Part shown: positions 1-64,000 of the stretch, piece after piece
Position numbering within the stretch: the first letter of the stretch is position 1
How the letters are laid out: each line of letters opens with the position of its first letter
Virus record (IMG/VR): IMGVR_UViG_3300029922_000001
Location: 1-64,000 of that record
Direction: 5' to 3' (one strand)
DNA length: 64,000 nt
The notes under the pieces: generated by a model
Told to the model about the DNA's origin: nothing
The model's input: the letters and a program-made list of their open reading frames with translations, nothing else
The model's database searches: none
Program-made: the position numbers and the translations under genes

Positions 1-1
1 T

Positions 2-112
2 TCCAATGGCGATCTATTTAAAGTCAAAATCCATCTCGATAATGTATTAGCCTTAGTTCATGATCATTATAAATTAAGATGTGATAAAATTTTTGTCGTG
101 GAAAAGGTATAA
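2..112 (+). CDS. 3' end of a gene paralogous to the C-terminal domain of 4869..5756 (partial)
   Basis: Frame 2 reads SNGDLFKVKIHLDNVLALVHDHYKLRCDKIFVVEKV*, which aligns with SRGDLYEVRIHLDDAVKVDSYHKIRCSKFTVVRKL in 4869..5756. Confidence 0.75.
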   Translation, partial: SNGDLFKVKIHLDNVLALVHDHYKLRCDKIFVVEKV

Positions 113-210
113 TGAACAATTACTCTAATGAATAATCTTGGTGAAGAGGAATTACAAATATCGCTTTTTAGAAAGCTGGGAGAAATATAAAATTGGGTTA
201 TAAAAGTACA

Positions 211-408
211 ATGGATGTCACAAGGGATCATGCTGAAAGTTTAATTAAGCATTATCTAGAACGTTTGAGTGACAAGGATCTATCTCTTATTCTGGATATA
301 GTTGCAGAAGCAACATTTGATCGACTATCTAATTTCTGTATTGTTCACGAAGATGGTCCAGATACTCGCTATTACATCATGGAACACGAAGAGTATGGAG
401 AAGTATAA
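211..408 (+). CDS. hypothetical protein
   Basis: ORF track 193..408; start moved to ATG 211, which lies 6 nt after TATAAA as in the window-wide pattern. Confidence 0.6.
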   Translation: MDVTRDHAESLIKHYLERLSDKDLSLILDIVAEATFDRLSNFCIVHEDGPDTRYYIMEHEEYGEV

Positions 409-414
409 TAAATC

Positions 415-1098
415 ATGACTTCAGATTATTATCTAGATAAGACGTTCACTGCTAGTGCAGGATATACCAGTAAAGAAGAAATTAAGAAAAATGCAAAAAC
501 GGTTGGTTTTTGGAAAGATGGACAAGATGTATCTAAATTAATTACCCCAGGTTGGAATGAAACTGATGAAGCTAAAAGTGTAGTTCGTTACATTGAAAAT
601 TCTCACAAGATTGAATGTTGGAAAGGATATGCTTGGGATAGAATGAAAGTTCGCAACCATTTAGGTGATGCCGATATGGTTACTCCAGATTTTAAATGGA
701 TTTTCCCAGAAATGCACGAATATTATATTCAAGAACATAGTATCCGTGTAGACAATGAAAATTTTATTAAAGATGCGGTGACATGGTGTAATCAATTAGA
801 TTACTGTTTAAGGAATAAAGATACGATCTTAGAGAGTGTAGTTAATAAAACCCTTTTGGAAAGACAAGGGAAACTTCATGAATACCGTTTACTGTGTAGT
901 AAACCTTATTTTAATGTAGATGTAGCAGAGTGCAAAAAGAAGCTTCAATATATTATTGAACTACTTGACACTGTGAAAGGCGGGTTATTTGCAGATGAAT
1001 ATCATATTTATGATAAAACCTCTATTACTGATACTGAAGAAGTTATTAAATATTTATTCAGATATAATCATCCATTATTGAAACTCATGAGGTTATAA
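415..1098 (+). CDS. hypothetical protein (paralog of 1105..1590)
   Basis: 227-aa ORF; shares TPDxxWIF, FIxDAxxW, LxNKDxI and EExIxxxFxYNxP with the next ORF. Confidence 0.75.
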   Translation: MTSDYYLDKTFTASAGYTSKEEIKKNAKTVGFWKDGQDVSKLITPGWNETDEAKSVVRYIENSHKIECWKGYAWDRMKVRNHLGDADMVTPDFKWIFPEMHEYYIQEHSIRVDNENFIKDAVTWCNQLDYCLRNKDTILESVVNKTLLERQGKLHEYRLLCSKPYFNVDVAECKKKLQYIIELLDTVKGGLFADEYHIYDKTSITDTEEVIKYLFRYNHPLLKLMRL

Positions 1099-1104
1099 TA
1101 AGTT

Positions 1105-1590
1105 ATGTTGCAATCTCTAGATATCAATTTGCATCAAAATTCGGATTTTGATGCAAATTCTTTAAAAACTGAAACCTTTCGAATGACTTTTCAAGAAGAA
1201 AAGTATGATATGGGTGAATGGCAAGCATATGATAAAGTAATTATGTATATGGATTATTCTAATGGTTTAATTTTTCATGATGGAAATGTTGATTTATTAA
1301 CACCTGATTGGAGTTGGATTTTTAATAATAAACAACGGTACAAAATGGAAACTGAATTCATAAAACCTAATCAAGAATTTATTGATGATGCTATAGCTTG
1401 GTTTGATGATTTGCAGTTTGTTTTAAACAATAAAGATGATATTTTTAATCATCCGCACAATCAGAAATTGTTTGCATTTTATCGTATATCTAAAGATGAT
1501 CAACTTATTGTGAATGCAGAAGAATTAATACACTTTATATTCAAATATAACTATCCTATTTTGGCTCAATTACAATTACCAAAACAATAA
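1105..1590 (+). CDS. hypothetical protein (paralog of 415..1098)
   Basis: 161-aa ORF; TATAAT-N5-ATG; motifs shared with the upstream ORF. Confidence 0.75.
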   Translation: MLQSLDINLHQNSDFDANSLKTETFRMTFQEEKYDMGEWQAYDKVIMYMDYSNGLIFHDGNVDLLTPDWSWIFNNKQRYKMETEFIKPNQEFIDDAIAWFDDLQFVLNNKDDIFNHPHNQKLFAFYRISKDDQLIVNAEELIHFIFKYNYPILAQLQLPKQ

Positions 1591-1626
1591 AGGATCTGTA
1601 ATCTTTCAGATAGTATATATTAAATT

Positions 1627-2079
1627 ATGTGGTATAGATTAGCAAAAGAAGAAAAAGAAAAGCTAAAACTTGGTGGACAAGAATTTCATGGTATTGATAT
1701 TTTTGTTGAGTTTCTAAAAGGCGACACCAGAACTAAAACCAATGAAGAAGGTAAAACCTGGAGTCGTGTTATGACTGCCGCATATGGCAGAATTTCTAAA
1801 ACAAAAGGCGCAGACGGTATGTGTATTGATATCTATGTTGGTGAAGACCTAGAAAGTAATAAAGTTTTCATTGTGGATCAAGTAGATAAAGAAGGTAAAT
1901 TTGATGAATGTAAAATAATGTTAGGTTGTTTTTCTCTTAAAAATGCTAAAGAAACATATTCTTCTAACTATCCCGATGATTTTAAAGTTGGAAAGATTTC
2001 AGAATGCACTATTGACGAATTTAAAGAATGGCTAAAAAAAGGCGATACTACAAAGCCAGGTGTTGAATATTTCAATTAA
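1627..2079 (+). CDS. phage inorganic-pyrophosphatase-like (InPase) domain protein
   Basis: YGxIxxTxGADGxxIDIYVG, VFIVDQ and FDExKxMLG motifs; N-terminal MWYRLAK. Confidence 0.7.
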   Translation: MWYRLAKEEKEKLKLGGQEFHGIDIFVEFLKGDTRTKTNEEGKTWSRVMTAAYGRISKTKGADGMCIDIYVGEDLESNKVFIVDQVDKEGKFDECKIMLGCFSLKNAKETYSSNYPDDFKVGKISECTIDEFKEWLKKGDTTKPGVEYFN

Positions 2080-2131
2080 TATTAAAGCATATCCAACTAT
2101 TTTTATTTTTGTAAGTGAATTATAATAACTC

Positions 2132-2512
2132 GTGGATATTATTGTCACAACTCCTAAAACAGAAATGGAATCTGCCGCAGCAGAGGCTGAATTTATTAAA
2201 ATAACGGGAAGTGGTTATTATTATAGATTTTTTAAAACACTCCCCAAAATTAAAGTTGGGGATAAGGTTTTTTACACAGAAAATGGATTCATTACTGGTT
2301 TTGCCACAGTTGTAGATACTAGTAATGATGATAATGATTTTGAATGTGAAGCTACACAAAAAGCATTTTCTGGAAAATACGTTTCAATGGACGCAACAAC
2401 ATGGAAATGGGTTAAGCCGATTCCATATAAAGGATTCCAAGGATTTAGATATGCCAAAGATTTAGATTATGAAGTGGTTGGTGATTGGCGTGATGCTAAA
2501 CCTAAATCATAA
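2132..2512 (+). CDS. ASCH/PUA-like domain protein
   Basis: PKIKVGDKVFY...ITGFATV...PIPYKGFQGFRY pattern; TATAAT-N5-GTG. Confidence 0.5.
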   Translation: MDIIVTTPKTEMESAAAEAEFIKITGSGYYYRFFKTLPKIKVGDKVFYTENGFITGFATVVDTSNDDNDFECEATQKAFSGKYVSMDATTWKWVKPIPYKGFQGFRYAKDLDYEVVGDWRDAKPKS

Positions 2513-3249
2513 ATAGTCTTTGGAAGTGGTTCGTTCCATTTAATTGTTTTAAGAGTGTATTCATGATTGATGGTTAATAGATAATCAAAATCTTCATCCT
2601 TTACTGGTGGAATAATATCTTTACTCCAATAATCTATTTGACCCAAATCAAATAATCTATTATCATTAGCTTTGCAACGATCAAATAAAGCGTAATGGAA
2701 ATGATATGCATACACATTTTTATAATTACTTAGTAGTCTATGATCAAACCATAAGGGAGCATGATTACCCTTTTCTTGCCATTGAGCATAATCCTTATGA
2801 AATAGTTTAATTACTGTATTGTCATACCATCTATTATCAGTTGGAACTGATACTCTAACCGTAGATAAGTCTTTCCACATAGTGATCCAAGGAAAACCAA
2901 AAACTCTAGGCTGAGATAAGTTAAGTGTATCCATGAAATTATCGGAAAACATTTCATCAGCATCTAAACTAATGACCCATTTGTTTTTTAATTTAGACAA
3001 TCCGTAATTTCTAACCTTGCCTTCTTCCCATGTGTAAGATACACCACCAGTATCATATCTATCTAATTTAATTAAATCTGGATACATGACTCTGTATTTT
3101 TCTATTTCATCTAATGTTCCATCAGTAGATCCTGTATCTAGTAAGAAAATTTCATCTACCTTGTCTTTAAGGTGTTCAATATACAATTTGATGAAATGAG
3201 CTTCGTTTTTCACTGGTGTATATGCGCTAATCATAGGTTTCTTATACAT
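2467..3249 (-). CDS. glycosyltransferase family 2
   Basis: ISAYTPVKNE, LLDTGSTDGT, RNxGL and LDADE (DxD) motifs. Confidence 0.85.
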   Translation of the reverse strand: MYKKPMISAYTPVKNEAHFIKLYIEHLKDKVDEIFLLDTGSTDGTLDEIEKYRVMYPDLIKLDRYDTGGVSYTWEEGKVRNYGLSKLKNKWVISLDADEMFSDNFMDTLNLSQPRVFGFPWITMWKDLSTVRVSVPTDNRWYDNTVIKLFHKDYAQWQEKGNHAPLWFDHRLLSNYKNVYAYHFHYALFDRCKANDNRLFDLGQIDYWSKDIIPPVKDEDFDYLLTINHEYTLKTIKWNEPLPKTIYDLGLASRQSPTTS

Positions 3250-3279
3250 CTTTTCTCAGTGTGCGGGTATAATAAACGC

Positions 3280-4872
3280 ATGATAAAGATCAAAGAATCA
3301 GCTTTGAAGCTGACAGGTTTAAAGAAATTTACACCCAAATCTGACAATAAGAACGTCATCACGTTTAACTCTACAATTGAATACGAAGGATATCGTCGTC
3401 AAAGAACTAGTTCCGTAAGTGTTTCTACTGCTTATGATAAAGCAATTCGCTTGGCAGAACCAATTGACAACAGTAGAGATGCTGGAGCCACAAAAGTTGA
3501 TGTTAAGTTGAAATCATCTTTAGTTGAAATTTCAGATAATGGACATGGTATTTCACCCTCTATTTTAAAGAAAACCTTACAAAAACAAGGTGCGCAAATC
3601 AAAACCCAAAATGATAAAATTGGACGTTATGGTTTTGGAATGAAAGATACTGCGATGTTGCTAGGTGCAACATTAATGGAAATTTACACCAATTATGAAA
3701 ACGAAATTCATATTGCTAATTATGATGTCGTAACTGGTAAAGTCCACATTTCTACCGTCGTTAATGGAAAACTTAATGGTACGACAGTGAACTTGGACAA
3801 ACTACCAAAGCAAGGTACAGTTGTCAAGTACCATTTACCTGTTCAGGATATTGGCAGAGACTTCTTCAACACTAATACAGTTAAGATGATTAGAGAGGAT
3901 TTGGAGTATATTTATCATCCGCTTAACGGCAAAATGACTATTGTTGTTAATGATATTACTTTAGATTTGAATAAGACAATTGCTGGTAAGCACCTAATGT
4001 CTAAAACATTGAATTTTGATAATGATGTTTTCAAATTCGATTTTTATATTTTAGATAAGACTGCTAGTGGCATTTGGAATGGTATGGAGACAGTTATTGA
4101 AGGTGAACGTGTTCTATCCTTTGGTGGCGATTTGGATAATATCTATAAGGTCAATTTTGCAAAAGGCAAATTCAAAGGTATTCTAAGTGTTCCAAAGACT
4201 ATGAATGTTGAAAATGTAACACCAAGCATTAATAAGGATCGTCTTTTGATTTCTAATCGCACCCTTAGAGGTAAAATGAGTGACATCATTGATGAAGCAT
4301 ATAAGCTGTTCCAGCAAGCCGAAAAGGAAGAAGAGGAAAACAAGATTTCTGCATTGGATAATCAAATTGTCAACATCTTAACTATGTTCGTTTCTAATAA
4401 TGTTCAGTTTTATGGTGGAAGCGGTGGTGGAAATGGATCTAAGAAGTCTAAGGACTCAACCGAAATTGAAGCTATGGTGGAAGGTGTTGAAACTGGTGAA
4501 AAGAAAGTTACAAATCCAAAGGGCAATCCAGATACATTAAAGCAAAATCTCAAGAAGATTCAAAATATTAATATTCAACCTATGTCATTGGGCATAGATG
4601 CTGAACCATATTATTTTGAGTATAACAATGAACAAAACAATGCGGCTATTATTCTTAATACCGATTCTTATATCTATCAATCTATTAAGATTAGAGAAAA
4701 GAAGAAAGAGTTCTCGGAATATTATGTTGTCATTGCTTCAGATTTCCAAGAAGAATTAAGTAACTTAATGATTAACAAGGAAACGCCAGCATATAAACAA
4801 ATTTTCAGACAGAACATGAATGCGATGGCTGGGAAAAGTATGACTGCAATTTCTAAGACACAGGAGCTATGA
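3280..4872 (+). CDS. GHKL (MORC/HATPase_c_3-like) ATPase
   Basis: EPIDNSRDA, DNGHG, GRYGFGMK and GT motifs; start moved to ATG 3280 (TATAAT-N6-ATG). Confidence 0.75.
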   Translation: MIKIKESALKLTGLKKFTPKSDNKNVITFNSTIEYEGYRRQRTSSVSVSTAYDKAIRLAEPIDNSRDAGATKVDVKLKSSLVEISDNGHGISPSILKKTLQKQGAQIKTQNDKIGRYGFGMKDTAMLLGATLMEIYTNYENEIHIANYDVVTGKVHISTVVNGKLNGTTVNLDKLPKQGTVVKYHLPVQDIGRDFFNTNTVKMIREDLEYIYHPLNGKMTIVVNDITLDLNKTIAGKHLMSKTLNFDNDVFKFDFYILDKTASGIWNGMETVIEGERVLSFGGDLDNIYKVNFAKGKFKGILSVPKTMNVENVTPSINKDRLLISNRTLRGKMSDIIDEAYKLFQQAEKEEEENKISALDNQIVNILTMFVSNNVQFYGGSGGGNGSKKSKDSTEIEAMVEGVETGEKKVTNPKGNPDTLKQNLKKIQNINIQPMSLGIDAEPYYFEYNNEQNNAAIILNTDSYIYQSIKIREKKKEFSEYYVVIASDFQEELSNLMINKETPAYKQIFRQNMNAMAGKSMTAISKTQEL

Positions 4873-5756
4873 TGAAAAGATTTATTAAAGGATTGTATAA
4901 ACCAAATTACCCATGTGTTTTGTCAAGGTATTTTACAAATTTCAGTAAACTCAGAAAGATGAAAATTCTTTCTGAGGACTTCATAGTAGATTTCGCTGAT
5001 GATTTAGATTGGTTTTACCTAAGTGAAGAACAGCCTTTGTCTGAAGACTTCATTCGAAGATTTCAGGATAAAGTTAATTGGCATAATATATCTGAATCTC
5101 AGAAGTTATCAGAAGACTTTATTAGAGAATTTAAAGAAAAAGTTGATTGGTATTATATTTCAATGTATCAGAAGTTATCAGAAGATTTTATGAGGGAATT
5201 TCAAGATGAAATACACTGGCACTATGCGTGTAAACATCAAAAAATGTCCGTAGATTTCATGAGAGAGTTTAAGGATAATATGCTATGGGATTATGTATCA
5301 AAATATCAGAATTTATCAGAAAGCTTTAAACTTGAATTTAGTAATTTCCTTTTCAAGAGAATGTTAAATCCACAAAATAATTGGCTTTATCGCTCTGTGT
5401 ATTCTAAACGTCAGCACCTTTTGGATTATTATGAATTGGATGGTGATTATATTATCGCCTATAAAACTACTCGTAAAAATGGATATTCAGTATTCAATTT
5501 CCAGCATAGATATGAAGTTGGAAAGGAATATGAAGCACATTGTGATTTTAATGCCGATAATGAGGCTAGTTTTGGATTAAGTGCTTGGACTAGAGAAAAT
5601 GCATTAAGATATCATAGTCGTGGTGATCTTTATGAAGTTCGAATTCACCTTGATGATGCTGTTAAAGTGGATAGCTATCACAAGATTCGATGTTCAAAAT
5701 TCACAGTCGTAAGAAAACTAAAGATTAAACGTAGAGAAAGAAAAGCTTCAGACTAA
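4869..5756 (+). CDS. 22-aa Trp-repeat protein (LSEDFIREFxDKVxW) with conserved phage C-terminal domain
   Basis: About six tandem repeats followed by a YKTTR...YEVGKEYE...FGLS domain. Confidence 0.75.
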   Translation: MMKRFIKGLYKPNYPCVLSRYFTNFSKLRKMKILSEDFIVDFADDLDWFYLSEEQPLSEDFIRRFQDKVNWHNISESQKLSEDFIREFKEKVDWYYISMYQKLSEDFMREFQDEIHWHYACKHQKMSVDFMREFKDNMLWDYVSKYQNLSESFKLEFSNFLFKRMLNPQNNWLYRSVYSKRQHLLDYYELDGDYIIAYKTTRKNGYSVFNFQHRYEVGKEYEAHCDFNADNEASFGLSAWTRENALRYHSRGDLYEVRIHLDDAVKVDSYHKIRCSKFTVVRKLKIKRRERKASD

Positions 5757-6553
5757 TTAGTTTGAAGCTTTTCTTTGAATCTTGATATTACATTGAGTAA
5801 ATGTACATTGAGTTTACTATCAATGTCGAGTTCGTCCCAGAGAGGTTGTACTGATTCTGGATACTTTGCTTCATAAAGTGAAGCCGCAATAGCCGCATTT
5901 GTGTCTGTGTCTCCACCAAAGCTAATTGCTAATCTAATTACCTCTTCAATGCTAGTGCCGTTGAAAAACGAATGTAGAATGACTGGCATACAAGCTTCAC
6001 AGCTTGCCATGTGTAATTTACTAATTTTCTTCTTGTTAACTGTTTTCCATTTATAATCGCTAGTTCTTTTAATGAAGTCATTAATATACTTTTTACTTTC
6101 ACCATTGCGAAGATAAAAAATGGCTGCTGCAATTGTATTACTAGCCATTAAAGATTCTTCATGTCTATGTGTATACATAATTGATTTAGTAACATTAAGA
6201 AGAGTTCGTTCAATGGTTTTTTCGGTGTGTCCGATTGGACTAATTCGCATAATACAGCCATTGCCATAACTATCTAATTTAGTCATTTTTTCATGTGATG
6301 GGGTTGATGCCCATGTTCTAAATGCTTTACCATATCCTAGCTTCGGATAGACTTCGTAATATGCTTTATAGTATTCAGCAAAATTTTCTGAAGTGGGTTT
6401 TGGAAATTCTAAAAGAACTTCGGCTGTAGCACAAGTAAGTGCTGTATCGTCTGTAAAGTGAATATTGGGTGTATTCATTTCGAAATTAATATCGACTTCT
6501 GGTTGTGCTTCGAATACACTACCGATAATATCGCCTAAAATAGCTCCGCGCAT
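5753..6553 (-). CDS. ADP-ribosylglycohydrolase (DraG/ARH family)
   Basis: GAILGDIIGS, FTDDT, GNGCIMRISP and GGDTDT motifs; start moved to ATG 6553 (TATAAT-N6-ATG on the minus strand). Confidence 0.9.
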   Translation of the reverse strand: MRGAILGDIIGSVFEAQPEVDINFEMNTPNIHFTDDTALTCATAEVLLEFPKPTSENFAEYYKAYYEVYPKLGYGKAFRTWASTPSHEKMTKLDSYGNGCIMRISPIGHTEKTIERTLLNVTKSIMYTHRHEESLMASNTIAAAIFYLRNGESKKYINDFIKRTSDYKWKTVNKKKISKLHMASCEACMPVILHSFFNGTSIEEVIRLAISFGGDTDTNAAIAASLYEAKYPESVQPLWDELDIDSKLNVHLLNVISRFKEKLQTN

Positions 6554-6590
6554 TATGCTATTATACCTCAATATAAGATATAATAGAGGA

Positions 6591-7055
6591 ATGGAAACTA
6601 AACAAGTCATAGTAGTAAGAACACAATACCCAGATGGGAAAGGTGGAACTAAAAAGCTTAGAACGGGAAAACTCATAGCTCAAGCGGCTCATGCTTCAAT
6701 GTCTTTTTTGACGCGAAGAATTAATGCTAGATTAAATAGTGTTTCATATAAAGATGTTGATGGTGAGCCAATTGCATATATTGTTGAAGGACCATTGTAT
6801 GCAAATTTTTGTTTAACTCCAGAAGAAGAACATTGGTTAGATAATTCTTTTAAGAAAATTTGTGTGTATGTTAATTCTGAAGAAGAATTATTAGATATTT
6901 ATAATAAAGCTAAAGAAGCTGGATTAGAAGTACATCTTGTTGAGGATTCAGGGCTTACGGAATTTCATGGAGAGAAAACTAATACTTGTCTTGCAATTGG
7001 TCCACATGAATCTTCTCGAATTGATGTAATTACTGGTCATTTACCTTTATACTAA
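6591..7055 (+). CDS. pth2: peptidyl-tRNA hydrolase, Pth2 type
   Basis: KQVIVVR, GKLIAQAAHAS, KKICV, DSGLTE, TCLAIGP and IDxITGHLPL; start moved to ATG 6591. Confidence 0.92.
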   Translation: METKQVIVVRTQYPDGKGGTKKLRTGKLIAQAAHASMSFLTRRINARLNSVSYKDVDGEPIAYIVEGPLYANFCLTPEEEHWLDNSFKKICVYVNSEEELLDIYNKAKEAGLEVHLVEDSGLTEFHGEKTNTCLAIGPHESSRIDVITGHLPLY

Positions 7056-7121
7056 TAATATGGATGAAAACATTTTAAAAGCAGAATACGATTTAATTAA
7101 CGAAAAAAGTCTCAAAAGACA

Positions 7122-7149
7122 TTGACAAAACCCAAAAAATGGGTATAAT
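7122..7149 (+). promoter_or_regulatory. sigma70-type promoter of the tRNA operon
   Basis: TTGACA (7122-7127), N16, TATAAT (7144-7149): both hexamers are consensus. Confidence 0.85.
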
Positions 7150-7170
7150 AGAACAGTAAGGTCGAAAAAT

Positions 7171-7296
7171 ATGAAAGCAATCAACACTAATATGAATAGC
7201 GAAATGAATGAAGTTAACGCAAATGTAAATACTACATCTGCTTACCCATATCATCCATACCCCTATCATCCTAAGTGGCGAAACACTTTGGTTTAA
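7171..7296 (+). CDS. putative attenuator leader peptide (41 aa, Tyr/Pro/His run)
   Basis: MKAINTNMNSEMNEVNANVNTTSAYPYHPYPYHPKWRNTLV*; AAGGT upstream; below the ORF-track size cutoff. Confidence 0.8.
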   Translation: MKAINTNMNSEMNEVNANVNTTSAYPYHPYPYHPKWRNTLV

Positions 7297-7323
7297 GACG
7301 ATTTACTAAAAATCAGATTCAAC

Positions 7324-7368
7324 GAAAAGGGTTCTCGCTAGAAAAAGTGAGAACCCTTTTCTGTTTTT
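7324..7368 (+). terminator. intrinsic terminator (attenuator) between leader peptide and tRNA array
   Basis: 16-bp stem GAAAAGGGTTCTCGCT/AGTGAGAACCCTTTTC, 6-nt loop, then TGTTTTT. Confidence 0.85.
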
Positions 7369-7384
7369 GAAAATCAAATAAAAT

Positions 7385-7447
7385 GGTAAAGTACATCCGG
7401 TGATGAACCCGTTCTGTGAAAACGGGTGTGGGGATCGGCTACCCCAC
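7385..7447 (+). pseudogene. truncated tRNA-His(GTG)-like element lacking the 3' acceptor strand
   Basis: D stem CATC/GATG, anticodon arm CCCGTT-CTGTGAA-AACGGG and a T-like hairpin; no complement to the 5' GGTAAAG before CGAGA. Confidence 0.55.
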
Positions 7448-7458
7448 GAGATAAAATA

Positions 7459-7530
7459 TCACAATATGGTGTTATGTTGACATACTTCCTGTGGTGGGAG
7501 AGATGTAAGTTCAATTCTTGCTGTTGTGAC
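7459..7530 (+). tRNA. tRNA-His(GTG)-like, irregular anticodon arm
   Basis: Acceptor TCACAATA/TGTTGTGA; T arm GTAAG-TTCAATT-CTTGC; anticodon region CTTCC-TGTGGT-GGGAG (TGG/Pro reading less likely). Confidence 0.6.
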
Positions 7531-7541
7531 CGAGATATATA

Positions 7542-7607
7542 CTAGGATGCCCAAGGTGGGAATTGCGGTTGTGACCCGCAATGACGGGATCGTTACCCGG
7601 TCCTAGA
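7542..7607 (+). tRNA. tRNA-His(GTG), compact
   Basis: Acceptor CTAGGAT/GTCCTAG; anticodon arm TTGCGG-TTGTGAC-CCGCAA; T arm CGGG-ATCGTTA-CCCG. Confidence 0.7.
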
Positions 7608-7619
7608 CGAGAAAAAAAT

Positions 7620-7701
7620 GGCGTAGCGATGCAGTTGGAGAGGCATGACGGTCTGTAAAATCGTTCCTTCGGGTGAATCGGTTCGAATCCGATATGCGCC
7701 A
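7620..7701 (+). tRNA. tRNA-Tyr(GTA)
   Basis: Anticodon loop CTGTAAA; long variable arm CCTTCGGG; T arm ATCGG-TTCGAAT-CCGAT. Confidence 0.85.
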
Positions 7702-7717
7702 CCGAGATAAAATAAAA

Positions 7718-7789
7718 CGGGATATAGCCAAGTGGTATGGCGCGAAGTTAGGGGCTTCGAGTTCTGGTGTTCGATTCACCATATCCCGA
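7718..7789 (+). tRNA. tRNA-Pro(AGG)
   Basis: Acceptor CGGGATA/TATCCCG plus A73; anticodon arm CGAAG-TTAGGGG-CTTCG; T arm TGGTG-TTCGATT-CACCA. Confidence 0.85.
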
Positions 7790-7800
7790 CGAGAATAAAT

Positions 7801-7880
7801 GGACGTATCGCATAGCGGCAATTGCGGAAGGCTGTAACCCTTCTCCTTCGGGTTCGTAAGTTCGAGTCTTACTGCGTCCA
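7801..7880 (+). tRNA. tRNA-Tyr(GTA)
   Basis: Acceptor GGACGTA/TGCGTCC; anticodon arm GAAGG-CTGTAAC-CCTTC; variable arm CCTTCGGG. Confidence 0.9.
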
Positions 7881-7890
7881 CGAGATAAAT

Positions 7891-7962
7891 CTAGTTGTAT
7901 ATCAATTGGTAGATTTCGCCGTTTGGATCGGTGAGGCTGGAGGTTCGAGTCCTCTCAACTAC
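7891..7962 (+). tRNA. tRNA-Pro(TGG), 3' end lacks G72/A73
   Basis: Anticodon arm CGCCG-TTTGGAT-CGGTG; T arm GGAGG-TTCGAGT-CCTCT; acceptor TAGTTG/CAACTA. Confidence 0.75.
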
Positions 7963-7974
7963 GAGATAAAATAT

Positions 7975-8085
7975 GGCGCGTATAGCAGTTACGGTTTTAC
8001 GGTTAGCTGCGCGGTCTGTTAAGTATGGGTATTTAACAAAACCGATGCCGAAAGGCTGATATGGATTCGACTTCCTCACGCGCCA
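7975..8085 (+). tRNA. type II tRNA-like RNA (probably Tyr) with an 18-nt insertion in the anticodon loop
   Basis: Acceptor GGCGCGT/ACGCGCC plus A; variable arm GCC-GAAA-GGC; anticodon region CGGT-CTGT[18 nt]AAA-ACCG. Confidence 0.6.
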
Positions 8086-8173
8086 CGAGATGTATGACGG
8101 TAATTGGCTGCCGCCTGGTTTTGGAAACCAGAGTTATAAAAATACACTGCAAGTTCGAATCTTGTCATCTCGC
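8086..8173 (+). tRNA. tRNA-Pro(TGG) with long variable region
   Basis: Acceptor CGAGATG/CATCTCG; anticodon arm CTGGT-TTTGGAA-ACCAG; T arm GCAAG-TTCGAAT-CTTGT. Confidence 0.75.
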
Positions 8174-8887
8174 GAGAATATTATTTGTTTTTCTTTGAAT
8201 TATTGTTTGAATTAAATCCACAACAATCTTTTTATATTTTTCCTTACTGTTAGTGTTTAAATACTTGCAAGACGATGAATCTATAATACATAATTCAATA
8301 TTTTGTTGATAACAATTTATTATTTTATTATTATCATTATTTTTAATTTTTTCAAATTTATTATTTCCATAAATTGGTTCATAGTGAAATATGCCATTTA
8401 GTTCAATAGCAAATTTAAGCTCTGGAAAATAAAAGTCTAATTCAGAATTAATAATAGATTTATCATTACATATTAATAATAAATCAGGGTATAAAATTTT
8501 AATTTGTTCTTCTAAGTATATTTCTAATTTGGATCTTCTAGTTCCATGAGTTTTATGTTTATTGTTATAAGTTGCTGAACATGATTTACTGCAAAATACA
8601 TTTTTTGTTTTACTTTTATTTAATTCTCCGTTATTTCTTTTTGTGTATTTATTACACTCTTTACAAAAAGTATTTATTGATCCATGACCACGATCTAAAT
8701 TATTTTTATTTGCTACACACTTCATACTACATACCATTGGTCTATTTAATTTATAACTTTCATTAATTTTTGACTTAGCTCTATTGAAAATATTATTACA
8801 CTGAGGACAAATTAATAAAACTAAGTCGTTTCCTCTTAAATTACATATATATTCATTAGGTATATTATTAGCATATGGTATATTCAT
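8165..8887 (-). CDS. free-standing putative homing endonuclease (Cys-rich Zn modules + Vsr/DUF559-like PD-(D/E)xK domain)
   Basis: CxxC...CSxxC repeats; ELDFYFPELKFAIELNGIFHY; start moved to ATG 8887. Confidence 0.7.
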   Translation of the reverse strand: MNIPYANNIPNEYICNLRGNDLVLLICPQCNNIFNRAKSKINESYKLNRPMVCSMKCVANKNNLDRGHGSINTFCKECNKYTKRNNGELNKSKTKNVFCSKSCSATYNNKHKTHGTRRSKLEIYLEEQIKILYPDLLLICNDKSIINSELDFYFPELKFAIELNGIFHYEPIYGNNKFEKIKNNDNNKIINCYQQNIELCIIDSSSCKYLNTNSKEKYKKIVVDLIQTIIQRKTNNILAR

Positions 8888-9006
8888 ACTATATATTTCG
8901 AATATACAATTTCGACTCCTGCTACATAGATTTAAATTACTCAATTAATAAACCACCGTGTGGTTATTGGGCAAAACAAAAAGCTTTATAGGAGTTATAA
9001 TAAGAC

Positions 9007-9306
9007 ATGGTTACAGCATTAAAAATCGAAAATGGTCAAATTATGGTTAAAACCCATCATTATCCAGAATGGCATTATCGTCGCCCTGTGACTTATGGTG
9101 AAATGAGTATGTATCCTGATAATATGAGTAAGGCTAAAAAAGATTGGTTAAAAGCTAAGGAATTTGAAAATTCTTTAGATAACCTTATAGAAGATTTAAA
9201 ATATACCATTCCTCAATTAAAGAAGGTATATTACACTTCAGATGACATATTAAAAAAAGGTGAAGCGGGTATTTTAAAGGCTAAATATTCCGAACCCACA
9301 ACTTAA
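9007..9306 (+). CDS. hypothetical protein
   Basis: ORF with TATAAT-N5-ATG. Confidence 0.65.
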   Translation: MVTALKIENGQIMVKTHHYPEWHYRRPVTYGEMSMYPDNMSKAKKDWLKAKEFENSLDNLIEDLKYTIPQLKKVYYTSDDILKKGEAGILKAKYSEPTT

Positions 9307-9322
9307 TATGCTATAATAAGGC

Positions 9323-9847
9323 ATGTCATTTATGTTACACAAACTGCATGAAGCAGAAGAAGAATTACCAGAATTACTTAAAGACTGGTCATCATGGAGT
9401 GGTCTAGATATTACTTATCATGAGCCAAGAGTTGAAAGAGTTTGGCGACAATGGGGTAATTACCGTATTAGTTTACATGTCATTCATCCAGCACTCAAAG
9501 TAGATTGTTTATATCATCCGCATCCTTGGGCATCAGCTATTCGTATTGTTCATGGTGGATATGAAATGGGAATTGGTTATGGTCAAGGTTTTGAACCACC
9601 AGAAGAAGCTTGTAAAATTATTTTGACTACTGGCAGTGAATATTCAATGGAAAATAAAGATGGTTGGCATTATGTTCGTCCAATTAATAATGCAAGTTTA
9701 TCAATAATGGTTTCTGGTCAACCTTGGGGTAGAGAAATGCCAATCGAACCAGATGATGCTATTAATCAAAAAATGCCAATAGCACGTCTTGCGGAAATCT
9801 TGAATATCTTTTCTTTGTTTTATCCAGAAAAAGAAGGCAGTAAATAA
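9323..9847 (+). CDS. cupin-like hypothetical protein
   Basis: HPHPW...GGYE...WHYV pattern; TGcTATAAT-N5-ATG. Confidence 0.55.
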   Translation: MSFMLHKLHEAEEELPELLKDWSSWSGLDITYHEPRVERVWRQWGNYRISLHVIHPALKVDCLYHPHPWASAIRIVHGGYEMGIGYGQGFEPPEEACKIILTTGSEYSMENKDGWHYVRPINNASLSIMVSGQPWGREMPIEPDDAINQKMPIARLAEILNIFSLFYPEKEGSK

Positions 9848-9857
9848 TACTGCCTTC
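9833..9857. terminator. hairpin between convergent genes (likely bidirectional terminator)
   Basis: GAAGGCAGTA-AATAA-TACTGCCTTC. Confidence 0.6.
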
Positions 9858-9860
9858 CTA

Positions 9861-10949
9861 TTAAAATTTAACTTTAATCTTCCTGACATATTGCGGATTA
9901 AGTAAAATAGGCATAGTTTCTGTTGATACTAAATATCCCATATGTGTAGGCGGTTTATCACAAGGAACTGAAGTAATCTTTCCCTTAATAGCATAAGCAC
10001 CAAGAAATTGGGCGGGAGGTAAAACATAAATTTCTCCATCTTCTATATCCGCAGAATAATGCATATCGGTCCATCCATAATGTCCAACAAGTCCTATCAT
10101 CATAATATCTCTCTGTGTACCTTGTTCAAAATCTTTTTCATTAAAGTATTGTTTGCACAACCTGAATGTTTTAGGAGTCATAATCATTTTTGCAGCAAGT
10201 AAATCGTTGTTTTCAATTTCATTAATACTATCTTGTATAGCTCTATCTACAGTTTCCACATAAGTATATATGGTTTGATCAAAATTGGCGGCTTCTTTAA
10301 TAAGTGAAAATATTGCTTGATTTTCTTGTTTTTGGATTGAATCTTTAGCTTCGCATTGCATTTGATCAAACAAATAATATCTTCTTTTATTAAATTCTTC
10401 TGTCGTGACTAATGGGTTGTCTTTAAAAAAAGTGAAATCTTTAATGATTTCTTCATCATTAGGAATATATGGTTTTATTTCACCATTTGAATAGTAAATT
10501 GATTTTGTTCCTTCTTTAATTTGATAAATAGGATCAACACCCGAAGGAAGTTCGTCTACCAGTAATATTTTCCTTGCAACTGATTGATATAGTAAAGATG
10601 CATTAATAGCATCAACCATAGAGTTTCCGAGAGAAATTCTACCTTCTTCAGTAGTGAGTATATGCGCTGTGCTATCACGATAAAATACTGATATTAATTG
10701 GTCTGATGTTAATTCTTTGTGAGATTCTGATAATGTTAGAATGTCATCAGTTAAATTCGTTTGCCAACCAACACTTTGATAAACAATAGAAACTTGTTTT
10801 TTTGCATTAGGGTCTGTGTTTTCGTTAAATCGAAAAGTGAATGGAGCTTCTTCGGAATATGTTTGAAGCTTTTTGTCGATAATGTCAATAAGTTTATTGA
10901 CGGCTGTTTCAACTCTCTTTTGAGAGATTTCTTGTGGTCCTATGGGCAT
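9861..10949 (-). CDS. divergent HK97-fold major-capsid paralog with extra N-terminal domain
   Basis: YQSVARKILLVDELPSG, NP...RRY...AKDSIQKQEN..IF, IExNDL..AK, TQRDI...GLVG and GEIYV..PAQFLG resemble jumbo-phage MCPs; AGGAG before ATG 10949. Confidence 0.65.
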   Translation of the reverse strand: MPIGPQEISQKRVETAVNKLIDIIDKKLQTYSEEAPFTFRFNENTDPNAKKQVSIVYQSVGWQTNLTDDILTLSESHKELTSDQLISVFYRDSTAHILTTEEGRISLGNSMVDAINASLLYQSVARKILLVDELPSGVDPIYQIKEGTKSIYYSNGEIKPYIPNDEEIIKDFTFFKDNPLVTTEEFNKRRYYLFDQMQCEAKDSIQKQENQAIFSLIKEAANFDQTIYTYVETVDRAIQDSINEIENNDLLAAKMIMTPKTFRLCKQYFNEKDFEQGTQRDIMMIGLVGHYGWTDMHYSADIEDGEIYVLPPAQFLGAYAIKGKITSVPCDKPPTHMGYLVSTETMPILLNPQYVRKIKVKF

Positions 10950-11036
10950 ATTTTTCTCCTTTGCACACTTCAATTCAAGATTGCAAGTGCTGCAACAATA
11001 TCTTTATACAAATTCTAAAACGACGTACAATAACTT

Positions 11037-11354
11037 ATGAGTAAAAAATACTGTGAATATTTGGTGCAACGATTAGCTAATAATCGAAAAGATCAAAAAA
11101 TTAAAGAGTTGCAAATACAAAATAGAAAATTACAAAGTCATTTAGATAATTATCATGCTATAATGGAATGTGATAGAAAATCACCAACTAGAGAAGAACT
11201 ACATTTAAGGGAATTAGTAGATAAAGGTGCTGATTATATTACTATTAATCATTATATGCGTGGATATGATCTTACAATTAAACGCGAAGATGGGGTAATC
11301 TATCGTATTAACAGAACAGGAAAGGACGAAAAATATGACGCCACAAACAATTGA
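11037..11354 (+). CDS. hypothetical protein
   Basis: ORF with TACAAT-N5-ATG. Confidence 0.6.
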   Translation: MSKKYCEYLVQRLANNRKDQKIKELQIQNRKLQSHLDNYHAIMECDRKSPTREELHLRELVDKGADYITINHYMRGYDLTIKREDGVIYRINRTGKDEKYDATNN

Positions 11355-11589
11355 TTCAGATGAATTTTATGATCCAGAACGTGATAAATATGATGCTCTT
11401 GCTGCACAAGGATGCAGAATTAGAAACCAAATCAAAGATAAAGATAGGGAAATTTTTAATTTAGAAGCACTTTCTGAGTGGTTAGTCGATAGGGACCATG
11501 CTGGACAATGGTATTGCTATGATCAAGAAGGGTGGGCAACTGCCTGTGATGATATTGGTAAAGCCTTAAAGACGATATCGGTGCTATGA
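11335..11589 (+). CDS. hypothetical protein
   Basis: ORF overlapping the upstream gene; AGGA upstream. Confidence 0.6.
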   Translation: MTPQTIDSDEFYDPERDKYDALAAQGCRIRNQIKDKDREIFNLEALSEWLVDRDHAGQWYCYDQEGWATACDDIGKALKTISVL

Positions 11590-11590
11590 A

Positions 11591-11636
11591 AAAGAATGGA
11601 ATTAGAGGGTAATGCCTTTGATTCCATTCTTTGTTT
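11591..11636 (+). terminator. intrinsic terminator
   Basis: AAAGAATGGAATTAGAGG...CCTTTGATTCCATTCTTT stem with T-rich tail. Confidence 0.7.
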
Positions 11637-11646
11637 ATAATAGGAC

Positions 11647-12102
11647 ATGAATAAGTCTTGGCTAACTGCTATAAGTAGAAAAAAACTTCCCGCTCCTACT
11701 AATTATCTGTTATCTAGTGGACTTTTAAAAGGTCGTGTTTTAGATTATGGCTGTGGAAGATGCCAAAACATAAACACTCAAAATGGTATCAAATATAATT
11801 ACGATCCTTATTACGTACCAGAAGGTAGACAAGGTAAGATGAATGTGATACTTTGCAATTACGTTTTAAATGTAGTGAATTTTGAAACTAGATTAGATAT
11901 ATTACAGGACTTATTTCATTTATTAGACAAAAATGGAGTAATATATTTAACAGTCAGAAGAGATATTACTTGTGATTACAACACCAAATTGGGGACTTTT
12001 CAGTATGTTGTGAAACTCCCATTTGAAACATTTCATAAAACAAAAACATATGAAACATATAAAATTTCTAAATATGACATACACGAGTATTTAACATCAT
12101 GA
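11647..12102 (+). CDS. class I SAM-dependent methyltransferase
   Basis: TAISRKKLPAP, VLDYGCG, YDPYY and CNYVLNV motifs. Confidence 0.8.
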   Translation: MNKSWLTAISRKKLPAPTNYLLSSGLLKGRVLDYGCGRCQNINTQNGIKYNYDPYYVPEGRQGKMNVILCNYVLNVVNFETRLDILQDLFHLLDKNGVIYLTVRRDITCDYNTKLGTFQYVVKLPFETFHKTKTYETYKISKYDIHEYLTS

Positions 12103-12305
12103 GTGAAGACGAAATTAAAACACGATATTTAAAATGGCTTAATGATCCATTAAAAGAAACATTACCTTATTTAGAAGAATGGGAACAGTGGCATTACAGT
12201 ATTAAACTATATGACGAAGAATTATATGGTGTGATTTGTTATTTGAGAATTAAATCAGGTGTTGATAAAAAAACGAACACAGTTGGTTTAGATTTTTTGT
12301 ATTAA
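12099..12305 (+). CDS. hypothetical protein
   Basis: ATGA overlap with the upstream stop. Confidence 0.55.
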   Translation: MSEDEIKTRYLKWLNDPLKETLPYLEEWEQWHYSIKLYDEELYGVICYLRIKSGVDKKTNTVGLDFLY

Positions 12306-12330
12306 ACAAAACAATGAATTATAATAAATA

Positions 12331-12651
12331 ATGGATTTAAGAATTATCTATTTACAAAATGATTATGCGGTTATGTATTGCAATAATGAATTAGTTCTCG
12401 AAGGTGATCCTCAAGAGTGGACCCTAGAATTAATACTTAAACAATTAAGTAATAATAGCAAAATTGTCAATTATACAATGGAAATGGAAGAATACACTTC
12501 TACATTGAACTATAAAATGCCAGATAAATTCGCTGATGTAGAATCTTTATTGGAATTGAAATTAGACTTTACAATGGATTCACTTAAAGATTTTTCCAAG
12601 ACGCAAAACTTAGTGAAAATATTGAAAGATAAGGTGTGGCAAGAAATATAA
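12331..12651 (+). CDS. hypothetical protein
   Basis: TATAAT-N5-ATG. Confidence 0.6.
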   Translation: MDLRIIYLQNDYAVMYCNNELVLEGDPQEWTLELILKQLSNNSKIVNYTMEMEEYTSTLNYKMPDKFADVESLLELKLDFTMDSLKDFSKTQNLVKILKDKVWQEI

Positions 12652-12671
12652 GTTTATGCTATAATGAGTGC

Positions 12672-13289
12672 ATGAAAACGTACCCATCTATTGTTACACT
12701 AAATAAAAATAAAAGCGAACCTATAGAAATGTGGGTATTTGATAAGTTGGATGGTTCTAACTTGCGTTTTGAATGGCATCGTAAGCGTGGATGGGGTAAA
12801 TTTGGCACTAGAACCCGTTTATTTGACCGTACAGACCCTACATTTGGTTGTGCCATTGATTTGTTCTTAAACAAATATAGTGAGGATTTAGAGAGGATTT
12901 TTAGAAAACAAAACTTCGAAGAAACTACAGTATTTTGTGAGTTCTGGGGACAGAGTTCTTTTGCTGGGCAGCACGTTGAAAGCGAACCTAAAAACGTCAC
13001 TTTGTTTGATGTTGATGTATTCAAAAAGTGTATTATTGGACCAAGACAATTTTTGGATTTATTCGGTCATTTAGATCATGCACCATATTTAGGAAAACAT
13101 ATATGGGATCAAGATTTTATTCAGGCAGTATACAATCAAGAAATTGAAGGTATGTCATTAGAAGGTGTTGTTGGCAAGGCTGGCGAAGGTCATCATTTGA
13201 AAATGTACAAGGCAAAAACAAAAGAATGGTTGGATTTGATTCGTGCTAGATACGATGAAGCTACTGCTAATCAGTTAATCAATAGTTGA
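12672..13289 (+). CDS. RNA ligase (Rnl2-like nucleotidyltransferase domain)
   Basis: Motif I KLDGSN, then EFWG, LFDV, EGVV and KAK; start moved to ATG 12672 (TGcTATAAT-N6-ATG). Confidence 0.75.
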   Translation: MKTYPSIVTLNKNKSEPIEMWVFDKLDGSNLRFEWHRKRGWGKFGTRTRLFDRTDPTFGCAIDLFLNKYSEDLERIFRKQNFEETTVFCEFWGQSSFAGQHVESEPKNVTLFDVDVFKKCIIGPRQFLDLFGHLDHAPYLGKHIWDQDFIQAVYNQEIEGMSLEGVVGKAGEGHHLKMYKAKTKEWLDLIRARYDEATANQLINS

Positions 13290-13317
13290 AAAAGGAATAG
13301 AAAATTGATTAATTGTA

Positions 13318-13626
13318 ATGTTGATTATGGATGTAAAACTTTATCGTTTAGATAATCGTATTGAGTCATTATGGCATACTTATAAGTTAGTTCATATGTT
13401 TTCTGATTATCCTATTGAATGGAAACTTACGGTTGATTATTTAGTTTCATTAGCAGAGTTGCTTCAAAAAGATAACGAAAAACAAGTACTGGAAACATTT
13501 TTCTTGGGTTTAGAAATTAAATTTAGTCCATGTAGTCCTGGTATTCAGGGATTAATGAAATTCTATCCTATTATACATACAAATGAAAATGACTCTGTTT
13601 TACCAGAATCTCTAAATATATTTTAG
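13318..13626 (+). CDS. hypothetical protein
   Basis: ORF; true start may be ATG 13327. Confidence 0.55.
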   Translation: MLIMDVKLYRLDNRIESLWHTYKLVHMFSDYPIEWKLTVDYLVSLAELLQKDNEKQVLETFFLGLEIKFSPCSPGIQGLMKFYPIIHTNENDSVLPESLNIF

Positions 13627-13722
13627 TTAACTTCATAAATGTTAAATGGTTTAGATATTTTGCGTATATTTTTTTGCATTGTTGTTGGATTATTTACGCA
13701 TATATAACTATAATTACTTGTT

Positions 13723-14049
13723 ATGGATAAAAATTTTAAAAAATACGTAAGTGATAATTATAGTGATAATTATAGGCAGTTTTACATTAAAGAGATTCTA
13801 AAATCTTCTGAAACAGAAAGTAGTCTTGAATCTTATGATATAATGTGTAATAGTAGTGAAGAGTTTATTTCAAAAATTTCTCAACCTCTAAGCTCATGGG
13901 TTAATCCTTCTAAATTATGTTTAATTGTGAAAAATGAAGATGGTTTTAAAGTAGCTATGAGATGTTTAGATGTAATTCACGATTTCGAAAATTTATGTAT
14001 TTTAACATTAAATAAATTAAATTTTCACCATGAATTATTTGGTATTTAA
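13723..14049 (+). CDS. hypothetical protein
   Basis: ORF preceded by TATAAT. Confidence 0.55.
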   Translation: MDKNFKKYVSDNYSDNYRQFYIKEILKSSETESSLESYDIMCNSSEEFISKISQPLSSWVNPSKLCLIVKNEDGFKVAMRCLDVIHDFENLCILTLNKLNFHHELFGI

Positions 14050-14163
14050 TATAATTTAATTGGCTACGCCAATTGATTCAACTTCTTCGTCAACTACACA
14101 AATGGGCTTCCTTGGAATAAGAAACGTGAATGTGAAAAAGAAGACAGTTATTTGAAGTAAGTA

Positions 14164-14192
14164 TTGACTTACACAAATGATTTAGGTATGAT
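14164..14192 (+). promoter_or_regulatory. sigma70-type promoter
   Basis: TTGACT-N17-TATGAT, 7 nt before ATG 14200. Confidence 0.7.
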
Positions 14193-14199
14193 TCTTCAC

Positions 14200-14502
14200 A
14201 TGGCTATTACAGAACAAGAAATACAAAATGCTTTATCAGAACAACAAATTCAAGATATTGGATATATCACCAGTGTATTGGATAAAAAATTAATTTCCAA
14301 TTATGGAAAATTAAAAAATGGCGAAGTGTTGAGATTTAGTTTAAATAAAAAATACAATCGAATTGTAACTGATGCAGTTTGTAAATCTTATGAACAAGCG
14401 GGTTGGGAATGTAGTGCTTACGATAATAAAGTTTATTATGGTATGTGGAGTAGTGGTCGTCCAATAAGTGAATTTGGTTTTCGTAAGCCAAAACAAAAAT
14501 GA
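14200..14502 (+). CDS. small hypothetical protein, homologous to the N-terminal domain of the capsid paralog
   Basis: MAITEQEI...LDKKL...RF...YEQAGW versus MPIGPQEI...IDKKL...RF...YQSVGW. Confidence 0.65.
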   Translation: MAITEQEIQNALSEQQIQDIGYITSVLDKKLISNYGKLKNGEVLRFSLNKKYNRIVTDAVCKSYEQAGWECSAYDNKVYYGMWSSGRPISEFGFRKPKQK

Positions 14503-14649
14503 CCCTGTTTAACCAGAGTCATTTAGCTACTGCAACCTTCGTTGTATAGGAACCAATATGTAATAATAGGAAAACAAAACCGTTTTATAACTATTTTGGA
14601 AAAAATCTTCGAAAGTTGGAAAAAACTAAGGAACATGGGTATAATATGA

Positions 14650-14720
14650 TTGTTAAGGGCTGTCGTCATTGGATTATCTAGGCTAAAAAAACTCCAAAGA
14701 CAAACAATTTGCTCTGATAA
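14650..14720 (+). ncRNA. candidate Y-like RNA 1 (Ro60-associated)
   Basis: 5' and 3' ends pair (AGGGC/GCTCT, TGT/ACA, internal loop with C, GTC/GAC, TTGGA/TCCAA); starts just after TATAAT 14640-14645; loop contains TTATCTA. Confidence 0.45.
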
Positions 14721-14725
14721 AGTTT

Positions 14726-14805
14726 AATATGGACTGATTGAATAGGTTTATCGCTTATCTAAAACGATCCTTCGGGATTTAACCTTTCAGACTTTTGTTC
14801 ATGTT
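14726..14805 (+). ncRNA. candidate Y-like RNA 2 (Ro60-associated)
   Basis: Terminal stem AATATGGAC/GTTCATGTT; inner stem AGGTT/AACCT; apical hairpins ATCG/CGAT (loop with TTATCTA) and ATCC-TTCG-GGAT. Confidence 0.5.
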
Positions 14806-14817
14806 TATTTTAAAAGG

Positions 14818-14857
14818 GCAAGTGCTTCACTGGATAGTGAGGAACTTGCTTTTTTTT
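14818..14857 (+). terminator. intrinsic terminator between candidate Y RNAs and ro60
   Basis: GCAAGT-GCTTCACT-GGAT-AGTGAGG-AACTTGC followed by T8. Confidence 0.75.
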
Positions 14858-14877
14858 CGAGTTAGGAGAATAAAATA

Positions 14878-16542
14878 ATGAGTAAAATCGCACAATACGT
14901 AGGAAATCGTAATAAAAACAAAAACAAGATCGTCAAACCATATATCTCTCAGGGACAACCTTATGACGAAACACAAGTTAAGAACTCCAATGGAGGATAC
15001 GTATATAAAGTCGGTAATTGGGATCAATTAGTAAGATTTCTCATTTTGGGAACAATTTCAGGAACTTACTACATCAAAGAAAGTGAACTAACTGTTCTAA
15101 ATTATGATGTCATCTTGGATTGTCTCAAAGAAGATGGCGTAAGAGTTGTAAATGAAATTTTGCGTGTGTCTGAAGGTGGATTGGCACCTAAAAATGATTT
15201 TGCAGTTTTTGCACTTGCAGTTGCTGCCGCACATGGTAATGAACAAACTAAACAACTAGCTTATGAAGTCTTGCCAAGAGTATGCCGTATTGCAACACAT
15301 TTATTCCAATTTTTGGAAGATTCTAAAGCATTTAGAGGACGTGGTAACGGTTTTAATCGTGCTATTCGTCGTTGGTACACTAATAAAACCATTGATCAAC
15401 AAGCTTATCAAATGGTTAAATATCGTTCACGAAACAGTTGGTCACACCGTGACGTGTTGAGAACAATACGTATCAAACCAGAAAACGTTGAAGCATCCGC
15501 TTTATATGGTTGGGCTGTTACTGGAGAATGGAAGCCAGGTAAGATTGAAATTAATGTTGATGGTCATGTACTATTACTATCAAATGGCTTTGATGTTGCT
15601 AAGCCAAAGATTATTGAAGGATTTGAAAAGTCCCAAGCTGCTACTTCTACTAGTGAACTAGTTAAGGTAATTAAGCAATATGATCTTACATGGGAAGCTG
15701 TGCCAACACAGTATCTTAAAGATAAGAGTGTATGGGAAGCTTTGCTATCCAACACTCCCCCAATTGCTTTGATGCGTAATCTTGGTAATATGTCTAGTGC
15801 CGGTGTCTTTGATGCTGGTGAGTGGGATAATACCAAATTAGCAATTGATACTTTAACTAATGTTGAAAAACTTAGAAAGAATCATTGTCACCCTATGCAG
15901 TCTGTAATTGCACAAATTACTTATGCTCATGGTGGAGGATTTAAGGGAAGTAACACTTGGGCTGTGAACCCCAAATTAGTCGATGCATTAAATGATTCGT
16001 TCTATGCATCAATGCAAGCAATTGTGCCAACTGGTAAGAAATTCCTAGTAGGTGTTGATGAATCTCAGTCTATGACTCAGGCTAGTGCTGTTTCAGGATT
16101 AAACTGTAAAGAAGCTGCGGCTATTATGGCATTAACTACTTACGTTGCGGAACCTAATTGTCAGGTTATCTTCTTCGATACCAAATATCGTGAAGAAGAA
16201 AAATTGAGTAAGCACATGAGTTTAAATGACGCTAAGAAACTCGCTCGTGATGGTGGAGGTACTAATTTGAACTTACCTATGCAATATGCATTGGATAAAA
16301 AGATTAAAGATATTGATGTCTTCGTTGTCTTCACTGACAATGAGACATATGGTAATGGACGACATACTCAAGACTTATTTAATGAATATCGTAATACATA
16401 TAATGCAAACGCCAAATTGATTGTATGTTCTATGATGGCTAATGTTTATACTGTAGGAGATATTAAAGATCCACAAATTCTTCAAGTAGTAGGTTTGGAT
16501 GCATCGCTCCCGAAAATAATTAGCTGTTTTGTTTTAGCGTAA
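14878..16542 (+). CDS. rsr: Ro60/Rsr TROVE-domain RNA-binding protein
   Basis: QVKNSNGGYVY, LVRFLILG..GTYY, KYRSRNSWSHRDVLR, ALMRNLG; vWA motifs DxSxSM, GGT, VFTDNET and VVGLD; AGGAG SD. Confidence 0.95.
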   Translation: MSKIAQYVGNRNKNKNKIVKPYISQGQPYDETQVKNSNGGYVYKVGNWDQLVRFLILGTISGTYYIKESELTVLNYDVILDCLKEDGVRVVNEILRVSEGGLAPKNDFAVFALAVAAAHGNEQTKQLAYEVLPRVCRIATHLFQFLEDSKAFRGRGNGFNRAIRRWYTNKTIDQQAYQMVKYRSRNSWSHRDVLRTIRIKPENVEASALYGWAVTGEWKPGKIEINVDGHVLLLSNGFDVAKPKIIEGFEKSQAATSTSELVKVIKQYDLTWEAVPTQYLKDKSVWEALLSNTPPIALMRNLGNMSSAGVFDAGEWDNTKLAIDTLTNVEKLRKNHCHPMQSVIAQITYAHGGGFKGSNTWAVNPKLVDALNDSFYASMQAIVPTGKKFLVGVDESQSMTQASAVSGLNCKEAAAIMALTTYVAEPNCQVIFFDTKYREEEKLSKHMSLNDAKKLARDGGGTNLNLPMQYALDKKIKDIDVFVVFTDNETYGNGRHTQDLFNEYRNTYNANAKLIVCSMMANVYTVGDIKDPQILQVVGLDASLPKIISCFVLA

Positions 16543-16578
16543 GTTGACAAAACACAGAATTTTAGGGCATAATATAAA

Positions 16579-16608
16579 AACGCAAGAAACTATTATGTTT
16601 CTTGCGTT
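16579..16608 (+). terminator. hairpin downstream of ro60
   Basis: AACGCAAGAAAC-TATTAT-GTTTCTTGCGTT. Confidence 0.6.
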
Positions 16609-16625
16609 AATCTAAAGGTGAAACA

Positions 16626-16811
16626 ATGAAATTATTAGATAAAAAAACCAAAGAATTGTTTAAGGTGGTACACATATCTGATGTAAAACCTTTATGCAAT
16701 AGCATCGTATTGACTTTACAATCTCTTACCAATCCAGATCATATTCGTAAAATTGCAAAACATCGTATTCATGATCATTTTGATGAACATGTTAATGATT
16801 CTGTGGCTTAA
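16626..16811 (+). CDS. hypothetical protein
   Basis: AAGGTG SD; short ORF. Confidence 0.55.
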   Translation: MKLLDKKTKELFKVVHISDVKPLCNSIVLTLQSLTNPDHIRKIAKHRIHDHFDEHVNDSVA

Positions 16812-17028
16812 CAAATTGATGCCACTTTTTACTAAATGTTTTATTCATTACTTTTAGTAAAACCGCTTGATCTGTTTCATTACAGAGATTAACAATGAAT
16901 TGTTGTAGGAGTTGCGGACTAATATGAAAATCCGCAACTCCCTTTTTCCCATCTTTTTCAATCTTAAAAGCCATTCTATAGCGTGAATTGCATTCTTCTT
17001 CGCTAATATCGCATCTAATTTCATCCAT
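16792..17028 (-). CDS. hypothetical protein
   Basis: TATACT-N5-ATG on the minus strand. Confidence 0.55.
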   Translation of the reverse strand: MDEIRCDISEEECNSRYRMAFKIEKDGKKGVADFHISPQLLQQFIVNLCNETDQAVLLKVMNKTFSKKWHQFVKPQNH

Positions 17029-17047
17029 AATATAGTATAATGTGAGT

Positions 17048-17347
17048 GTGTTAACTATTGCTTGCGAATATGCGGTAGAAGAAGAAAAACTAGTTGATCT
17101 TAAAGCTTGTTGTTTCTACCTGGTTGGTAAAAAAGAAAATAATTGGTATGATTTTGTCACCACAATGAAACATAAAGCATTATATGTGTTTATGTCTGAA
17201 GAAAACGCAAAAGACTTTTTGTATCTATCAGGTCTATATAAAGAAGGTTGCGAAGTCTTTCCCGTTAGTTTTGCCTACATTCAACGTTTATTGAGTCGTC
17301 ATAGTATTTCATATGTCATGGTTTCCCCACCATATGTGTTTCTTTGA
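17048..17347 (+). CDS. hypothetical protein
   Basis: Start moved to GTG 17048 (TATAAT-N6-GTG). Confidence 0.55.
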   Translation: MLTIACEYAVEEEKLVDLKACCFYLVGKKENNWYDFVTTMKHKALYVFMSEENAKDFLYLSGLYKEGCEVFPVSFAYIQRLLSRHSISYVMVSPPYVFL

Positions 17348-17384
17348 TGTATCATAAAATATTTCTTTGATGTATCATAAAATA
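17339..17384 (+). repeat. perfect 23-bp tandem duplication
   Basis: TTTCTTTGATGTATCATAAAATA at 17339-17361 and 17362-17384. Confidence 0.9.
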
Positions 17385-18028
17385 TGACCACAGAATTAGA
17401 ACAGGAAATCAACTCTATTACAAGTTGTTATTATGGTGAATTAAATTGGATTGATATTTCAGTTAATAAAAAATTAAGTGAAGATTTTATAAAAGAATTT
17501 AAAAATAAAGTGAAATGGTATTACATTTCACAATATCAAAAACTTAGTGAAAGTTTTATAAGAGAATTTCAAAATGAAGTATCGTGGGAATTAGGGATTT
17601 CACGTTACCAAAATCTTAGCGAAGATTTTATAAGAGAGTTTAAAGATAAAGTTTATTGGTATAATATTTCACGATATCAAAAACTTAGTGAAGATTTTAT
17701 TAGAGAATTTAAAAATAAGGTTGACTGGACATTTATTACGTCTTGTCAAAAACTCAGTGAGGATTTTATTAGAGAATTTCAAGATAGAATTTTTTGGTGT
17801 AATTTATATCAACCTTTAAGCGAAGATTTTATTAGAGAATTTCAAGACAAGGTTGACTGGTGTAAGGTTTCTAAAAATTCTATATTGAGTGAAGATTTTA
17901 TAAAAGAATTTAAAAATAAAGTGAAATGGTTTTACATTATGGAACACCAAAAACTTAGTGCAGAATTTATTGAACAAAATGTAGATAAATATTATTGGTT
18001 GTCATCATCTAAGCATCATGGACTTTAA
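17384..18028 (+). CDS. 22-aa Trp-repeat protein (LSEDFIREFxDKVxW)
   Basis: About eight tandem repeats, with ~66-nt periodicity in the DNA. Confidence 0.8.
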   Translation: MTTELEQEINSITSCYYGELNWIDISVNKKLSEDFIKEFKNKVKWYYISQYQKLSESFIREFQNEVSWELGISRYQNLSEDFIREFKDKVYWYNISRYQKLSEDFIREFKNKVDWTFITSCQKLSEDFIREFQDRIFWCNLYQPLSEDFIREFQDKVDWCKVSKNSILSEDFIKEFKNKVKWFYIMEHQKLSAEFIEQNVDKYYWLSSSKHHGL

Positions 18029-20223
18029 TATATTTCTGCAAGAATACCGTCAATAGCAGAAGCAATTTGTCCATAACCACACAAATCAAAGATGGTGCTT
18101 TTCATTTGTAGTTCTTTAACAGATGCTATAATTTGTCTTCCTAATCTACTAGCAGTTGTAGGTGGTTCTGGTGTTCCAACAGTATCAAACATTTGTCTCT
18201 TGTGGTGTGGTGAAACTGCTCCAGCATTTTGTGCTTGTTGGAATTTAGCTAACATTTTTTGCAATCTGTCTTCAGAGAGATTTTTCTTATGCTTATATCT
18301 ATTGTCAAACATGGTGTAAGGCTTGATTCCAGTGTTCCCACCAGTTTGAGAACGTGATAGATTATGTGCAAAATCATGTGTCCATGTATCAACATTACCA
18401 ACATCTTCAGAGTTGAGTTCAACCATAGTAGGATCGTATTGCCAACCAGATTTAACTTTGTTATTAGGTTTGTATTCAATACCACTCATGGCACCTAAAC
18501 CTCTATGACCGGGTGTAGCATAGAGTTGTTCTTTAAGATATTGTTGTACTTCCTCTGGAGATAAATCACTATAATTAACACCCTTTTCATTCTTTAATTT
18601 TCTTGTTGCAGCCATAGCTGGCGCAAAATAACCAAATGATTTTAAGGTGTCAATATTTGAGCTGGATAATTCATGCGCTTTAGCTGTTAATTGTGATTTT
18701 TCTTCAGGTAAAATGAAATCTGAAGAAGAAATATTAGAGTCTAATTGTGCAATAAAGTTTTGTCTAGCTTTACTTGGGTCTTCAGCAGTGAATTTAGACA
18801 ATGAAGCATCCATAGAAGTTTTAGCTAACATGAGACTCCATTTACCATTTACGCTAACGTTAGCATAATCTTGATTCATAATAGCTTGGTAATCTTCTGG
18901 TGAGATATTTCTTCTAATTTGTTCTGGTAATAATTCTAAATTTTCACCCAATCCAGCTTTTCCGTAACCACCAGCCGCAAACAAATGAGGTAATAATTCA
19001 TTATGTAAATCACTAGATTGTCCTTTAACCGCATGTTTCTCACCGAACTCACCTAATTTTTCTAAATGAGTCACACCTTGAATGAATTGCTGTTCTTTTT
19101 CACCAGGATTGTCAAAATCTAATTGTTGACTTAATGCATATAAATGTGGCATAGCTTCTTTAGCTGCCTTAGTAACTAATAGCATTTTATCAACATCTCT
19201 TGCGCTAACCGCTTTAAATTGTCCAACAACTTGTGTTAATACTTGTGTGAACTTATAAGGATCTGTATATAGTTCATTAATTAAATCAACTTCAGGGAAT
19301 TTAACTGGAGTCATGAAATTGTAATTATTGATTATTGAATTCAATTTTTCAACTGAGTTTAACAATACTTTATTTTGCATAGGGTTTGGTTGTTGTAATT
19401 GTTCTTTAATAACCGCAACGTATTGATCAATACGACTAAGTAAAGTATTTTGATTTTCTTGTGAACTTAATGTATTTTGCTTTCTAGCAATAAATTTAGC
19501 TTGTTGGTCAATAAGGCTATCTAGATAAGAAACATATTGTGTAGGAGCATTGACGATCTGTTGAACATGATCCATACCTTGACTTAAATCTCTTTCGCCA
19601 AAAGTTTCTGAGTTACCTCTTGATGCTTCGCCAGCACCAACTTGCATGTTCGTATAGTCTTCAAATTTATTAGAAACTGGCATTTGATCATCTAATGATA
19701 AATTACCTAAAGAATCTCTATTTTTTTGTTGTTGTAAAGCTGGTCCTAGAAATCCTTGAATTGAACCTTTAGGACCTTTATACTTCATAGTTAAAAAGCC
19801 TGTTAAACTACCTCTACCATCAAATTCCTGTAAATAATCAGGGATTTTAGATACTGTCTGCATTGTGGCTTTTGAAGCCGCTTCTTCTGCATTATAGTGA
19901 CTTGTGTTTTTATATGCTTCATCAGAACCAATTAAGTCTTTATTACCTGTGTCTAAAGCGACATTTAAGCCTGGATTATACATGAATAATTTCATTGCTA
20001 AATGAAAGAAATAAGGTGCAATAAGTTCTTGAATTTGTTGAGCAATTTCTGGTTTAAGTTCATCAGGTGCTTCTAACCATCTTGGGTATAAAAGGACATC
20101 AATCTTTTGTTTTAATGCTACTTGTTCTTCCTCTGAAAACTTAGTTTTAGGAACATTGACATCATTTGTAAGATCAATTGCTTTTTTTAATAATGCGGCT
20201 ATTTTGACTAAACCCATACCCAT
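18025..20223 (-). CDS. large Gln-rich helical hypothetical protein (possible virion protein)
   Basis: 732-aa ORF; weak sigma-region-2-like segment near the N terminus. Confidence 0.7.
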   Translation of the reverse strand: MGMGLVKIAALLKKAIDLTNDVNVPKTKFSEEEQVALKQKIDVLLYPRWLEAPDELKPEIAQQIQELIAPYFFHLAMKLFMYNPGLNVALDTGNKDLIGSDEAYKNTSHYNAEEAASKATMQTVSKIPDYLQEFDGRGSLTGFLTMKYKGPKGSIQGFLGPALQQQKNRDSLGNLSLDDQMPVSNKFEDYTNMQVGAGEASRGNSETFGERDLSQGMDHVQQIVNAPTQYVSYLDSLIDQQAKFIARKQNTLSSQENQNTLLSRIDQYVAVIKEQLQQPNPMQNKVLLNSVEKLNSIINNYNFMTPVKFPEVDLINELYTDPYKFTQVLTQVVGQFKAVSARDVDKMLLVTKAAKEAMPHLYALSQQLDFDNPGEKEQQFIQGVTHLEKLGEFGEKHAVKGQSSDLHNELLPHLFAAGGYGKAGLGENLELLPEQIRRNISPEDYQAIMNQDYANVSVNGKWSLMLAKTSMDASLSKFTAEDPSKARQNFIAQLDSNISSSDFILPEEKSQLTAKAHELSSSNIDTLKSFGYFAPAMAATRKLKNEKGVNYSDLSPEEVQQYLKEQLYATPGHRGLGAMSGIEYKPNNKVKSGWQYDPTMVELNSEDVGNVDTWTHDFAHNLSRSQTGGNTGIKPYTMFDNRYKHKKNLSEDRLQKMLAKFQQAQNAGAVSPHHKRQMFDTVGTPEPPTTASRLGRQIIASVKELQMKSTIFDLCGYGQIASAIDGILAEIY

Positions 20224-20277
20224 ATCTTTTGATTCTCAACTCAACTAATCCTTTCCTTCTTTGTGTATAATTTAAGC

Positions 20278-20856
20278 ATGGAAGAAACAAATTATGTTTA
20301 CAATGTTGATGCGCCAACTCTTAGTGAATTAAAAGAAAATCAATTTCATATTGGTGATATCATTACAGTTATTACAAATGTACTTTTGAGTCCGTATAAA
20401 GATAAAGCAGATGGTATTATTCGTTTATTATCTTATATGGTGGATGAAAACGTGTATGAATTTCAACTAATGAGAGTTGTTGAAGAGTGTCGTCCAGAAT
20501 TACTTAAACAATTCCCTGAATTTGCAGGTTTAGCTGAGATTTTTGGTGATAAGGTTAATTCTGATAATTGGTTTTTGGTTTTAAATGAATTAGTAGACGA
20601 ATTTGGTGGTTGGAGATTTGTAGAAAAGCTTGACCCTTCATTACACGTTAAACTTGATGCTACTGAGGAAGCTTGGCAAATTGCTAGAGAACAAGGTTTT
20701 GCAGGTGAAATTGAACCATTTATTGAGGAACAAAAAGCACTAATGTTGCTTAAAGAAGAAGAAAATCAAGAAGATGAAGATAATGATGATTATCCTGTAG
20801 AGGTTTATGATTCTTCGTGGTATGATAGATATAAGGCAAACAACTTTAAAGGATAA
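20278..20856 (+). CDS. hypothetical protein
   Basis: Start moved to ATG 20278 (TATAAT-N6-ATG). Confidence 0.7.
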   Translation: MEETNYVYNVDAPTLSELKENQFHIGDIITVITNVLLSPYKDKADGIIRLLSYMVDENVYEFQLMRVVEECRPELLKQFPEFAGLAEIFGDKVNSDNWFLVLNELVDEFGGWRFVEKLDPSLHVKLDATEEAWQIAREQGFAGEIEPFIEEQKALMLLKEEENQEDEDNDDYPVEVYDSSWYDRYKANNFKG

Positions 20857-20858
20857 CC

Positions 20859-21221
20859 ATGAATAAACCAAACGATCAAGAAACAGTAAAAATTAAAAAA
20901 AGTAAAATAACAAAAAAGAAAAAAGAAGTGGTTCCAGAAATGACTTCTTTTGATGTACCGGTGGAATATGAATATATTACTAGGCGTCCAATTACAGACT
21001 TACGAAAAGTAGTTCTTAAAATTATCAATGTGTGGATTCATCGTTATATTACTAAAGAGGTTTTGGTTTTTGAAGATCCATTGTCTAAAGAATTTGTTTT
21101 TTACACTAAGAGTCTCTTATTTTTAATTCGTATCGAACAGATGTTAGATCAAATCGCATTAAAAGGTTATGTTTCTAGATTTGATTGGATTTCACCTGAA
21201 GAATACTTCAGATTGATGTAG
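20859..21221 (+). CDS. hypothetical protein
   Basis: AGGA SD; ORF. Confidence 0.6.
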   Translation: MNKPNDQETVKIKKSKITKKKKEVVPEMTSFDVPVEYEYITRRPITDLRKVVLKIINVWIHRYITKEVLVFEDPLSKEFVFYTKSLLFLIRIEQMLDQIALKGYVSRFDWISPEEYFRLM

Positions 21222-22173
21222 TCTGAAATTTATAAAACATTGAAGGCAATTCCCATGCAGAAACATGTTCATCATTTTCTGATTCAATATTGCCTTCAAT
21301 TAATATGTTATTACCTTGTTTTGGATTCCTTGCTGCTACCTCGTGGCATATATTAATAAAGTCTTGTTGAGATAAATCCCATTTCATAGTATTGACTATT
21401 TTATGTACCCATTGAACATTGCCTTCTTCATAAATGCCCATAGAATCAATTCTGTCAATAGAAGCAGTCATTTCAGCTATATTTTGATTAGCTTCGCACA
21501 TGTTCAATCTAGCCCCTGTTAAAGCACAACGTCGATTTTGCTTTTCATATAAAGCTTCAAGGTATTCCACGGTTACAAGAAACTTAATACCTCTTAACAA
21601 CGCTGCGTGTTTTAAACTATTAATGTATGTAGACGGAATACTAGAAGCTGATAATGAACTTATTTCACAAAAACTACATTGGGTAGAAGCGCCAGATATT
21701 AATGTACTAGGTGTTAATCTCTTTGTTCTGCCACATACACATTTACATAAATAAGCTGTAATTGCACCGTTTTGTTTTTTAATATCTTTTTGATATAATA
21801 CTTTCCATTTACCAAAAGTATTACCAGTAAGGTTTTTATGATCAACTACATTAGGTGTTCTAATAGATAAACCAGATTCTTTTAATGCTTTATTGACTGC
21901 GTTATATGAACAACCAAGTTGAATGGCTATATCTAATGCTGTTTTTTTATTGTTGATATATTCAATCTGTAGAAACTCTTTAGTTAATTTTTCTTTGTGA
22001 CGTTTCATACTTTCTTTAGTTCGAATTTCAATATTGAAAGCCGAAAGCATTTTAATTACAGTTTTAGTGTCACACCCTAAATCATAACCAATTTCTTCTA
22101 AAGAACGCTGTTCTGTTACATAAGCACGAATTAAGTCGTCTCGTGTTGCTCCAATCCCGACATTATTATTCAT
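21208..22173 (-). CDS. free-standing HNH-type putative homing endonuclease with N-terminal HTH repeats
   Basis: Two IAxxLGC-type HTH repeats; CxCxCG; CALTG...SIDRIDS...YEEGNVQWVHKIVN.MK. Confidence 0.75.
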   Translation of the reverse strand: MNNNVGIGATRDDLIRAYVTEQRSLEEIGYDLGCDTKTVIKMLSAFNIEIRTKESMKRHKEKLTKEFLQIEYINNKKTALDIAIQLGCSYNAVNKALKESGLSIRTPNVVDHKNLTGNTFGKWKVLYQKDIKKQNGAITAYLCKCVCGRTKRLTPSTLISGASTQCSFCEISSLSASSIPSTYINSLKHAALLRGIKFLVTVEYLEALYEKQNRRCALTGARLNMCEANQNIAEMTASIDRIDSMGIYEEGNVQWVHKIVNTMKWDLSQQDFINICHEVAARNPKQGNNILIEGNIESENDEHVSAWELPSMFYKFQTTSI

Positions 22174-22323
22174 ATTTTATTATAAGAGAATGTGACATTA
22201 AATTAAAAACTGCTTATAATATTTAGGAGAGATTTCGAAATTTACAAAAGTTGAATAAAAAAAACAAGTTGGTACTTCGAAATGTTATTTAAAATGTATA
22301 ATAAAAACAGAGGCATTTAAAAC

Positions 22324-22680
22324 ATGAAACAAACAGATATCGAAAAAGACGGCGTAATTGACACTTCTGCGAAACTCGCACCTGAATACACAGATTCAAT
22401 CTCGGAAGAAGAATTTCGTGAATTAGCAACCTTGAGAACGCAACAACTCAACTTGAAAGATAAGGGTTACAACCTTTATGAATATTTAGAATCAATTAAG
22501 GCACAAACCACAGAAGCCGAACGACAACTTAAAGAAGTTCAAGATAACTTAGTGGAAGTTACAAACAGATTGAACACACGATTCAATGAAGTTCTAGAGC
22601 CTCTAGGTCTATCTGGTAATGTCACAATTGATGACAAGCCTGACGAAAATGGTCGTTATAAAGTAACTGTTGTTGCCTAA
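22324..22680 (+). CDS. coiled-coil hypothetical protein
   Basis: ORF with GAGG SD and upstream TATAAT. Confidence 0.65.
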   Translation: MKQTDIEKDGVIDTSAKLAPEYTDSISEEEFRELATLRTQQLNLKDKGYNLYEYLESIKAQTTEAERQLKEVQDNLVEVTNRLNTRFNEVLEPLGLSGNVTIDDKPDENGRYKVTVVA

Positions 22681-22710
22681 TGACTATACAACATTATGTT
22701 GTATACGAGA

Positions 22711-23358
22711 TTATTCCATCCACTCCAAATTAGTAAAAACATCTTCTGGATCGTTTTTAGGAGTGACCTTTCTTGGCTTTTTAGGTTTAGCTTCCTTTTC
22801 AGCTTTCTTAGCTTCTCTTTCGGCTTGTTTTTCGGCTAATTTAGTTTGCTTAGCTTCTTGACTTTCTAATCTCTTTTTCTTCTTTTCTGCAATTTCTTGC
22901 TCAAGTTTTTCTTGTGCTTCTGCGTGTTCTTCACATGGATGACGATAACGATACAATTTAATTTCCATTCTAGGATTGTCTTTGTCAATATTTATCATAT
23001 GAGTATCATCTGATAACCAATGTAAATACTTATCGTTAGCTATAATATCATAATGTTCAATGATATCAAATAATGCTTGTGCATAGCCCACTTCATCACC
23101 AATAACAAAACTATCTAAATAAACTTTAATATTGATTCCAACACCGAAATTCATAGGCTCAAATCCTTTGTTTTTCCAAGCATCTAAACATGGTGTTTTA
23201 CAATTTTTTTCGTATTTAAGATACAATGGAGAAGGTAATAATATATTTCTACCATATTTTGTGCGGATCATTTGTTGAGATGTTTTTTTAGTAGCTGGGC
23301 GTCCTGGTATAATAAACTCAAGAATTAATGTATTATCTGGTAAATCTTTTAAGCTCAT
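22711..23358 (-). CDS. RusA-like Holliday junction resolvase
   Basis: IPGRPATKK.SQ, D...ALFD.I...IIANDK and DKDNPRMEI; start moved to 23358. Confidence 0.65.
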   Translation of the reverse strand: MSLKDLPDNTLILEFIIPGRPATKKTSQQMIRTKYGRNILLPSPLYLKYEKNCKTPCLDAWKNKGFEPMNFGVGINIKVYLDSFVIGDEVGYAQALFDIIEHYDIIANDKYLHWLSDDTHMINIDKDNPRMEIKLYRYRHPCEEHAEAQEKLEQEIAEKKKKRLESQEAKQTKLAEKQAEREAKKAEKEAKPKKPRKVTPKNDPEDVFTNLEWME

Positions 23359-23375
23359 ATTGTATTTATACAATA

Positions 23376-24386
23376 TTAATTTATACCATTAGGTCTAGCA
23401 AAACAACTGAATTCAATAGTTACTTTACCAACGTCTCCACCATTTAATTGTTTAGTAATCTTAGTGGAAGCACTTTGAGAAGCTAAAATCAAGTTTCTAG
23501 AAGAATAAGTTCCAGTATTAACATCTGTCATAGTGTTATAGCTAACAACAATTGGAACATTATCTGCATAAAAAGTACCAGCAACTTGATTGAGAATTGT
23601 AGGATCAAAACCAGCATTAGGATTAGTACCAATAATATAATTCAGTTGTGTTGCATCTAGCAAAGCGGTGAGTTTTCCAGTAATATGATACCCTTTAACT
23701 GCAAAGAATGGAGTGGTTGACATTACTCCTGGGAACATAAACCAATGATCATCTATTACTAATTGGAAATTAGCAGTCATATCTATAATGCCTGGTACTG
23801 TAAAAGAACCAAGTTGAATGGTGACATCCCAAGGTTTCGCGGTTCTACCAATAAAGTCATCTGGAGCAATCAATGGATATCCCAACACTGGAGAAAATGG
23901 TCCTTTTCTATCGGATCTAAATTCCATTGACATTGTAGATCCCTGTTCATTTAATACTAGATTAGCATTCTGAATAACATACAGATTTAAGAAATCAGTA
24001 TTTAAATTATTGTAAAGCAAACTACCATCAGTAAATGACTGCCAATAATCTACAAATAAATCTAAAATTCCATATGGCGCGGCGGTATTACCGTCATAAA
24101 TACCAGGACTATCATCTTTAAAACCATAAGAAGGAGGTTGATAAGTGAAGTCTCCATTATTTGATGAAAAGTTTTCGAAAACAATAATCGGTGTATTAAT
24201 TGTCTGTGACCAAACGCTACCGCCAATGTTTTTAACGTGGGGTCCAATAGAACCTTGCATTAGCTCTAAATCTTGAGCGGGTTGATCTTGTGTTTCTGAC
24301 CACTCCTTCAAAATGAATTTACGTCCAGTGGTAAATTCCTCTAGATGAAACCAGTTTGAAACGTATTTATAAGATAAAGCAGGCAT
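23376..24386 (-). CDS. hypothetical protein, possibly tail-tube-like structural
   Basis: Beta-rich composition; function inferred only. Confidence 0.55.
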   Translation of the reverse strand: MPALSYKYVSNWFHLEEFTTGRKFILKEWSETQDQPAQDLELMQGSIGPHVKNIGGSVWSQTINTPIIVFENFSSNNGDFTYQPPSYGFKDDSPGIYDGNTAAPYGILDLFVDYWQSFTDGSLLYNNLNTDFLNLYVIQNANLVLNEQGSTMSMEFRSDRKGPFSPVLGYPLIAPDDFIGRTAKPWDVTIQLGSFTVPGIIDMTANFQLVIDDHWFMFPGVMSTTPFFAVKGYHITGKLTALLDATQLNYIIGTNPNAGFDPTILNQVAGTFYADNVPIVVSYNTMTDVNTGTYSSRNLILASQSASTKITKQLNGGDVGKVTIEFSCFARPNGIN

Positions 24387-24429
24387 AATTATTTTATACA
24401 TTATAAATACGTCAACAAAACCCTTTATA

Positions 24430-24514
24430 ATGAATTACTCTCACGAGTTTCTTGTTTCAATGACGCAACTATTGTTACAGTCTCCGCAAGCGTTTATTCG
24501 GATTATTCCAATCC
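24430..24514 (-). ncRNA. omegaRNA / right end of the TnpB element
   Basis: Minus strand reads GGATT-GGAAT-AATCC...AACGCTTGCGGAG...TGAAACAAGAA...GTAATTCAT, a typical IS200/IS605 3' end. Confidence 0.65.
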
Positions 24515-25627
24515 TATACATCTTATTAAATTTTGATATTGAAATGCCATCTTTTTAATATTAATTGATGCATTGATATCTCTATCGTGTTTAATCCCGC
24601 AAGGACAATTCCATTCACGATCTGATAATTTAAGTTCTTTATTGATCGTTCCACATGAATTACACATTTTAGAACTTGGTTCAAATCTTCCAATATCAAG
24701 CAGATTTTTACCATTCCAATCGCATTTGTATTTAAGAAAATCAAAAAACATTCCCCAAGATACGTCCGAGATTGATTTAGCTAAGCAATGATTTTTTAAC
24801 ATGTTTTTAATTGAAAGGTCTTCAATACAAAAAGTAGTAGCTTGACTCTCACTTACTAATTTTGTTGTAACCTTATGTAAAAAATCACGTCTTTGATTCG
24901 ATATATGCTCATGAATATGAGCAATTCTTTTCTTTTGTTTAGATCCGTTAGATCCTTTTTTCATTTTACTAAACTTATACTGTTCATAAGCTAATTTTTT
25001 TTGAGATTTCTTAAAAAATCTAGGATTATCTATAACCATTCCATCAGAAGTTGTTAAAAATCGAGATAATCCAACATCAATTCCAATTGCATTTTCTATT
25101 TTAAGTTCAGCTTTATTTGGAATGTCAATATTATTTTCAACAAGAACAGAAGCATAATAATGACCAATAGCATTTTTGCTAATAGTTATGGATTTAATGA
25201 TTCCTTCGAATTTTCTATCTATTTTTATTTTAATATGTTTAATTTTAGGTAAAAACAATGTTCGTGTATTCCAATTAATAGAACAAGACTGAGGACATTG
25301 AAATGATTGTTTAGAATTGTGTTTTGATTTAAATTTAGGAAAACCTTTCTTTTCTCTAAAAAATCTAGTATATGCATTATCTAAATTTCTTAATGAAGCT
25401 TGTAGTGATTGTGCATTAACTTCCTTTAACCAAACATTATCTTCCTTTAATTGCTTTAAATTATTTATTAAATCAAAACAAGATAGTGTTTTACTTTCTT
25501 GTTGATATGCTTTAATTTTATTTTCTAATCCCCAGTTGTAAATAAATCTACAAGCCCCAAAATGTTTATTAAACATTTCTTCTTGTTCTTTGTTTGGATA
25601 TATTCTATATTTAAAACCTTTTAACAC
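24503..25627 (-). mobile_element. tnpB: IS200/IS605-family TnpB RNA-guided nuclease (solo, no TnpA)
   Basis: KYRIYPNKEQ HTH; RuvC motifs GIDVG, IEDL and DRDINA intact; Cys-rich Zn finger. Confidence 0.93.
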
Positions 25628-25708
25628 ATAAATTATGTTATGATATTTTCTAAAGACTCCTTCTTTTTCTTTAGAAAATAATTAACAAATAATATGTATA
25701 ATAGAATT

Positions 25709-26572
25709 ATGAGTATAGACAATGTAGAAGAAAAACTACCTTATAATCAAGATAAGGGATTAAAGAATTTTTCTGGAGTTCTCAAACCAGCATTAGAAGA
25801 ATTTTCCAAAGAAGCCCCATTACGTTTTGCCCTGCTTGCTGCTTTTCAAGAAGCATTTAAACTTAAAGTGGGTGTTATGCCTGAATTCGAAACCACAGAT
25901 GCAGTGCTAGATGTTGAAGGTAATGAAGTATCACCAGAAATTGTAACTGAAGTTATTTTTGCTGGTAAGCGATTAGGTGAAGCTGCCTTAAAAACTGTTA
26001 CAGAAATTAATGATTTAAACATTGAATTTACTGCTTTTACAGATTTGGTTATGGCAAATTATCATTCACTTAAAAAATCCCCTGTTATTAATAGAACAGT
26101 AACACCTGAATATCAAGCGATGCAAGATAAACTATATCAAGAAATTCACAGTAATAGTGCTGAAGTTATTGTTGGTGGAGACGATACTGTTTTTGAAATG
26201 GTAGACTTGTTAGGCGAAGCACCACCTGAAGAACTTAATACTGAAGGTTTACGCTCACTTGGTTATATCCCTAGAGATTTTAATACCCTTATTGATAATG
26301 CTAGTAAGTTCTTAGGAGATAATCCTGATTATGGTATGGTAGATAAGTCTAAACCAGAAGGTATTATTAAGCATGAAAATAATACAGAAGAGTGGCAAAT
26401 TCTATGTCCAAAGTGTTTCTCCAAAATTCATGTTACAACTTCCTTTAATGAATTTATGTGTCTAGATTGTGATACAGAATTCACCTGTAAGTTAGGTCTT
26501 GGTGATTTGTATAGTACAGAAGAAGATGCCGAAGGCATGTTAAATAAATTCTTTAGTGAAACGGAAGGTTGA
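25709..26572 (+). CDS. hypothetical protein with C-terminal Zn ribbon
   Basis: CPKC...CLDC; start moved to 25709 (TATAAT-N6-ATG). Confidence 0.7.
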   Translation: MSIDNVEEKLPYNQDKGLKNFSGVLKPALEEFSKEAPLRFALLAAFQEAFKLKVGVMPEFETTDAVLDVEGNEVSPEIVTEVIFAGKRLGEAALKTVTEINDLNIEFTAFTDLVMANYHSLKKSPVINRTVTPEYQAMQDKLYQEIHSNSAEVIVGGDDTVFEMVDLLGEAPPEELNTEGLRSLGYIPRDFNTLIDNASKFLGDNPDYGMVDKSKPEGIIKHENNTEEWQILCPKCFSKIHVTTSFNEFMCLDCDTEFTCKLGLGDLYSTEEDAEGMLNKFFSETEG

Positions 26573-26573
26573 T

Positions 26574-26846
26574 ATGAGCGAACTTGAAAAACAAATAAAA
26601 AAACAAATCATAGAAGACGCTAATATAGATCAATACAAAATAATTGGAGACGATCTTTTACAAAAGGATGCTCATGAATTATTGAATGTAGTTTGTCATT
26701 TTACTCCAGATGCCGAATATTTAGAATATTACACTGCAAAACGTATGTGTGATGATTTGGATAAAGCAGTTGAATACGTTCATCAGCAATTACAAATACT
26801 AGCAGGTAAAGCTAAAGACCATTTATTAGCTTTACCTACTAATTAA
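26574..26846 (+). CDS. hypothetical protein
   Basis: ATG 26574 after GGAAGG. Confidence 0.6.
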   Translation: MSELEKQIKKQIIEDANIDQYKIIGDDLLQKDAHELLNVVCHFTPDAEYLEYYTAKRMCDDLDKAVEYVHQQLQILAGKAKDHLLALPTN

Positions 26847-27235
26847 TCTTCTGTTTCAAATTCAATTGGTGTGTCAGTGAAGTATCTAAACACTTTTTGT
26901 ATTACTTCATTGACCACAGGATCATCTGATTGAGAAATTACGAATTTAAGATAATCAAACAATTCATCTCTATCTTCTTGATTTTCATCAACCATTAATT
27001 GGTAAATAGGATTAATGGATTGTTTTTCCATTAAATTAAATCTTTGATCTAAGAGGTTGATTTTACGATTATTCTCTTTAATGGTGTTTTCTAAATCACT
27101 AATTTTACCTAGTAAACCAGTACTATGCTTGTGTAATGATAAGAATAAATCAGTTAAAATTTCAACTAATTCAACATTTACAGGTTTGTTTTCTTTGGCT
27201 AATGCCGCAATTTGTTCTAGTCTTTCAAGTGTCAT
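26843..27235 (-). CDS. coiled-coil hypothetical protein
   Basis: ORF coupled to the upstream gene. Confidence 0.6.
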   Translation of the reverse strand: MTLERLEQIAALAKENKPVNVELVEILTDLFLSLHKHSTGLLGKISDLENTIKENNRKINLLDQRFNLMEKQSINPIYQLMVDENQEDRDELFDYLKFVISQSDDPVVNEVIQKVFRYFTDTPIEFETED

Positions 27236-27570
27236 TGGTTGCCGTCCGTTGGTTGTAAGTTATACAGTTTAGTTTCTAAAGCTTTTAATCTTTGAAGTAT
27301 TACAGCGTGTTCATTATTGTTTTTTAAGACATGTCTTGCTAGTTGAGTATAGATTTGATTATCTGTAGGATCTATCAAATTAGTGGAAGATGGTCCACTG
27401 TCGTCTCCACCACCATCTTGAGGTTGTGGTGACTGTTGTTGAGGTTGCGTATCTACGGAAGGTTGTATGGCGCTTGCATCTTGTGCAATTCTTATTAGCT
27501 CCTGATCAAATTCATCAATGCTTTGAGCATGATTAAGATCCAATCTGTGTGCTAATTTTAACAGCCTCAT
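27232..27570 (-). CDS. hypothetical protein (MRLLKLAHRLD N terminus)
   Basis: AGGAG SD; low-complexity Q/P/G linker. Confidence 0.65.
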   Translation of the reverse strand: MRLLKLAHRLDLNHAQSIDEFDQELIRIAQDASAIQPSVDTQPQQQSPQPQDGGGDDSGPSSTNLIDPTDNQIYTQLARHVLKNNNEHAVILQRLKALETKLYNLQPTDGNQ

Positions 27571-27749
27571 TAACCCATTCTCCTACCATTAATACGTGGG
27601 AATTGAGATTCACCAGCAGGAGCGGTTTGAAAGAAGGAAACTAAATCCAAGAGATTCTTTTTTAAGTCTTCCTGTTCTGGCTGAAGCTGATAAATAATCG
27701 CATATAATTGGCTTACAACGTATTCTTTATCTATTTTTACTATTTGCAT
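27570..27749 (-). CDS. small hypothetical protein (59 aa, not in the ORF track)
   Basis: MQIVKIDKEYVVSQLYAIIYQLQPEQEDLKKNLLDLVSFFQTAPAGESQFPRINGRRMG*; TAATG coupling to the next gene. Confidence 0.55.
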   Translation of the reverse strand: MQIVKIDKEYVVSQLYAIIYQLQPEQEDLKKNLLDLVSFFQTAPAGESQFPRINGRRMG

Positions 27750-27768
27750 AAGTATAATTTAGATAGCT

Positions 27769-28326
27769 ATGCAAGACTTTCCTTGTTCTCGAATAGGCGA
27801 AATATATAAAAATCCAGAATACAATATTGCATATTTGGGGCATATCGGTATTGAATTCGGTGGTGGATTAGTTATGGCACAGCATATTCCATTATCAAAC
27901 AACCGTCAACCTGATATATATAAAGATAATATCGTAATTGGCAAAGTCAAACACACTAATTACTTAAAACGTAATAATCACATTTATGCATATACAAGTG
28001 CTTTTGATTTTGAGGATAATGATGACTTAGTACCTATTCTATTCCTGAAATCAGTTCAATGTATTACATGTGAAAGAATATTAACTTCTTTAGATCAACC
28101 TTGTAACTGCATATTTGAGGCTCCAATTTTAATATTGCAAGATTATCAACTAGTTGGTTGTGAACTTCGATCCGAATTGAATTATACTAGTATCAGTACA
28201 AATAAAGATAATATCTTAATTGACTTCTTTAAGGATGAATATTCCTTCTTAGAAATACATGGTGATTATTCTTTTAGTGATGGAGATAAATGGATTCAAA
28301 GAATCAGTCTAGACATAGATATATAA
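27769..28326 (+). CDS. hypothetical protein
   Basis: 185-aa ORF. Confidence 0.6.
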   Translation: MQDFPCSRIGEIYKNPEYNIAYLGHIGIEFGGGLVMAQHIPLSNNRQPDIYKDNIVIGKVKHTNYLKRNNHIYAYTSAFDFEDNDDLVPILFLKSVQCITCERILTSLDQPCNCIFEAPILILQDYQLVGCELRSELNYTSISTNKDNILIDFFKDEYSFLEIHGDYSFSDGDKWIQRISLDIDI

Positions 28327-29459
28327 AAGAATTAGAGATTATTAATTTTCAATCTCATGCTCATACTAAATTTGAGTTTCATCCTGGTATTAATTTCGTT
28401 ACTGGTACAACTAACCACGGTAAGAGTGCAGCTTTAAGAGCTATTAATTGGGTCTTATATAACGATCCTAGTGGTGATGAATTCATTCGTAAAAACGAAA
28501 CCCAAGCTACTGTAAAAATCACTTATAATGATGATGTCGTTGTTAGTCGCGTGAAAGATCGCAAAGACCTAAATCAATATATCATTAATGCTCCAGGTTG
28601 GTTAGAACCTATTATCAAAAACAAAGTTGGTAGTTTGGTGCCAGAAGAAGCACAAAAGGCAATGGGGTTTCCTCCTAAAGACACTTTTCATGGTTCATTA
28701 GCTTATGTGGATCAAATGTCTAGCCTATTTTTTGTTTCTTTGAGCGAAACCGATTTACCCAGATGCATTTCACAGTTAATTGGTATTTCTTCATTTGGAG
28801 AAGCTGCTGAAAATTTATTTTCAGAACAAAGAGATTTAACTAAAGCATTAAAAACTACAACTCAAAAAGTTGGTAGTTTGCAAGTAGAATTAAAGAAGTT
28901 TGAACACTTAGAAGAAGAACGATATCGACTTAATTATATTGCTAGTTTATTAGAAGAATCAGAATTAATATCTGATCAATTAGACTTAACTAATCAATAC
29001 ATTGATTCCTATTCCAATATATTATCTTTAGGACAACAAGCAATTGCAGCCATTCAAGTTGCAGATAAAGTATTAAAGCACGAAGAAGAACTAAATATAA
29101 TTCTTGACTGCAAAAAACAATATGAATTAGCAACTAAATACAAAGAGGACATTATTAAAATTTCTAAAGAAGAACGGTTGATTACACAAGAATGCGAAAA
29201 GCTTGATGTAATTATTTCTGCTTACTCTGACGATGATGCAGAAGCAATTGAAGACATTAAAAACAAACTCTTATTAGCTCAAAATTCAATTCAATCACTT
29301 AAATCCATGAAAGATATTTATGATAAAGTTACACAAGAAATAAATCAATACGATAACACAATTGAATTATTAGAAACAGAATTACAACAAGTTAAAGATG
29401 AAATTGAACAATCCGGTTTGATTTGCCCAACTTGTGAACAGGAGGTTCATTTTGCCTGA
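28290..29459 (+). CDS. SbcC/Rad50 N-terminal half (Walker A, coiled coil, Zn hook)
   Basis: IINFQSH, GTTNHGKS, Q-loop VDQ and terminal CPTC. Confidence 0.85.
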   Translation: MDSKNQSRHRYIKELEIINFQSHAHTKFEFHPGINFVTGTTNHGKSAALRAINWVLYNDPSGDEFIRKNETQATVKITYNDDVVVSRVKDRKDLNQYIINAPGWLEPIIKNKVGSLVPEEAQKAMGFPPKDTFHGSLAYVDQMSSLFFVSLSETDLPRCISQLIGISSFGEAAENLFSEQRDLTKALKTTTQKVGSLQVELKKFEHLEEERYRLNYIASLLEESELISDQLDLTNQYIDSYSNILSLGQQAIAAIQVADKVLKHEEELNIILDCKKQYELATKYKEDIIKISKEERLITQECEKLDVIISAYSDDDAEAIEDIKNKLLLAQNSIQSLKSMKDIYDKVTQEINQYDNTIELLETELQQVKDEIEQSGLICPTCEQEVHFA

Positions 29460-30429
29460 AAAATATAGAGGTCTATTTATACCCGATACGCATTTAGATA
29501 ATCGTACCCCAACTAGTCGTTTAGATGATTATTTATCTTCCTCTATGGACGAATTATATGAAATCCTCTATATGGCAAAGAAAACTAAGTGTGATTATGT
29601 TGTTCATTTGGGTGATATTTTTCATCGTGCTGATCCACTTGGTATTTGTCGTAATCAAGTGCTTGACGCTTTTCAAGGCGACAAAGAAGGTAATCCTTGG
29701 GGATTTGACTTGTTTGTTGTTGTTGGTAATCATGACACCAATAATTGCAAATATGATCTTCAATATTCAGCTTTAGGTACTTTAATTAAAGTTGGAGCTA
29801 TTAAAAAAGTTGAATATGATGAAAAATACGGTATTGGTTTTGGGCATTTTACCAACGAAATAGAACAGGAAATTAAAGATGGATTGTTACTGCAATATCC
29901 TGCTGTTATTTGGGCAACTCATGCTACTATCATTTTGCAAGACAAATGTTTTGATTCTGATAATTTTGTAACTTTCAAGAATATGGAATTCAATCCAGAA
30001 TGTCGTTTGTTAATTAATGGTCACGTTCATACTGCATATGAATCCATAAAGAATAATGTGACTTTTATTAACCCAGGAAGTGTTGCTAGAAATGACTTTA
30101 CTGCTGACAGTTTCCATAAAACACCCAAAGTTGTTATTGTAGATTATTACAGAGATGGCTCTAAAATGAGATGTTCTTATCAGGAACTAAAAAACTTTAA
30201 AGAAGGAAAAGATATATTCAATTACATTGAACTAAAAGCTGTGAAATCTGATAAAAAAGAAATGACAGAATACATGACTCAAATTGCAAAAATGACACAT
30301 TTGGGTATGTCTCAAAATGTATTTGAAAATTTGCGTTTAGATGGGATACAAAAAGGCATTGATGATAAAGTCATGGACAAAGCAATTGAAGCACTGAAAG
30401 CGGTTGAGAACGCTAAAAAATTCTTATAA
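29434..30429 (+). CDS. SbcD/Mre11 metallophosphoesterase nuclease
   Basis: DTH, GDIFH, GNHD, GHVH and NPGS motifs. Confidence 0.88.
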   Translation: MNRRFILPEKYRGLFIPDTHLDNRTPTSRLDDYLSSSMDELYEILYMAKKTKCDYVVHLGDIFHRADPLGICRNQVLDAFQGDKEGNPWGFDLFVVVGNHDTNNCKYDLQYSALGTLIKVGAIKKVEYDEKYGIGFGHFTNEIEQEIKDGLLLQYPAVIWATHATIILQDKCFDSDNFVTFKNMEFNPECRLLINGHVHTAYESIKNNVTFINPGSVARNDFTADSFHKTPKVVIVDYYRDGSKMRCSYQELKNFKEGKDIFNYIELKAVKSDKKEMTEYMTQIAKMTHLGMSQNVFENLRLDGIQKGIDDKVMDKAIEALKAVENAKKFL

Positions 30430-30439
30430 TGAGTAATAT

Positions 30440-30703
30440 ATGGAAGAACTACTAACTAAATTAAAAAATATTGAATCTAAAATCAATACAGCTAAAGCAC
30501 AAAAAACTGTTCGTAAAGAACAGCTTGCAGATATTACTCCTAAAAAGAAACAAATTGAAGCTGAAGTTAAAGAGAAACTTAATTGTTCTATTAAGGAATT
30601 ACCTGAATTGCAAAAAAGATTACAGTCTGAATTGTCAGTATTGATTACAAAAATTGAAACTAAAATGATTGACGAAAGCGAAACTACAGAAGAAAATGAC
30701 TAG
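30440..30703 (+). CDS. small coiled-coil protein within the SbcCD locus
   Basis: Heptad-rich 87-aa ORF. Confidence 0.65.
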   Translation: MEELLTKLKNIESKINTAKAQKTVRKEQLADITPKKKQIEAEVKEKLNCSIKELPELQKRLQSELSVLITKIETKMIDESETTEEND

Positions 30704-31397
30704 TGTTAAAGAACTTAGAAAAGTGTATCATGCTAATGATGTTAATCTGTCTCGTAGAGAGGGAGAAAAGGCTCAGCTACAACAATCATTACAGTCTGAA
30801 ATAGACAGGCAATTACAGCTAGAAACAGATAAAAATCTATCTGAAAAAGCTGGTATTTTTCTAATGAATGTATTGAACGAAAAGCGTAAAACAGGCATTG
30901 AAACTATTGAGAAAATCGTTACCGCTTCTCTTGAAATGGTTATTGGTCCTGGGCATCGTTTGTTTTTTGAAACCAACGAAGAAAAACGACAAGCTGGAAA
31001 GAAAAACTTCAAAATGTCTTTGAAGGTTGCTAGTCCATACGAGGATGATGGTGAAGAGTTGATAACTGGTTTGTCTGGTTCACTTGGTGGTGGACTACAA
31101 GAATTAGTAGCTTTTGCACTTTTATTTGCTGCTTTGGAATGGTTAGGTTATACAGGTCCTATTATATTAGATGAAGCTTTTCATTTTATGTCTAATGATG
31201 GCAAACTTGATTTAGTTGCTTCATTTTTACAGAAGTTTTCTCAACAAACAGGCAGACAAGTTATCTTTGCTACTCACAAAGGGGAACTTGAACAAATTGG
31301 TGATAAGATTTTTAGAGTCAACAAAGTAAAAGGTAAATCCGTAGTTATTACTTTGAAAACTGGCGAATTTTACCAAGCATCCATTGAGGGAGTTTAA
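30696..31397 (+). CDS. SbcC/Rad50 C-terminal half (signature, Walker B, H-loop)
   Basis: LGGG, IILDEAF and FATH motifs. Confidence 0.85.
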   Translation: MTSVKELRKVYHANDVNLSRREGEKAQLQQSLQSEIDRQLQLETDKNLSEKAGIFLMNVLNEKRKTGIETIEKIVTASLEMVIGPGHRLFFETNEEKRQAGKKNFKMSLKVASPYEDDGEELITGLSGSLGGGLQELVAFALLFAALEWLGYTGPIILDEAFHFMSNDGKLDLVASFLQKFSQQTGRQVIFATHKGELEQIGDKIFRVNKVKGKSVVITLKTGEFYQASIEGV

Positions 31398-31399
31398 TA

Positions 31400-31648
31400 A
31401 TGAGAATTACCAACATCAAACAAACATATTATCTAGCATATAAGGGTTCCATTGAAGACTCACGTAACGCTATTAGAACAATTCAAAAGAATCTCTCTAA
31501 ACAAAAAATTGACAATAAAATTTTTTATATTGACTCAGATACATTAGCTTTAGGGATTGATGTAACATATAAAGACAAGGCATTGGATTTACTTCAAGCT
31601 ATGAGTCTTACGAAAGGAAAAAATGGCAGCATCCCAAACATTAATTGA
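31400..31648 (+). CDS. hypothetical protein
   Basis: GAGGGAG SD; operonic. Confidence 0.6.
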   Translation: MRITNIKQTYYLAYKGSIEDSRNAIRTIQKNLSKQKIDNKIFYIDSDTLALGIDVTYKDKALDLLQAMSLTKGKNGSIPNIN

Positions 31649-32465
31649 ACGAATAATGGCAACACCTGTACCCGCTAAGGGTCAACTTGTTAACCCTTTG
31701 AGGGCTAACACAAAAACACGTCAAATTAGCCTGTCGGATTTCAAGAGCAATAAGAATTTACCTGATGATATTTCAGAATGGCAATCAAAGCATTTTGCTA
31801 TTTATTTTACTGACAAGTTTAAAGAAAAAACCAATGGCAATTATCATGTCAATTACAAGACAGACATTCCACCTATTCATGTGGTTTTGAAGCGTATGAA
31901 GTCACAAGGTTTAAATGCTAATGAATTTACTAAGAAATACATTGATTGGTTCTTTGATAACTTCTTACGCATTAAAAACAGAGTGTCTATTGTGACACCA
32001 GCTAGTTTGCCAGGATTCACGAATGAATATTACCAGTCTATTATTTTGCCTATGGTTGAGTCTAAGGCGGTTGTCCGTAACACAAATGATACATCTTTGT
32101 TAGATGAAATCAATGAGGCTCATACGGAAGGTAAGATTGGTGAAATTTTTGTTAGATTCGGTATTCCAGTAGCGTCTACATATTTCATTAGACATAAGAA
32201 GGTTAAACCAGAAGCTGTATTAAAAGCATTAGAAGAACGTTTTGCGAAACTTGCTGGCAATGGATTTTCAGGTAAAGAACAGCTTTCTAAAATCTTAATA
32301 TCTTCTATTTTAGGTAGCCCATATCCAAGTGATTTTGAATTATTGGACTGGAGAGATACTTTCGAAACGCAAATTGAAGCCTACCAATCTGAAGACTGGT
32401 GGAGAGATAATGACTATAAAGGCGTTCCATTGGATAAGTATTACATATTAGGTAAACATGAATAA
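31623..32465 (+). CDS. hypothetical replication-region protein
   Basis: 280-aa ORF in the replication operon. Confidence 0.65.
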   Translation: MAASQTLIERIMATPVPAKGQLVNPLRANTKTRQISLSDFKSNKNLPDDISEWQSKHFAIYFTDKFKEKTNGNYHVNYKTDIPPIHVVLKRMKSQGLNANEFTKKYIDWFFDNFLRIKNRVSIVTPASLPGFTNEYYQSIILPMVESKAVVRNTNDTSLLDEINEAHTEGKIGEIFVRFGIPVASTYFIRHKKVKPEAVLKALEERFAKLAGNGFSGKEQLSKILISSILGSPYPSDFELLDWRDTFETQIEAYQSEDWWRDNDYKGVPLDKYYILGKHE

Positions 32466-34176
32466 GAAAACAGATCACCAAAAAAACATAGAGGAATTAG
32501 ACTATCAAATTAGATCACGTCGCCCAATTATTTATATATGTACACACGAAGAAGAACGTATTATAAATGTATTATTGGAGTTGGCTAATCGTCCACACTT
32601 AGAACGCAAATGGAAAATTCATTCATGGGATTTAGCTTCTGGCGTTAAAGAAATCTTTAAAGATATTAGTAAAAAAAGCACTCCACAAGAAATAGATCAA
32701 GAATCGGTTTTAAAATGGTTCTTGGATCTTAATAAAGATGATGGAGATAAAAAAGAAACAAATATCTTAGTGTTAAAAGATTACCAAAGATTAATGGGTG
32801 CAAATGGTACTGGAGAAATTGAAACTATGATAGTTAGACAACTTCGTAACATGTGTACTCAATTTGCTTTTGAAAATAAAACCATTATCATTATTGGAAC
32901 ATCTTTGTATATTCCAGAAGATATTGAAAAAAACACATTTGTTATTGATTGGTCTTTACCTGAATATATTCATATTAAAGAATTACTTCAATTGGCAATG
33001 ACTAAAGCATCAAATAGTAAAATTAAAGATAAATTCAGATTAACATATACTGAAAATGAATTAGATGAAATTGTTCATGCTTTTCAAGGTTTAACTATTA
33101 GTGAGATTGAGTTATTAATTAAATATATGTTTCTTGTATCTGTAGAATTTGATGTATCAATTATTGCGTCTCGCAAAAGAGATATTATTAGGAAATCTGG
33201 ATTTGTTGAATGGGTTGAAAATGATATACAAATTGATCAAGTAGGTGGATTAGCAGGATTAAAAAATTGGTTAAATGCACGTAAAGATTCATTTTCCACA
33301 GATGCACACGAATATGGATTACCAGAATTTCCTAAAGGTATTTTATTACTAGGTATTCCAGGTACGGGAAAAAGTTTATGCGCAAAAGCAGTCGCTGACT
33401 TATGGAAACTACCATTGTTAAAATTCGATGTTGGTAAAATTTTTAGTTCTTCAGTAGGTTCATCTGAAGCTAATATGAGACAGGCTATTAAGATATCAGA
33501 GTCTATTGCTCCATGTTTATTGTGGGTTGATGAAATTGATAAAGGTTTTTCCGGTTTAGGATCAAGTAATTTTAGTGACGGAGGAACTGCTGCTAGAGTA
33601 TTTGGTTCGTTTTATACATGGATGCAGGAGAAATCTTCTCCTGTATATGTGATTGCAACAGCAAATGAAATTTCAAATCTTCCACCAGAATTATTAAGAA
33701 AAGGACGTTTTGATGAAATTTTTTGGGTTGATTTACCTGACGATGAAGAACGTGAGGAAATTTTTAAAATTCATATTAAAGAAAAAAAACGAAATGCGGA
33801 AAATTTTGATCTTAAATTGCTTTCCAAATATGCAAAAGGTTATAGTGGTGCAGAAATAGCCACAGCTATAAGTGACGGTCTACATGAGTCGTATAACGAC
33901 GGGAAACGTGCATTAAAGAATGAAGATATTGTACTTGCCTTAAAAAACACAATTCCTCTTTCTAAACTTATGGAAGAAAAATTGAATGCCGCTAGAGAAT
34001 GGTCACAAAACAGAACAAGAAGTGCGTCAAAGACAAAACATAAAATTACAAATCCCATTACAATTGAAGCAACAGATACTTTTATGGATTCAATAGAAAC
34101 CTTAAACACTGAAGAAATTATTGAAACACCAATAGTAGTTTCAGGAGATTCATTAGATAGGAAACAAGAATTATGA
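32458..34176 (+). CDS. AAA+ ATPase (Ycf46-like)
   Basis: VGGLxxLKxWL, [15 protein letters not shown] and [13 protein letters not shown]. Confidence 0.88.
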
Positions 34177-35006
34177 GAGAAGAAGAATTTTCTTTAGATG
34201 ATACAAATGATATCATAGAACAGTTACGTAATTTGCCATCTGAAACTCCTAGCAATAGACTTACATCCTGTCGTTATTGTCATGGTGTTGGTTTCATTGT
34301 TAAAGATGGTAAAGCCGTTATTTGTGAATGCGAAAAGCAAACCCGATACGCAAATATATTTTCATCCTGTGGAATTCCACCCAAATATCATTTCAAAAAT
34401 TTAGATGATAATGTTTGGTATCCACACCAAGATTTTCAACATAGAGATATAGATGAAAAATCTAAAAAGAAAAAGGCGATGATTAAAGCTTTTGCATTGA
34501 AATACATTAATGTAATTCCTGCATTATGCGCTATTACACCAATGCCTTTCAAACTGAGTAAAAACAATATGACAATTAGAGAAATCGTTAATGTCATATT
34601 TGTTGGTGGTAAGAACACTGGTAAATCGTTAATGGCTTTTATTGTAGCACAAGAAGTAATCCGCAAAGGTTTAAGAGTGCATTGCTATGATTGGTTAGAC
34701 CTTAAAGTAGTATTGAAAGATTTTGAACAAAAAGATATCCATTACGATATCATCCGTAAATTTGAAACATATGATCTAATCATTGTTGATAATGTTGGTG
34801 GTGACTCAGATGAAGAAAATGGCACGAAGAAAACTAGTGCTTATTTAACTGAAAAGATGGATCAGATTTTCAATGCAAGACGTAAAGCAAATAAACCAAC
34901 TATATTAGTTTGTGATGTCAACTATAAAGACATCAAATTAGGAAAATATTTCAAAGAATTTGAAGAAGATTGCTTTGTAATTGAATTTCCAAAGGGAGTA
35001 GAATAA
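34173..35006 (+). CDS. DnaC/IstB-like helicase loader
   Basis: CxxC/CEC Zn motif, GGKNTGKS, LIIVDNVG and R..ANKPTI. Confidence 0.75.
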   Translation: MREEEFSLDDTNDIIEQLRNLPSETPSNRLTSCRYCHGVGFIVKDGKAVICECEKQTRYANIFSSCGIPPKYHFKNLDDNVWYPHQDFQHRDIDEKSKKKKAMIKAFALKYINVIPALCAITPMPFKLSKNNMTIREIVNVIFVGGKNTGKSLMAFIVAQEVIRKGLRVHCYDWLDLKVVLKDFEQKDIHYDIIRKFETYDLIIVDNVGGDSDEENGTKKTSAYLTEKMDQIFNARRKANKPTILVCDVNYKDIKLGKYFKEFEEDCFVIEFPKGVE

Positions 35007-36574
35007 TGCGATTAGACACAGAAGTATTAGAATATAAAATTTTAAAGCATTTTCTTACCTATCCAGAAGCTATAATTAAGGCTCAAAATCTACGTATTAC
35101 ACCTGAGCATTTTACATTTGTTCCAGAAGGGTTTGAGAAATCATACGACAGTTTCTTATGTGATCTAGCGTATCGTTATTTCAATAAGAGTAATGGGTGT
35201 TTGGTGACTAAGACAACCTTAGATCAGTCTATTTTAGACTTTAAAATGAAGAAAAAGGCTATTCTTATTCTTGAACTTATTTGGTCCAACATTCAAGAAC
35301 AAGAATGTATTAAAGACGAATTGTTCGGTTTACTTGAACAACTCAAAGTTAGAAAGGTATTACGTATTTGGGAAGACACTTTAGTTAAGGGTCAAGAAAC
35401 CTTAGAAGAAGAAGGAATTGATAAGGGTATTGAATATATTTCTGCTGCTGTCAGTAAAATGTACAGCGAAAGAACACTATATGAATCACCTGTTCAAGAG
35501 TTTGACATTGCTGATCTTAAAGGATTCCGCAAGGAATACGAAAAGCGTAAGAATAATCCTGATAAGTATCGTGGTATTAAATGTGGTTATAGCGAAATTG
35601 ATAAGAGAACTCAAGGGTTCTTCCCAGGACAGATTGTTGCCTTTATTGGTGCATCTGGTGCTGGTAAGTCTACGCACTTATTGAATGTGGCTGTTAACGC
35701 TCACATGCAAGAAAAAAACGTTTTATACTTCTCGTTTGAAATGGATAGTTGGACTTGTAAGTTAAGACATATTAGCTTAATGCTAGATGTTGATTATGAC
35801 GCAATTAAAGGTCTTAATCTAACTGATGAACAGTTAGACGGTATTATGATTCGTTTGAATTCAATGTCTGGTGCGTATTTCCACTATGATACAAATTCCG
35901 AAGATCCTACACCCGAATATGTTGAATCTAAGATTAGAGAATTATCAGCTTCTAAGGGACATCCTGATGTAGTCGTTATTGACTATCTAGGAAACATGAC
36001 CACAAGAAATGCTAAGTCTAGTCAAAAACAGCATGAAAAGCAAGGTGACGCAATTCGTGAAATTCATAGATTTGCCAAGAATATGAATGTCTTAGTTTAC
36101 ACTGCTCAACAGATGAATCGTGGAACTATTACAGAACAACGAAAGACTAAAGCTGCTGGTAAGACTATTGAATTTCAACAAGATGCTGCGGCTGGAAGCC
36201 AAGAACTTATTAATGCGGCATGGTACATTATTGGTCTAGAATCTCATAAAGACAATGGTGAAAACATGGTTACATTCCATGCTGTTAAAATGAGAGACGT
36301 TTGGTTTCCACCATTTGGGGCAAAGGTACTTCAGAAGTTTAATAAGGTTCTCGAATTATCAGATGCGGAACAAATTGAATGGCGTATCAATCGTGGTGTT
36401 CTTGACCCAGATTCCTTCAAAAAGACAGATGAAAATGGTAAGACGAAAGGTAGTGATCATTATAATGTAGTAGAGTCTGACAAAGGTGAAAAGGTTGTTG
36501 ATTGGGGTACTGGCGAACAAGCCTATTCTGAAGATGACTTGAAATTCGATGTTGACGATTGGAATAATACATAA
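35006..36574 (+). CDS. dnaB: DnaB-family replicative helicase
   Basis: GASGAGKS, FSFEM, VVIDYL, AQQMNR and KMRD motifs. Confidence 0.88.
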   Translation: MRLDTEVLEYKILKHFLTYPEAIIKAQNLRITPEHFTFVPEGFEKSYDSFLCDLAYRYFNKSNGCLVTKTTLDQSILDFKMKKKAILILELIWSNIQEQECIKDELFGLLEQLKVRKVLRIWEDTLVKGQETLEEEGIDKGIEYISAAVSKMYSERTLYESPVQEFDIADLKGFRKEYEKRKNNPDKYRGIKCGYSEIDKRTQGFFPGQIVAFIGASGAGKSTHLLNVAVNAHMQEKNVLYFSFEMDSWTCKLRHISLMLDVDYDAIKGLNLTDEQLDGIMIRLNSMSGAYFHYDTNSEDPTPEYVESKIRELSASKGHPDVVVIDYLGNMTTRNAKSSQKQHEKQGDAIREIHRFAKNMNVLVYTAQQMNRGTITEQRKTKAAGKTIEFQQDAAAGSQELINAAWYIIGLESHKDNGENMVTFHAVKMRDVWFPPFGAKVLQKFNKVLELSDAEQIEWRINRGVLDPDSFKKTDENGKTKGSDHYNVVESDKGEKVVDWGTGEQAYSEDDLKFDVDDWNNT

Positions 36575-37239
36575 TGCTACTACAAGCTTCTACCAGTTCT
36601 AAATATAAAAATGAAATAGATCAGACATTACTTAAAGAGGTTTTGTCTGATCTAAACATTGTTGAAATTCTTGAAGCAGAATATGGCGTTGTTTTTGAAA
36701 CCGCATCTAAAGGATATTTTAAGGCTTGTTGTCCATTACCTGGACACTTAGATAATACTCCATCTTTTTACGCAAATCCAGAACAGGGTTTTTATAAGTG
36801 TTGGGGGTGTTCTCGTGCTGGAGATTTAATCAAGTTTATTCAGACAGTAGAAAATGTGAACTTCTATCAAGCCGTATTACGAGTTGCTGAAATTTCTGGT
36901 GAACCTTTAATGGCTCAATATACAAAAACTCACAAAAATATCCGCAACATTAAAAAGAGTATCGAAGAATATTTAAACAGATCCTTGCAAACAGATTTAC
37001 CCGGTGGATTGAGTGACACTGATTTTATGTTTTTATTATCAAAACGCCTTAGAAAATATGAACAGGAATATTTAGATGTTGAATGGGTGGATGAAATGTA
37101 TAAACACTTTGACAGTGTATTGCTTAATAAGAATTATAAATTAGTATCCAAAATGTGGGACGAATTAAGCTTAGATATCGCTGACAGAAAAAAGGAATTA
37201 AAAAATGGACATGTTACAGAAATCATCAGCAACGATTAA
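36574..37239 (+). CDS. primase CHC2 Zn-binding domain protein (N-terminal half of split DnaG)
   Basis: CPLPGHxDxTPSF...CWGC...GDLIKF; no TOPRIM domain. Confidence 0.8.
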   Translation: MLLQASTSSKYKNEIDQTLLKEVLSDLNIVEILEAEYGVVFETASKGYFKACCPLPGHLDNTPSFYANPEQGFYKCWGCSRAGDLIKFIQTVENVNFYQAVLRVAEISGEPLMAQYTKTHKNIRNIKKSIEEYLNRSLQTDLPGGLSDTDFMFLLSKRLRKYEQEYLDVEWVDEMYKHFDSVLLNKNYKLVSKMWDELSLDIADRKKELKNGHVTEIISND

Positions 37240-37468
37240 TGAATTGAAAGCTACAGCAGAAGAAGCATTAATGAATGCTCCAGCAGAATTACATATTGAC
37301 GTTACATTAACTGGTGTCGCGGCTTCAAGATTCTATTTTATGAAAGAAATTATTAAAACGTTTACTAAAAGATCAGATAAAGAAATTACTGAATATTTAG
37401 TCCAAGGTGGCGCGGAAAGAGAATTAGAACGATTTGCCTTTATGGGAGATGCAATTAGACAACAATGA
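37205..37468 (+). CDS. hypothetical protein
   Basis: Operonic ORF. Confidence 0.6.
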   Translation: MDMLQKSSATINELKATAEEALMNAPAELHIDVTLTGVAASRFYFMKEIIKTFTKRSDKEITEYLVQGGAERELERFAFMGDAIRQQ

Positions 37469-38430
37469 ACTTTAAAAATATTCCCATAACAATTTATCCT
37501 GAATTAATTGGTCCAGCAATTGCCAATAAAGAAGATGATTTACTAGTTGTTTATTCAATTTTAAAATCATTAGATGCTCATTATAACAATAATACAGGTC
37601 TTATTGAAGTCAAAGTACTCGTTAAGGCTTTTCAGGAAATTATGGATCTTAAAACTGCACAAGTTTACAAAAGAATTGAAAAGGGAATTGGCACTTTTTG
37701 GCAACAACCTGGAGGAAAAGATCCTCGAAATAAAAAAATAGTCTTAAAAAATATTAATTCCGTTTGGAACTATTTAAACCCAAGTATGATGCGTTCTAAA
37801 CCTTTTAGTATTTCATTGACAAACTTTCAGAATAATACTGAACATACAAATAGAACGTACATTAAAAGAATGCTTATTTCGTGTGTAGCTGCGCGTCATA
37901 GTGATTTTAGACCACAAAGTGTAGAAAGCATTAGTAAAGAAGCTAGAGTGTCACACAGAACCGCACAGAGGGCGTTAACAATGCCTCATATTGTCAAACA
38001 ACATAATTTTCAACAATATTATGTAGGTAACACATTGTATGATGCTATTGCGGCTAAAAACCAATTGTCATTAAATAATAATCGTGTTTTTTGGGTTTAT
38101 CAAGCTGACAAGCCTATGGTGTTGTCTCAAATTGGTAATTCATATTCTGTGTCTTTTGAAAGATTACCATTCAAAAAACGTCCAAAAGATGCTAAAATAT
38201 CTGATTTTGTGAATCAACCTGTAAATATTGATTTTAAATATGGAGATATTAAGTCTAATAAGAAACAAACTTCCACTAGTATAGTGCCATGTAATTATTT
38301 AAATTTCCCTAAGTTACAGAAAGTTAAAATTTGGCAACAATCCAATAATGATTTTCAACCTCAATTACCTGAGAAATTTGAAGTAACTTCTTTAACAGAC
38401 CTTTACAATCAAGTGTTTGCCACGATCTAA
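37465..38430 (+). CDS. hypothetical protein with HTH-like segment
   Basis: SVESISKEARVSHRTAQRAL. Confidence 0.6.
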   Translation: MNFKNIPITIYPELIGPAIANKEDDLLVVYSILKSLDAHYNNNTGLIEVKVLVKAFQEIMDLKTAQVYKRIEKGIGTFWQQPGGKDPRNKKIVLKNINSVWNYLNPSMMRSKPFSISLTNFQNNTEHTNRTYIKRMLISCVAARHSDFRPQSVESISKEARVSHRTAQRALTMPHIVKQHNFQQYYVGNTLYDAIAAKNQLSLNNNRVFWVYQADKPMVLSQIGNSYSVSFERLPFKKRPKDAKISDFVNQPVNIDFKYGDIKSNKKQTSTSIVPCNYLNFPKLQKVKIWQQSNNDFQPQLPEKFEVTSLTDLYNQVFATI

Positions 38431-38447
38431 ACTCATTATAATAACGC

Positions 38448-41400
38448 ATGTGCAAGCAGAACTTCGTTCATTTACACAACCACAGTTGTTATTCAGTGCA
38501 AGACGCCTTGGGACAACCCAATAAACTAGCTAAAAAAGCTAGGGAAATGGGATTCCCTGCGATTGCTCTAACCGATCATGGACATATGGGTGGATGTATT
38601 GACCTATATGAAGGTTGTGTATCGAAAAGTGAACACGATATTATTAAACCTATTTTTGGTATTGAAGCATATTATTGCAAAGATATCAATGTTAAAGAAC
38701 AAATCAAAAGACCAGACGGTAAGCCTGGTAAACCAAAGCATCCTCACATTACTCTTTTGGCGCAAAACCAAACAGGCTATCGTAATTTAATGAAAGCCTC
38801 TACCATTGCTTCAACAGAAGGTAAGTATTACGAACCTAGAATGGACTGGAATGTTATGTCTAATCATGCAGAAGGCGTTATTGCCTTATCTGGTTGTTTT
38901 GGTAGTGAAATGTCCGTACATCTACGTAATGATGATTATGACAGTGCCAAAGCCGTTGCAGAACGCTATAAAGACTTATATGGTGATAATTACCGCATTG
39001 AATTACATTATCACAATGCAGAAGAATCAAAAAATCTTTTGAAGTATCAAGTTAAAATCGCTAAGGAATTAGAGATTCCTCTCGTTATTAGTAATGACGT
39101 ACATTACATCAATAAAGAAGATGCAGATCCACATGAACTATTAATTAGAATGCGTGATCTTAAAGCAGATAAACTAGATGCTGTTGGAAAAAGAGACGCT
39201 TATAAGTCTAAGCAATTCTGGCTTAAATCTGAAGAAGAAATATTCAGAACCTTTAAACCAGTTATGCCAGAAGAATATATTCGTACAGCTATGACTAATA
39301 CAGTTATTCTAGCTGAAACAGTTGATAACTTCATGAAGTTGAATCAGTATAATCTATTGCCTCAATCGAAGATTCCAAATGATAATGCGGAATTTGATTC
39401 GTTCTGGACAAAACATTGTAAGTATTACACTGCCAGTCAAGCATTCTTATATTATTTAGCTGCTAAAGGTCTTAATCGTCTTGGACTTGCTAAAGATCCA
39501 ATTTATAGAAGTCGCTTGATGGAAGAAATCAAAACCATAAACAATATGGGTGTTGAAGATTATATCATCATGCAATACAAAACAGTTGCTTTCATGCGTT
39601 CAAAGAACATTAGTTCTTTGGCTCGTGGTAGCGCATCTGGTAGCTTAGTGCTTTATTGCTTAGGCGTTACTAATGTTGATCCCATTGAACATGGTTTACT
39701 ATTCCCAAGATTCTTAAACCCAGGAAGAGGTAAGCAATATGGCGTCAACTTTACAGAATATCCTGTATCAAAATGGCTTGAACAATATGATCAAACTCAA
39801 GAAGAGAAAGCCAATATATATTTGCATGACATTCTAGACAAAACTAGTAAAGACCCTGCACTTGAAGATATTTTACATAAAGTTGATCAAGAAGTTTGGG
39901 TTATTGAAAACCAAGACCTTGCTGGTTATTTCTATGATATGAAACAACAAGGTGTTAAGTTAGAGAATAATGACAGTCAATCATGGACAGCTTATTTAAT
40001 GGGACTAACTGACAAAAAACCAGTTGGTGATCTAGAAGTTGTTCAAGCAGCTTCATTACCTGATATTGATACTGACATTGAAGATGTACGTAGAATTGAG
40101 GTTTTCCAATATCTTAAAGATGAAAATGGTGAAGATAAAGTTGCGAACATCGGAACTTATAATACCTATCAAGCTAAGGGTGCAATTCAAAACGCTATTA
40201 AGGCTAATGAAGGATTGGTTGCTAAATATGGTGATCAAATTTCCGCTTATGCAATTGAAGTTAGTAAGACAATACCTTTCCGTGCTAATCCACCAATGAC
40301 TATTGATGATGCTATTGAATTATCGCCTCCCTTTAAAGCGTTTGCTGTTAAATATCCAGATATTATTAGGCAAGCCAGGGGTGTAGTTGGAGCTATTAAT
40401 AGCATGGGTGTTCATGCCGCTGGAATTTTGGTATCTAGTGAACCATTAACAGATCATACGCCTTTAGAAGTGTCTAAAGATGTTGTTTGTTCTGCATATG
40501 ATATGGCGTATGTTGAGAAAATTGGTTTAGTTAAATATGACTTACTTGGTTCCGCAACCTTGTCAACAGTTAAAAGAGCATTAGATTTTATTGAAGCAAG
40601 ACATGGTAGAAGACCAGATTTGTCTAAACTAAAGTTTGACGATCAAAATGTATTCAACATCTTCAAGAGAGGAAAATTGAGTTCAATATTCCAATTTTCA
40701 TCTTTTGGTATGAAAAGCACTATACAATCTATTAGCCCTGATGGTATTGAAGATTTAATTGCTATTAACGCTTTGTATCGACCAGGACCTATGGATTATA
40801 TTCCAGATTATGCAAAAGGTAAAAAGAATCCTAGTGCGATCAAATATAGTGATCCAATTTTAGAGAAGCATTTAGGACCAACATTCGGCATTATGATTTA
40901 TCAGGAACAAGCTATGTTCCTTGCTCGTGAATTGGGCAAGTTAACATGGACTGAAGTTGATAAACTCAGAAAGGGTATTGCCAAGAAAGACAGCAAGGAA
41001 TTTGAGAAAATCAGAGCATTGTTTAGAAAGAAGGCAATTAATAATGGTTGTAAAGAAGAATTAGTTGATGAAGTATTACATTTAATGGAAAAGTTTGGAG
41101 GTTACGCTTTTAATAAGGCTCACTCTGCCGCTTATTCTGTATTAGCTTATCAAACAGCATATTTGAGACATTATTATCCTGCTGAATGGCTTGCGGCTTC
41201 TATCGAAATGGATAGGGACAACAAGGCTAAGCTTAGTGAATATTTTGAAGAATGTCGTCAAGATGGTATTAAAATTGTTCAACCTAATGTCAATACTAGT
41301 GGCATGGTTACAGGTGTTAATGCGCAAGGTCACATTTTGTTACCGTTAACCATTTTGAATGGTGTTGGTAGTTCTGCTACCAGCATTGTAGACATGCAAC

Positions 41401-41738
41401 CTTATGAATCGTTTAGAGATTTCGTAATTAAAGCTGGACCAGACAAAGGAATGGTAGAAACATTTGCTGAAAATCTTGCCTTGAATTGCTTTGAAGATTG
41501 TTGTAAAAAGCATCCTGCTGAAATTATGGCTATGTTTGAAGCACACAATAAAGACAAGAAGATTCTAGATAAAATCAACAAAGAGAAGGAAAAGCAAAAA
41601 TACACTTCATTGGCTGAAGATATTTTTCAAGATAAGCCTGTGAAGGCAAAACCCACAGTGGCTAAACCAAAAGATAAATTCTTAAAAGGTGTTGGTGGTA
41701 AAAACAGTTGGTTTGATGGAGATGATGATGATGAATGA
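38448..41738 (+). CDS. dnaE: DNA polymerase III alpha subunit
   Basis: PHP motifs HLHNH and TDHG; RGSASGS, PDIDTD, HAAG, KYDLLG, YRPGP, IYQEQ and YAFNKAH. Confidence 0.95.
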   Translation: MCKQNFVHLHNHSCYSVQDALGQPNKLAKKAREMGFPAIALTDHGHMGGCIDLYEGCVSKSEHDIIKPIFGIEAYYCKDINVKEQIKRPDGKPGKPKHPHITLLAQNQTGYRNLMKASTIASTEGKYYEPRMDWNVMSNHAEGVIALSGCFGSEMSVHLRNDDYDSAKAVAERYKDLYGDNYRIELHYHNAEESKNLLKYQVKIAKELEIPLVISNDVHYINKEDADPHELLIRMRDLKADKLDAVGKRDAYKSKQFWLKSEEEIFRTFKPVMPEEYIRTAMTNTVILAETVDNFMKLNQYNLLPQSKIPNDNAEFDSFWTKHCKYYTASQAFLYYLAAKGLNRLGLAKDPIYRSRLMEEIKTINNMGVEDYIIMQYKTVAFMRSKNISSLARGSASGSLVLYCLGVTNVDPIEHGLLFPRFLNPGRGKQYGVNFTEYPVSKWLEQYDQTQEEKANIYLHDILDKTSKDPALEDILHKVDQEVWVIENQDLAGYFYDMKQQGVKLENNDSQSWTAYLMGLTDKKPVGDLEVVQAASLPDIDTDIEDVRRIEVFQYLKDENGEDKVANIGTYNTYQAKGAIQNAIKANEGLVAKYGDQISAYAIEVSKTIPFRANPPMTIDDAIELSPPFKAFAVKYPDIIRQARGVVGAINSMGVHAAGILVSSEPLTDHTPLEVSKDVVCSAYDMAYVEKIGLVKYDLLGSATLSTVKRALDFIEARHGRRPDLSKLKFDDQNVFNIFKRGKLSSIFQFSSFGMKSTIQSISPDGIEDLIAINALYRPGPMDYIPDYAKGKKNPSAIKYSDPILEKHLGPTFGIMIYQEQAMFLARELGKLTWTEVDKLRKGIAKKDSKEFEKIRALFRKKAINNGCKEELVDEVLHLMEKFGGYAFNKAHSAAYSVLAYQTAYLRHYYPAEWLAASIEMDRDNKAKLSEYFEECRQDGIKIVQPNVNTSGMVTGVNAQGHILLPLTILNGVGSSATSIVDMQPYESFRDFVIKAGPDKGMVETFAENLALNCFEDCCKKHPAEIMAMFEAHNKDKKILDKINKEKEKQKYTSLAEDIFQDKPVKAKPTVAKPKDKFLKGVGGKNSWFDGDDDDE

Positions 41739-42423
41739 TGATAGTTTTGACAATTTTTTTGATAATGAAGATACGGCATTTTTAGAAAACTTAGAGAAAG
41801 CCAAAGAGCCAGAAGTGGTTGAGGTTTCTCCGAAAGTTCAAAAAGCTTCAGGTTTACTTAAAGACTTGAAGCTTGATGCTAAGGACATTGAAAAATATAA
41901 AGATAGACAAGTTACTTTTGCTACACTACAAGAAAACATGGAATTGTGGCAACACTATTTTGATAAAGTCAAAGACATTCCTGACGATATCATTCAAGTA
42001 TTAGAAGATTTAGATTTGTCTATTCCTAATGTTGATGACTTAGAATTAGCTTCATGCTTTGAAGCTTACTATCGAATAAGCGATGCTCAAACTATGATTT
42101 ATAGATACATTAACAAGGTCAATACAAAGCATAAGTATCTTGACATGGCTAGAAAAGACTTTGCTTCTCAGGCATTTACTTTGATGCCTGGAAAATTAGC
42201 AGATGAAAAAACTGGTAAGGCTAATGATTTAGTCTTTAAATATACTTTGGCGCTTGTTGAGATTGAAACCATCAAGGAATCCCTAGAACAATATAAGTGG
42301 ATTGTGAAGTCTCGTCTTGAATCTCTTGACCAAATTGTATACGCTATTATTAGCGAAAGAAAGCAGAATGTTAACTGGAAAGACGAACACGTAACCAATA
42401 CCCAGAGCTATAATAAGCTGTAA
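41731..42423 (+). CDS. helical hypothetical protein (possible recombination mediator)
   Basis: ORF between dnaE and SSB; function inferred from context only. Confidence 0.6.
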   Translation: MNDDSFDNFFDNEDTAFLENLEKAKEPEVVEVSPKVQKASGLLKDLKLDAKDIEKYKDRQVTFATLQENMELWQHYFDKVKDIPDDIIQVLEDLDLSIPNVDDLELASCFEAYYRISDAQTMIYRYINKVNTKHKYLDMARKDFASQAFTLMPGKLADEKTGKANDLVFKYTLALVEIETIKESLEQYKWIVKSRLESLDQIVYAIISERKQNVNWKDEHVTNTQSYNKL

Positions 42424-42559
42424 GGTGAGCAAGAAAAAATACTCTTATAAAATATACAAAAAGAAAAGGAATTAATCCAACGCTTTTTGTATAATATAAG
42501 AGAGCGCAATGAATAATGCTTTTAAAGCGATAAATTCGATAGCTCAAGGAAAACATAAA

Positions 42560-43453
42560 ATGTCAAGAGTACAATTATTAAGTCAAGTTGAAATTCCAAC
42601 TAATTCTCGTCAATCTTCTTTCTTCGATCTTAAAGCTGGTGAATCAGCCGTAATCCGTATCGTAGGAGATTATCATATTTTTGTAGAGTATAACTCCAAG
42701 TTTGATAAGAGAACCCCACCTGTTGCCTTCCCTGATGTTGCTGAAGATCCTAAGATCACTCGTTATGGTTTAGTTGGCGTTGAAGACCAATATAGCAAAG
42801 CTGGCTTTGTTCCTAAAGTCCATGCCGCATTTAACATCTTAGTTAAGCAACCTGACGGAACTAACACCCATGCAATTTGGAACGTATCATCCACCATTAT
42901 CGACAAGCTAAAAGACATTGAAAAGACACTCTTTAAAGAAGATGATGTTGATGTCGCTTTGGGTTCTGTTAACTCTCGTTGGCTTGAAGTAAGTGCAGTA
43001 GGTAAGAAAGATAAGAACAACAAGATCGTAAGAGATTGGAGTGTTATTATCATGCCTATCAAGAAATCCCCTGCTTTAACTGCCGCTGATATTGCTGTGC
43101 TTAAAGAGGCTGGTGCGCCAAAAGATGAAGACCTAAAGAAACTAGTTGATTCTGATGATGAACCAGAATGGTACTACTTCGGTGCGCCATTACCTAGAAT
43201 CTTTGGTCCAAGAAAGCCAAAGACTGAAGGTGATGCTTCTTCTGATACAGAAATGTCTGTTGAAGAACTTTCATTAGGTGATGAAGAAACTGAAGAAGAA
43301 AAGAAAGCTAGATTAGCTAAAGAAGCTAGAAAAGCTAAAGCAGTTGCTGCCGCAAAAGCTGCTGAAGAAGCTGCAAAAGCCGCTGCTGAAGTAGATGGTG
43401 AAGAAGAAGAAGGTAGTGAAGATTTCCCAGATTTAACCGACTGGGACAAGTAA
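42560..43453 (+). CDS. putative single-stranded DNA-binding protein (gp32-like)
   Basis: LKAGES..IRIVG start, acidic tail ending DFPDLTDWDK, adjacent to recA; AAGGA before ATG 42560. Confidence 0.6.
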   Translation: MSRVQLLSQVEIPTNSRQSSFFDLKAGESAVIRIVGDYHIFVEYNSKFDKRTPPVAFPDVAEDPKITRYGLVGVEDQYSKAGFVPKVHAAFNILVKQPDGTNTHAIWNVSSTIIDKLKDIEKTLFKEDDVDVALGSVNSRWLEVSAVGKKDKNNKIVRDWSVIIMPIKKSPALTAADIAVLKEAGAPKDEDLKKLVDSDDEPEWYYFGAPLPRIFGPRKPKTEGDASSDTEMSVEELSLGDEETEEEKKARLAKEARKAKAVAAAKAAEEAAKAAAEVDGEEEEGSEDFPDLTDWDK

Positions 43454-43461
43454 TCGTTAGT

Positions 43462-43499
43462 AATTTAAGGGGTATCTCTATAGATACCCCTTAAATTTT
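43462..43499 (+). terminator. intrinsic terminator
   Basis: AATTTAAGGGGTATCT...AGATACCCCTTAAATT plus TT. Confidence 0.75.
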
Positions 43500-43512
43500 G
43501 GTGGAGAATTAT

Positions 43513-44913
43513 ATGGCAAAAAAGAATGAAAATTCAGAAATCCTTAAAAAAATGGCTGATATGCACGAAGACCGTACAAATAAAGCTATTGAAGGTATAA
43601 AGACTAAAGCAATTAAAGAGGGTACAGAAATTATTAACTCTGCACTTGAGGCTATAAACGCTAAAGAATTGCAAAAGAAAATTGAAGAACGTCGTAAGAA
43701 AACATCCGAAAGAGCCAAAAAGAGTGGTGGAAACCCTGAATACGTTTTAGTTGGTGGTGAAAAGGAAGAAACCATTTTCATCAAAACCCATATTTATGAA
43801 TTAGATTTAATCTTAACCGATGCCGCTTGTGAAGACAATGTTGGTATTCCAAGAGGTAAAGTTATTGAAATTTTGGGTCCTTCCATGTCTGGAAAGACTT
43901 GGTTGTGTACTCAGATCATGAAAGTATACCAAGAAATGGGCGAACGTGTATTGTACGTTGACGCTGAAAATACATTCTATGATATTCGTTTCAATCAATT
44001 AGGTGTTAACACTTCTAATCCAGACTTATGGGAGTATATTAACTTCCCATCTGCTGAACAAAATGGAATGTACATTCTTGAAGCTTTGGAATCAGGTGAA
44101 TATGGTGCTGTTATTCTCGACTCTATTACCGCATTGGTCCCTGAAGTTGAATTAACTAAAGATTTATCCGATAGTCAAAAGATTGGTGCCCATGCTATGT
44201 TTGTTAACCGCTTACTCAAGAGAGCATTACCTAAAGCCAAAAAGACTGGAACTTCATTCTTCTTCATTAATCAGAAGAGAGTTGGTGCTGGTGCAATGCC
44301 TGGAACAATGGTAGAAAAAGCTGGTGGTGGTGCTGGTGTTGATTACTTTACACATATTCGTCTTTGGGTTAAAGCACTTGGTGGTGCTGATGGTAGAGTA
44401 TTGGATGAAGAAACTGGTGAAGTTATTGCTGGTAGAAGTGAAGTCACAATTCGTAAGAGTCGTTATCATAAGAGTGGTGTTACCGCTGTTGTAACTATTC
44501 CATTCGTTGAAGGAACTTCTAGTGCAGTTAACGATTTCTGTAATCGCATTACCAATAATAAGAAGTTAGAAAGTCACGTTAGAATATTCCGTAAGGTTTA
44601 TCAATATAGTGATCCTAGCGAAGAAGGATTCAAAGAAATTTTAGCTCAGTCTAAAGATAAGGTTGAATTCATTAAGCAACTTCAAAAACTACCTGCTCCA
44701 ACTAAGCTAAAGAAAGGTGATACAAGTTCTGTAACAGCTTTTGATTATCTAGCTTATGTCTTACAAATGAATGAAAGAGATAGGAAGTTGTTGGATATTG
44801 AATTAGAAACAGGTGTTGAGGAACCTGTAGTTGTAGATGAAGTTCTTGTCACAGCAAATCCTTTTTATGACGATGATGACGCTGACACTGATATCGAAGT
44901 CGATATCGACTAA
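43513..44913 (+). CDS. recA: RecA/UvsX recombinase
   Basis: GIPRGKVIEILGPSMSGKT, YVDAE, LDSITAL, FINQ and GG motifs. Confidence 0.9.
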   Translation: MAKKNENSEILKKMADMHEDRTNKAIEGIKTKAIKEGTEIINSALEAINAKELQKKIEERRKKTSERAKKSGGNPEYVLVGGEKEETIFIKTHIYELDLILTDAACEDNVGIPRGKVIEILGPSMSGKTWLCTQIMKVYQEMGERVLYVDAENTFYDIRFNQLGVNTSNPDLWEYINFPSAEQNGMYILEALESGEYGAVILDSITALVPEVELTKDLSDSQKIGAHAMFVNRLLKRALPKAKKTGTSFFFINQKRVGAGAMPGTMVEKAGGGAGVDYFTHIRLWVKALGGADGRVLDEETGEVIAGRSEVTIRKSRYHKSGVTAVVTIPFVEGTSSAVNDFCNRITNNKKLESHVRIFRKVYQYSDPSEEGFKEILAQSKDKVEFIKQLQKLPAPTKLKKGDTSSVTAFDYLAYVLQMNERDRKLLDIELETGVEEPVVVDEVLVTANPFYDDDDADTDIEVDID

Positions 44914-44918
44914 GTAAC

Positions 44919-44950
44919 GAAAAGGGTGATTAGATCACCCTTTTCACTTT
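44919..44950 (+). terminator. intrinsic terminator
   Basis: GAAAAGGGTGAT-TAG-ATCACCCTTTTC. Confidence 0.75.
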
Positions 44951-44965
44951 ATAATAGGACACTCC

Positions 44966-45718
44966 ATGAACGACAGAACAAATCTACAAGAAGTTTTTAA
45001 ACAATATTTGCTTAGCAGTAAAGATGGTATTCAATATTGTAAAACAAGAGGAATCACTAAACAAAATGTTTGTGATGGTATTGTCGGTTTGTGTCCTCCG
45101 AGTTATCAATACGGTTATCCGTTAATGCAAGGTAGATTAACAGTCGCCATTCAAGATGTACATGGAACAATTATAGCATTTGCTGGTAGGCAAGCAGATT
45201 GGCTACATGAATTTGTAGATGATCAATTTGTTAAACAAATGGCATTAGAAGATGCACACAAGGCAATCAAATTTTGGGATAAGGCTAAATGGTATAACGA
45301 AGTCTATGATAAGCGTTATCATTTGTTCAATCTCAATAGAGCAAAAGAAAGCATACGTAAAAAGAATTACGCCATTGTTAATGAAGGTTATTTGGATACT
45401 CTCATTTTTAGCAATTACGAAATCGAAAACACTGTTGCAACTTGTGGCACCGCATTAACTGATCACCACATAGGTTTATTAAGTCGTTTTTGCGACAATA
45501 TTGTTGTTATGTACGATCCAGACGTTGCTGGTTCATTAGCTAATGATGAAGCAATTAAGAAGATTGAAAAACGTGGTTTAAAAGCTTTTAGTGTTCAATT
45601 ACCTAGTGGTTATGATCCTGACACTATTGTTATGAAATATGGTGGTGAAAAGATTGGCAAAGCAATTGATAATTTGGTTTACAACAACGAAAAGAAAGTA
45701 TTAAAGGTAAAAGAATGA
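44966..45718 (+). CDS. dnaG: DNA primase catalytic/TOPRIM half (split DnaG)
   Basis: AFAGR, KWYN, EGYLD, GTALT, YDPDVAG and DPD; no Zn finger. Confidence 0.85.
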   Translation: MNDRTNLQEVFKQYLLSSKDGIQYCKTRGITKQNVCDGIVGLCPPSYQYGYPLMQGRLTVAIQDVHGTIIAFAGRQADWLHEFVDDQFVKQMALEDAHKAIKFWDKAKWYNEVYDKRYHLFNLNRAKESIRKKNYAIVNEGYLDTLIFSNYEIENTVATCGTALTDHHIGLLSRFCDNIVVMYDPDVAGSLANDEAIKKIEKRGLKAFSVQLPSGYDPDTIVMKYGGEKIGKAIDNLVYNNEKKVLKVKE

Positions 45719-47451
45719 TTGAAACAAAATGGAATATTAAAGAAGTAGATAGAGAACTAGCAAGAGAATTAGCTTTTGATTTAAGTCTATCCGATGCAGT
45801 CTCTAGACTATGTTTAGTTAGAGGCATTGATTCCGTAGAAGAATTTAATGATTTTACTGATCTGTCATTAAATAAAATGCACAACCCTATGTTGTTGCCT
45901 GATATTAAGCCAGTCGTAAATAGGATCATTCAGGCTTTAGAAAATAAGGAAAAGATTTTTGTGCATGGAGATTATGATGTTGATGGTATAACATCAACTG
46001 CTGTAGTAATTTATACGCTTCGTAAATTAGGGGCTGATTTTAGTTATCATGTACCTCACCGTATAGATGATGGGTATGATATTAAAGAACCCTCAGTGGA
46101 CCGTGCAATACGTGCTGGCGCTAGTTTATTAATCTCTGTAGACTGTGGAATTTTAGCTTTTGGCGCTGCTGAACATGCTAAAGAAAAGGGAATTGATTTA
46201 ATTATCACAGACCATCATACTCCTAAAGATGATGGTAGTATTCCTGATTGTATTGGGGTTGTTAATCCATCTAGATTAGATTCAAAATATCCATTTGCAG
46301 GTTTGGCTGGTGTTGGTATTGCTTTTAAAGTTATGTGTGTATTAGCTGCTAAGTACAAGCAAATTACGCCAAAGGAAATGATTGAGGATCTTGGTGAATT
46401 TGTAGCATTGGGCACTGTTGCTGACGTTGCCCCAATGGTAGATGAAAATAGAATTTTAGTTAGTTATGGATGTAAAAAGTTAACTAACAGCAATAAGCCT
46501 GGTATTCAAGCCTTATTAAAGGTTGCTGGTGTGAAGTCAGTTGACACAACTAGTATTGGATTTCAATTAGGTCCTAGAATCAATGCTATTGGGCGTTTAG
46601 ATGACCCTATACACGCATTAGAGTTGTTATTGACTAGTTCTGAGACTACAGCAAAAAGATTAGCTAATCTATTAGATTCTGCCAATAAAGAACGACAAAA
46701 ACAATTACAACAAGGATTAGAAGAAGCAATAAGTATGGTTCCAACTGATCCAGAAATTTTAAAACAACATAAAATTATTGTTTTATCTGCTGCAAATTGG
46801 CATCCTGGTTTAATTGGTTTAATTGCTGGTAAGATCGCTGAAAAATATGGTAGACCCGCAATGGTTTGCGCCATATTAGCTGAAGGTATTGCAAAGGGTT
46901 CTTGTCGTTCAACTAGAGATTTCCATATTTTAAATGCAATGAAAAGTGAAAAAGTCGCTCCATTATTCAAGAAATTTGGAGGACACGCTTTTGCGGCTGG
47001 ATTTGAAATTCCTGTAAAACAACTTGAAGCGATGCGTTTGAATATTATTGATTATGCCAAAGATAAGTTAGGAGAAGAACACGAAAGCTGTAAAACGGTT
47101 TATGTAGATGCGGAAGTTCAATTTAGCAATATTGATAATCGCTTATATGATGATCTATTACGTTTAGCCCCTTTTGGTGCGCAACATGAAACTCCTGTCT
47201 TTTATACAAAAGGCTTAAAAGTAGCTAAAATTAGTACAGTTGGTACTGATGGTCAACATTTAAAGCTACGTTTAACAAATCAGCGTAATAATTCATATGT
47301 TAACGCTATTTGGTGGAGACACGGTTCATGGGAAGATACACTAAAAGAAGGGCAAACTATTGATATAGCCTATGTACTATCTAAAGAAAACTTCCAAGGG
47401 TTTGAAAATTTGTCATTAATTTTAGAAGATATTAAAATTCCTGTACAATAA
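45715..47451 (+). CDS. recJ: single-stranded DNA exonuclease RecJ
   Basis: GDYDVDG, DCG, TDHH, GTVADV, PRINAIGR, GSCRS and GGHAFAAG. Confidence 0.95.
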   Translation: MIETKWNIKEVDRELARELAFDLSLSDAVSRLCLVRGIDSVEEFNDFTDLSLNKMHNPMLLPDIKPVVNRIIQALENKEKIFVHGDYDVDGITSTAVVIYTLRKLGADFSYHVPHRIDDGYDIKEPSVDRAIRAGASLLISVDCGILAFGAAEHAKEKGIDLIITDHHTPKDDGSIPDCIGVVNPSRLDSKYPFAGLAGVGIAFKVMCVLAAKYKQITPKEMIEDLGEFVALGTVADVAPMVDENRILVSYGCKKLTNSNKPGIQALLKVAGVKSVDTTSIGFQLGPRINAIGRLDDPIHALELLLTSSETTAKRLANLLDSANKERQKQLQQGLEEAISMVPTDPEILKQHKIIVLSAANWHPGLIGLIAGKIAEKYGRPAMVCAILAEGIAKGSCRSTRDFHILNAMKSEKVAPLFKKFGGHAFAAGFEIPVKQLEAMRLNIIDYAKDKLGEEHESCKTVYVDAEVQFSNIDNRLYDDLLRLAPFGAQHETPVFYTKGLKVAKISTVGTDGQHLKLRLTNQRNNSYVNAIWWRHGSWEDTLKEGQTIDIAYVLSKENFQGFENLSLILEDIKIPVQ

Positions 47452-47523
47452 TGGTTAAGAAGTCCTGTTTGCAAAAAAACACAAATATAATAAATATATC
47501 AGTGAATAAAATATTTCAAGACG

Positions 47524-47558
47524 TATAATAATATTGTTATTGCCGAAAGGCGATAACA
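47524..47558 (+). promoter_or_regulatory. -10 box followed by GAAA-tetraloop hairpin
   Basis: TATAAT at 47524-47529; TGTTATTGCC-GAAA-GGCGATAACA. Confidence 0.55.
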
Positions 47559-47560
47559 TA

Positions 47561-47645
47561 GGGCTGGGATAGCCCAAATTAACGCCTTTGGAGTGTGTTC
47601 AACGGAACCACGATGAATTAGGAAGCCGCAATTGTGGTAGTTCAC
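47561..47645 (+). ncRNA. orphan IS200/IS605 omegaRNA/right-end-like element
   Basis: Aligns with the tnpB 3' element (24430-24514) with compensatory changes; ends GTAGTTCAC. Confidence 0.65.
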
Positions 47646-47692
47646 ATATATAATTATTGTGTAAACAATAATTTTGCTCGGAGGACTTTTAC

Positions 47693-48583
47693 ATGGTTAT
47701 ATGCCAAGACGACTTAGAATTAGCTATCATTAGATATCAAAATGCCCTTATAGAAAAAGATAAGCAAAGTATGAATGATTCATACAAGAAGATTTGTGAG
47801 ATTTACAAACCACAACTATATTTACAAACGTGGTTTAAAAAGTACGGTTGGCTTTACGACAGCATGGATGACTTTACACAAGAATATTTGGATGTTTTTT
47901 GCAAAGTCCTAAAAGAATGGAAGCCAAAAGAACAAAGAGGAAAGAGTCGATATAATGGCAAAGGACATTTTAAAAATTATTTCTGGGGATCATTATCAAA
48001 TTATTTTTCCAATGCTGTAAAAAAAGATTCAGCAGCCAAAAGAAATATTCCCTCTATTTGCCCATTATGTAGTGAATATGTTAATGTATTATCTACACAT
48101 TTAGTTGAAAAACATCATGAAATTTTATGGGGTAAATTACATGAACTTGGTATGGATATTAATGTAATTACGACTTGCCCATGTTGTAAATCATTCAAAC
48201 CCAGAAAGGCAGATTTAACCGTCAATGAACAATTAAGACATCATTTATTAAAATTCCACACTAATTTAATATTCGAAAAATTCAAAGAAGATTATCCAGG
48301 TCATGTGACTATTTCCCCAAGAATAACCTCTATTTTTATTGAGTCCGATAATGACGATGATAACATTTGTCTTTATGATGTCACTCCGAAAAGTAACAAT
48401 AAATTAGATTACCTATTGCAGCAAAATCTAAGCGACATACAAGTTAAAATTGTGGAAAAAATACTAAATGGTTCAACCAACATTAAAAAATATTATTTAG
48501 AACTCCAATGTAGTGAAGATGAATTTAATGATGCTTTAGATGGCTTGAAAGATGCATTAATGATCAGTGGTATTTATAATTGA
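47693..48583 (+). CDS. sigma-factor-like regulator with inserted C2H2 zinc fingers
   Basis: Region-2-like DDFTQE...FKNYFW..L.N; CPLC..H....H; CPCC..H....H; region-4-like LSDIQVKIV; GGAGG SD. Confidence 0.55.
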   Translation: MVICQDDLELAIIRYQNALIEKDKQSMNDSYKKICEIYKPQLYLQTWFKKYGWLYDSMDDFTQEYLDVFCKVLKEWKPKEQRGKSRYNGKGHFKNYFWGSLSNYFSNAVKKDSAAKRNIPSICPLCSEYVNVLSTHLVEKHHEILWGKLHELGMDINVITTCPCCKSFKPRKADLTVNEQLRHHLLKFHTNLIFEKFKEDYPGHVTISPRITSIFIESDNDDDNICLYDVTPKSNNKLDYLLQQNLSDIQVKIVEKILNGSTNIKKYYLELQCSEDEFNDALDGLKDALMISGIYN

Positions 48584-48593
48584 TAAGGAGAAC

Positions 48594-48926
48594 ATGGAAA
48601 ACGAAACAAACAATAATGAAAAAGCTGTAATTACCGCATTGAAAGTTAAAGGTGGCAGTGAAAACCCAACATCACCAGTAGGACTTTCTAGAAGTATGTT
48701 ACACGTCCTTAACGAACATGGGTTTGTTGAATTACTATCAGTCGGGGCTAAGTCTTTAGATATAGCAGTATCTGCATACAAATTAGCCAACATTGAAATT
48801 AAAAAAAGGCACTCTGGTATCGTGCTAGTTTGCGCACATACAGAAGATCAAGCTATGATCGGAGACGATAAAACTCGTAGAACTATTACTAGAGTATTTC
48901 CAATTAAAACAAAATATGTCGTTTAA
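48594..48926 (+). CDS. spoVS: SpoVS-like (Alba-fold) protein
   Basis: LKV...SPxGL...VL.EHG.VELLSVGA.SL..AV.A..LA...G..LVC matches the SpoVS pattern; AAGGAG before 48594. Confidence 0.7.
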   Translation: MENETNNNEKAVITALKVKGGSENPTSPVGLSRSMLHVLNEHGFVELLSVGAKSLDIAVSAYKLANIEIKKRHSGIVLVCAHTEDQAMIGDDKTRRTITRVFPIKTKYVV

Positions 48927-49380
48927 TTTTTTTAACAAAATAATCACAGAACAAAGACTCCAGAAAAATATGGTTAGGCAAAGTGTTAGTCAATTTTTTG
49001 CAGAACCATTTCGGGAGTCTTTTGGTCATTTGCCCGTCAGTAACTCTAGTTTTACTTGGCGTGAATTAGCGCAATATGCCGCACAAGAAACTGAACCGCT
49101 TAACTATAATAATAGCACAACTAATAGTGAAGTCGTTAATCACGCCTTAACAAAGAAAGCTAAATTATGTGCTGTCTGGGGGGATGAATCGGTTAATGCT
49201 ACTAAAAATATACTCATTGATAACATGCGTGGTCAAGGAATATATAGAAGTCCACAAGCTATCAGTTTCTTACGAGATTTAGAAAATGATTGGCTATTAA
49301 TCTGTGATGAATGCGGAACAACAAACTATCCAGATTGGGAACAATGTAAGAAATGTGAGTCCACAAATACCAAAAAGTAA
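48916..49380 (+). CDS. hypothetical protein with C-terminal Zn ribbon
   Basis: CDECG...CKKC. Confidence 0.6.
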   Translation: MSFNFFNKIITEQRLQKNMVRQSVSQFFAEPFRESFGHLPVSNSSFTWRELAQYAAQETEPLNYNNSTTNSEVVNHALTKKAKLCAVWGDESVNATKNILIDNMRGQGIYRSPQAISFLRDLENDWLLICDECGTTNYPDWEQCKKCESTNTKK

Positions 49381-49527
49381 TGAAAATTATGAAAAAAATT
49401 AAGTAAATATATAAAAATAGGTTCAATTTTACCACTATTTTTTATAAAAAATAAGTTTTTTTAGTTATAAGTTACAGGATAACATTTATTATATATTCAT
49501 CTAAGACATAAAAAAGGAGAAAAATTA

Positions 49528-52500
49528 ATGCAACATGATACGAAAAATAATAAGATGAAAACCATATTTGAAGATTCATTTTCGGAAGAAGTTTGGGCAT
49601 CTACATATAAAGACTATAGAGATAACAGTGTAGATGATACGTTTATGCGAGTAGCAACAGCTATCGCTTCAGTTGAAGAAACTAAAGAATTAAAAGAGTC
49701 TTGGGGAGATTCTTTTTTTGATTTGTTACAAAATTTTAAAGGTTCTGCTGGTGGTAGAATTTTATCAAATGCTGGAACTGAATGGGGTGGCACCACTTTA
49801 ATGAATTGTTTCGTAGGTCCAAAAGCAACTTACGATCAAGACTCTTTAGATGGCATTTTAAAAGTACTTAACAATCAATGTAAAACCTTAAAGTCCGAAG
49901 GTGGTTGGGGAATGAACTTTTCATTCATCCGTCCAAGAGGCGCTTTCATTAACGGAATTGGTGTTGAGTCACCTGGTTCTGTTACTTACATGGAACTTTT
50001 TGATAAGAGTTCAGCTTTAATCACTAGTGGTTCAGGCTTAGATACTAAAAATAAAAAAGCTAAAGGTAAAATCCGTAAAGGCGCTATGATGGGCGTTATG
50101 GATGTTTGGCATCCTGATATTGAAGAATTTATTTCAGCTAAATTAACACCTGGTAGATTATCTAAGTTTAATATTTCCGTAAACTGTTCTGATGAATTCA
50201 TGGAAAAGGTTATCTTCGTTAAGGAACTTAGACTAAGTAAGGCAGATCCTGCCCTTATCGCAGAATATGATAAATGGCATTTGGAATTTCCAGATACCAA
50301 ACATGAAAAATATAAAGAAATTTGGAATGGTGATATCAATTATTGGAAGTCTTTTGGCTACCCTGTTAATATCATAAAGACAGTTTCTGTTACAGAATTA
50401 TGGAATCAAATCATCAAATCCACATATACACGTAATGACCCAGGTGTTTTGTTCTTAGATAGAGCAAATGCAACACACTGTTGGAATTATGGAGGTATTG
50501 AAGCACTCATTAAGGCTACTAATCCATGCGTTACTGAGAATACTTGGATAAATACTTCTAATGGTGCCAAACAAGTAAAACAATTATTAAATGATCCATA
50601 TATTGCTATAGTAAATGGGTTACCATATAATGCAACTAGTTTTTGGGAAACTGGAACTAAAAAGGTTTTCAAATTAAATACAAAACATGGATTTAATATT
50701 GAAGTAACCGATAATCATGTTATCAAAACCACTAAAGGTGACAAGCAATTAAAAGACATAAATATTGGAGACAATATTTTGATATCAAATCATAGAAATC
50801 ACACATGGGTAGGGCAGGGAAATTTCAATAAAGGGTGGTTAATCGGTTCTTTAATTGGTGACGGTCACTTGCTTAGTAAAACATCTAAACTAGAATATTG
50901 GGGTCAAGAAAAAGATATAATGCTTCAATATGCATCACAGCTTATACATAAAGAATTTGACGTTAGAAGTGATTTGGGATCTGGTAATTTATCAGGTAAA
51001 ACGGCACAAGAAAGAGATATTACTTCTTTGAGTTGCACTAATTTATTGAATTATGCACATGAACTGAATATTGATAATGATAAATCGTTAAACAATAGTG
51101 ATATTGAAAAAACATCATATGATTTTTATTGTGGATTTTTATCTGGATGGTTTGATGCTGATGGATCAGTACAAGGCAATCACAAAAAAGGTGTTTCTGT
51201 TAGATTATCTTCATCAATTCAAGAAAACCTTTTAGTTGCACAACGTATGTTAAGCAGATTAGGAATTATTTCAAAAATTTCATTACGAAGAAGCGAACAA
51301 GAAAAATTATTGCCAAATGGCAAAAGTGGAAGTTCATATTATACGTGTAAAGCACAATATGAACTTATAATTAGCCAAGATAATATTTCGGTTTTTAGAA
51401 ATATTATTGGATTCAAGCAACCATCAAAACAAAATCACTTAAACATTTTATTGAATACATATACTAGGAATTTCAATAAACAAAAATTTTATAGTGAAGT
51501 TACTTCTATAGAATATATAGGAGAAGAAAAAGTTTATGATTGTACTGTTGATATTGTTCATGAGTTTTGTGCAAACGGTATAAGAGTTCATAATTGTGGT
51601 GAACAATGTTTACCTTTCGGTGCTGTTTGTAACTTATTCAGCTTTAACTTAACTCAGTTTATTGATGAAGTAAACAATTGCTTCGATCTAGAAAAGCTTC
51701 AAAGATATGTTGCTATTGCTGTTAGATTCTTGGATGATATTAATTCATATACTAACGCACCATTACCTGAATATATCGAATCAATTCGCAAGAGAAGAAG
51801 AATTGGATTGGGTGTTCTTGGTTGGGGAAGTGCATTATATATGCTTAAAACTAGATTTGGTTCTGAAAAGGCTGAAGCTATTAAAGAAAAATTAATGCGT
51901 ACATTCACACATGCTGCTGTTAAGGCATCTATTGATTTGGCTAAAGAAAGAGGTATGTTTGCTGGTTGTGATCCAGAAAAACATGCAAATCATCCATTCT
52001 GGCAACAGATCCAACTTGACGATGATACTCTTAGCGAAATGAGACAATACGGAATTAGAAACTCTGCTCTATTCTCTATTCAACCTACAGGTAATACTTC
52101 TGTTCTATGTAACATCGTTTCTGGTGGTCTAGAACCTGTGTTTATGCCTGAGTATATCAGAACAGTTATTGTCAACTCAGTGCCAAATCATATTAAAAAT
52201 GTAACACCCAAATATTGGGAAGGCGAATTCTTCGAAACATCTTTGTTCAAATTTACAAAAGAAGGTGGAGAACAAATTCTTAGAGGCGTTGATACTGGTG
52301 GAGTTGTTTATAAGATTGACAAAAATAGAGGTTTAACCAGAGAAGTATTATGTGAAGATTATGCTGTTAGACACCTTAAACTCAAGGGTGAATGGGATGC
52401 ATCAGCAGATTGGGCATGTACTACAGATAGTTTAACTGTTAATGACCATCTTACAGACATGAAGGGTTTTGGAAAGTGGATAGATTCATCAATGAGCAAG

Positions 52501-53163
52501 ACTGTTAATGTTCCAAATGATTATCCATTTGAAGATTTCGAAAATGTCTATCTAGATGCTTACAAAACAGGCTGTCTTAAAGGAATTACAACTTATCGTG
52601 CTGGTACAATGACTAATGTCTTGGCTGCAAAATCTGAGAAAGATGAAGAAATTGAATTTAAGACTTCTCCTATCATTAAGCGTCCTAAAGAATTAAAAGC
52701 GAAAGTATTCCATCCAACAGCTAAAGGTGGTAAATTCTACGTTGCAGTTGGGTTATTGAATGATAAACCTTTTGAAGTTTTCGTTGGATTAAACACCACA
52801 AATGTTATTCCAATTAAGATGGATGATGCCTCTATTGTGAAAAGATCCAAGGGAGTGTATGATTTATGTGCAAATTCCTTCTGCTATCCCTTAAATACAC
52901 ACTCTGACGCTAACGTTGATGCATTGACACGTATGGTAAGTTTATCTTTGCACTCTGGAGCTAGTTTAGCTCGTGTTGTCGAACAACTAGAAAGAACTAA
53001 TGGAGATATGTTTGTCTTTGCTAAAGTTCTTGCAAGAACTTTAAAGAGATTCATTCCAGATGGTACTACTTTATCTGAAGAATGTCCAGCTTGTGGTGAA
53101 GCGTTAATTCGCCAAGAAGGTTGTAAACGCTGTACTTCTTGTGATTATAGCGTCTGCGGTTAA
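49528..53163 (+). CDS. nrdJ: class II (B12-dependent) ribonucleotide reductase, intein-containing
   Basis: GGRIL, NCF, GGWG, RKGA, TNP|CGEQ, RRIGLG, QPTG, SKTVN and KGITTYR; C-terminal TSCPD-like domain and Zn ribbon. Confidence 0.92.
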   Translation: MQHDTKNNKMKTIFEDSFSEEVWASTYKDYRDNSVDDTFMRVATAIASVEETKELKESWGDSFFDLLQNFKGSAGGRILSNAGTEWGGTTLMNCFVGPKATYDQDSLDGILKVLNNQCKTLKSEGGWGMNFSFIRPRGAFINGIGVESPGSVTYMELFDKSSALITSGSGLDTKNKKAKGKIRKGAMMGVMDVWHPDIEEFISAKLTPGRLSKFNISVNCSDEFMEKVIFVKELRLSKADPALIAEYDKWHLEFPDTKHEKYKEIWNGDINYWKSFGYPVNIIKTVSVTELWNQIIKSTYTRNDPGVLFLDRANATHCWNYGGIEALIKATNPCVTENTWINTSNGAKQVKQLLNDPYIAIVNGLPYNATSFWETGTKKVFKLNTKHGFNIEVTDNHVIKTTKGDKQLKDINIGDNILISNHRNHTWVGQGNFNKGWLIGSLIGDGHLLSKTSKLEYWGQEKDIMLQYASQLIHKEFDVRSDLGSGNLSGKTAQERDITSLSCTNLLNYAHELNIDNDKSLNNSDIEKTSYDFYCGFLSGWFDADGSVQGNHKKGVSVRLSSSIQENLLVAQRMLSRLGIISKISLRRSEQEKLLPNGKSGSSYYTCKAQYELIISQDNISVFRNIIGFKQPSKQNHLNILLNTYTRNFNKQKFYSEVTSIEYIGEEKVYDCTVDIVHEFCANGIRVHNCGEQCLPFGAVCNLFSFNLTQFIDEVNNCFDLEKLQRYVAIAVRFLDDINSYTNAPLPEYIESIRKRRRIGLGVLGWGSALYMLKTRFGSEKAEAIKEKLMRTFTHAAVKASIDLAKERGMFAGCDPEKHANHPFWQQIQLDDDTLSEMRQYGIRNSALFSIQPTGNTSVLCNIVSGGLEPVFMPEYIRTVIVNSVPNHIKNVTPKYWEGEFFETSLFKFTKEGGEQILRGVDTGGVVYKIDKNRGLTREVLCEDYAVRHLKLKGEWDASADWACTTDSLTVNDHLTDMKGFGKWIDSSMSKTVNVPNDYPFEDFENVYLDAYKTGCLKGITTYRAGTMTNVLAAKSEKDEEIEFKTSPIIKRPKELKAKVFHPTAKGGKFYVAVGLLNDKPFEVFVGLNTTNVIPIKMDDASIVKRSKGVYDLCANSFCYPLNTHSDANVDALTRMVSLSLHSGASLARVVEQLERTNGDMFVFAKVLARTLKRFIPDGTTLSEECPACGEALIRQEGCKRCTSCDYSVCG
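50527..51594 (+). mobile_element. intein with LAGLIDADG endonuclease (356 aa)
   Basis: Begins CVTENT, has a block B TDNH, ends VHN before the catalytic Cys; LIGSLIGDG and FLSGWFDADG motifs. Confidence 0.93.
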
Positions 53164-53166
53164 TTG

Positions 53167-53201
53167 AAAACGCCTGGATTGTTTACAATCCAGGCGTTTT
53201 T
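53167..53201 (+). terminator. intrinsic terminator
   Basis: AAAACGCCTGGATTGT...ACAATCCAGGCGTTTTT. Confidence 0.8.
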
Positions 53202-53216
53202 GTATAATAAATTAAC

Positions 53217-53633
53217 ATGTCAAAATTAAAATCAGTCACTGTTCACATTCAAGATGTTGATTATATAGGTGAAGATATCACCCTAGCGGAAGATTCCCCC
53301 TACAATAATGTAATTTATCTATTATTAAAAGAAAAAGAAACTAGTAATTTATACGTTTGTATTTTAACTCCAACTGATGTTAAAGATTTAGCTAATCTTG
53401 AAGCAGATTTAAGTCCAAGAGAAATGAATTTCTTTGCAGATCAATTGAAACTAAGAAAATCTCCTATGACACTAGTTGTGTCTCCTGAAGATGAACTAGT
53501 TACAGCCGAAATGCTTCAAATGTCAGAAGAAGATTTAATACTACTTCAACAACAAGAAGAGTTATCTAATCAACAAACGCAAGCTATTAAAGCCAAGTTT
53601 GGATTTAAGAATTTTGGTGAGGTAAATGTTTAA
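53217..53633 (+). CDS. hypothetical protein
   Basis: ORF after TATAAT. Confidence 0.65.
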   Translation: MSKLKSVTVHIQDVDYIGEDITLAEDSPYNNVIYLLLKEKETSNLYVCILTPTDVKDLANLEADLSPREMNFFADQLKLRKSPMTLVVSPEDELVTAEMLQMSEEDLILLQQQEELSNQQTQAIKAKFGFKNFGEVNV

Positions 53634-54675
53634 TCTTCAATTAGCAAAATTCTGGTCTAAAGCTGTTGACGATTTCACCACAACAGATGCTTATGCGTTA
53701 GGTTATTTATTCAACTTCAAGTATTTAGAAGAAGTTGAATTTGGCACATTGCAATTGGTGAGTTCTAGTAGATTTGTGCTACAAGAAGTTGTTAGAACAT
53801 TGTTTTCCGCACAGGCAATGGCGAGTATTACGTCTTATGGTGGCGATTCAGAAAATCTTGTTTGGTGTGATTTTTTTGTAGATAATCTATTCATACAAAA
53901 TCGTGAAAAGAAACTTAATGAATTACTTGCCATAGCGAAGTTTGATGATGAATTATTTCGTGCGTTTTTAAGAGGCGTATTTGATGTTAATGGTTCTATT
54001 TCACTTCAAAATTCAGGTATCGAAGGTCAACCCACAGCACAATTATTATTAGATACTCGCTGTCGTGAGTTTATTAAGAAACTATTTAAATTAGGTTTTC
54101 CTTATAAAATGATTGGTGAATACATTGTTTGGGTTGGGGCAGATGTATTAGACTTTACTTCGTGGTTATATAAAGACGCATCTTTAATCCCAACACACAA
54201 AAAAGAAGAATTAATTAACTTAAACAGTTACATTCCAATCTTAAAAGGAATTCCTGAAAACTTACACTTTAAATATGGCTTATCTCAAGAGAATGCTGTA
54301 GCACCTTTTAAAATTAATGCATCAGATTCTGGATATTTTGTAACTATTACAGGGATTAAACATTGGAATGAAAATATTTATAGTTGCAATACCGGTTTAC
54401 ATGTGTCAACTCCATTTGGATGGTATTTTGATTTAGTACCAACCCCTGAATTAACAAATATGGGTTATATGTTAGTGAATAGTCCGATAGTTATTAACCA
54501 AACAAATTCAAATGAAATCACATTTTGTGTTATGAAAATTGATCCAAGTGTTCCAGATTTAACACCAGGTGTAATTGTAGGGCAATTAATTCCACGTCCA
54601 ATTATTCATTTAGGATGGAAGCAGTATGAAGAAGCACTAGTAGAGGAAAGTGATGGGCAAGAAACAACCAACTGA
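53626..54675 (+). CDS. LAGLIDADG-like domain fused to degenerate dUTPase domain
   Basis: AYALGYL and AFLRGVFDVNGSI; C-terminal SDSGY, NTGL...P.GWY and GQLIPR. Confidence 0.65.
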   Translation: MFNLQLAKFWSKAVDDFTTTDAYALGYLFNFKYLEEVEFGTLQLVSSSRFVLQEVVRTLFSAQAMASITSYGGDSENLVWCDFFVDNLFIQNREKKLNELLAIAKFDDELFRAFLRGVFDVNGSISLQNSGIEGQPTAQLLLDTRCREFIKKLFKLGFPYKMIGEYIVWVGADVLDFTSWLYKDASLIPTHKKEELINLNSYIPILKGIPENLHFKYGLSQENAVAPFKINASDSGYFVTITGIKHWNENIYSCNTGLHVSTPFGWYFDLVPTPELTNMGYMLVNSPIVINQTNSNEITFCVMKIDPSVPDLTPGVIVGQLIPRPIIHLGWKQYEEALVEESDGQETTN

Positions 54676-55150
54676 ATATTATGAATCCATAGAATTATTT
54701 AGACTAGCTGAAAAGTTAATTAGTCGTTATTCTACACATTTACACTATGTGGATATTGACAAGATTTATTTTTGTGTTCAAACTGGCGACAAACCACAAA
54801 AAGCACCTTTAGGGGAAATAAGTGGTGTTGGTGGATGGGTAAAAAACATTCTAAACGACGTTGGTAGTAAAAAGATATATTGTCTCAGAGTCTGGAATGA
54901 TGCTTGGGATTCTCTCATGGAAGAACAACAACAATGGTTTATGTTCTATTTGTTGTATAGTATTGGTGAAAATTGCAATGGATCAGTGCGGAAAGCGGAG
55001 ATTACAGATGAATATGGATTCATGTTGGAGTATTTAGGACCTTACTGGCGCAAACGTGGTGATTTACCAGATATGCTAGTAGATGACGATCCTATACCTT
55101 TACCACCACCTTATATGGATTTAGAATCTGAAAGCGATATCTATCTATAA
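54650..55150 (+). CDS. phage metallopeptidase-like protein, degenerate active site
   Basis: Family-like W..L.EEQQ..., but the HExxH position reads YLLYS. Confidence 0.5.
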   Translation: MMGKKQPTEYYESIELFRLAEKLISRYSTHLHYVDIDKIYFCVQTGDKPQKAPLGEISGVGGWVKNILNDVGSKKIYCLRVWNDAWDSLMEEQQQWFMFYLLYSIGENCNGSVRKAEITDEYGFMLEYLGPYWRKRGDLPDMLVDDDPIPLPPPYMDLESESDIYL

Positions 55151-55156
55151 TAGAGT

Positions 55157-56257
55157 ATGAATCAAGAACTAAGTTGGGCTAGAAAATATCGCGCCAAACA
55201 ATTCAAAGACGTTCCACAATCTCATGTGGTTCAAATTTTACAATCGCACATTGTACACAATCGTCATCAAAATGCTTATTTGTTTTTAGGACCTTCAGGC
55301 ACTGGAAAGACAACCTTAGCTAGAATTATGGCAATGGCAATGATGTGTGAATTAAGACAGGCATCAGATTCTGAACCTGTTCTTAATTCTGTTTCCAGTC
55401 AAGCCATTATTAGCGACAATCACAGAGATGTTGTGGAAATCAATTGTGGTGATCATAATGGCATTGATGATATTAGAGATTTAATTGCCAACAAAATGAT
55501 GATTTCACCTTCAATGGGTAAGTATAGAATTTTCATTTTAGATGAAGTTCACAACTTAACTAAAAACGCTCAAGATGGTTTACTTAAAATCGTTGAAGAA
55601 ACACCACCACATGTTAGATTCTTTTTCTGTACTACTGATGAACAAAAGCTATTAGCAACTTTTAAATCACGTTGTCAAATCTTTGTTTTACAAAAAGTTT
55701 CACAAGTTAAAATGACTAGTATTTTATCAGGCGTAGCTGATAAAGAAGGTGTTGAATACGAACAGGATGCACTAGAACTAATTGCTCAAGATGCTAATGG
55801 TAATATGCGAACAGCTTTAAATCTATTAGAACAAGTTTCATTAATTGGTGTTAAAGAAGATATCATTCGTGGCATTTTAGGTCGTGGTCCAAAGACTTTA
55901 TGCCTAGACTTAATTGATAATATCAAGAATCTTAATAGAGCAGAAATTATTAAAATCATTGAAGCTTGTCAATTGGAAGGTAGAGATTTAACTAAACTAT
56001 TAGATGATACTGTATTGTTGTTAATGAATTACGTCAAGGTGCGATTGCTTAAAACCCCTAAGAACCAAGTTGATCCTATTATTTTGAAATTGGCATTAAT
56101 CATAGAACCACCTATTGCTTTAGAGTTGAGTACAATGTTAATCGAAGCAAAGAGCAACTTGAAACAAAACACTGATGTAGATGTTATTATCACAGCTAAT
56201 TTATTAAAACTTGTCAATAAATTCAGTAAATTACTAAAAGCCACAGAAGAGAAATAG
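55157..56257 (+). CDS. dnaX: DNA polymerase III gamma/tau clamp loader
   Basis: ARKYR, GPSGTGKTT, ILDEVH, LLKIVEE, SRCQ and GNMR motifs. Confidence 0.92.
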   Translation: MNQELSWARKYRAKQFKDVPQSHVVQILQSHIVHNRHQNAYLFLGPSGTGKTTLARIMAMAMMCELRQASDSEPVLNSVSSQAIISDNHRDVVEINCGDHNGIDDIRDLIANKMMISPSMGKYRIFILDEVHNLTKNAQDGLLKIVEETPPHVRFFFCTTDEQKLLATFKSRCQIFVLQKVSQVKMTSILSGVADKEGVEYEQDALELIAQDANGNMRTALNLLEQVSLIGVKEDIIRGILGRGPKTLCLDLIDNIKNLNRAEIIKIIEACQLEGRDLTKLLDDTVLLLMNYVKVRLLKTPKNQVDPIILKLALIIEPPIALELSTMLIEAKSNLKQNTDVDVIITANLLKLVNKFSKLLKATEEK

Positions 56258-56283
56258 TTAACGCCCACTACATTAATATTTTA

Positions 56284-56937
56284 TTGTATAAAATGTTTTG
56301 TAGTGGGTGGTCTAATTTGAATTTATCCGAAGAAGAAGTTTTAGTTTACGTAAGACGTGTGAAAAAAGGCGATGGCGATGCATTTAGAAAGGTTGAACAT
56401 GCATTCAAACAAGAAATAGATAGAATGGCAAGAGAATTTTATCTGCAAGGTGCCAAAGAAGGAATTTTTGACGAAGACATAAAAGCAATCATATTGGGTG
56501 CCTTGTGGAAAGCCTGTATGGACTTTAAAGAAGAATATAAGTCTACCTTTAAAAGTTTTGCAAATTTATGTTTTAAGAGAAATGCGATTACTGCAATTAT
56601 TAATGCAAAATCCAGAAAACACGACATTTTAACTCGCGCTCATTCATTAGATAGAGCGTCACATATTGACGACGAAGGGGAACAATCTCTAGCAGAAATT
56701 TTACCAGATACTAGACCTAGTATCTTAGATGAAATTATAAGACAAGAAGAATTCGACACAAAATTTGAAGCATTAAGAAGCATTTGTACTCCATTAGAAA
56801 ACGATGTATTAACATTATATTCCGAATCTGAATCCTATAATAAAATAGCCAAAGACATTCAAAGAAACGCCAAAGCAGTAGATAATTCAATCACTAGAAT
56901 CAAGAAGAAAGCCTTACTGATTGAAGTCGAAGTATAA
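56284..56937 (+). CDS. SigH-like RNA polymerase sigma factor (start uncertain, possibly TTG 56317)
   Basis: GDxDAF, FKSFANLCFKRNAITAI..A.SRKH..L...SLD and SY..IA....RN.KAVDNSITRIKKK. Confidence 0.85.
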   Translation: MYKMFCSGWSNLNLSEEEVLVYVRRVKKGDGDAFRKVEHAFKQEIDRMAREFYLQGAKEGIFDEDIKAIILGALWKACMDFKEEYKSTFKSFANLCFKRNAITAIINAKSRKHDILTRAHSLDRASHIDDEGEQSLAEILPDTRPSILDEIIRQEEFDTKFEALRSICTPLENDVLTLYSESESYNKIAKDIQRNAKAVDNSITRIKKKALLIEVEV

Positions 56938-56943
56938 TGAAGT

Positions 56944-58113
56944 ATGATATTTCAGATCAACAGAATGGCAGCAAAGGCAACCTGTGAGCAAGCCTTTAAA
57001 ACTTGTAATGCTAAAGATAAAGCATCATTAGATTCATATATAATTTTCGACATTAAAAACGGCAAAGCCAAAATCAAAACTATCAATGGTATTGCTGAAC
57101 AAGAAATTGATTTAGTGATTGACCAACAAGATAAAGAAGATGGTGTTTTTGCTATTTCGGGACAAGTTCTTATTGAGTTTTTACGATCTTTTAAGTCACA
57201 AGATATTGTTTGCGATGTTAAGTTGAAGAAAAATGTTATTAACTTCATGTCTGTAGATAAGTCTAGAAAGTTTGCTAGACCTATCACAATTCCTGATTCT
57301 TCAACTTATGCTTCTTTAAATTACATTCCACTTGGAAGTAGTTTGGATTGCGATGGTCAAATCTTGGCTAATTCTTTTAAGGCAACATATTTTGCTGTAT
57401 CGGATGACCCTACATCTGGAGCAATGATGGCTGTTAATTTAAGAATTAAACCTTCAGGTATTACAGCGGAAGCAACAAACCAAAATCGAATCAATCAATA
57501 TTGTACCGCATGTCAATTTGATGATGATATGGGTGATTTTAACTTTTTAATTCCAGCAGAAATTGCCAGTATTCTCAGTGATTTATTAGGGGACGTTTCA
57601 GAAGTTACATTGGAACCTGGTGATAAGCATTTACGAATGAAATGGGATGGAACGATATTCACAACTAACGTTATTGAGGGAGCAGGTAAGCCATTCCCTA
57701 ATTTAACTAAGTTTATCAATGCGGTACCTGATGCCACAGTAAAAATTTCTCGTGGAGATTTGTTAGATGGTTTGAAGTTTGCTGGTTTGACTGTTAAAGA
57801 TTCTTGTGTTGGAATTGCCATCAATGATAAAGGATTGGCAATTTCCGCATCTGACACTGATATTGGTGCTAGTTCTGAAACATTACGATGCGAAGAAACT
57901 GAAGGCGAAAATCAAGCTTTATATTCTTGGAAATTGCTTAATAAGGGTGTGGAAGGCACATGTAGCCCATACATTTTCATTAAAATGTGCGAAATTAAAC
58001 CAGGTATCTCATTGTTACAGATCGTTGATAATGAGTATATTAGTGTTATGATTCCTGTTGTTATGAACGAAGATCAAGAAGAAGATGAAGAAACCACAGA
58101 AACAGAAGACTAG
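56944..58113 (+). CDS. dnaN: DNA polymerase III beta sliding clamp
   Basis: 389 aa; FAVS.D, ATN..RI, G.FPN and C-terminal VMIPV; located between dnaX and holA. Confidence 0.8.
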   Translation: MIFQINRMAAKATCEQAFKTCNAKDKASLDSYIIFDIKNGKAKIKTINGIAEQEIDLVIDQQDKEDGVFAISGQVLIEFLRSFKSQDIVCDVKLKKNVINFMSVDKSRKFARPITIPDSSTYASLNYIPLGSSLDCDGQILANSFKATYFAVSDDPTSGAMMAVNLRIKPSGITAEATNQNRINQYCTACQFDDDMGDFNFLIPAEIASILSDLLGDVSEVTLEPGDKHLRMKWDGTIFTTNVIEGAGKPFPNLTKFINAVPDATVKISRGDLLDGLKFAGLTVKDSCVGIAINDKGLAISASDTDIGASSETLRCEETEGENQALYSWKLLNKGVEGTCSPYIFIKMCEIKPGISLLQIVDNEYISVMIPVVMNEDQEEDEETTETED

Positions 58114-59179
58114 TTATGATCAAATCACCGTTTTATGCGGTGAACCAATGTCTTGTAAATTAACTTTACAAGACATTGGTCTAGATCAGTATGACATTAT
58201 TCGATTAGGTGAACAATCTAATCTAGATGCGCTACATTCAGCCTTTAATGGCTTATCACTTAGTGATAAGGATAACATTGTTGTTGTCAAAGATCCCACC
58301 ACAAAGGTAATCAAAAAGATAGAAAAATACTTAGAAAAGTATCGTTTTACCATTCCAGTATATATTGTGCTAATGGACGGTTACCCCGATTTAAGGTCGT
58401 CATTTTTTAATGCGCTTAGCAAGGAAGGGAAAATAAAAGAGTTCACATATATGATGAAAGGTGATACTAAGAATCTTGAAGCTTACATTAAAGAATGGTG
58501 TAAAGAAAATCCTCATGTGAAATTGAAACAAGAAAATCTTCAGTACATTGTGAATAATGCCCCAACTCGTATGGCGCAAGTTAAAACAAAGTCTGGGAAA
58601 TATGAGAATGCTGTTTACGATTTAATGGCATTAGAAAATGAATTGTCTAAAATAGATATTTACTTTTTAGACAATAAAGAGGTAAATGAAGACTGGTTAA
58701 GTTCCTGCTTCACTTCGTATGGTAATGTAGATAACGTTTGGGATTTCGTACAATATGCAATTAATGGTGATACAGCCAAGGCATTAAGCATGTTGGATAA
58801 TATGTCTAATGTGCAATCAACACTATTCTTGGTATTATCACAACTTAAATTTTTACTAAGTATGAAAGGCGCTAACAGTCATAATGTCAACGATATTTTA
58901 GAGTACATGAAAGAAAATCCATACATAGGACGTTATTTAGATGATTGGATTGAACCTGAAGAAAAACAACCAAGTCCAGCCAATTATTACAGGGTTCAAA
59001 AGGCGACTCAAGAATACAGTGATTTAACTATTGAAATGGTAGCTAAAAAATATTTAGCTACCATTTATGCAATACAGGATTTGAGACAAAGTGTACATCC
59101 TAATGTGGTTTTGACATATTACACATTAGCACTTGGAGACAAGTTAACATATAACCCAATTAATCCTTGGGTTATCTAA
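58085..59179 (+). CDS. holA: DNA polymerase III delta subunit-like
   Basis: LCGE, DL.ALENEL.KI and NVWDFV..AI.GD..KAL; context. Confidence 0.65.
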   Translation: MKKPQKQKTSYDQITVLCGEPMSCKLTLQDIGLDQYDIIRLGEQSNLDALHSAFNGLSLSDKDNIVVVKDPTTKVIKKIEKYLEKYRFTIPVYIVLMDGYPDLRSSFFNALSKEGKIKEFTYMMKGDTKNLEAYIKEWCKENPHVKLKQENLQYIVNNAPTRMAQVKTKSGKYENAVYDLMALENELSKIDIYFLDNKEVNEDWLSSCFTSYGNVDNVWDFVQYAINGDTAKALSMLDNMSNVQSTLFLVLSQLKFLLSMKGANSHNVNDILEYMKENPYIGRYLDDWIEPEEKQPSPANYYRVQKATQEYSDLTIEMVAKKYLATIYAIQDLRQSVHPNVVLTYYTLALGDKLTYNPINPWVI

Positions 59180-59270
59180 TACAAAAATTTTCACCAAACA
59201 TCTTACATGTTTCTATTATACCCGAAGTTATTTGCAAGATTCCTAAAAGAAAAATTTGTATAAATAGTGT

Positions 59271-59876
59271 ATGAGTAGTTACAGTGTGAATGAAAATTAT
59301 GAAAATATCCAAGAGCTAGTAACGAAAATACAATCAGGTGATAATTCCGCTTTATATGATGTTTTTAATTTTTATCAACCACTTATTAAAGCCTCAATTT
59401 ATAGATGTATCAAAAAGGAACCTCAACTACGCTCATACAGTGAAGATATGTTTGGTGAATCCTTATTGGTTATGCAAGACTTAATTAAAGATTATAATTC
59501 TGAACTATCGTATTTTTCTTATTACCTCACTGTTCGATTTGATTATTATTTATTGTCTAAATGTAAGAAAACATATCTTGGAATTAACACTTCCGGTAAT
59601 GGGATCATTGAATTACCTATCAATGAAGATGCTTTGCAAATTTCTCATGATCCTTTTAATCGTAATGAATTCAAAAGAGAAATAGAATCTTGTATAAGTA
59701 AATTAAGCCCAGATCAGCAGATGGTTATTGAATTATATTTTTACAGAGAGCTTACACAAGCGGAAGCTGCAAAGATAATGAACATAAGCCAAGCCGCATT
59801 TAGTAAAAAATTACAAAAAACCTTGAAGGATTTAAAGGAATTGTATGTAAAATTTTCAAATAATTTTTCAGATTAG
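59271..59876 (+). CDS. sigma-70 family sigma factor
   Basis: IQSGDNSA..YQPLI, FSYYL and region 4 LSPDQQ.VI.LYFY.ELTQAEAAK.MNISQ. Confidence 0.85.
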   Translation: MSSYSVNENYENIQELVTKIQSGDNSALYDVFNFYQPLIKASIYRCIKKEPQLRSYSEDMFGESLLVMQDLIKDYNSELSYFSYYLTVRFDYYLLSKCKKTYLGINTSGNGIIELPINEDALQISHDPFNRNEFKREIESCISKLSPDQQMVIELYFYRELTQAEAAKIMNISQAAFSKKLQKTLKDLKELYVKFSNNFSD

Positions 59877-59946
59877 TTATAATATCTTTTAATTAAGTTA
59901 TTCTAATTAATAGATTTAAAGAAATTACGCTTTAGGAGTAGCATAA

Positions 59947-60675
59947 ATGAATTTACAAGAGACTAACGCTAACGCCATTGAACATTGGTTAAATAAGATT
60001 AAGGACACCGATAACGGTAGCCGTTATGCTGCGCGTAAATATGCTGAGAAATATAGAACCGCTGGCTATTCACCTGACACCGCTTTAGATTTGCTTATTA
60101 GCAATGACTTCTCAATTGACGCTTCACAAGGCGCTATTGATGATATTTACGGAATACAACAAACACAAGAAAATGTTAGAACAGCTTCTGTTCAAAAACC
60201 ATTACTACCTTCCTCTTATAAAGATGTTGCTGGTGATGTCGAAAACACATTGAGAGCTTTGGGTTCCAATGAATTCATCAAGCGTTTGTGTAAAGCACAA
60301 AATCCAATTGTTAAATTATCTTCAAAGAGTTTAACCAGAGTAGCTAATTTAGCCGAAAACGCTTTATATGATCCAAATGCTATGAGAGAATTACATAATT
60401 CCCTAGAACCTTGGTTCGAAGAATCTATGTTAAATAGTTATTTATTAGCTGAAAAAATGAACGTCAAAGTATTGAAGTCCAAAACTGATTCTGACAAATT
60501 TAAAGTAGTCACTTCCAAAAACGAAGCTATTGTTAATATTAAGACCGCAGAATCCACAGGAAGTAGATACCAAGAAGGTAATTTTGGCGACTTTGGATTG
60601 GTTGATGAATACATGATTTGCGCCGTTGAAGAACTTTCTCCTGAATTTCATCTCAAGAGAGCATTGGATATTTAA
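59947..60675 (+). CDS. hypothetical protein
   Basis: AGGAG SD; 242-aa ORF. Confidence 0.7.
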   Translation: MNLQETNANAIEHWLNKIKDTDNGSRYAARKYAEKYRTAGYSPDTALDLLISNDFSIDASQGAIDDIYGIQQTQENVRTASVQKPLLPSSYKDVAGDVENTLRALGSNEFIKRLCKAQNPIVKLSSKSLTRVANLAENALYDPNAMRELHNSLEPWFEESMLNSYLLAEKMNVKVLKSKTDSDKFKVVTSKNEAIVNIKTAESTGSRYQEGNFGDFGLVDEYMICAVEELSPEFHLKRALDI

Positions 60676-60728
60676 GGGTTTAAATATTAAAAGCAGGAAA
60701 TTTAATACATCATTTTTAATGAGTATAT

Positions 60729-61523
60729 ATGACTGATGACAATTACGATTTTGACGACGATCTAGAAGACGATGATGAGGCTCTAGAAAATGATTATAAC
60801 CATATTGAAACTGTAGAAAGCACCGCTTTAGCAGTTGTGATTGAGAATGATAATACTTTAACAAGTATAGAACAAAGATTACCTCACTTCAGAACGTTAA
60901 CTGCCAAAAGTCAACCTATTGAACCTTATGAATTAGAAGATCATAGTGGTGAATCCTATTATTCTAGACCTGAAAGTAAGTGCGATGTTTGTAAAAGTCC
61001 CTTCAAAAAACTAGCTGAAACCGCATACCTACATTACGGTAAACGTCCTTGGAGAGTTGTTAAGTTTTTTGAACGTCATTATGGCGTAACCTTAACTCAT
61101 GAAAGCATTAAGCGTCACATGGAAATCCATTGCGACTTTAAGAATATTCAAAAACCGGGACTTGTGACCTATGGCTTAACAACTCCAGAAGTCGAAATGT
61201 GGCTTTTTAGAGAAAAACAATTAGCTATGATCATGGTTTTAGCTGAAATTGACTACATGAAAATGCTTGCCGATCAATGTGGTTCCGATAAAGATATGCG
61301 TTTGAGAATTAGTAATCAAATTATTAAACTACAAAGTGAGATGAATAAGCTTGCTAAAGAAAGAGATGATGAAACTAAAACTTTTAAAATTGGTGATTTC
61401 ATTGCCCATATTAAAATTGCATTAGAAAAACTCACAGATGAAGAATCAAAGAAGATCATGTATGAATCTATTATGGAATTCCAAAAAATGTTACTTGGAA
61501 GTACTACTGTTGGGAGTAAATAA
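60729..61523 (+). CDS. putative terminase small subunit
   Basis: CxxC...H...H N-terminal domain plus coiled coil, immediately upstream of terL. Confidence 0.5.
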   Translation: MTDDNYDFDDDLEDDDEALENDYNHIETVESTALAVVIENDNTLTSIEQRLPHFRTLTAKSQPIEPYELEDHSGESYYSRPESKCDVCKSPFKKLAETAYLHYGKRPWRVVKFFERHYGVTLTHESIKRHMEIHCDFKNIQKPGLVTYGLTTPEVEMWLFREKQLAMIMVLAEIDYMKMLADQCGSDKDMRLRISNQIIKLQSEMNKLAKERDDETKTFKIGDFIAHIKIALEKLTDEESKKIMYESIMEFQKMLLGSTTVGSK

Positions 61524-61525
61524 AG

Positions 61526-63688
61526 ATGGCAAGAGCAAGTAAAAATGCAGTTCACGGTAACAATAATCAAGAACAAGAATTAGTAAATGAAATTGGTGGA
61601 CTATTAGATGGTTTGAAAATTACTAGTTCAAATATTTTTGCGGACATGTTAGAGCAACCTGACATTCCTGAAAGAATTAACATTCAAGCACCATCAAAAC
61701 AACTTAAAGATAAATATAATCCAGATGGTATTGTAGATGTTATTACTTTTTGTGAACATCCATATTACTTAAATCAACCATTAACACCTTGGCAAAAAAT
61801 TATCTTAAAGATATTTTATGGTAATTCTGTTGGTAATCGCCATTTAAGATTGACACAAGATATGACTGATGATTGTTCTGGTTGTGTTTGGAATTTCAAT
61901 TTTGAATCCGAAAAAAGACATTGTGAATCCTTAATTAAAAAATCAATTCCAGTTATTGAACCTAAATTAAATGCTGCGAATTCACCCTGTTTAACCTGTA
62001 GTCGTTTCCCAGAGAACTATAAAAAAGCTAGATATGACTATCTAATTGACTTAATCTATCATGATGATGAATTAGAAGCAGAAGGTGGCGAAATCTCCAA
62101 TGAAGAATTAGAACTCCAAAAGCTTCAAGAACGTCACGTTTCAGATAAATTTGCTACTGAAATGGATTTAATTACTAAAGGTGATTTGCTTCCAGAAGTA
62201 AAAAAACAAATTTTAGATAAAATTAAAATGCGTAGAAGATTCTTTGAATTAGTTTTAGTTATGGGACGTAGAGGTAGCAAGAGTTTTATTGTTTGTATTA
62301 TTGCTCTATACGAAGCTTTTAAACTATTACAAATGGGACATCCACAAAGTAGAATTCCTTCTGCTATTGACTCAACCGTTTTTACTATCTGTAATGTTGC
62401 TGTTTCACAAAAACAGGCTGACTCTGCTATTTTCACTCCTTTGTCAAGTTATGTGAACTCTAGTCCATTCTTTACTCAGTGTATTGGTGGTCAAAATAGT
62501 CAAGAAATTCACTTATTAACAGAACATGATAAACAAGAAAATGTCCTTAGAAAGAAAAAAGGATTAGATCCTCTAACTGGAACTATTCAAATTATATGCG
62601 GACATAGTAACTCGTCTTCATTGGTTGGACGTTCTATGATCGTCGTTATCATTGACGAAATGGCTGAAATGGCTCAAGAAGGTGGGGCTGGTGTTGACTA
62701 TGAATTGTACGAAAAACTACTTCCTGCTATCTCAAGCTTTGGTTTGGAATATGGAAAAATGATTAGTATTTCCAACCCATTAGGTCCTCATGGTAAATTG
62801 TATGATCTATACAAAGATAGTTTTGATTCTAAAAGCAGTTTAATGTTTCAATTGTCAACTCATGAAGCTAACCCATTCATTCCATTAGACTTCCTTGAAG
62901 CGCAAAAAACTAGAAATCCAGTTACTTACGAAATGTTTTATGGAGCTAGGTTTGGAGATGCAGGTAGCTCACCTTGGATACAAGCAGAACATGTGGATAA
63001 AGCCTTTGAAAATGGATATTGTAGAAGTCGCTTAGAAATGGGTGAGCCTGGAGTATCTTATTATGCTCATTTAGATCCCGCTAGAAGTAATGACTATTAC
63101 GCATTAGCCATTGTACATCCTGAAATGACTGGTTATTACAATCCAGATGGTAGCCCTATTAATAAAATAATTGTAGATCATATTCACGTATGGAAGCCTT
63201 TGAATGATCACAAAATAGACAGTAACGAAGTAGATCAATACATCATTAATTTATCTCAAAAAATATTTTTAAAACAAGTTTCTTATGACCAATGGGAAAG
63301 TGAAAACTCAATTAAGAAATTACAAGGTTTCAATATCAATGCTGTATGTACTACGTTTAATCCAGACTACAAACGTTTAGCATATGGAGAATTATATGAA
63401 CTCTTTGTTAGTGGTAGAATTGAATTCTATGGTAAGAACACTATTATAGCACAGCCAAATGGCACAATTATGGAATTAAATGAAATTGATGAAGCTAAAA
63501 AACAATTCAAGTTATTGCAACAAAAATTCCAGGCTAATAAAAGAAAGATTTATACATTACCTAATGCTTTTGATGATATTCCTGACGCCTTAGCTGGTGC
63601 TTGTTATCAGGCATTACAAAAGCAAGTATACCAAACTTCATTTAGACCAAGAGCAGTGTATTTACCATATAGAGGGGGACGCTTCTAA
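61526..63688 (+). CDS. terL: terminase large subunit
   Basis: LTPWQ, MGRRGSKS, VIIDE, ISNP; nuclease motifs HLDPA, YDQW and DDIPDA. Confidence 0.88.
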   Translation: MARASKNAVHGNNNQEQELVNEIGGLLDGLKITSSNIFADMLEQPDIPERINIQAPSKQLKDKYNPDGIVDVITFCEHPYYLNQPLTPWQKIILKIFYGNSVGNRHLRLTQDMTDDCSGCVWNFNFESEKRHCESLIKKSIPVIEPKLNAANSPCLTCSRFPENYKKARYDYLIDLIYHDDELEAEGGEISNEELELQKLQERHVSDKFATEMDLITKGDLLPEVKKQILDKIKMRRRFFELVLVMGRRGSKSFIVCIIALYEAFKLLQMGHPQSRIPSAIDSTVFTICNVAVSQKQADSAIFTPLSSYVNSSPFFTQCIGGQNSQEIHLLTEHDKQENVLRKKKGLDPLTGTIQIICGHSNSSSLVGRSMIVVIIDEMAEMAQEGGAGVDYELYEKLLPAISSFGLEYGKMISISNPLGPHGKLYDLYKDSFDSKSSLMFQLSTHEANPFIPLDFLEAQKTRNPVTYEMFYGARFGDAGSSPWIQAEHVDKAFENGYCRSRLEMGEPGVSYYAHLDPARSNDYYALAIVHPEMTGYYNPDGSPINKIIVDHIHVWKPLNDHKIDSNEVDQYIINLSQKIFLKQVSYDQWESENSIKKLQGFNINAVCTTFNPDYKRLAYGELYELFVSGRIEFYGKNTIIAQPNGTIMELNEIDEAKKQFKLLQQKFQANKRKIYTLPNAFDDIPDALAGACYQALQKQVYQTSFRPRAVYLPYRGGRF

Positions 63689-63697
63689 GCCCCCTCT
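63671..63697. terminator. hairpin overlapping both convergent stop codons
   Basis: AGAGGGGG...CCCCCTCT. Confidence 0.55.
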
Positions 63698-63999
63698 GTA
63701 TCTGAAGTATATAATAAAGTGCGTTCTTTATCTATCAAACCAATTATTTCCCAACAACCTTGAATGATCCAATGTTCCTCTTTAGGATGCCATGCTAACA
63801 CTAAATCTAGATTTAGTTCTTTAATTTTTGGTGCATTAACACGACCAAGAACAATATGATACCAGTCATTGCGTTTAATATAGTTAGTAACAGCATATGC
63901 ACCAAATAAACGTTTTTTAGCACCCTTGTTTGCTTTAATTTCGTCAGGAGAAGCAATCCAATATATTTTCTTATTTAAGTTAGTGGCTTTGCTATATTC
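63685..63999 (-). CDS. 3' part of a hypothetical gene (partial)
   Basis: Open frame EYSKATNLNKKIYWIASP...TSDTEGA* running off the window edge. Confidence 0.65.
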   Translation of the reverse strand, partial: EYSKATNLNKKIYWIASPDEIKANKGAKKRLFGAYAVTNYIKRNDWYHIVLGRVNAPKIKELNLDLVLAWHPKEEHWIIQGCWEIIGLIDKERTLLYTSDTEGA

Positions 64000-64000
64000 T

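What the first reader, a model, noticed from the sequence alone, without database searches (positions are those of the whole stretch)
14640..16542. Ro60 preceded by two candidate non-canonical Y RNAs and an internal terminator
Seen: after TATAAT come two consecutive ~70-80 nt RNAs with paired 5'/3' ends, a pyrimidine-rich 3' bulge near the terminal stem and a shared loop heptamer TTATCTA. A U8 terminator follows, then the ro60 SD. Neither RNA has the GTTCGA T-arm mimic of YrlA. Inference: a new Y-RNA class made in excess of Ro60, or a structured leader through which Ro60 autoregulates read-through.
Basis: partly seen in the sequence, partly recalled or inferred. Interest (0 to 1): 0.62.

Follow-up and report, generated by a model that had tools for sequence, protein, structure and literature searches.

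The report
Two phage Y RNAs before ro60
A 441-kb peat phage carries, just upstream of its Ro60 gene, two tandem small RNAs that are AT-rich relatives of ordinary Y RNAs (the RNA partners of Ro60 from phages to humans), followed by a strong transcription terminator: a real but largely expected arrangement.

Summary
ORF 14878-16542 is Ro60 (TROVE + vWA_Ro60). Upstream lie a sigma-70-like promoter, two back-to-back stem-loop RNAs (14652-14720 and 14723-14807), a 19-bp hairpin with U8, then the ro60 ribosome-binding site.

The "non-canonical, new class" reading does not hold. A covariance model built only from RNAs upstream of distant Ro60 genes finds RNA1 at 35.4 bits (E 7e-9 in the intergenic region) and RNA2 at 10.2 bits (E 0.015). 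A model of RNA2 finds those same distant RNAs in return. Both RNAs share the Y-RNA plan: a lower stem, an asymmetric internal loop, an upper stem, and a loop starting UUAUC.

They are stem-loop Y RNAs, not tRNA-like YrlA. Promoter, both RNAs and terminator recur in two diverged relatives (Ro60 65% and 59% identical), with compensatory changes.

The terminator is special to this clade: 50 of 52 distant loci have none. Two metatranscriptomes hold contigs over the RNAs, and one joins 14812 to 14652 head to tail.

Ro60 binding and Ro60-controlled read-through remain inferred. Verdict: a new member of a known kind, of moderate interest.

The parts
14616..14645 (+). sigma-70-like promoter: -35 TTGGAA (14616-14621), 18-nt spacer, -10 TATAAT (14640-14645)
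   Evidence: 10 of 12 matches. A -10 box sits at the same place in L004 (TACAAT) and L005 (TATAAT) in alignment A1.
14652..14652 (+). likely transcription start (G, 7 nt after the -10 box)
   Evidence: Inferred from promoter geometry. The same base is one side of the head-to-tail joint in an RNA-library contig.
14652..14720 (+). Y RNA 1: lower stem 14656-14660/14711-14715, internal loop (4 nt on the 5' side, 9 nt on the 3' side), upper stem 14665-14673/14693-14701 with an A.A mismatch, loop starting UUAUC at 14674
   Evidence: Independent model R2: 35.4 bits, E 1.5e-6 in 80 kb and 7e-9 in the intergenic region. It is the only R2 hit in the 441-kb genome. The minimum-free-energy (MFE) fold gives the same structure in three lineages. 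Three compensatory pairs.
14723..14807 (+). Y RNA 2: lower stem 14726-14734/14797-14805, internal loop (3 nt / 6 nt), upper stem 14738-14748/14781-14790 with bulged U14743, UUAUC at 14748-14752 and again inside 14755-14761, extra UUCG hairpin 14766-14779
   Evidence: 19 pairs, 94.6% of cells paired, 5 compensatory pairs, 4 of 500 shuffles, 33-54% paired when slid. R2 gives 10.2 bits, E 0.015 in the intergenic region. Model R3, built from RNA2, finds the Y RNAs of distant loci in return.
14812..14857 (+). intrinsic terminator: about 19-bp hairpin 14812-14849 and U8 14850-14857
   Evidence: -21.6 kcal/mol, z -5.0. Equivalent hairpins with U runs occur in L004 (z -4.9) and L005 (z -6.0), with different stem sequences. 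Absent from 50 of 52 distant Ro60 loci.
14864..14868 (+). ro60 Shine-Dalgarno AGGAG, 9 nt before the ATG
   Evidence: Read from the sequence. No promoter-like site lies between the terminator and the ATG.
14878..16542 (+). ro60 (554 aa)
   Evidence: Pfam TROVE 5.9e-33 and vWA_Ro60 3.1e-41. PDB Ro60 chains: 9nen 1.5e-88, 1yvp 2.1e-84, Rsr 2nvo 9e-72.
12636..13289 (+). RNA ligase (Rnl2-type nucleotidyltransferase domain), context gene three ORFs upstream
   Evidence: Pfam PF09414 30.1 bits, above its cut-off of 27. phrog_548 RNA ligase 3.5e-14. Also next to ro60 in L002/L003.

Best explanation
The intergenic region 14503-14877 holds two tandem Y RNA genes of the ordinary stem-loop type. Each has a lower stem formed by the 5' and 3' ends, an asymmetric internal loop with a U-rich 3' strand, an upper stem, and a loop that begins UUAUC. 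They are transcribed from their own sigma-70-like promoter, starting about G14652. Transcription mostly stops at the strong intrinsic terminator 14812-14857, which yields the small RNAs. Polymerases that read through give the ro60 mRNA, because ro60 has no promoter of its own between the terminator and its start codon. By analogy with D. radiodurans, Salmonella and Thermus phage phiLo, the phage Ro60 ring binds the lower stem and internal loop of each RNA. The RNA loops then tether Ro60 to a host exoribonuclease such as PNPase or gate its cavity; the phage encodes no PNPase or RNase PH domain. This would reshape RNA turnover or repair during infection, alongside the neighbouring RNA ligase and tRNA genes. 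Shown here: homology to Y RNAs, the conserved structure, and the conserved order promoter, two RNAs, terminator, ro60. Inferred: Ro60 binding, the exonuclease partner, the ratio of RNA to protein, and whether the two modules stay together as one 161-nt RNA.
For: ro60 is firmly identified. Distant Ro60 loci carry RNAs directly upstream that pass Rfam's sbRNA model (RF01656) and come near Y_RNA (RF00019). Model R1, built from five of them, gave 127 hits in 88 sources, all on the ro60 strand, including window 14644-14726. Model R2, built from 73 hits with the window clade left out, scores window RNA1 at 35.4 bits (E 1.5e-6), L004 RNA1 at 33.3 and L005 RNA1 at 18.3. It scores RNA2 of L004 at 14.9 bits and of the window at 10.2 bits, the latter E 0.015 when only the 375-nt intergenic region is searched. 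RNA1 is the only R2 hit in the 441-kb genome. Model R3, built from RNA2, hits 18 further places. All are on the ro60 strand and nearly all are where R1 had placed Y RNAs; one is RNA1 of L004. RNA2 has 5 compensatory pairs of 19 and RNA1 has 3 of 17, across only three lineages, and the signal collapses when partners are slid. MFE folds of each lineage give the same structures on their own. The family structure has overwhelming covariation, and 65 of 73 members carry UUAUC. RNA-library contigs lie over the region, and one joint marks ends at 14652 and 14812. Precedent exists: two Yrl RNAs upstream of phiLo ro60 bind it and form a complex with host PNPase (PMC12135203), and Y RNAs lie within 4 kb of ro60 on the same strand in 254 bacteria and 22 phages (PMC4201824).
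Against: No Rfam family, including Y_RNA and the sbRNA family, matches the window even at E 10. The GNCGAA/CGAA motif thought to contact Ro60 is absent from the window RNAs (GCUGUC, ACUGAU); only L004 comes near it (GCUGAAG). RNA1 folds barely better than shuffled sequence (z -1.05). RNA2's score against the independent model is marginal outside a targeted search (E 3.3 in 80 kb). Only three independent lineages exist, so covariation counts are small. Expression evidence consists of short, low-depth contigs that could include DNA. Nothing here tests Ro60 binding.
Confidence: 0.75

Rival explanations
1. The region is mainly a cis-acting leader: a Ro60-sensing transcription attenuator. The 3' strand of the RNA1 lower stem (14708-14715, the presumed Ro60-binding helix) can pair with the 5' base of the terminator stem. 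That pairing extends the RNA2 basal helix and acts as an antiterminator. When Ro60 is plentiful it clamps the RNA1 stem, the terminator forms and ro60 read-through falls. When Ro60 is scarce, read-through rises. This could coexist with trans-acting Y RNAs.
For: When each sequence is folded only up to the terminator loop, the 5' half of the terminator pairs with that same RNA1 strand in all three lineages, gaining 6.6 to 10.7 kcal/mol, although the terminator sequences differ. Only 1 of 145 other terminator 5' halves from this genome both pairs with that strand and gains as much energy. The terminator is specific to this clade, and ro60 has no promoter of its own. Ribosomal-protein leaders that mimic the protein's RNA target work this way (established knowledge).
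Against: 24% of unrelated terminator 5' halves also pair with that U/C-rich strand, and 4% gain as much energy. The three lineages are related, so they are not independent trials. The full-length fold favours the terminator by about 12 kcal/mol. The conserved GC base of the stem is what any good terminator needs. There are no data on read-through.
Confidence: 0.2
2. RNA1 and RNA2 are not two separate RNAs. They form one two-module 161-nt Y RNA (14652-14812), cut away from the terminator hairpin, which can bind two Ro60 rings. The molecule may be joined head to tail into a circle, perhaps by the neighbouring RNA ligase.
For: One RNA-library contig reads 14659-14812 and continues exactly at 14652, with no extra letters. 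That run has no contig over the flanks 14627-14651 or beyond 14812. Only 9-10 nt separate the two modules. phiLo Yrl1 also has two hairpin modules and binds Ro60 at more than one stoichiometry (PMC12135203). An Rnl2-type ligase gene lies three ORFs upstream.
Against: It is a single contig of depth 3.1. Head-to-tail joints can arise in library preparation or from a tandem duplication in a DNA variant. A primary 5' triphosphate end is not a ligase substrate without processing. Another RNA run has a contig running on into the terminator, to 14834.
Confidence: 0.15
3. The structures are chance hairpins in an AT-rich spacer, or some unrelated RNA element, and have nothing to do with Ro60.
For: Rfam gives no hit. 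RNA1's folding z-score is weak. The heptamer is common in the window.
Against: Independent covariance models hit both RNAs, on the right strand, back to back, and nowhere else in 441 kb. There are reciprocal hits and compensatory changes. The layout is conserved in lineages whose Ro60 is only 59-65% identical.
Confidence: 0.03

Closest known systems
Yrl1 and Yrl2 of Thermus phage phiLo (PMC12135203)
   Same: Two Y-RNA-like stem-bulge-stem RNAs lie directly upstream of a phage ro60 on the same strand. The phage has no PNPase of its own, so a host exonuclease is the likely partner.
   Different: The phiLo RNAs carry the CGAA motif and were shown to bind phiRo60 and PNPase. The window RNAs lack CGAA, are AT-rich and are untested. 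A strong terminator between the RNAs and ro60 is not described for phiLo.
Stem-loop Y RNAs upstream of environmental phage and bacterial Ro60 genes (found here: L017-L096; they match Rfam RF01656 sbRNA and resemble RF00019 Y_RNA)
   Same: The same plan and order of motifs: lower stem, 3-4 nt / 6-9 nt internal loop, upper stem, UUAUC. They sit in tandem copies on the ro60 strand. The window RNAs align to their model over its full length.
   Different: Those RNAs are about 50% GC, mostly have GGGCCGAAG and CAACUUG, and end a median 49 nt before ro60 with no terminator. The window RNAs are 31-33% GC with degenerate motifs and a terminator, and RNA2 has an extra hairpin in its loop.
Vertebrate Y RNAs and nematode sbRNAs (PMC4726728)
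   Same: A lower stem with a bulge or internal loop that binds Ro60, an upper stem, and a conserved UUAUC at the start of the loop.
   Different: Those are eukaryotic RNA polymerase III transcripts that end in a U run bound by La, and their UUAUC and upper stem are tied to DNA replication. Here a bacterial-type promoter and an intrinsic terminator are used.
YrlA / Yrn1 bacterial Y RNAs (PMC4201824)
   Same: Encoded within 4 kb of ro60 on the same strand, and presumed to bind Ro60 through the 5' region of the stem.
   Different: YrlA has a tRNA-like domain (T and D arms) and the GNCGAAN0-1G motif. The window RNAs have neither.
Highly transcribed candidate ncRNAs upstream of the Rsr-like gene of Listeria phage CKA15 (PMC12282133)
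   Same: A phage of a low-GC host with abundant small transcripts within 2 kb upstream of an Rsr-like gene, in the same direction.
   Different: In that phage, Y-RNA identity is only one of several suggestions and no structural homology was shown. I did not compare the sequences.

Membership tests
Y RNA (stem-loop type: Rfam RF00019 / RF01656-like, prokaryotic and phage Ro60-linked) | Encoded close to ro60 on the same strand | tested here: met
   Both RNAs lie 70-226 nt upstream of the ro60 ATG on the + strand. All 127 R1 hits in other loci are also on the ro60 strand.
Y RNA (stem-loop type: Rfam RF00019 / RF01656-like, prokaryotic and phage Ro60-linked) | 5' and 3' ends pair into a lower stem, followed by an asymmetric internal loop or bulge and an upper stem, all supported by covariation | tested here: met
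   RNA2: 94.6% paired, 5 compensatory pairs; RNA1: 82.4% paired, 3 compensatory pairs; MFE folds in three lineages.
Y RNA (stem-loop type: Rfam RF00019 / RF01656-like, prokaryotic and phage Ro60-linked) | Significant match to a covariance model of known or independent family members | tested here: met
   R2, built without the window clade: RNA1 35.4 bits, E 1.5e-6; RNA2 10.2 bits, E 0.015 in the targeted region but E 3.3 in 80 kb. Reciprocal hits with R3. RNA2 alone would count as borderline.
Y RNA (stem-loop type: Rfam RF00019 / RF01656-like, prokaryotic and phage Ro60-linked) | Reaches the curated Rfam gathering score (RF00019 or RF01656) | tested here: not met
   Neither family matches at E up to 10 on 14450-14950, while distant loci do pass RF01656. 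I read this as divergence through AT richness, not exclusion. Rfam's seeds are eukaryotic.
Y RNA (stem-loop type: Rfam RF00019 / RF01656-like, prokaryotic and phage Ro60-linked) | Ro60-contact motif GGUCCGA / GNCGAAN0-1G (CGAA) on the 5' strand | tested here: inconclusive
   Window RNA1 has GCUGUCG and RNA2 has ACUGAUUG. L004 has GCUGAAG and ACUGAAU. The motif is missing from 19 of 73 independent family members too, so it is typical rather than universal.
Y RNA (stem-loop type: Rfam RF00019 / RF01656-like, prokaryotic and phage Ro60-linked) | UUAUC at the 5' start of the loop | tested here: met
   14674-14678 and 14748-14752. It sits at the same position in L004 and L005 and in 65 of 73 family members.
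Y RNA (stem-loop type: Rfam RF00019 / RF01656-like, prokaryotic and phage Ro60-linked) | Bound by Ro60; accumulates as a discrete small RNA | not testable with these tools
   Only indirect evidence: contigs from two RNA libraries over the region, and a joint marking ends at 14652 and 14812.
YrlA (tRNA-like bacterial Y RNA) | Internal tRNA-like domain with T-arm and D-arm mimics | tested here: not met
   No tRNA-model or ARAGORN hit in 14450-14950, and the loops are only 19 and 32 nt long. Some distant loci do show Y stems enclosing a tRNA-model hit (L085).
Intrinsic (factor-independent) terminator | Stable GC-containing hairpin followed at once by a U run, conserved in position | tested here: met
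   (z -5.0, -4.9, -6.0 in three lineages). The stem sequences differ while the pairing is kept. Termination itself was not measured.
Protein-responsive transcription attenuator (r-protein-leader type) | Mutually exclusive antiterminator and terminator pairings, with the protein's binding site controlling the choice | tested here: inconclusive
   The alternative pairing is present in all three lineages, but the genome-wide null gives only 1-24% depending on the criterion.

The most novel reading that the evidence does not exclude
The locus produces one two-module, 161-nt Y RNA (14652-14812) that is released from the terminator hairpin and joined head to tail into a circular RNA, possibly by the adjacent phage RNA ligase. 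That would make a nuclease-resistant scaffold for two Ro60 rings. This rests on a single exact 14812|14652 joint in one metatranscriptome contig.
Probability: 0.08. Interest if true: 0.75.

Novelty: new member of a known kind. Interest (0 to 1): 0.4.

Why it matters
It extends Ro60-linked Y RNAs to a very large (441 kb), AT-rich environmental phage whose RNAs escape every curated model. It also shows how to find such RNAs: build the model from the RNAs upstream of other Ro60 genes. That the motif persists in phage RNAs next to ro60 suggests a Ro60-related role, not only the DNA-replication role assigned to it in animals. The clade-specific terminator gives a simple system, testable in vitro, for asking whether Ro60 controls its own synthesis through a Y-RNA-like leader.

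Tried and rejected
Rfam at gathering score on the whole window, and at E 10 on 14450-14950, gave only tRNAs at 7460-7964 and chance miRNA/sRNA matches to the terminator.

Megablast of the locus against GenBank phages found nothing. tblastn found only Ro60 genes under 40% identical, in actinophages.

A close-relative scan of IMG/VR with Ro60 peptides found nothing. Two DNA-pattern scans of IMG/VR for the RNA motifs gave only chance hits in coding sequence.

The one metagenome scan returned only Ro60 genes 37-41% identical. They gave no clade members, but they served as the independent training set.

MAFFT misaligned the 3' strand of RNA1 by one column in L004, so RNA1 pairs were counted on the model-fitted alignment A8, which leans towards the structure.

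The L006 relative (54% Ro60 identity) has a GC-rich upstream region with a terminator but no model hit.

A first terminator null drawn from the window alone had only 3 cases, so it was redone on the whole genome.

The idea that the terminator is a third Y module scored only 5 bits with R1 and was dropped.

A PDB sequence search for the RNA ligase found nothing. The review PMC10870794 is not held. I did not use the large protein-representative search, structure prediction or complex prediction, because the protein's identity was never in doubt.
Full report
**What is there**

The window is the first 64 kb of a 441,498-bp virus record (33.9% GC) from peat metagenomes. ORF 14878-16542 (+, 554 aa) is Ro60. 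It matches Pfam TROVE (5.9e-33) and vWA_Ro60 (3.1e-41). It also matches solved Ro60 chains: 9nen 1.5e-88, X. laevis 1yvp 2.1e-84 and D. radiodurans Rsr 2nvo 9e-72.

The 375-nt gap upstream of ro60 holds no ORF of 40 aa or more on the + strand. It contains, in order:
- a -35/-10 pair: TTGGAA at 14616 and TATAAT at 14640-14645;
- two adjacent stem-loop RNAs;
- a hairpin at 14812-14849 followed by eight U (-21.6 kcal/mol, z -5.0);
- AGGAG at 14864 and the ATG at 14878.

No promoter-like site lies between the terminator and the ATG.

**Relatives keep the same layout**

A word-based protein search found only a handful of close Ro60 relatives. I fetched their contigs.
- L002 and L003 (Ro60 95% identical) have a nearly identical upstream region.
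- L004 (65%) and L005 (59%) have diverged, but keep a -10 box, two RNAs, a hairpin with a U run, and the ribosome-binding site in the same order and spacing.

Insertions and deletions between the lineages are not multiples of three: a 14-nt duplication in the L004 RNA1 loop and an 11-nt insert in L005. That argues against coding sequence.

**The key lead came from distant loci**

One metagenome scan returned 80 loci whose Ro60 is only 37-41% identical. I ran Rfam on 20 of them as a control. In 6 of the 20, an RNA directly upstream of ro60 on the same strand passed the gathering score of RF01656, the nematode stem-bulge RNAs, which are Y RNA homologues. The L031 example, scanned at a permissive threshold, also matched RF00019 (Y_RNA) at 29.9 bits, below its gathering score of 38.

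Their consensus is:
- an 8-bp lower stem;
- an internal loop of 4 nt (CGAA) on the 5' side and 8 nt (ACCAACUU) on the 3' side;
- a 9-bp upper stem ending UGGG;
- a loop that begins UUAUC.

UUAUC is the loop motif conserved in vertebrate Y RNAs and sbRNAs (PMC4726728). CGAA is the motif linked to Ro60 contact (PMC4201824, PMC12135203).

**Membership test with independent models**

- **R1** was built from five distant RNAs. It gave 127 hits in 88 sources, every one on the ro60 strand, including window 14644-14726 (24.3 bits).
- **R2** was rebuilt from 73 hits with the window clade left out. It scores window RNA1 at 35.4 bits (E 1.5e-6 in 80 kb), L004 RNA1 at 33.3 bits and L005 RNA1 at 18.3 bits. 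It scores RNA2 of L004 at 14.9 bits and RNA2 of the window at 10.2 bits.
- Searching only the 375-nt intergenic region, both strands, gives E 7e-9 for RNA1 and E 0.015 for RNA2. The two hits sit back to back at 14644-14726 and 14727-14812, and nothing else falls below E 1.
- In the whole 441-kb genome, RNA1 is the only R2 hit.
- **R3** was built from the three RNA2 sequences. Outside its own training set it finds 18 places, all on the ro60 strand. Nearly all coincide with the Y RNAs that R1 had placed in distant loci, and one is RNA1 of L004.

The two window RNAs are thus paralogues of each other and homologues of the common Ro60-linked stem-loop Y RNAs.

**Structure support**

Folded alone, each RNA of each lineage gives the same architecture.
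- RNA2: 19 pairs, 94.6% of cells paired, 5 pairs with changes on both sides in only three sequences, 4 of 500 shuffles as good, and 33-54% paired when partners are slid.
- RNA1, on the model-fitted alignment: 17 pairs, 82.4% paired, 3 compensatory pairs.
- The 73-member family: 95.4% paired, 258 double-change cells, 0 of 500 shuffles.

**What does not fit**

- Rfam itself does not see the window RNAs, even at E 10.
- The CGAA motif is degenerate here (UGUC in RNA1 and UGAU in RNA2; L004 keeps UGAA). It is also missing from 19 of 73 family members.
- RNA1's folding energy is unremarkable (z -1.05).
- There is no tRNA-like domain, so these are not YrlA.

**The terminator**

In 52 distant loci, the last Y RNA ends a median 49 nt before ro60, and 50 of the 52 have no terminator-like hairpin in between. 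The window, L004 and L005 all have a very stable one (z -5 to -6). The upper stems differ in sequence but stay paired. The next nearest relative, L007, has six Y-like elements followed by a small terminator-like site.

The simplest reading is that most transcripts end here as small RNA, and that ro60 is made from read-through.

A more interesting possibility also emerged. I folded each sequence only up to the terminator loop. In all three lineages, the 5' half of the terminator then pairs with the 3' strand of the RNA1 lower stem (14708-14715). This extends the RNA2 basal helix and gains 6.6-10.7 kcal/mol. If Ro60 clamps that stem, it could decide between terminator and antiterminator.

I tested this against 145 other terminator 5' halves from the same genome:
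- 4% gain as much energy;
- 24% pair with that strand;
- 0.7% do both.

This is suggestive and no more. The three lineages are not independent trials, and the complete fold favours the terminator.

**Expression**

The stretch occurs in many peat metagenomes, and small parts of it occur in two peat metatranscriptomes. Only assembled contigs could be laid.
- Run X9 has pieces over 14686-14834 and two pieces inside ro60.
- Run X14 has 14468-14626 and a 186-nt contig that reads 14659-14812 and then continues exactly at 14652. It has nothing over the flanks 14627-14651 or beyond 14812.

Position 14652 is the G 7 nt after the -10 box, which I had taken as the likely start before seeing the reads. 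Position 14812 is the first base of the terminator stem. The joint therefore marks the ends of a 161-nt RNA1+RNA2 molecule. Whether it reflects a circular RNA, a concatemer made during library preparation, or a DNA variant cannot be decided from one contig of depth 3.1.

**Context**

- An Rnl2-type RNA ligase lies three ORFs upstream.
- A tRNA cluster lies at 7460-7964.
- The genome has no RtcB and no RNase PH/PNPase domain, so any exonuclease partner would be the host's, as proposed for phiLo.

**Comparison with the known**

- Y RNAs within 4 kb of ro60 on the same strand are known in 254 bacteria and 22 phages (PMC4201824).
- Thermus phage phiLo has two Yrl RNAs upstream of ro60 that bind it and host PNPase (PMC12135203).
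- Jumbo phages with TROVE proteins have been noted (PMC7824862).
- Abundant candidate ncRNAs upstream of an Rsr-like gene are reported in Listeria phage CKA15 (PMC12282133).

The window adds a divergent, AT-rich member with a clade-specific terminator.

**Verdict**

Novelty: a new member of a known kind. Interest: 0.4.

Noticed in passing
L017-L096, mostly locus positions about 1280-1500; L007:1832-2864; L008:1277-1878: A large family of stem-loop Y RNAs sits upstream of environmental phage and bacterial ro60 genes, always on the ro60 strand, in tandem arrays of one to six copies. The RNAs pass Rfam's gathering score for nematode sbRNAs (RF01656), and 65 of 73 carry the UUAUC of vertebrate Y RNAs. 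A 2015 review calls bacterial Y RNAs not homologous to the vertebrate ones (PMC4726728), so this close resemblance may deserve its own study.
   Followed up: partly
window 14652 and 14812 (run X14): An exact head-to-tail joint 14812|14652 occurs in one metatranscriptome contig (186 nt, depth 3.1). It marks a 161-nt RNA1+RNA2 species. A circular RNA, a library artefact or a tandem duplication cannot be told apart.
   Followed up: partly
window 14674-14680 and 14755-14761; L004 near 2003 and 2091; L005 near 2035 and 2115: The extended UUAUC motif is identical in the two RNAs of each genome but differs between genomes (UUAUCUA, UUAUCUU, UUUAUCAU). This hints at gene conversion between the paralogues or at a shared partner that co-evolves with them.
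   Followed up: no
window 16544-16625: Right after the ro60 stop lie a near-consensus promoter (TTGACA, 18 nt, CATAAT) and a 12-bp hairpin (16579-16608), before the next small ORF. This hairpin and the ro60 terminator are the only two GCAAG...CTTGC hairpins in the 64-kb window, and they flank ro60.
   Followed up: partly
window 12636-13289 (+): A short (217 aa) Rnl2-type RNA ligase lies three ORFs upstream of the Y RNAs and is conserved there in L002/L003. A weak methyltransferase hit lies at 11647-12102. The genome has no RtcB and no RNase PH/PNPase domain.
   Followed up: partly
window 7460-7964 (+): A cluster of five or six tRNA genes (His, Tyr x2, Pro x2, plus one seen only by Rfam at 7460-7529) lies about 7 kb upstream of ro60. 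Many distant ro60 loci also sit beside tRNA arrays.
   Followed up: no
window 24503-25627 (-) and 5753-6676 (-): An IS605 OrfB/TnpB-like gene (OrfB_IS605 5.4e-25, Cas12f1-like TNB 8.6e-21) and an ADP-ribosylglycohydrolase (1.1e-29) lie in the phage genome.
   Followed up: no
L085:1362-1504; L020:811-956; L038:1107-1248: Some Y-model hits are 120-165 nt long, and one encloses a tRNA-model hit (L085 1397-1469). These look like YrlA-type tRNA-like Y RNAs sitting beside short stem-loop Y RNAs in the same locus.
   Followed up: no
L006:1-238: The 54%-identical Ro60 relative has a GC-rich upstream region with a terminator-like hairpin about 45 nt before its ATG, but no hit to any Y model. The contig starts only 238 nt upstream, so Y RNAs further upstream would be missed.
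   Followed up: partly

What the first reader, a model, noticed from the sequence alone, without database searches (positions are those of the whole stretch)
47524..47670. Orphan TnpB omegaRNA-like element with its own promoter, 22 kb from tnpB
Seen: GGGCT-GGGAT-AGCCC-AAATTAACGCCTTTGGAG...TGAATTAGGAAG...GTAGTTCAC aligns with the tnpB 3' element GGATT-GGAAT-AATCC-GAATAAACGCTTGCGGAG...TGAAACAAGAAA...GTAATTCAT, with compensatory stem changes. It follows TATAAT and a GAAA hairpin, has no tnpB remnant, and sits in the 5' region of a sigma-like gene. The putative guide is ATATATAATTATTGTGTAAA. Inference: a trans-acting guide that reprograms the phage TnpB (interphage competition or regulation), or a minimal non-autonomous IS605 derivative.
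Basis: partly seen in the sequence, partly recalled or inferred. Interest (0 to 1): 0.6.

Follow-up and report, generated by a model that had tools for sequence, protein, structure and literature searches.

The report
Stand-alone TnpB guide-RNA gene in phage
A 441-kb peat phage carries, 22 kb from its TnpB nuclease gene, an intact stand-alone copy of that nuclease's guide-RNA scaffold. A second copy lies elsewhere in the genome. Such TnpB-less copies turn out to be common in phage DNA, and no target for its guide could be found.

Summary
Window 47558-47645 (+) is an 88-nt TnpB omegaRNA scaffold of the same structural family as the element at the 3' end of tnpB1 (24430-24517, -). A covariance model built only from 50 tnpB-linked copies in other viral contigs scores it 67.6 bits (E 3e-12). 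All helices are kept, with compensatory changes.

I found a second orphan at genome position 355,893-355,980. TnpB1 resembles ISDra2 TnpB and keeps the RuvC D/E/D triad. The scaffold ends in TTCAC, the right-end motif of ISGst2-type IS200/IS605 elements.

The genome has no Y1 TnpA gene, no family-type left-end hairpin lies near any of the three copies, and there is no tnpB remnant. So this is a solo omegaRNA module, not a complete MITE/PATE.

The proposed guide has no credible target. Its 20-mer occurs in about 17 unrelated AT-rich metagenomic contexts, and the one phage hit lacks the inferred TAM.

Transcription is not shown, and the TATAAT box has no -35 partner. At least 15 confirmed TnpB-less copies of this family exist in other phage contigs, and omegaRNA-bearing PATEs used in trans are already in the literature.

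Most likely it is loaded in trans by TnpB1 and specifies the element-free form of its own site. Interest is moderate.

The parts
47558..47645 (+). Orphan omegaRNA scaffold 1 (88 nt). It has hairpin P1, a kink-turn-like core (P2/P3 with an inner hairpin) and hairpin P4, and ends in GTTCAC (the TEM).
   Evidence: R1 scores it 90.6 bits. The independent model R2 scores it 67.6 bits, E 2.9e-12. Pair counts are and the single-sequence fold.
47585..47624 (+). Core resembling Rfam RAGATH-18 (GGAG ... GAUGAA ... AGGAA), with a much shorter central stem.
   Evidence: RF03064 scores 24.6 bits, E 0.013, below its gathering score of 44.9. None of 16 related loci reaches the gathering score.
47646..47665 (+). 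Putative 20-nt guide, which is the DNA flanking the right-end boundary. Similarity among all copies stops exactly here.
   Evidence: Alignments. No credible target was found.
47652..47673 (+). AU-rich 9-bp hairpin with loop GUAA, followed by UU. It overlaps the 3' two thirds of the putative guide. It may be a weak terminator or a 3' protective stem.
   Evidence: Fold. It is not called a terminator by the consensus scan.
47536..47557 (+). 5' hairpin: a 9-bp stem with a GAAA tetraloop, directly before the scaffold.
   Evidence: The second orphan has an unrelated 6-bp stem with the same GAAA loop at the same place. Orphans L144 and L164 in other phage contigs also have TATAAT, then a hairpin, then the scaffold.
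47524..47529 (+). Perfect -10 hexamer TATAAT, 6 nt before the 5' hairpin. It is a possible promoter but unproven.
   Evidence: There is no -35 partner at 16-18 nt (3 of 6 at best). The same TATAATAATA-hairpin layout occurs in L144 and L164.
47454..47467 (+). GTTAA followed by GAAGTCCTG, directly after the RecJ stop codon. It resembles the inferred TAM-to-left-end junction of relative L061. It may be a degenerate left boundary of the insertion.
   Evidence: The 9-of-9 nt match is not significant in shuffles (p about 0.3), so this is a lead only.
24503..25627 (-). tnpB1, 374 aa with a GTG start. It is the probable protein partner.
   Evidence: Pfam OrfB_IS605, HTH_OrfB_IS605 and Cas12f1-like_TNB. 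Match to ISDra2 TnpB (8bf8/8exa) at E 1e-70, with D191, E278 and D361 aligned to D, E and D.
24430..24517 (-). tnpB1-linked omegaRNA scaffold. It overlaps the last 15 nt of the reading frame, stop codon included, and ends in ATTCAT.
   Evidence: R1 105 bits and R2 78 bits. The same position relative to tnpB is seen in 48 of 80 related loci.
24410..24429 (-). Flank-derived guide of the tnpB1-linked omegaRNA.
   Evidence: Similarity to relatives ends at 24430.
47693..48583 (+). Downstream ORF (296 aa), possibly sigma-factor-like. RBS GGAGG lies at 47680-47684.
   Evidence: No Pfam or PHROGs hit. Atlas lead to Sigma70_r2. The RecJ-ORF296 synteny is kept in three related jumbo phages that lack the element.

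Best explanation
Window 47558-47645 is a stand-alone gene for a TnpB omegaRNA (reRNA). It is the right-end/scaffold module of an ISDra2/ISGst2-type IS200/IS605 element, without tnpB, without a recognisable left end and without any TnpA gene in the phage.

**Proposed working (inferred).**
1. The RNA is transcribed on the same strand as RecJ and ORF296, either from the TATAAT at 47524 or by read-through.
2. TnpB1, made from the gene 22 kb away, binds the 88-nt scaffold in trans, as it binds its own 3' element.
3. The adjacent 16-20 nt serve as the guide.
4. That guide is simply the DNA next to the right-end boundary, so the RNP specifies the element-free form of this site: a TTTAA/TTTAT-type TAM followed by the flank.
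5. Its most likely effect is therefore selfish. It would cut co-infecting relatives that lack the insert and be copied in by repair. This is TnpA-independent 'non-restorative homing', with co-conversion of the neighbouring RecJ and sigma-like genes. It is not a guide aimed at a foreign gene.

**Shown:** family membership, intact structure, an intact cognate nuclease, the boundary at TTCAC, and the absence of TnpA, a left-end hairpin and tnpB remnants.

**Inferred:** transcription, loading by TnpB1, the TAM and the homing outcome.
For: **Family membership and structure.**
- Three and only three family members exist in the genome.
- Family structure: 21 of 21 pairs covary across 43 distinct tnpB-linked copies, with 95.9% of cells paired.
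- The orphans keep the helices through compensatory changes despite 59-72% identity to each other and to the tnpB1 copy.

**The protein partner.**
- TnpB1 has an intact RuvC triad and resembles ISDra2 TnpB.
- The tnpB1 element is itself an insertion. Similarity to relatives runs only from about 51 nt upstream of the start codon to the TTCAY end, at non-syntenic sites.

**Boundary and TAM.**
- The orphan scaffolds and those of the near relatives end in TTCAC, which is the TEM of ISGst2, whose TAM is TTTAT (PMC10055086); the tnpB1-linked copy ends in TTCAT.
- Left-end-bearing relatives show TTTAA, TTTAT, ATTAA or GTTAA 13-17 nt before the left-end hairpin.

**Orientation.** Both orphans lie in non-coding DNA and point the same way as their flanking genes.

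**Precedent in the literature.**
- PATEs 'often encode omegaRNAs' that TnpB would need to act on in trans (PMC10055086).
- TnpB-dependent, TnpA-independent spread of IS605 has been reported (PMC13565253).

**Recurrence elsewhere.**
- At least 15 R2-confirmed copies without an adjacent TnpB1-like gene occur in other phage contigs.
- They include two in a 132-kb phage that carries four to five TnpB genes.
Against: - No RNA evidence. Metatranscriptome contigs cover only ORF296, not the element, and they could be DNA carry-over.
- The TATAAT has no -35 partner.
- The TAM is inferred from a few relatives. The left boundary of the orphan is not defined, and the GTTAA/GAAG junction match is not significant.
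- No empty-site allele or diverged close relative was found, so neither homing nor selection on the orphan in this lineage is demonstrated.
- The three copies could be separate, recent insertions of already diverged family members. Intact helices would then say nothing about selection here.
- Most of the putative guide can fold into a hairpin.
Confidence: 0.5

Rival explanations
1. Inert relic. The orphans are leftovers of IS200/IS605 copies whose tnpB and left end were deleted. They are still intact only because they are young, and they have no role.
For: - Internal-deletion derivatives of this family are seen directly in other phage contigs. L159 keeps the left end and the first codons of tnpB, and L152/L167 keep the left-end hairpin and the last codons.
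- Orphans are common.
- No target, no RNA evidence and no TnpA were found.
- P1 of orphan 2 has two non-standard pairs.
Against: - Both orphans start at exactly the same scaffold position (ATAGGG) with no tnpB codons upstream. Each is preceded by a different stem carrying the same GAAA loop, which random deletions would not give twice.
- Their scores under the independent model (64-68 bits) are as high as many tnpB-linked copies.
- An intact scaffold transcribed in a cell that makes TnpB1 would probably be bound whether or not it is 'meant' to be.
Confidence: 0.3
2. Trans-acting defence or competition guide. The guide has been selected to hit a competitor phage, a host gene or a phage promoter.
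For: - There is an exact 20-of-20 match in a LAGLIDADG endonuclease gene of 26%-GC, TAG-recoded jumbo-phage contigs.
- The reversed control 20-mer gave no hit.
- Close TnpB homologs with mini CRISPR-like arrays (L019, L026) show that this clade can take guides from elsewhere.
Against: - The same 20-mer occurs in about 17 unrelated metagenomic contexts.
- The phage hit is preceded by ATGAA, not a TTTAA/TTTAT-type TAM.
- Orphan 2's GC-richer guide matches nothing in viral contigs or 185,579 genomes.
- There is no self match beyond chance.
- The guide is contiguous with the insertion flank, as in any IS right end.
Confidence: 0.08
3. Complete MITE/PATE, mobilised by a host TnpA, whose left end is too degenerate or AT-rich to recognise.
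For: - GTTAA plus GAAGTCCTG directly after the RecJ stop resembles TAM-to-left-end junctions of relatives.
- An ATTGCC-GAAAG string in the 5' hairpin recurs downstream of the left-end hairpin in PATE L102 and in L138.
- A true PATE of this family exists in phage G005 (L102).
- The intergenic region is about 120 nt longer than in two of three relatives.
Against: - No hairpin followed by a TGAATT-type motif lies near any of the three copies.
- P4, the TnpA-recognised right-end hairpin, is only 4 bp here against 8-9 bp in the nearest relatives.
- The phage has no Y1 TnpA.
- The left-end similarity is not significant.
Confidence: 0.1
4. Cis-acting leader. The structured RNA is the 5' UTR of the sigma-like gene and controls its expression or stability, with or without TnpB binding.
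For: - It lies 47 nt upstream of the start codon on the same strand, with a TATAAT before it and an RBS after it.
- The tnpB1 right end also lies 28 nt before a co-oriented gene.
Against: - Three relatives keep the RecJ-ORF296 pair without any such element.
- The second orphan is about 500 nt from the next ORF.
- The sequence belongs to a transposon RNA family.
Confidence: 0.02

Closest known systems
TnpB omegaRNA/reRNA of IS200/IS605 elements (ISDra2; ISGst2 of Geobacillus stearothermophilus)
   Same: - TnpB1 matches ISDra2 TnpB over its full length at E 1e-70.
- The scaffold lies at the right end, and the guide is the flank.
- The orphan scaffolds end in TTCAC, the TEM reported for ISGst2; the tnpB1-linked copy ends in TTCAT.
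- The structure is supported by covariation.
   Different: - This copy is not at the 3' end of a tnpB gene.
- The scaffold found here is only 88 nt, with very short P4 and central stems.
- It has its own 5' hairpin and a -10 box.
PATEs (palindrome-associated transposable elements) that encode omegaRNAs
   Same: - No protein-coding gene.
- Carries the omegaRNA/right end.
- Would need TnpB supplied in trans, as stated in PMC10055086.
- A genuine PATE of this RNA family occurs in phage G005 (L102).
   Different: - No left-end hairpin was found.
- No TnpA gene is in the genome.
- The right-end hairpin is reduced to 4 bp, so mobilisation by TnpA is doubtful.
- The setting is a 441-kb phage rather than a bacterial or archaeal chromosome.
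RAGATH-18-derived reRNA of IS607 TnpB (ISFba1; Ren et al. 2024, PMC11061315)
   Same: - The core motif GGAG...GAUGAA...AGGAA, with the same nested helices, gives a weak Rfam hit.
- In that study 36% of RAGATH-18 RNAs were not next to an IS607 TnpB.
   Different: - The score is far below the gathering threshold, and no relative reaches it.
- The protein is closer to ISDra2 TnpB than to the next-ranked 384-aa TnpB-like chain, 8iaz.
- The ISFba1 scaffold is 174 nt and its TAM is AGGAG.
TranC / early type V CRISPR (omegaRNA split into tracrRNA and crRNA) and orphan CRISPR arrays in jumbo phages
   Same: - Guides are encoded away from the nuclease gene.
- TnpB homologs at 52-54% identity (L019, L026) have repeat-spacer arrays upstream and an omegaRNA-like scaffold downstream.
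   Different: - Here each extra guide carries a complete scaffold.
- There are no direct repeats, and there is no sign of an acquisition system.
TldR (nuclease-dead TnpB repressors) with adjacent guide RNAs
   Same: A TnpB-family protein using a guide for a non-transposon purpose, with a guide region lying in a promoter-proximal position.
   Different: - TnpB1 keeps D, E and D.
- The guide RNA is not adjacent to the gene.
- No promoter target elsewhere was found.

Membership tests
TnpB omegaRNA (IS200/IS605, ISDra2/ISGst2 type) | Conserved scaffold secondary structure shared with tnpB-linked copies | tested here: met
   R2, built without the window's copies, scores it 67.6 bits at E 2.9e-12. 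Family covariation covers 21 of 21 pairs. Among the own copies, 9 of 21 pairs show compensatory changes.
TnpB omegaRNA (IS200/IS605, ISDra2/ISGst2 type) | Encoded at, and overlapping, the 3' end of a tnpB gene | tested here: not met
   The nearest TnpB-like coding sequence is 21.9 kb away. There are no tnpB codons upstream of 47558. The tnpB1-linked copy does meet this feature.
TnpB omegaRNA (IS200/IS605, ISDra2/ISGst2 type) | Scaffold ends at the right-end boundary (TEM), followed by a variable guide | tested here: met
   Similarity among the three own copies and the relatives stops after TTCAC/TTCAT. TTCAC is the ISGst2 TEM.
TnpB omegaRNA (IS200/IS605, ISDra2/ISGst2 type) | A cognate, catalytically intact TnpB is available | tested here: met
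   tnpB1 is an open frame of 374 aa, and D191, E278 and D361 of ISDra2 TnpB align to D, E and D.
TnpB omegaRNA (IS200/IS605, ISDra2/ISGst2 type) | Transcribed and bound by TnpB, and guides TAM-dependent cleavage | not testable with these tools
   Only assembled contigs of RNA libraries were available, and none lies on the element.
PATE / MITE-like non-autonomous IS200/IS605 | Left end with a subterminal hairpin like that of the right end | tested here: not met
   A hairpin-plus-TGAATT scan of the genome finds nothing near 24.5, 47.5 or 355.9 kb. The upstream similarity to relatives' left ends is not significant. The scan was crude, so a degenerate left end is not excluded.
PATE / MITE-like non-autonomous IS200/IS605 | Right-end hairpin competent for TnpA recognition | tested here: inconclusive
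   P4 is present but only 4 bp, against 8-9 bp in L013, L014, L015 and L017.
PATE / MITE-like non-autonomous IS200/IS605 | A Y1 TnpA is available to mobilise it | tested here: not met
   PF01797 has no match in the 441-kb genome, while the control genomes do match. A host-encoded TnpA cannot be checked.
PATE / MITE-like non-autonomous IS200/IS605 | Insertion 3' of the TAM, and empty-site alleles in relatives | tested here: inconclusive
   GTTAA lies at 47454-47458, but the boundary is unproven. Relatives lack the element, yet their intergenic DNA cannot be aligned. Other samples hold the identical allele.
Rfam RAGATH-18 (RF03064) | Score at or above the family's gathering threshold | tested here: not met
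   24.6 bits against 44.9. Nothing else in the genome reaches it, nor does any of 16 related loci.
CRISPR array / TranC-type split guide | Direct repeats separated by spacers | tested here: not met
   The genome holds only three dispersed single copies, each with a full scaffold. No repeat finder was run on the locus itself.
TldR guide RNA | The partner protein lacks RuvC catalytic residues | tested here: not met
   The catalytic D, E and D are conserved in TnpB1.

The most novel reading that the evidence does not exclude
The phage keeps dispersed, self-promoted, stand-alone omegaRNA genes as a small multi-guide repertoire for a single TnpB. There are at least two, each with a 5' GAAA-loop hairpin. 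This would be a repeat-free alternative to a CRISPR array. Each RNA would mark its own locus, so that TnpB drives those loci, including the neighbouring RecJ and sigma-like genes, into co-infecting relatives. That would amount to RNA-guided marker exclusion in jumbo phages.
Probability: 0.22. Interest if true: 0.7.

Novelty: new variant of a known kind. Interest (0 to 1): 0.45.

Why it matters
If TnpB1 really loads these solo RNAs, a phage nuclease would be served by several guide genes scattered over 330 kb. That arrangement sits between the one-gene-one-guide transposon and a CRISPR array. It would also give phages an RNA-programmed counterpart of free-standing homing endonucleases.

The 88-nt scaffold is unusually small for an ISDra2-like TnpB, which may interest people who build compact genome editors.

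In practice, the survey shows that TnpB-less omegaRNA copies of this family are frequent in phage contigs. Annotation pipelines that look for omegaRNAs only behind tnpB genes will miss them.

If the copies are inert relics, the finding is routine transposon decay.

Tried and rejected
- **Rfam at gathering thresholds.** Only tRNAs in the window. Relaxed scans gave the weak RAGATH-18 hit for orphan 1 only.
- **BLAST against the phage collection.** Nothing for the orphan region and only distant tnpB matches.
- **Sigma-like protein pattern search in IMG/VR.** Nothing found. Relatives were reached through genome handles instead.
- **Guide targets.**
  - Own genome: only chance-level matches.
  - Orphan 1 20-mer: hits in four viral contigs looked interesting, since they fall in a LAGLIDADG gene and the reversed control gave none. 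I rejected them after the metagenome scan gave about 17 unrelated contexts and because the 5' flank ATGAA does not fit the inferred TAM.
  - Orphan 2 20-mer: no hit in viral or genome collections.
  - Three of the four target contigs are not held for whole-record searches.
- **Empty-site test.** The relatives' intergenic DNA cannot be aligned.
- **Left-end search.** A hairpin-motif scan and shuffled local alignments gave no significant left end.
- **Reads.** Only contigs were available. They were identical in two other peat samples, and none from RNA libraries lay over the element.
- **Upstream stem in tnpB-linked copies.** I looked for a conserved stem matching the orphans' 5' hairpin and found none.
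- **Subfamily pattern scan.** The GGGA-loop pattern found only one more contig.

Full report
**Where the window lies.** The window is the first 64 kb of a 441,498-bp IMG/VR virus record with 34% G+C, rated complete. Its DNA occurs in several peat metagenomes. The genome encodes 24 tRNAs, a tmRNA and three TnpB homologs.

**The observation.**
- TATAAT lies at 47524-47529.
- A 9-bp hairpin with a GAAA loop lies at 47536-47557.
- An 88-nt block from ATAGGG to GTTCAC lies at 47558-47645.
- The 20 nt proposed as guide follow at 47646-47665.
- The block lies between a RecJ-like gene (45715-47451) and a 296-aa ORF (47693-48583).
- The tnpB gene is 24503-25627 on the minus strand, with Pfam OrfB_IS605, HTH_OrfB_IS605 and Cas12f1-like TNB domains.
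- Its 3' element is 24430-24517 on the minus strand and overlaps the stop codon.

**Is the resemblance real?** Identity between the orphan and the tnpB1 element is only 59%, and BLAST did not join them. BLAST did reveal a third copy at genome 355,893-355,980, which is 72% identical to each of the other two.

I hand-derived a four-helix structure: P1, an outer core helix, an inner core helix with a hairpin, and P4. I modelled it as R1. R1 finds only these three places in the genome.

R1 also hits the 3' end of the TnpB homolog in 48 of 80 related viral loci. On those 43 distinct sequences, 95.9% of pair cells are standard pairs and all 21 pairs show changes on both sides. Slid controls gave 34-44% paired, although that alignment was fitted to the model.

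A second model, R2, was built only from those foreign tnpB-linked copies. It scores the tnpB1 element at 78 bits, the orphan at 67.6 bits (E 2.9e-12) and the second orphan at 64 bits, and nothing else in 441 kb. Among the three own copies, 93% of cells pair and 9 of 21 pairs carry compensatory double changes, with no shuffle of 500 reaching this.

So both the observation and the claim of compensatory stem changes are confirmed.

**Which family is it?**
- TnpB1 aligns over its full length with ISDra2 TnpB (8bf8/8exa, E 1e-70). The catalytic D191, E278 and D361 are matched by D, E and D, so it should be an active nuclease and not a TldR-type repressor.
- The RNA core gives a weak Rfam hit to RAGATH-18 (24.6 bits against a threshold of 44.9). 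RAGATH-18 is the scaffold core of IS607 TnpB guide RNAs (PMC11061315).
- Neither the other two copies nor any of 16 related loci reach that threshold. The likeness is therefore a shared core motif, not membership.
- The orphan scaffolds and those of the near relatives end in TTCAC; the tnpB1-linked copy ends in TTCAT. TTCAC is the transposon-encoded motif (TEM) at the right end of ISGst2, whose TAM is TTTAT (PMC10055086).
- In relatives that still have a left end, TTTAA, TTTAT, ATTAA or GTTAA lies 13-17 nt before the left-end hairpin. I take a TTTAA/TTTAT-type TAM as the working inference.

**Transposon or fixture?**
- The tnpB1 unit is itself an insertion. Similarity to the closest homologs (75% and 72% protein identity, in jumbo phages of 479 and 379 kb) runs only from about 51 nt before the start codon to the TTCAY end. 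The flanks are unrelated.
- The family-type left-end hairpin is missing upstream of tnpB1, although several relatives have it.
- A genome-wide scan for a hairpin followed by a TGAATT-type motif finds none near any of the three copies.
- The genome has no Y1 transposase (PF01797; the control genomes were positive).
- P4, which in IS200/IS605 doubles as the TnpA-recognised right-end hairpin, is only 4 bp in all three copies, against 8-9 bp in the nearest relatives.

The orphans therefore fail the left-end test for a complete PATE/MITE and are better called solo omegaRNA modules.

A faint trace of a left boundary exists. GTTAA at 47454-47458, directly after the RecJ stop, is followed by GAAGTCCTG. 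This resembles the junction in relative L061, but it is not significant (p about 0.3).

**The empty-site test.** Three related jumbo phages keep the RecJ-ORF296 pair at 40-56% protein identity. They have no family member there, and in two of them the spacer is about 120 nt shorter. The DNA cannot be aligned, however, so no exact empty site can be defined.

**The guide.** The proposed guide is simply the DNA next to the right-end boundary, as in every IS200/IS605 element.
- It has no better-than-chance match in its own genome.
- Its exact 20-mer occurs in four viral contigs at one locus, a LAGLIDADG endonuclease gene with in-frame TAG codons in 26%-GC jumbo-phage DNA. A reversed control found nothing.
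- The metagenome scan, however, returned the 20-mer in about 17 unrelated AT-rich contexts besides the source contig.
- The phage hit is preceded by ATGAA, not the inferred TAM.
- I therefore treat the match as chance.
- The GC-richer guide of the second orphan matches nothing in the viral or genome collections.

**Expression.**
- The TATAAT has no -35 partner in the consensus scan.
- Two orphans of the same family in unrelated phage contigs (L144, L164) show the same order: TATAATAATA, then a hairpin, then the scaffold. This makes a promoter with a 5'-terminal protective stem plausible.
- The second orphan has the GAAA-loop hairpin but no TATAAT.
- Both orphans point the same way as their neighbours, so read-through transcription would also supply them.
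- Public runs gave only assembled contigs. Two other peat samples hold the identical DNA. The two RNA-library contigs lie on ORF296 only. Transcription of the element is therefore not shown.

**How unusual is it?**
- Meers et al. already noted that PATEs often encode omegaRNAs that TnpB proteins encoded elsewhere would need to act on in trans (PMC10055086).
- Ren et al. found 36% of RAGATH-18 RNAs away from an IS607 TnpB.
- A degenerate core pattern found 36 places in IMG/VR. Of these, 13 lie next to a TnpB1-like gene, and at least 15 R2-confirmed copies (41-82 bits) have none adjacent.
- Those TnpB-less copies include clear internal-deletion derivatives (L159, L152/L167), a true PATE (L102 in a 215-kb phage) and tandem copies (L169).
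- They also include two orphans in a 132-kb phage with four to five TnpB genes. One of them (L146) is the only other viral contig sharing orphan 1's P1-loop signature, and its core closely resembles orphan 1's.
- The kind is therefore known. The variant here is a left-end-less, TnpA-less, miniaturised module with its own 5' hairpin, in a jumbo phage.

**Verdict.** Identity as an orphan omegaRNA scaffold is near certain. The most likely working is loading in trans by TnpB1, with the flank-derived guide specifying the insert-free form of its own site. That would favour retention and spread into co-infecting relatives, as in TnpA-independent non-restorative homing (PMC13565253). This part is inference, and I put it at about 0.5. 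An inert young relic stands at about 0.3.

Noticed in passing
G000 genome 355,893-355,980 (+), outside the window; locus L002:1504-1591: A second orphan omegaRNA scaffold of the same family (R2 64 bits). It is preceded by a 6-bp hairpin with a GAAA loop. Its guide would start TGGGCACCCATGCGAATTAA, and no target was found for it.
   Followed up: yes
G000 genome about 354,990-356,510 (L002:600-2120); also window 7446-8092: A 1.5-kb stretch with no ORF of 60 aa or more on the + strand, even if TAG is read as sense. It is full of short hairpins, each followed by (A)CGAGAT(T), plus four TTCTCGAAAA...CCGAGA units. Orphan 2 sits between two such modules. The same GAGAT motif directly follows several tRNA genes in the window's tRNA cluster and in other tRNA clusters. 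It may be a 3'-processing signal shared by tRNAs and a polycistronic non-coding RNA locus. There are no Rfam matches.
   Followed up: partly
G000 genome 172,128-172,200 and 353,602-353,673; tmRNA at 293,574-293,927: ARAGORN calls two tRNAs with anticodon CUA (amber suppressors) and a tmRNA. The phage may read TAG as sense in part of its genome. The genetic code was not tested further.
   Followed up: no
L019 (IMGVR_UViG_3300010281_000249) and L026 (IMGVR_UViG_3300049641_000505), about 30-250 nt upstream of the TnpB homolog starts at L019:3001 and L026:3001: At least three copies of a 37-38-nt direct repeat (GTGCGGATGATAGATACAGGGAAATTATCATAGTACCT), separated by unique spacers of 33-36 nt, lie directly upstream of TnpB homologs (54% and 52% identity to TnpB1). 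Those homologs also have an omegaRNA-like scaffold downstream. This is a TnpB-CRISPR intermediate (TranC-like) layout.
   Followed up: partly
L102:1418-1627 (G005, 215-kb phage; R1 hit at G005:43319-43445): A complete PATE of this family: ATTAA, then a left-end hairpin, then the omegaRNA scaffold and a right end finishing in TTCAT, with no tnpB. The left and right hairpins are near-identical in their loops.
   Followed up: partly
L144:1613-1705 and L164:402-497 (both minus strand in the stored loci): An omegaRNA scaffold preceded by TATAATAATA and a hairpin lies upstream of, not behind, a TnpB homolog on the same strand.
   Followed up: partly
L169:7836-7932 (-) and the sequence just 5' of it: A right-end terminus (…TGTTCAC) is followed after about 6 nt by another full scaffold. 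These are tandem right-end/omegaRNA units.
   Followed up: no
L112:4770-5800 (also L109-L111 and L119): A LAGLIDADG-type homing-endonuclease gene with five in-frame TAG codons occurs in 26%-GC jumbo-phage contigs of 314-547 kb, so those phages appear to recode TAG. The 14-kb fragment G006 also carries a weak tnpB-less omegaRNA-like hit (L113, 27 bits).
   Followed up: partly
G000 genome 177,149-178,210 (+) and 283,265-283,843 (-): Two further TnpB homologs (36% and 29% identity to TnpB1). Their 3' regions are not matched by the R1 or R2 models, so they presumably use other omegaRNA classes.
   Followed up: partly
window 24402-24429 (-) and 47646-47692 (+): The tnpB1 right end and orphan 1 both lie just upstream (28 and 47 nt) of the start codon of a co-oriented gene. 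In both cases the flank-derived guides cover promoter-proximal or 5'-UTR DNA containing TATAAT-like strings.
   Followed up: no
window 49528-53163 (+): A 1,211-aa ribonucleotide reductase large subunit matches its PHROG in two separated stretches. That could indicate an inserted element such as an intein. This was not examined.
   Followed up: no
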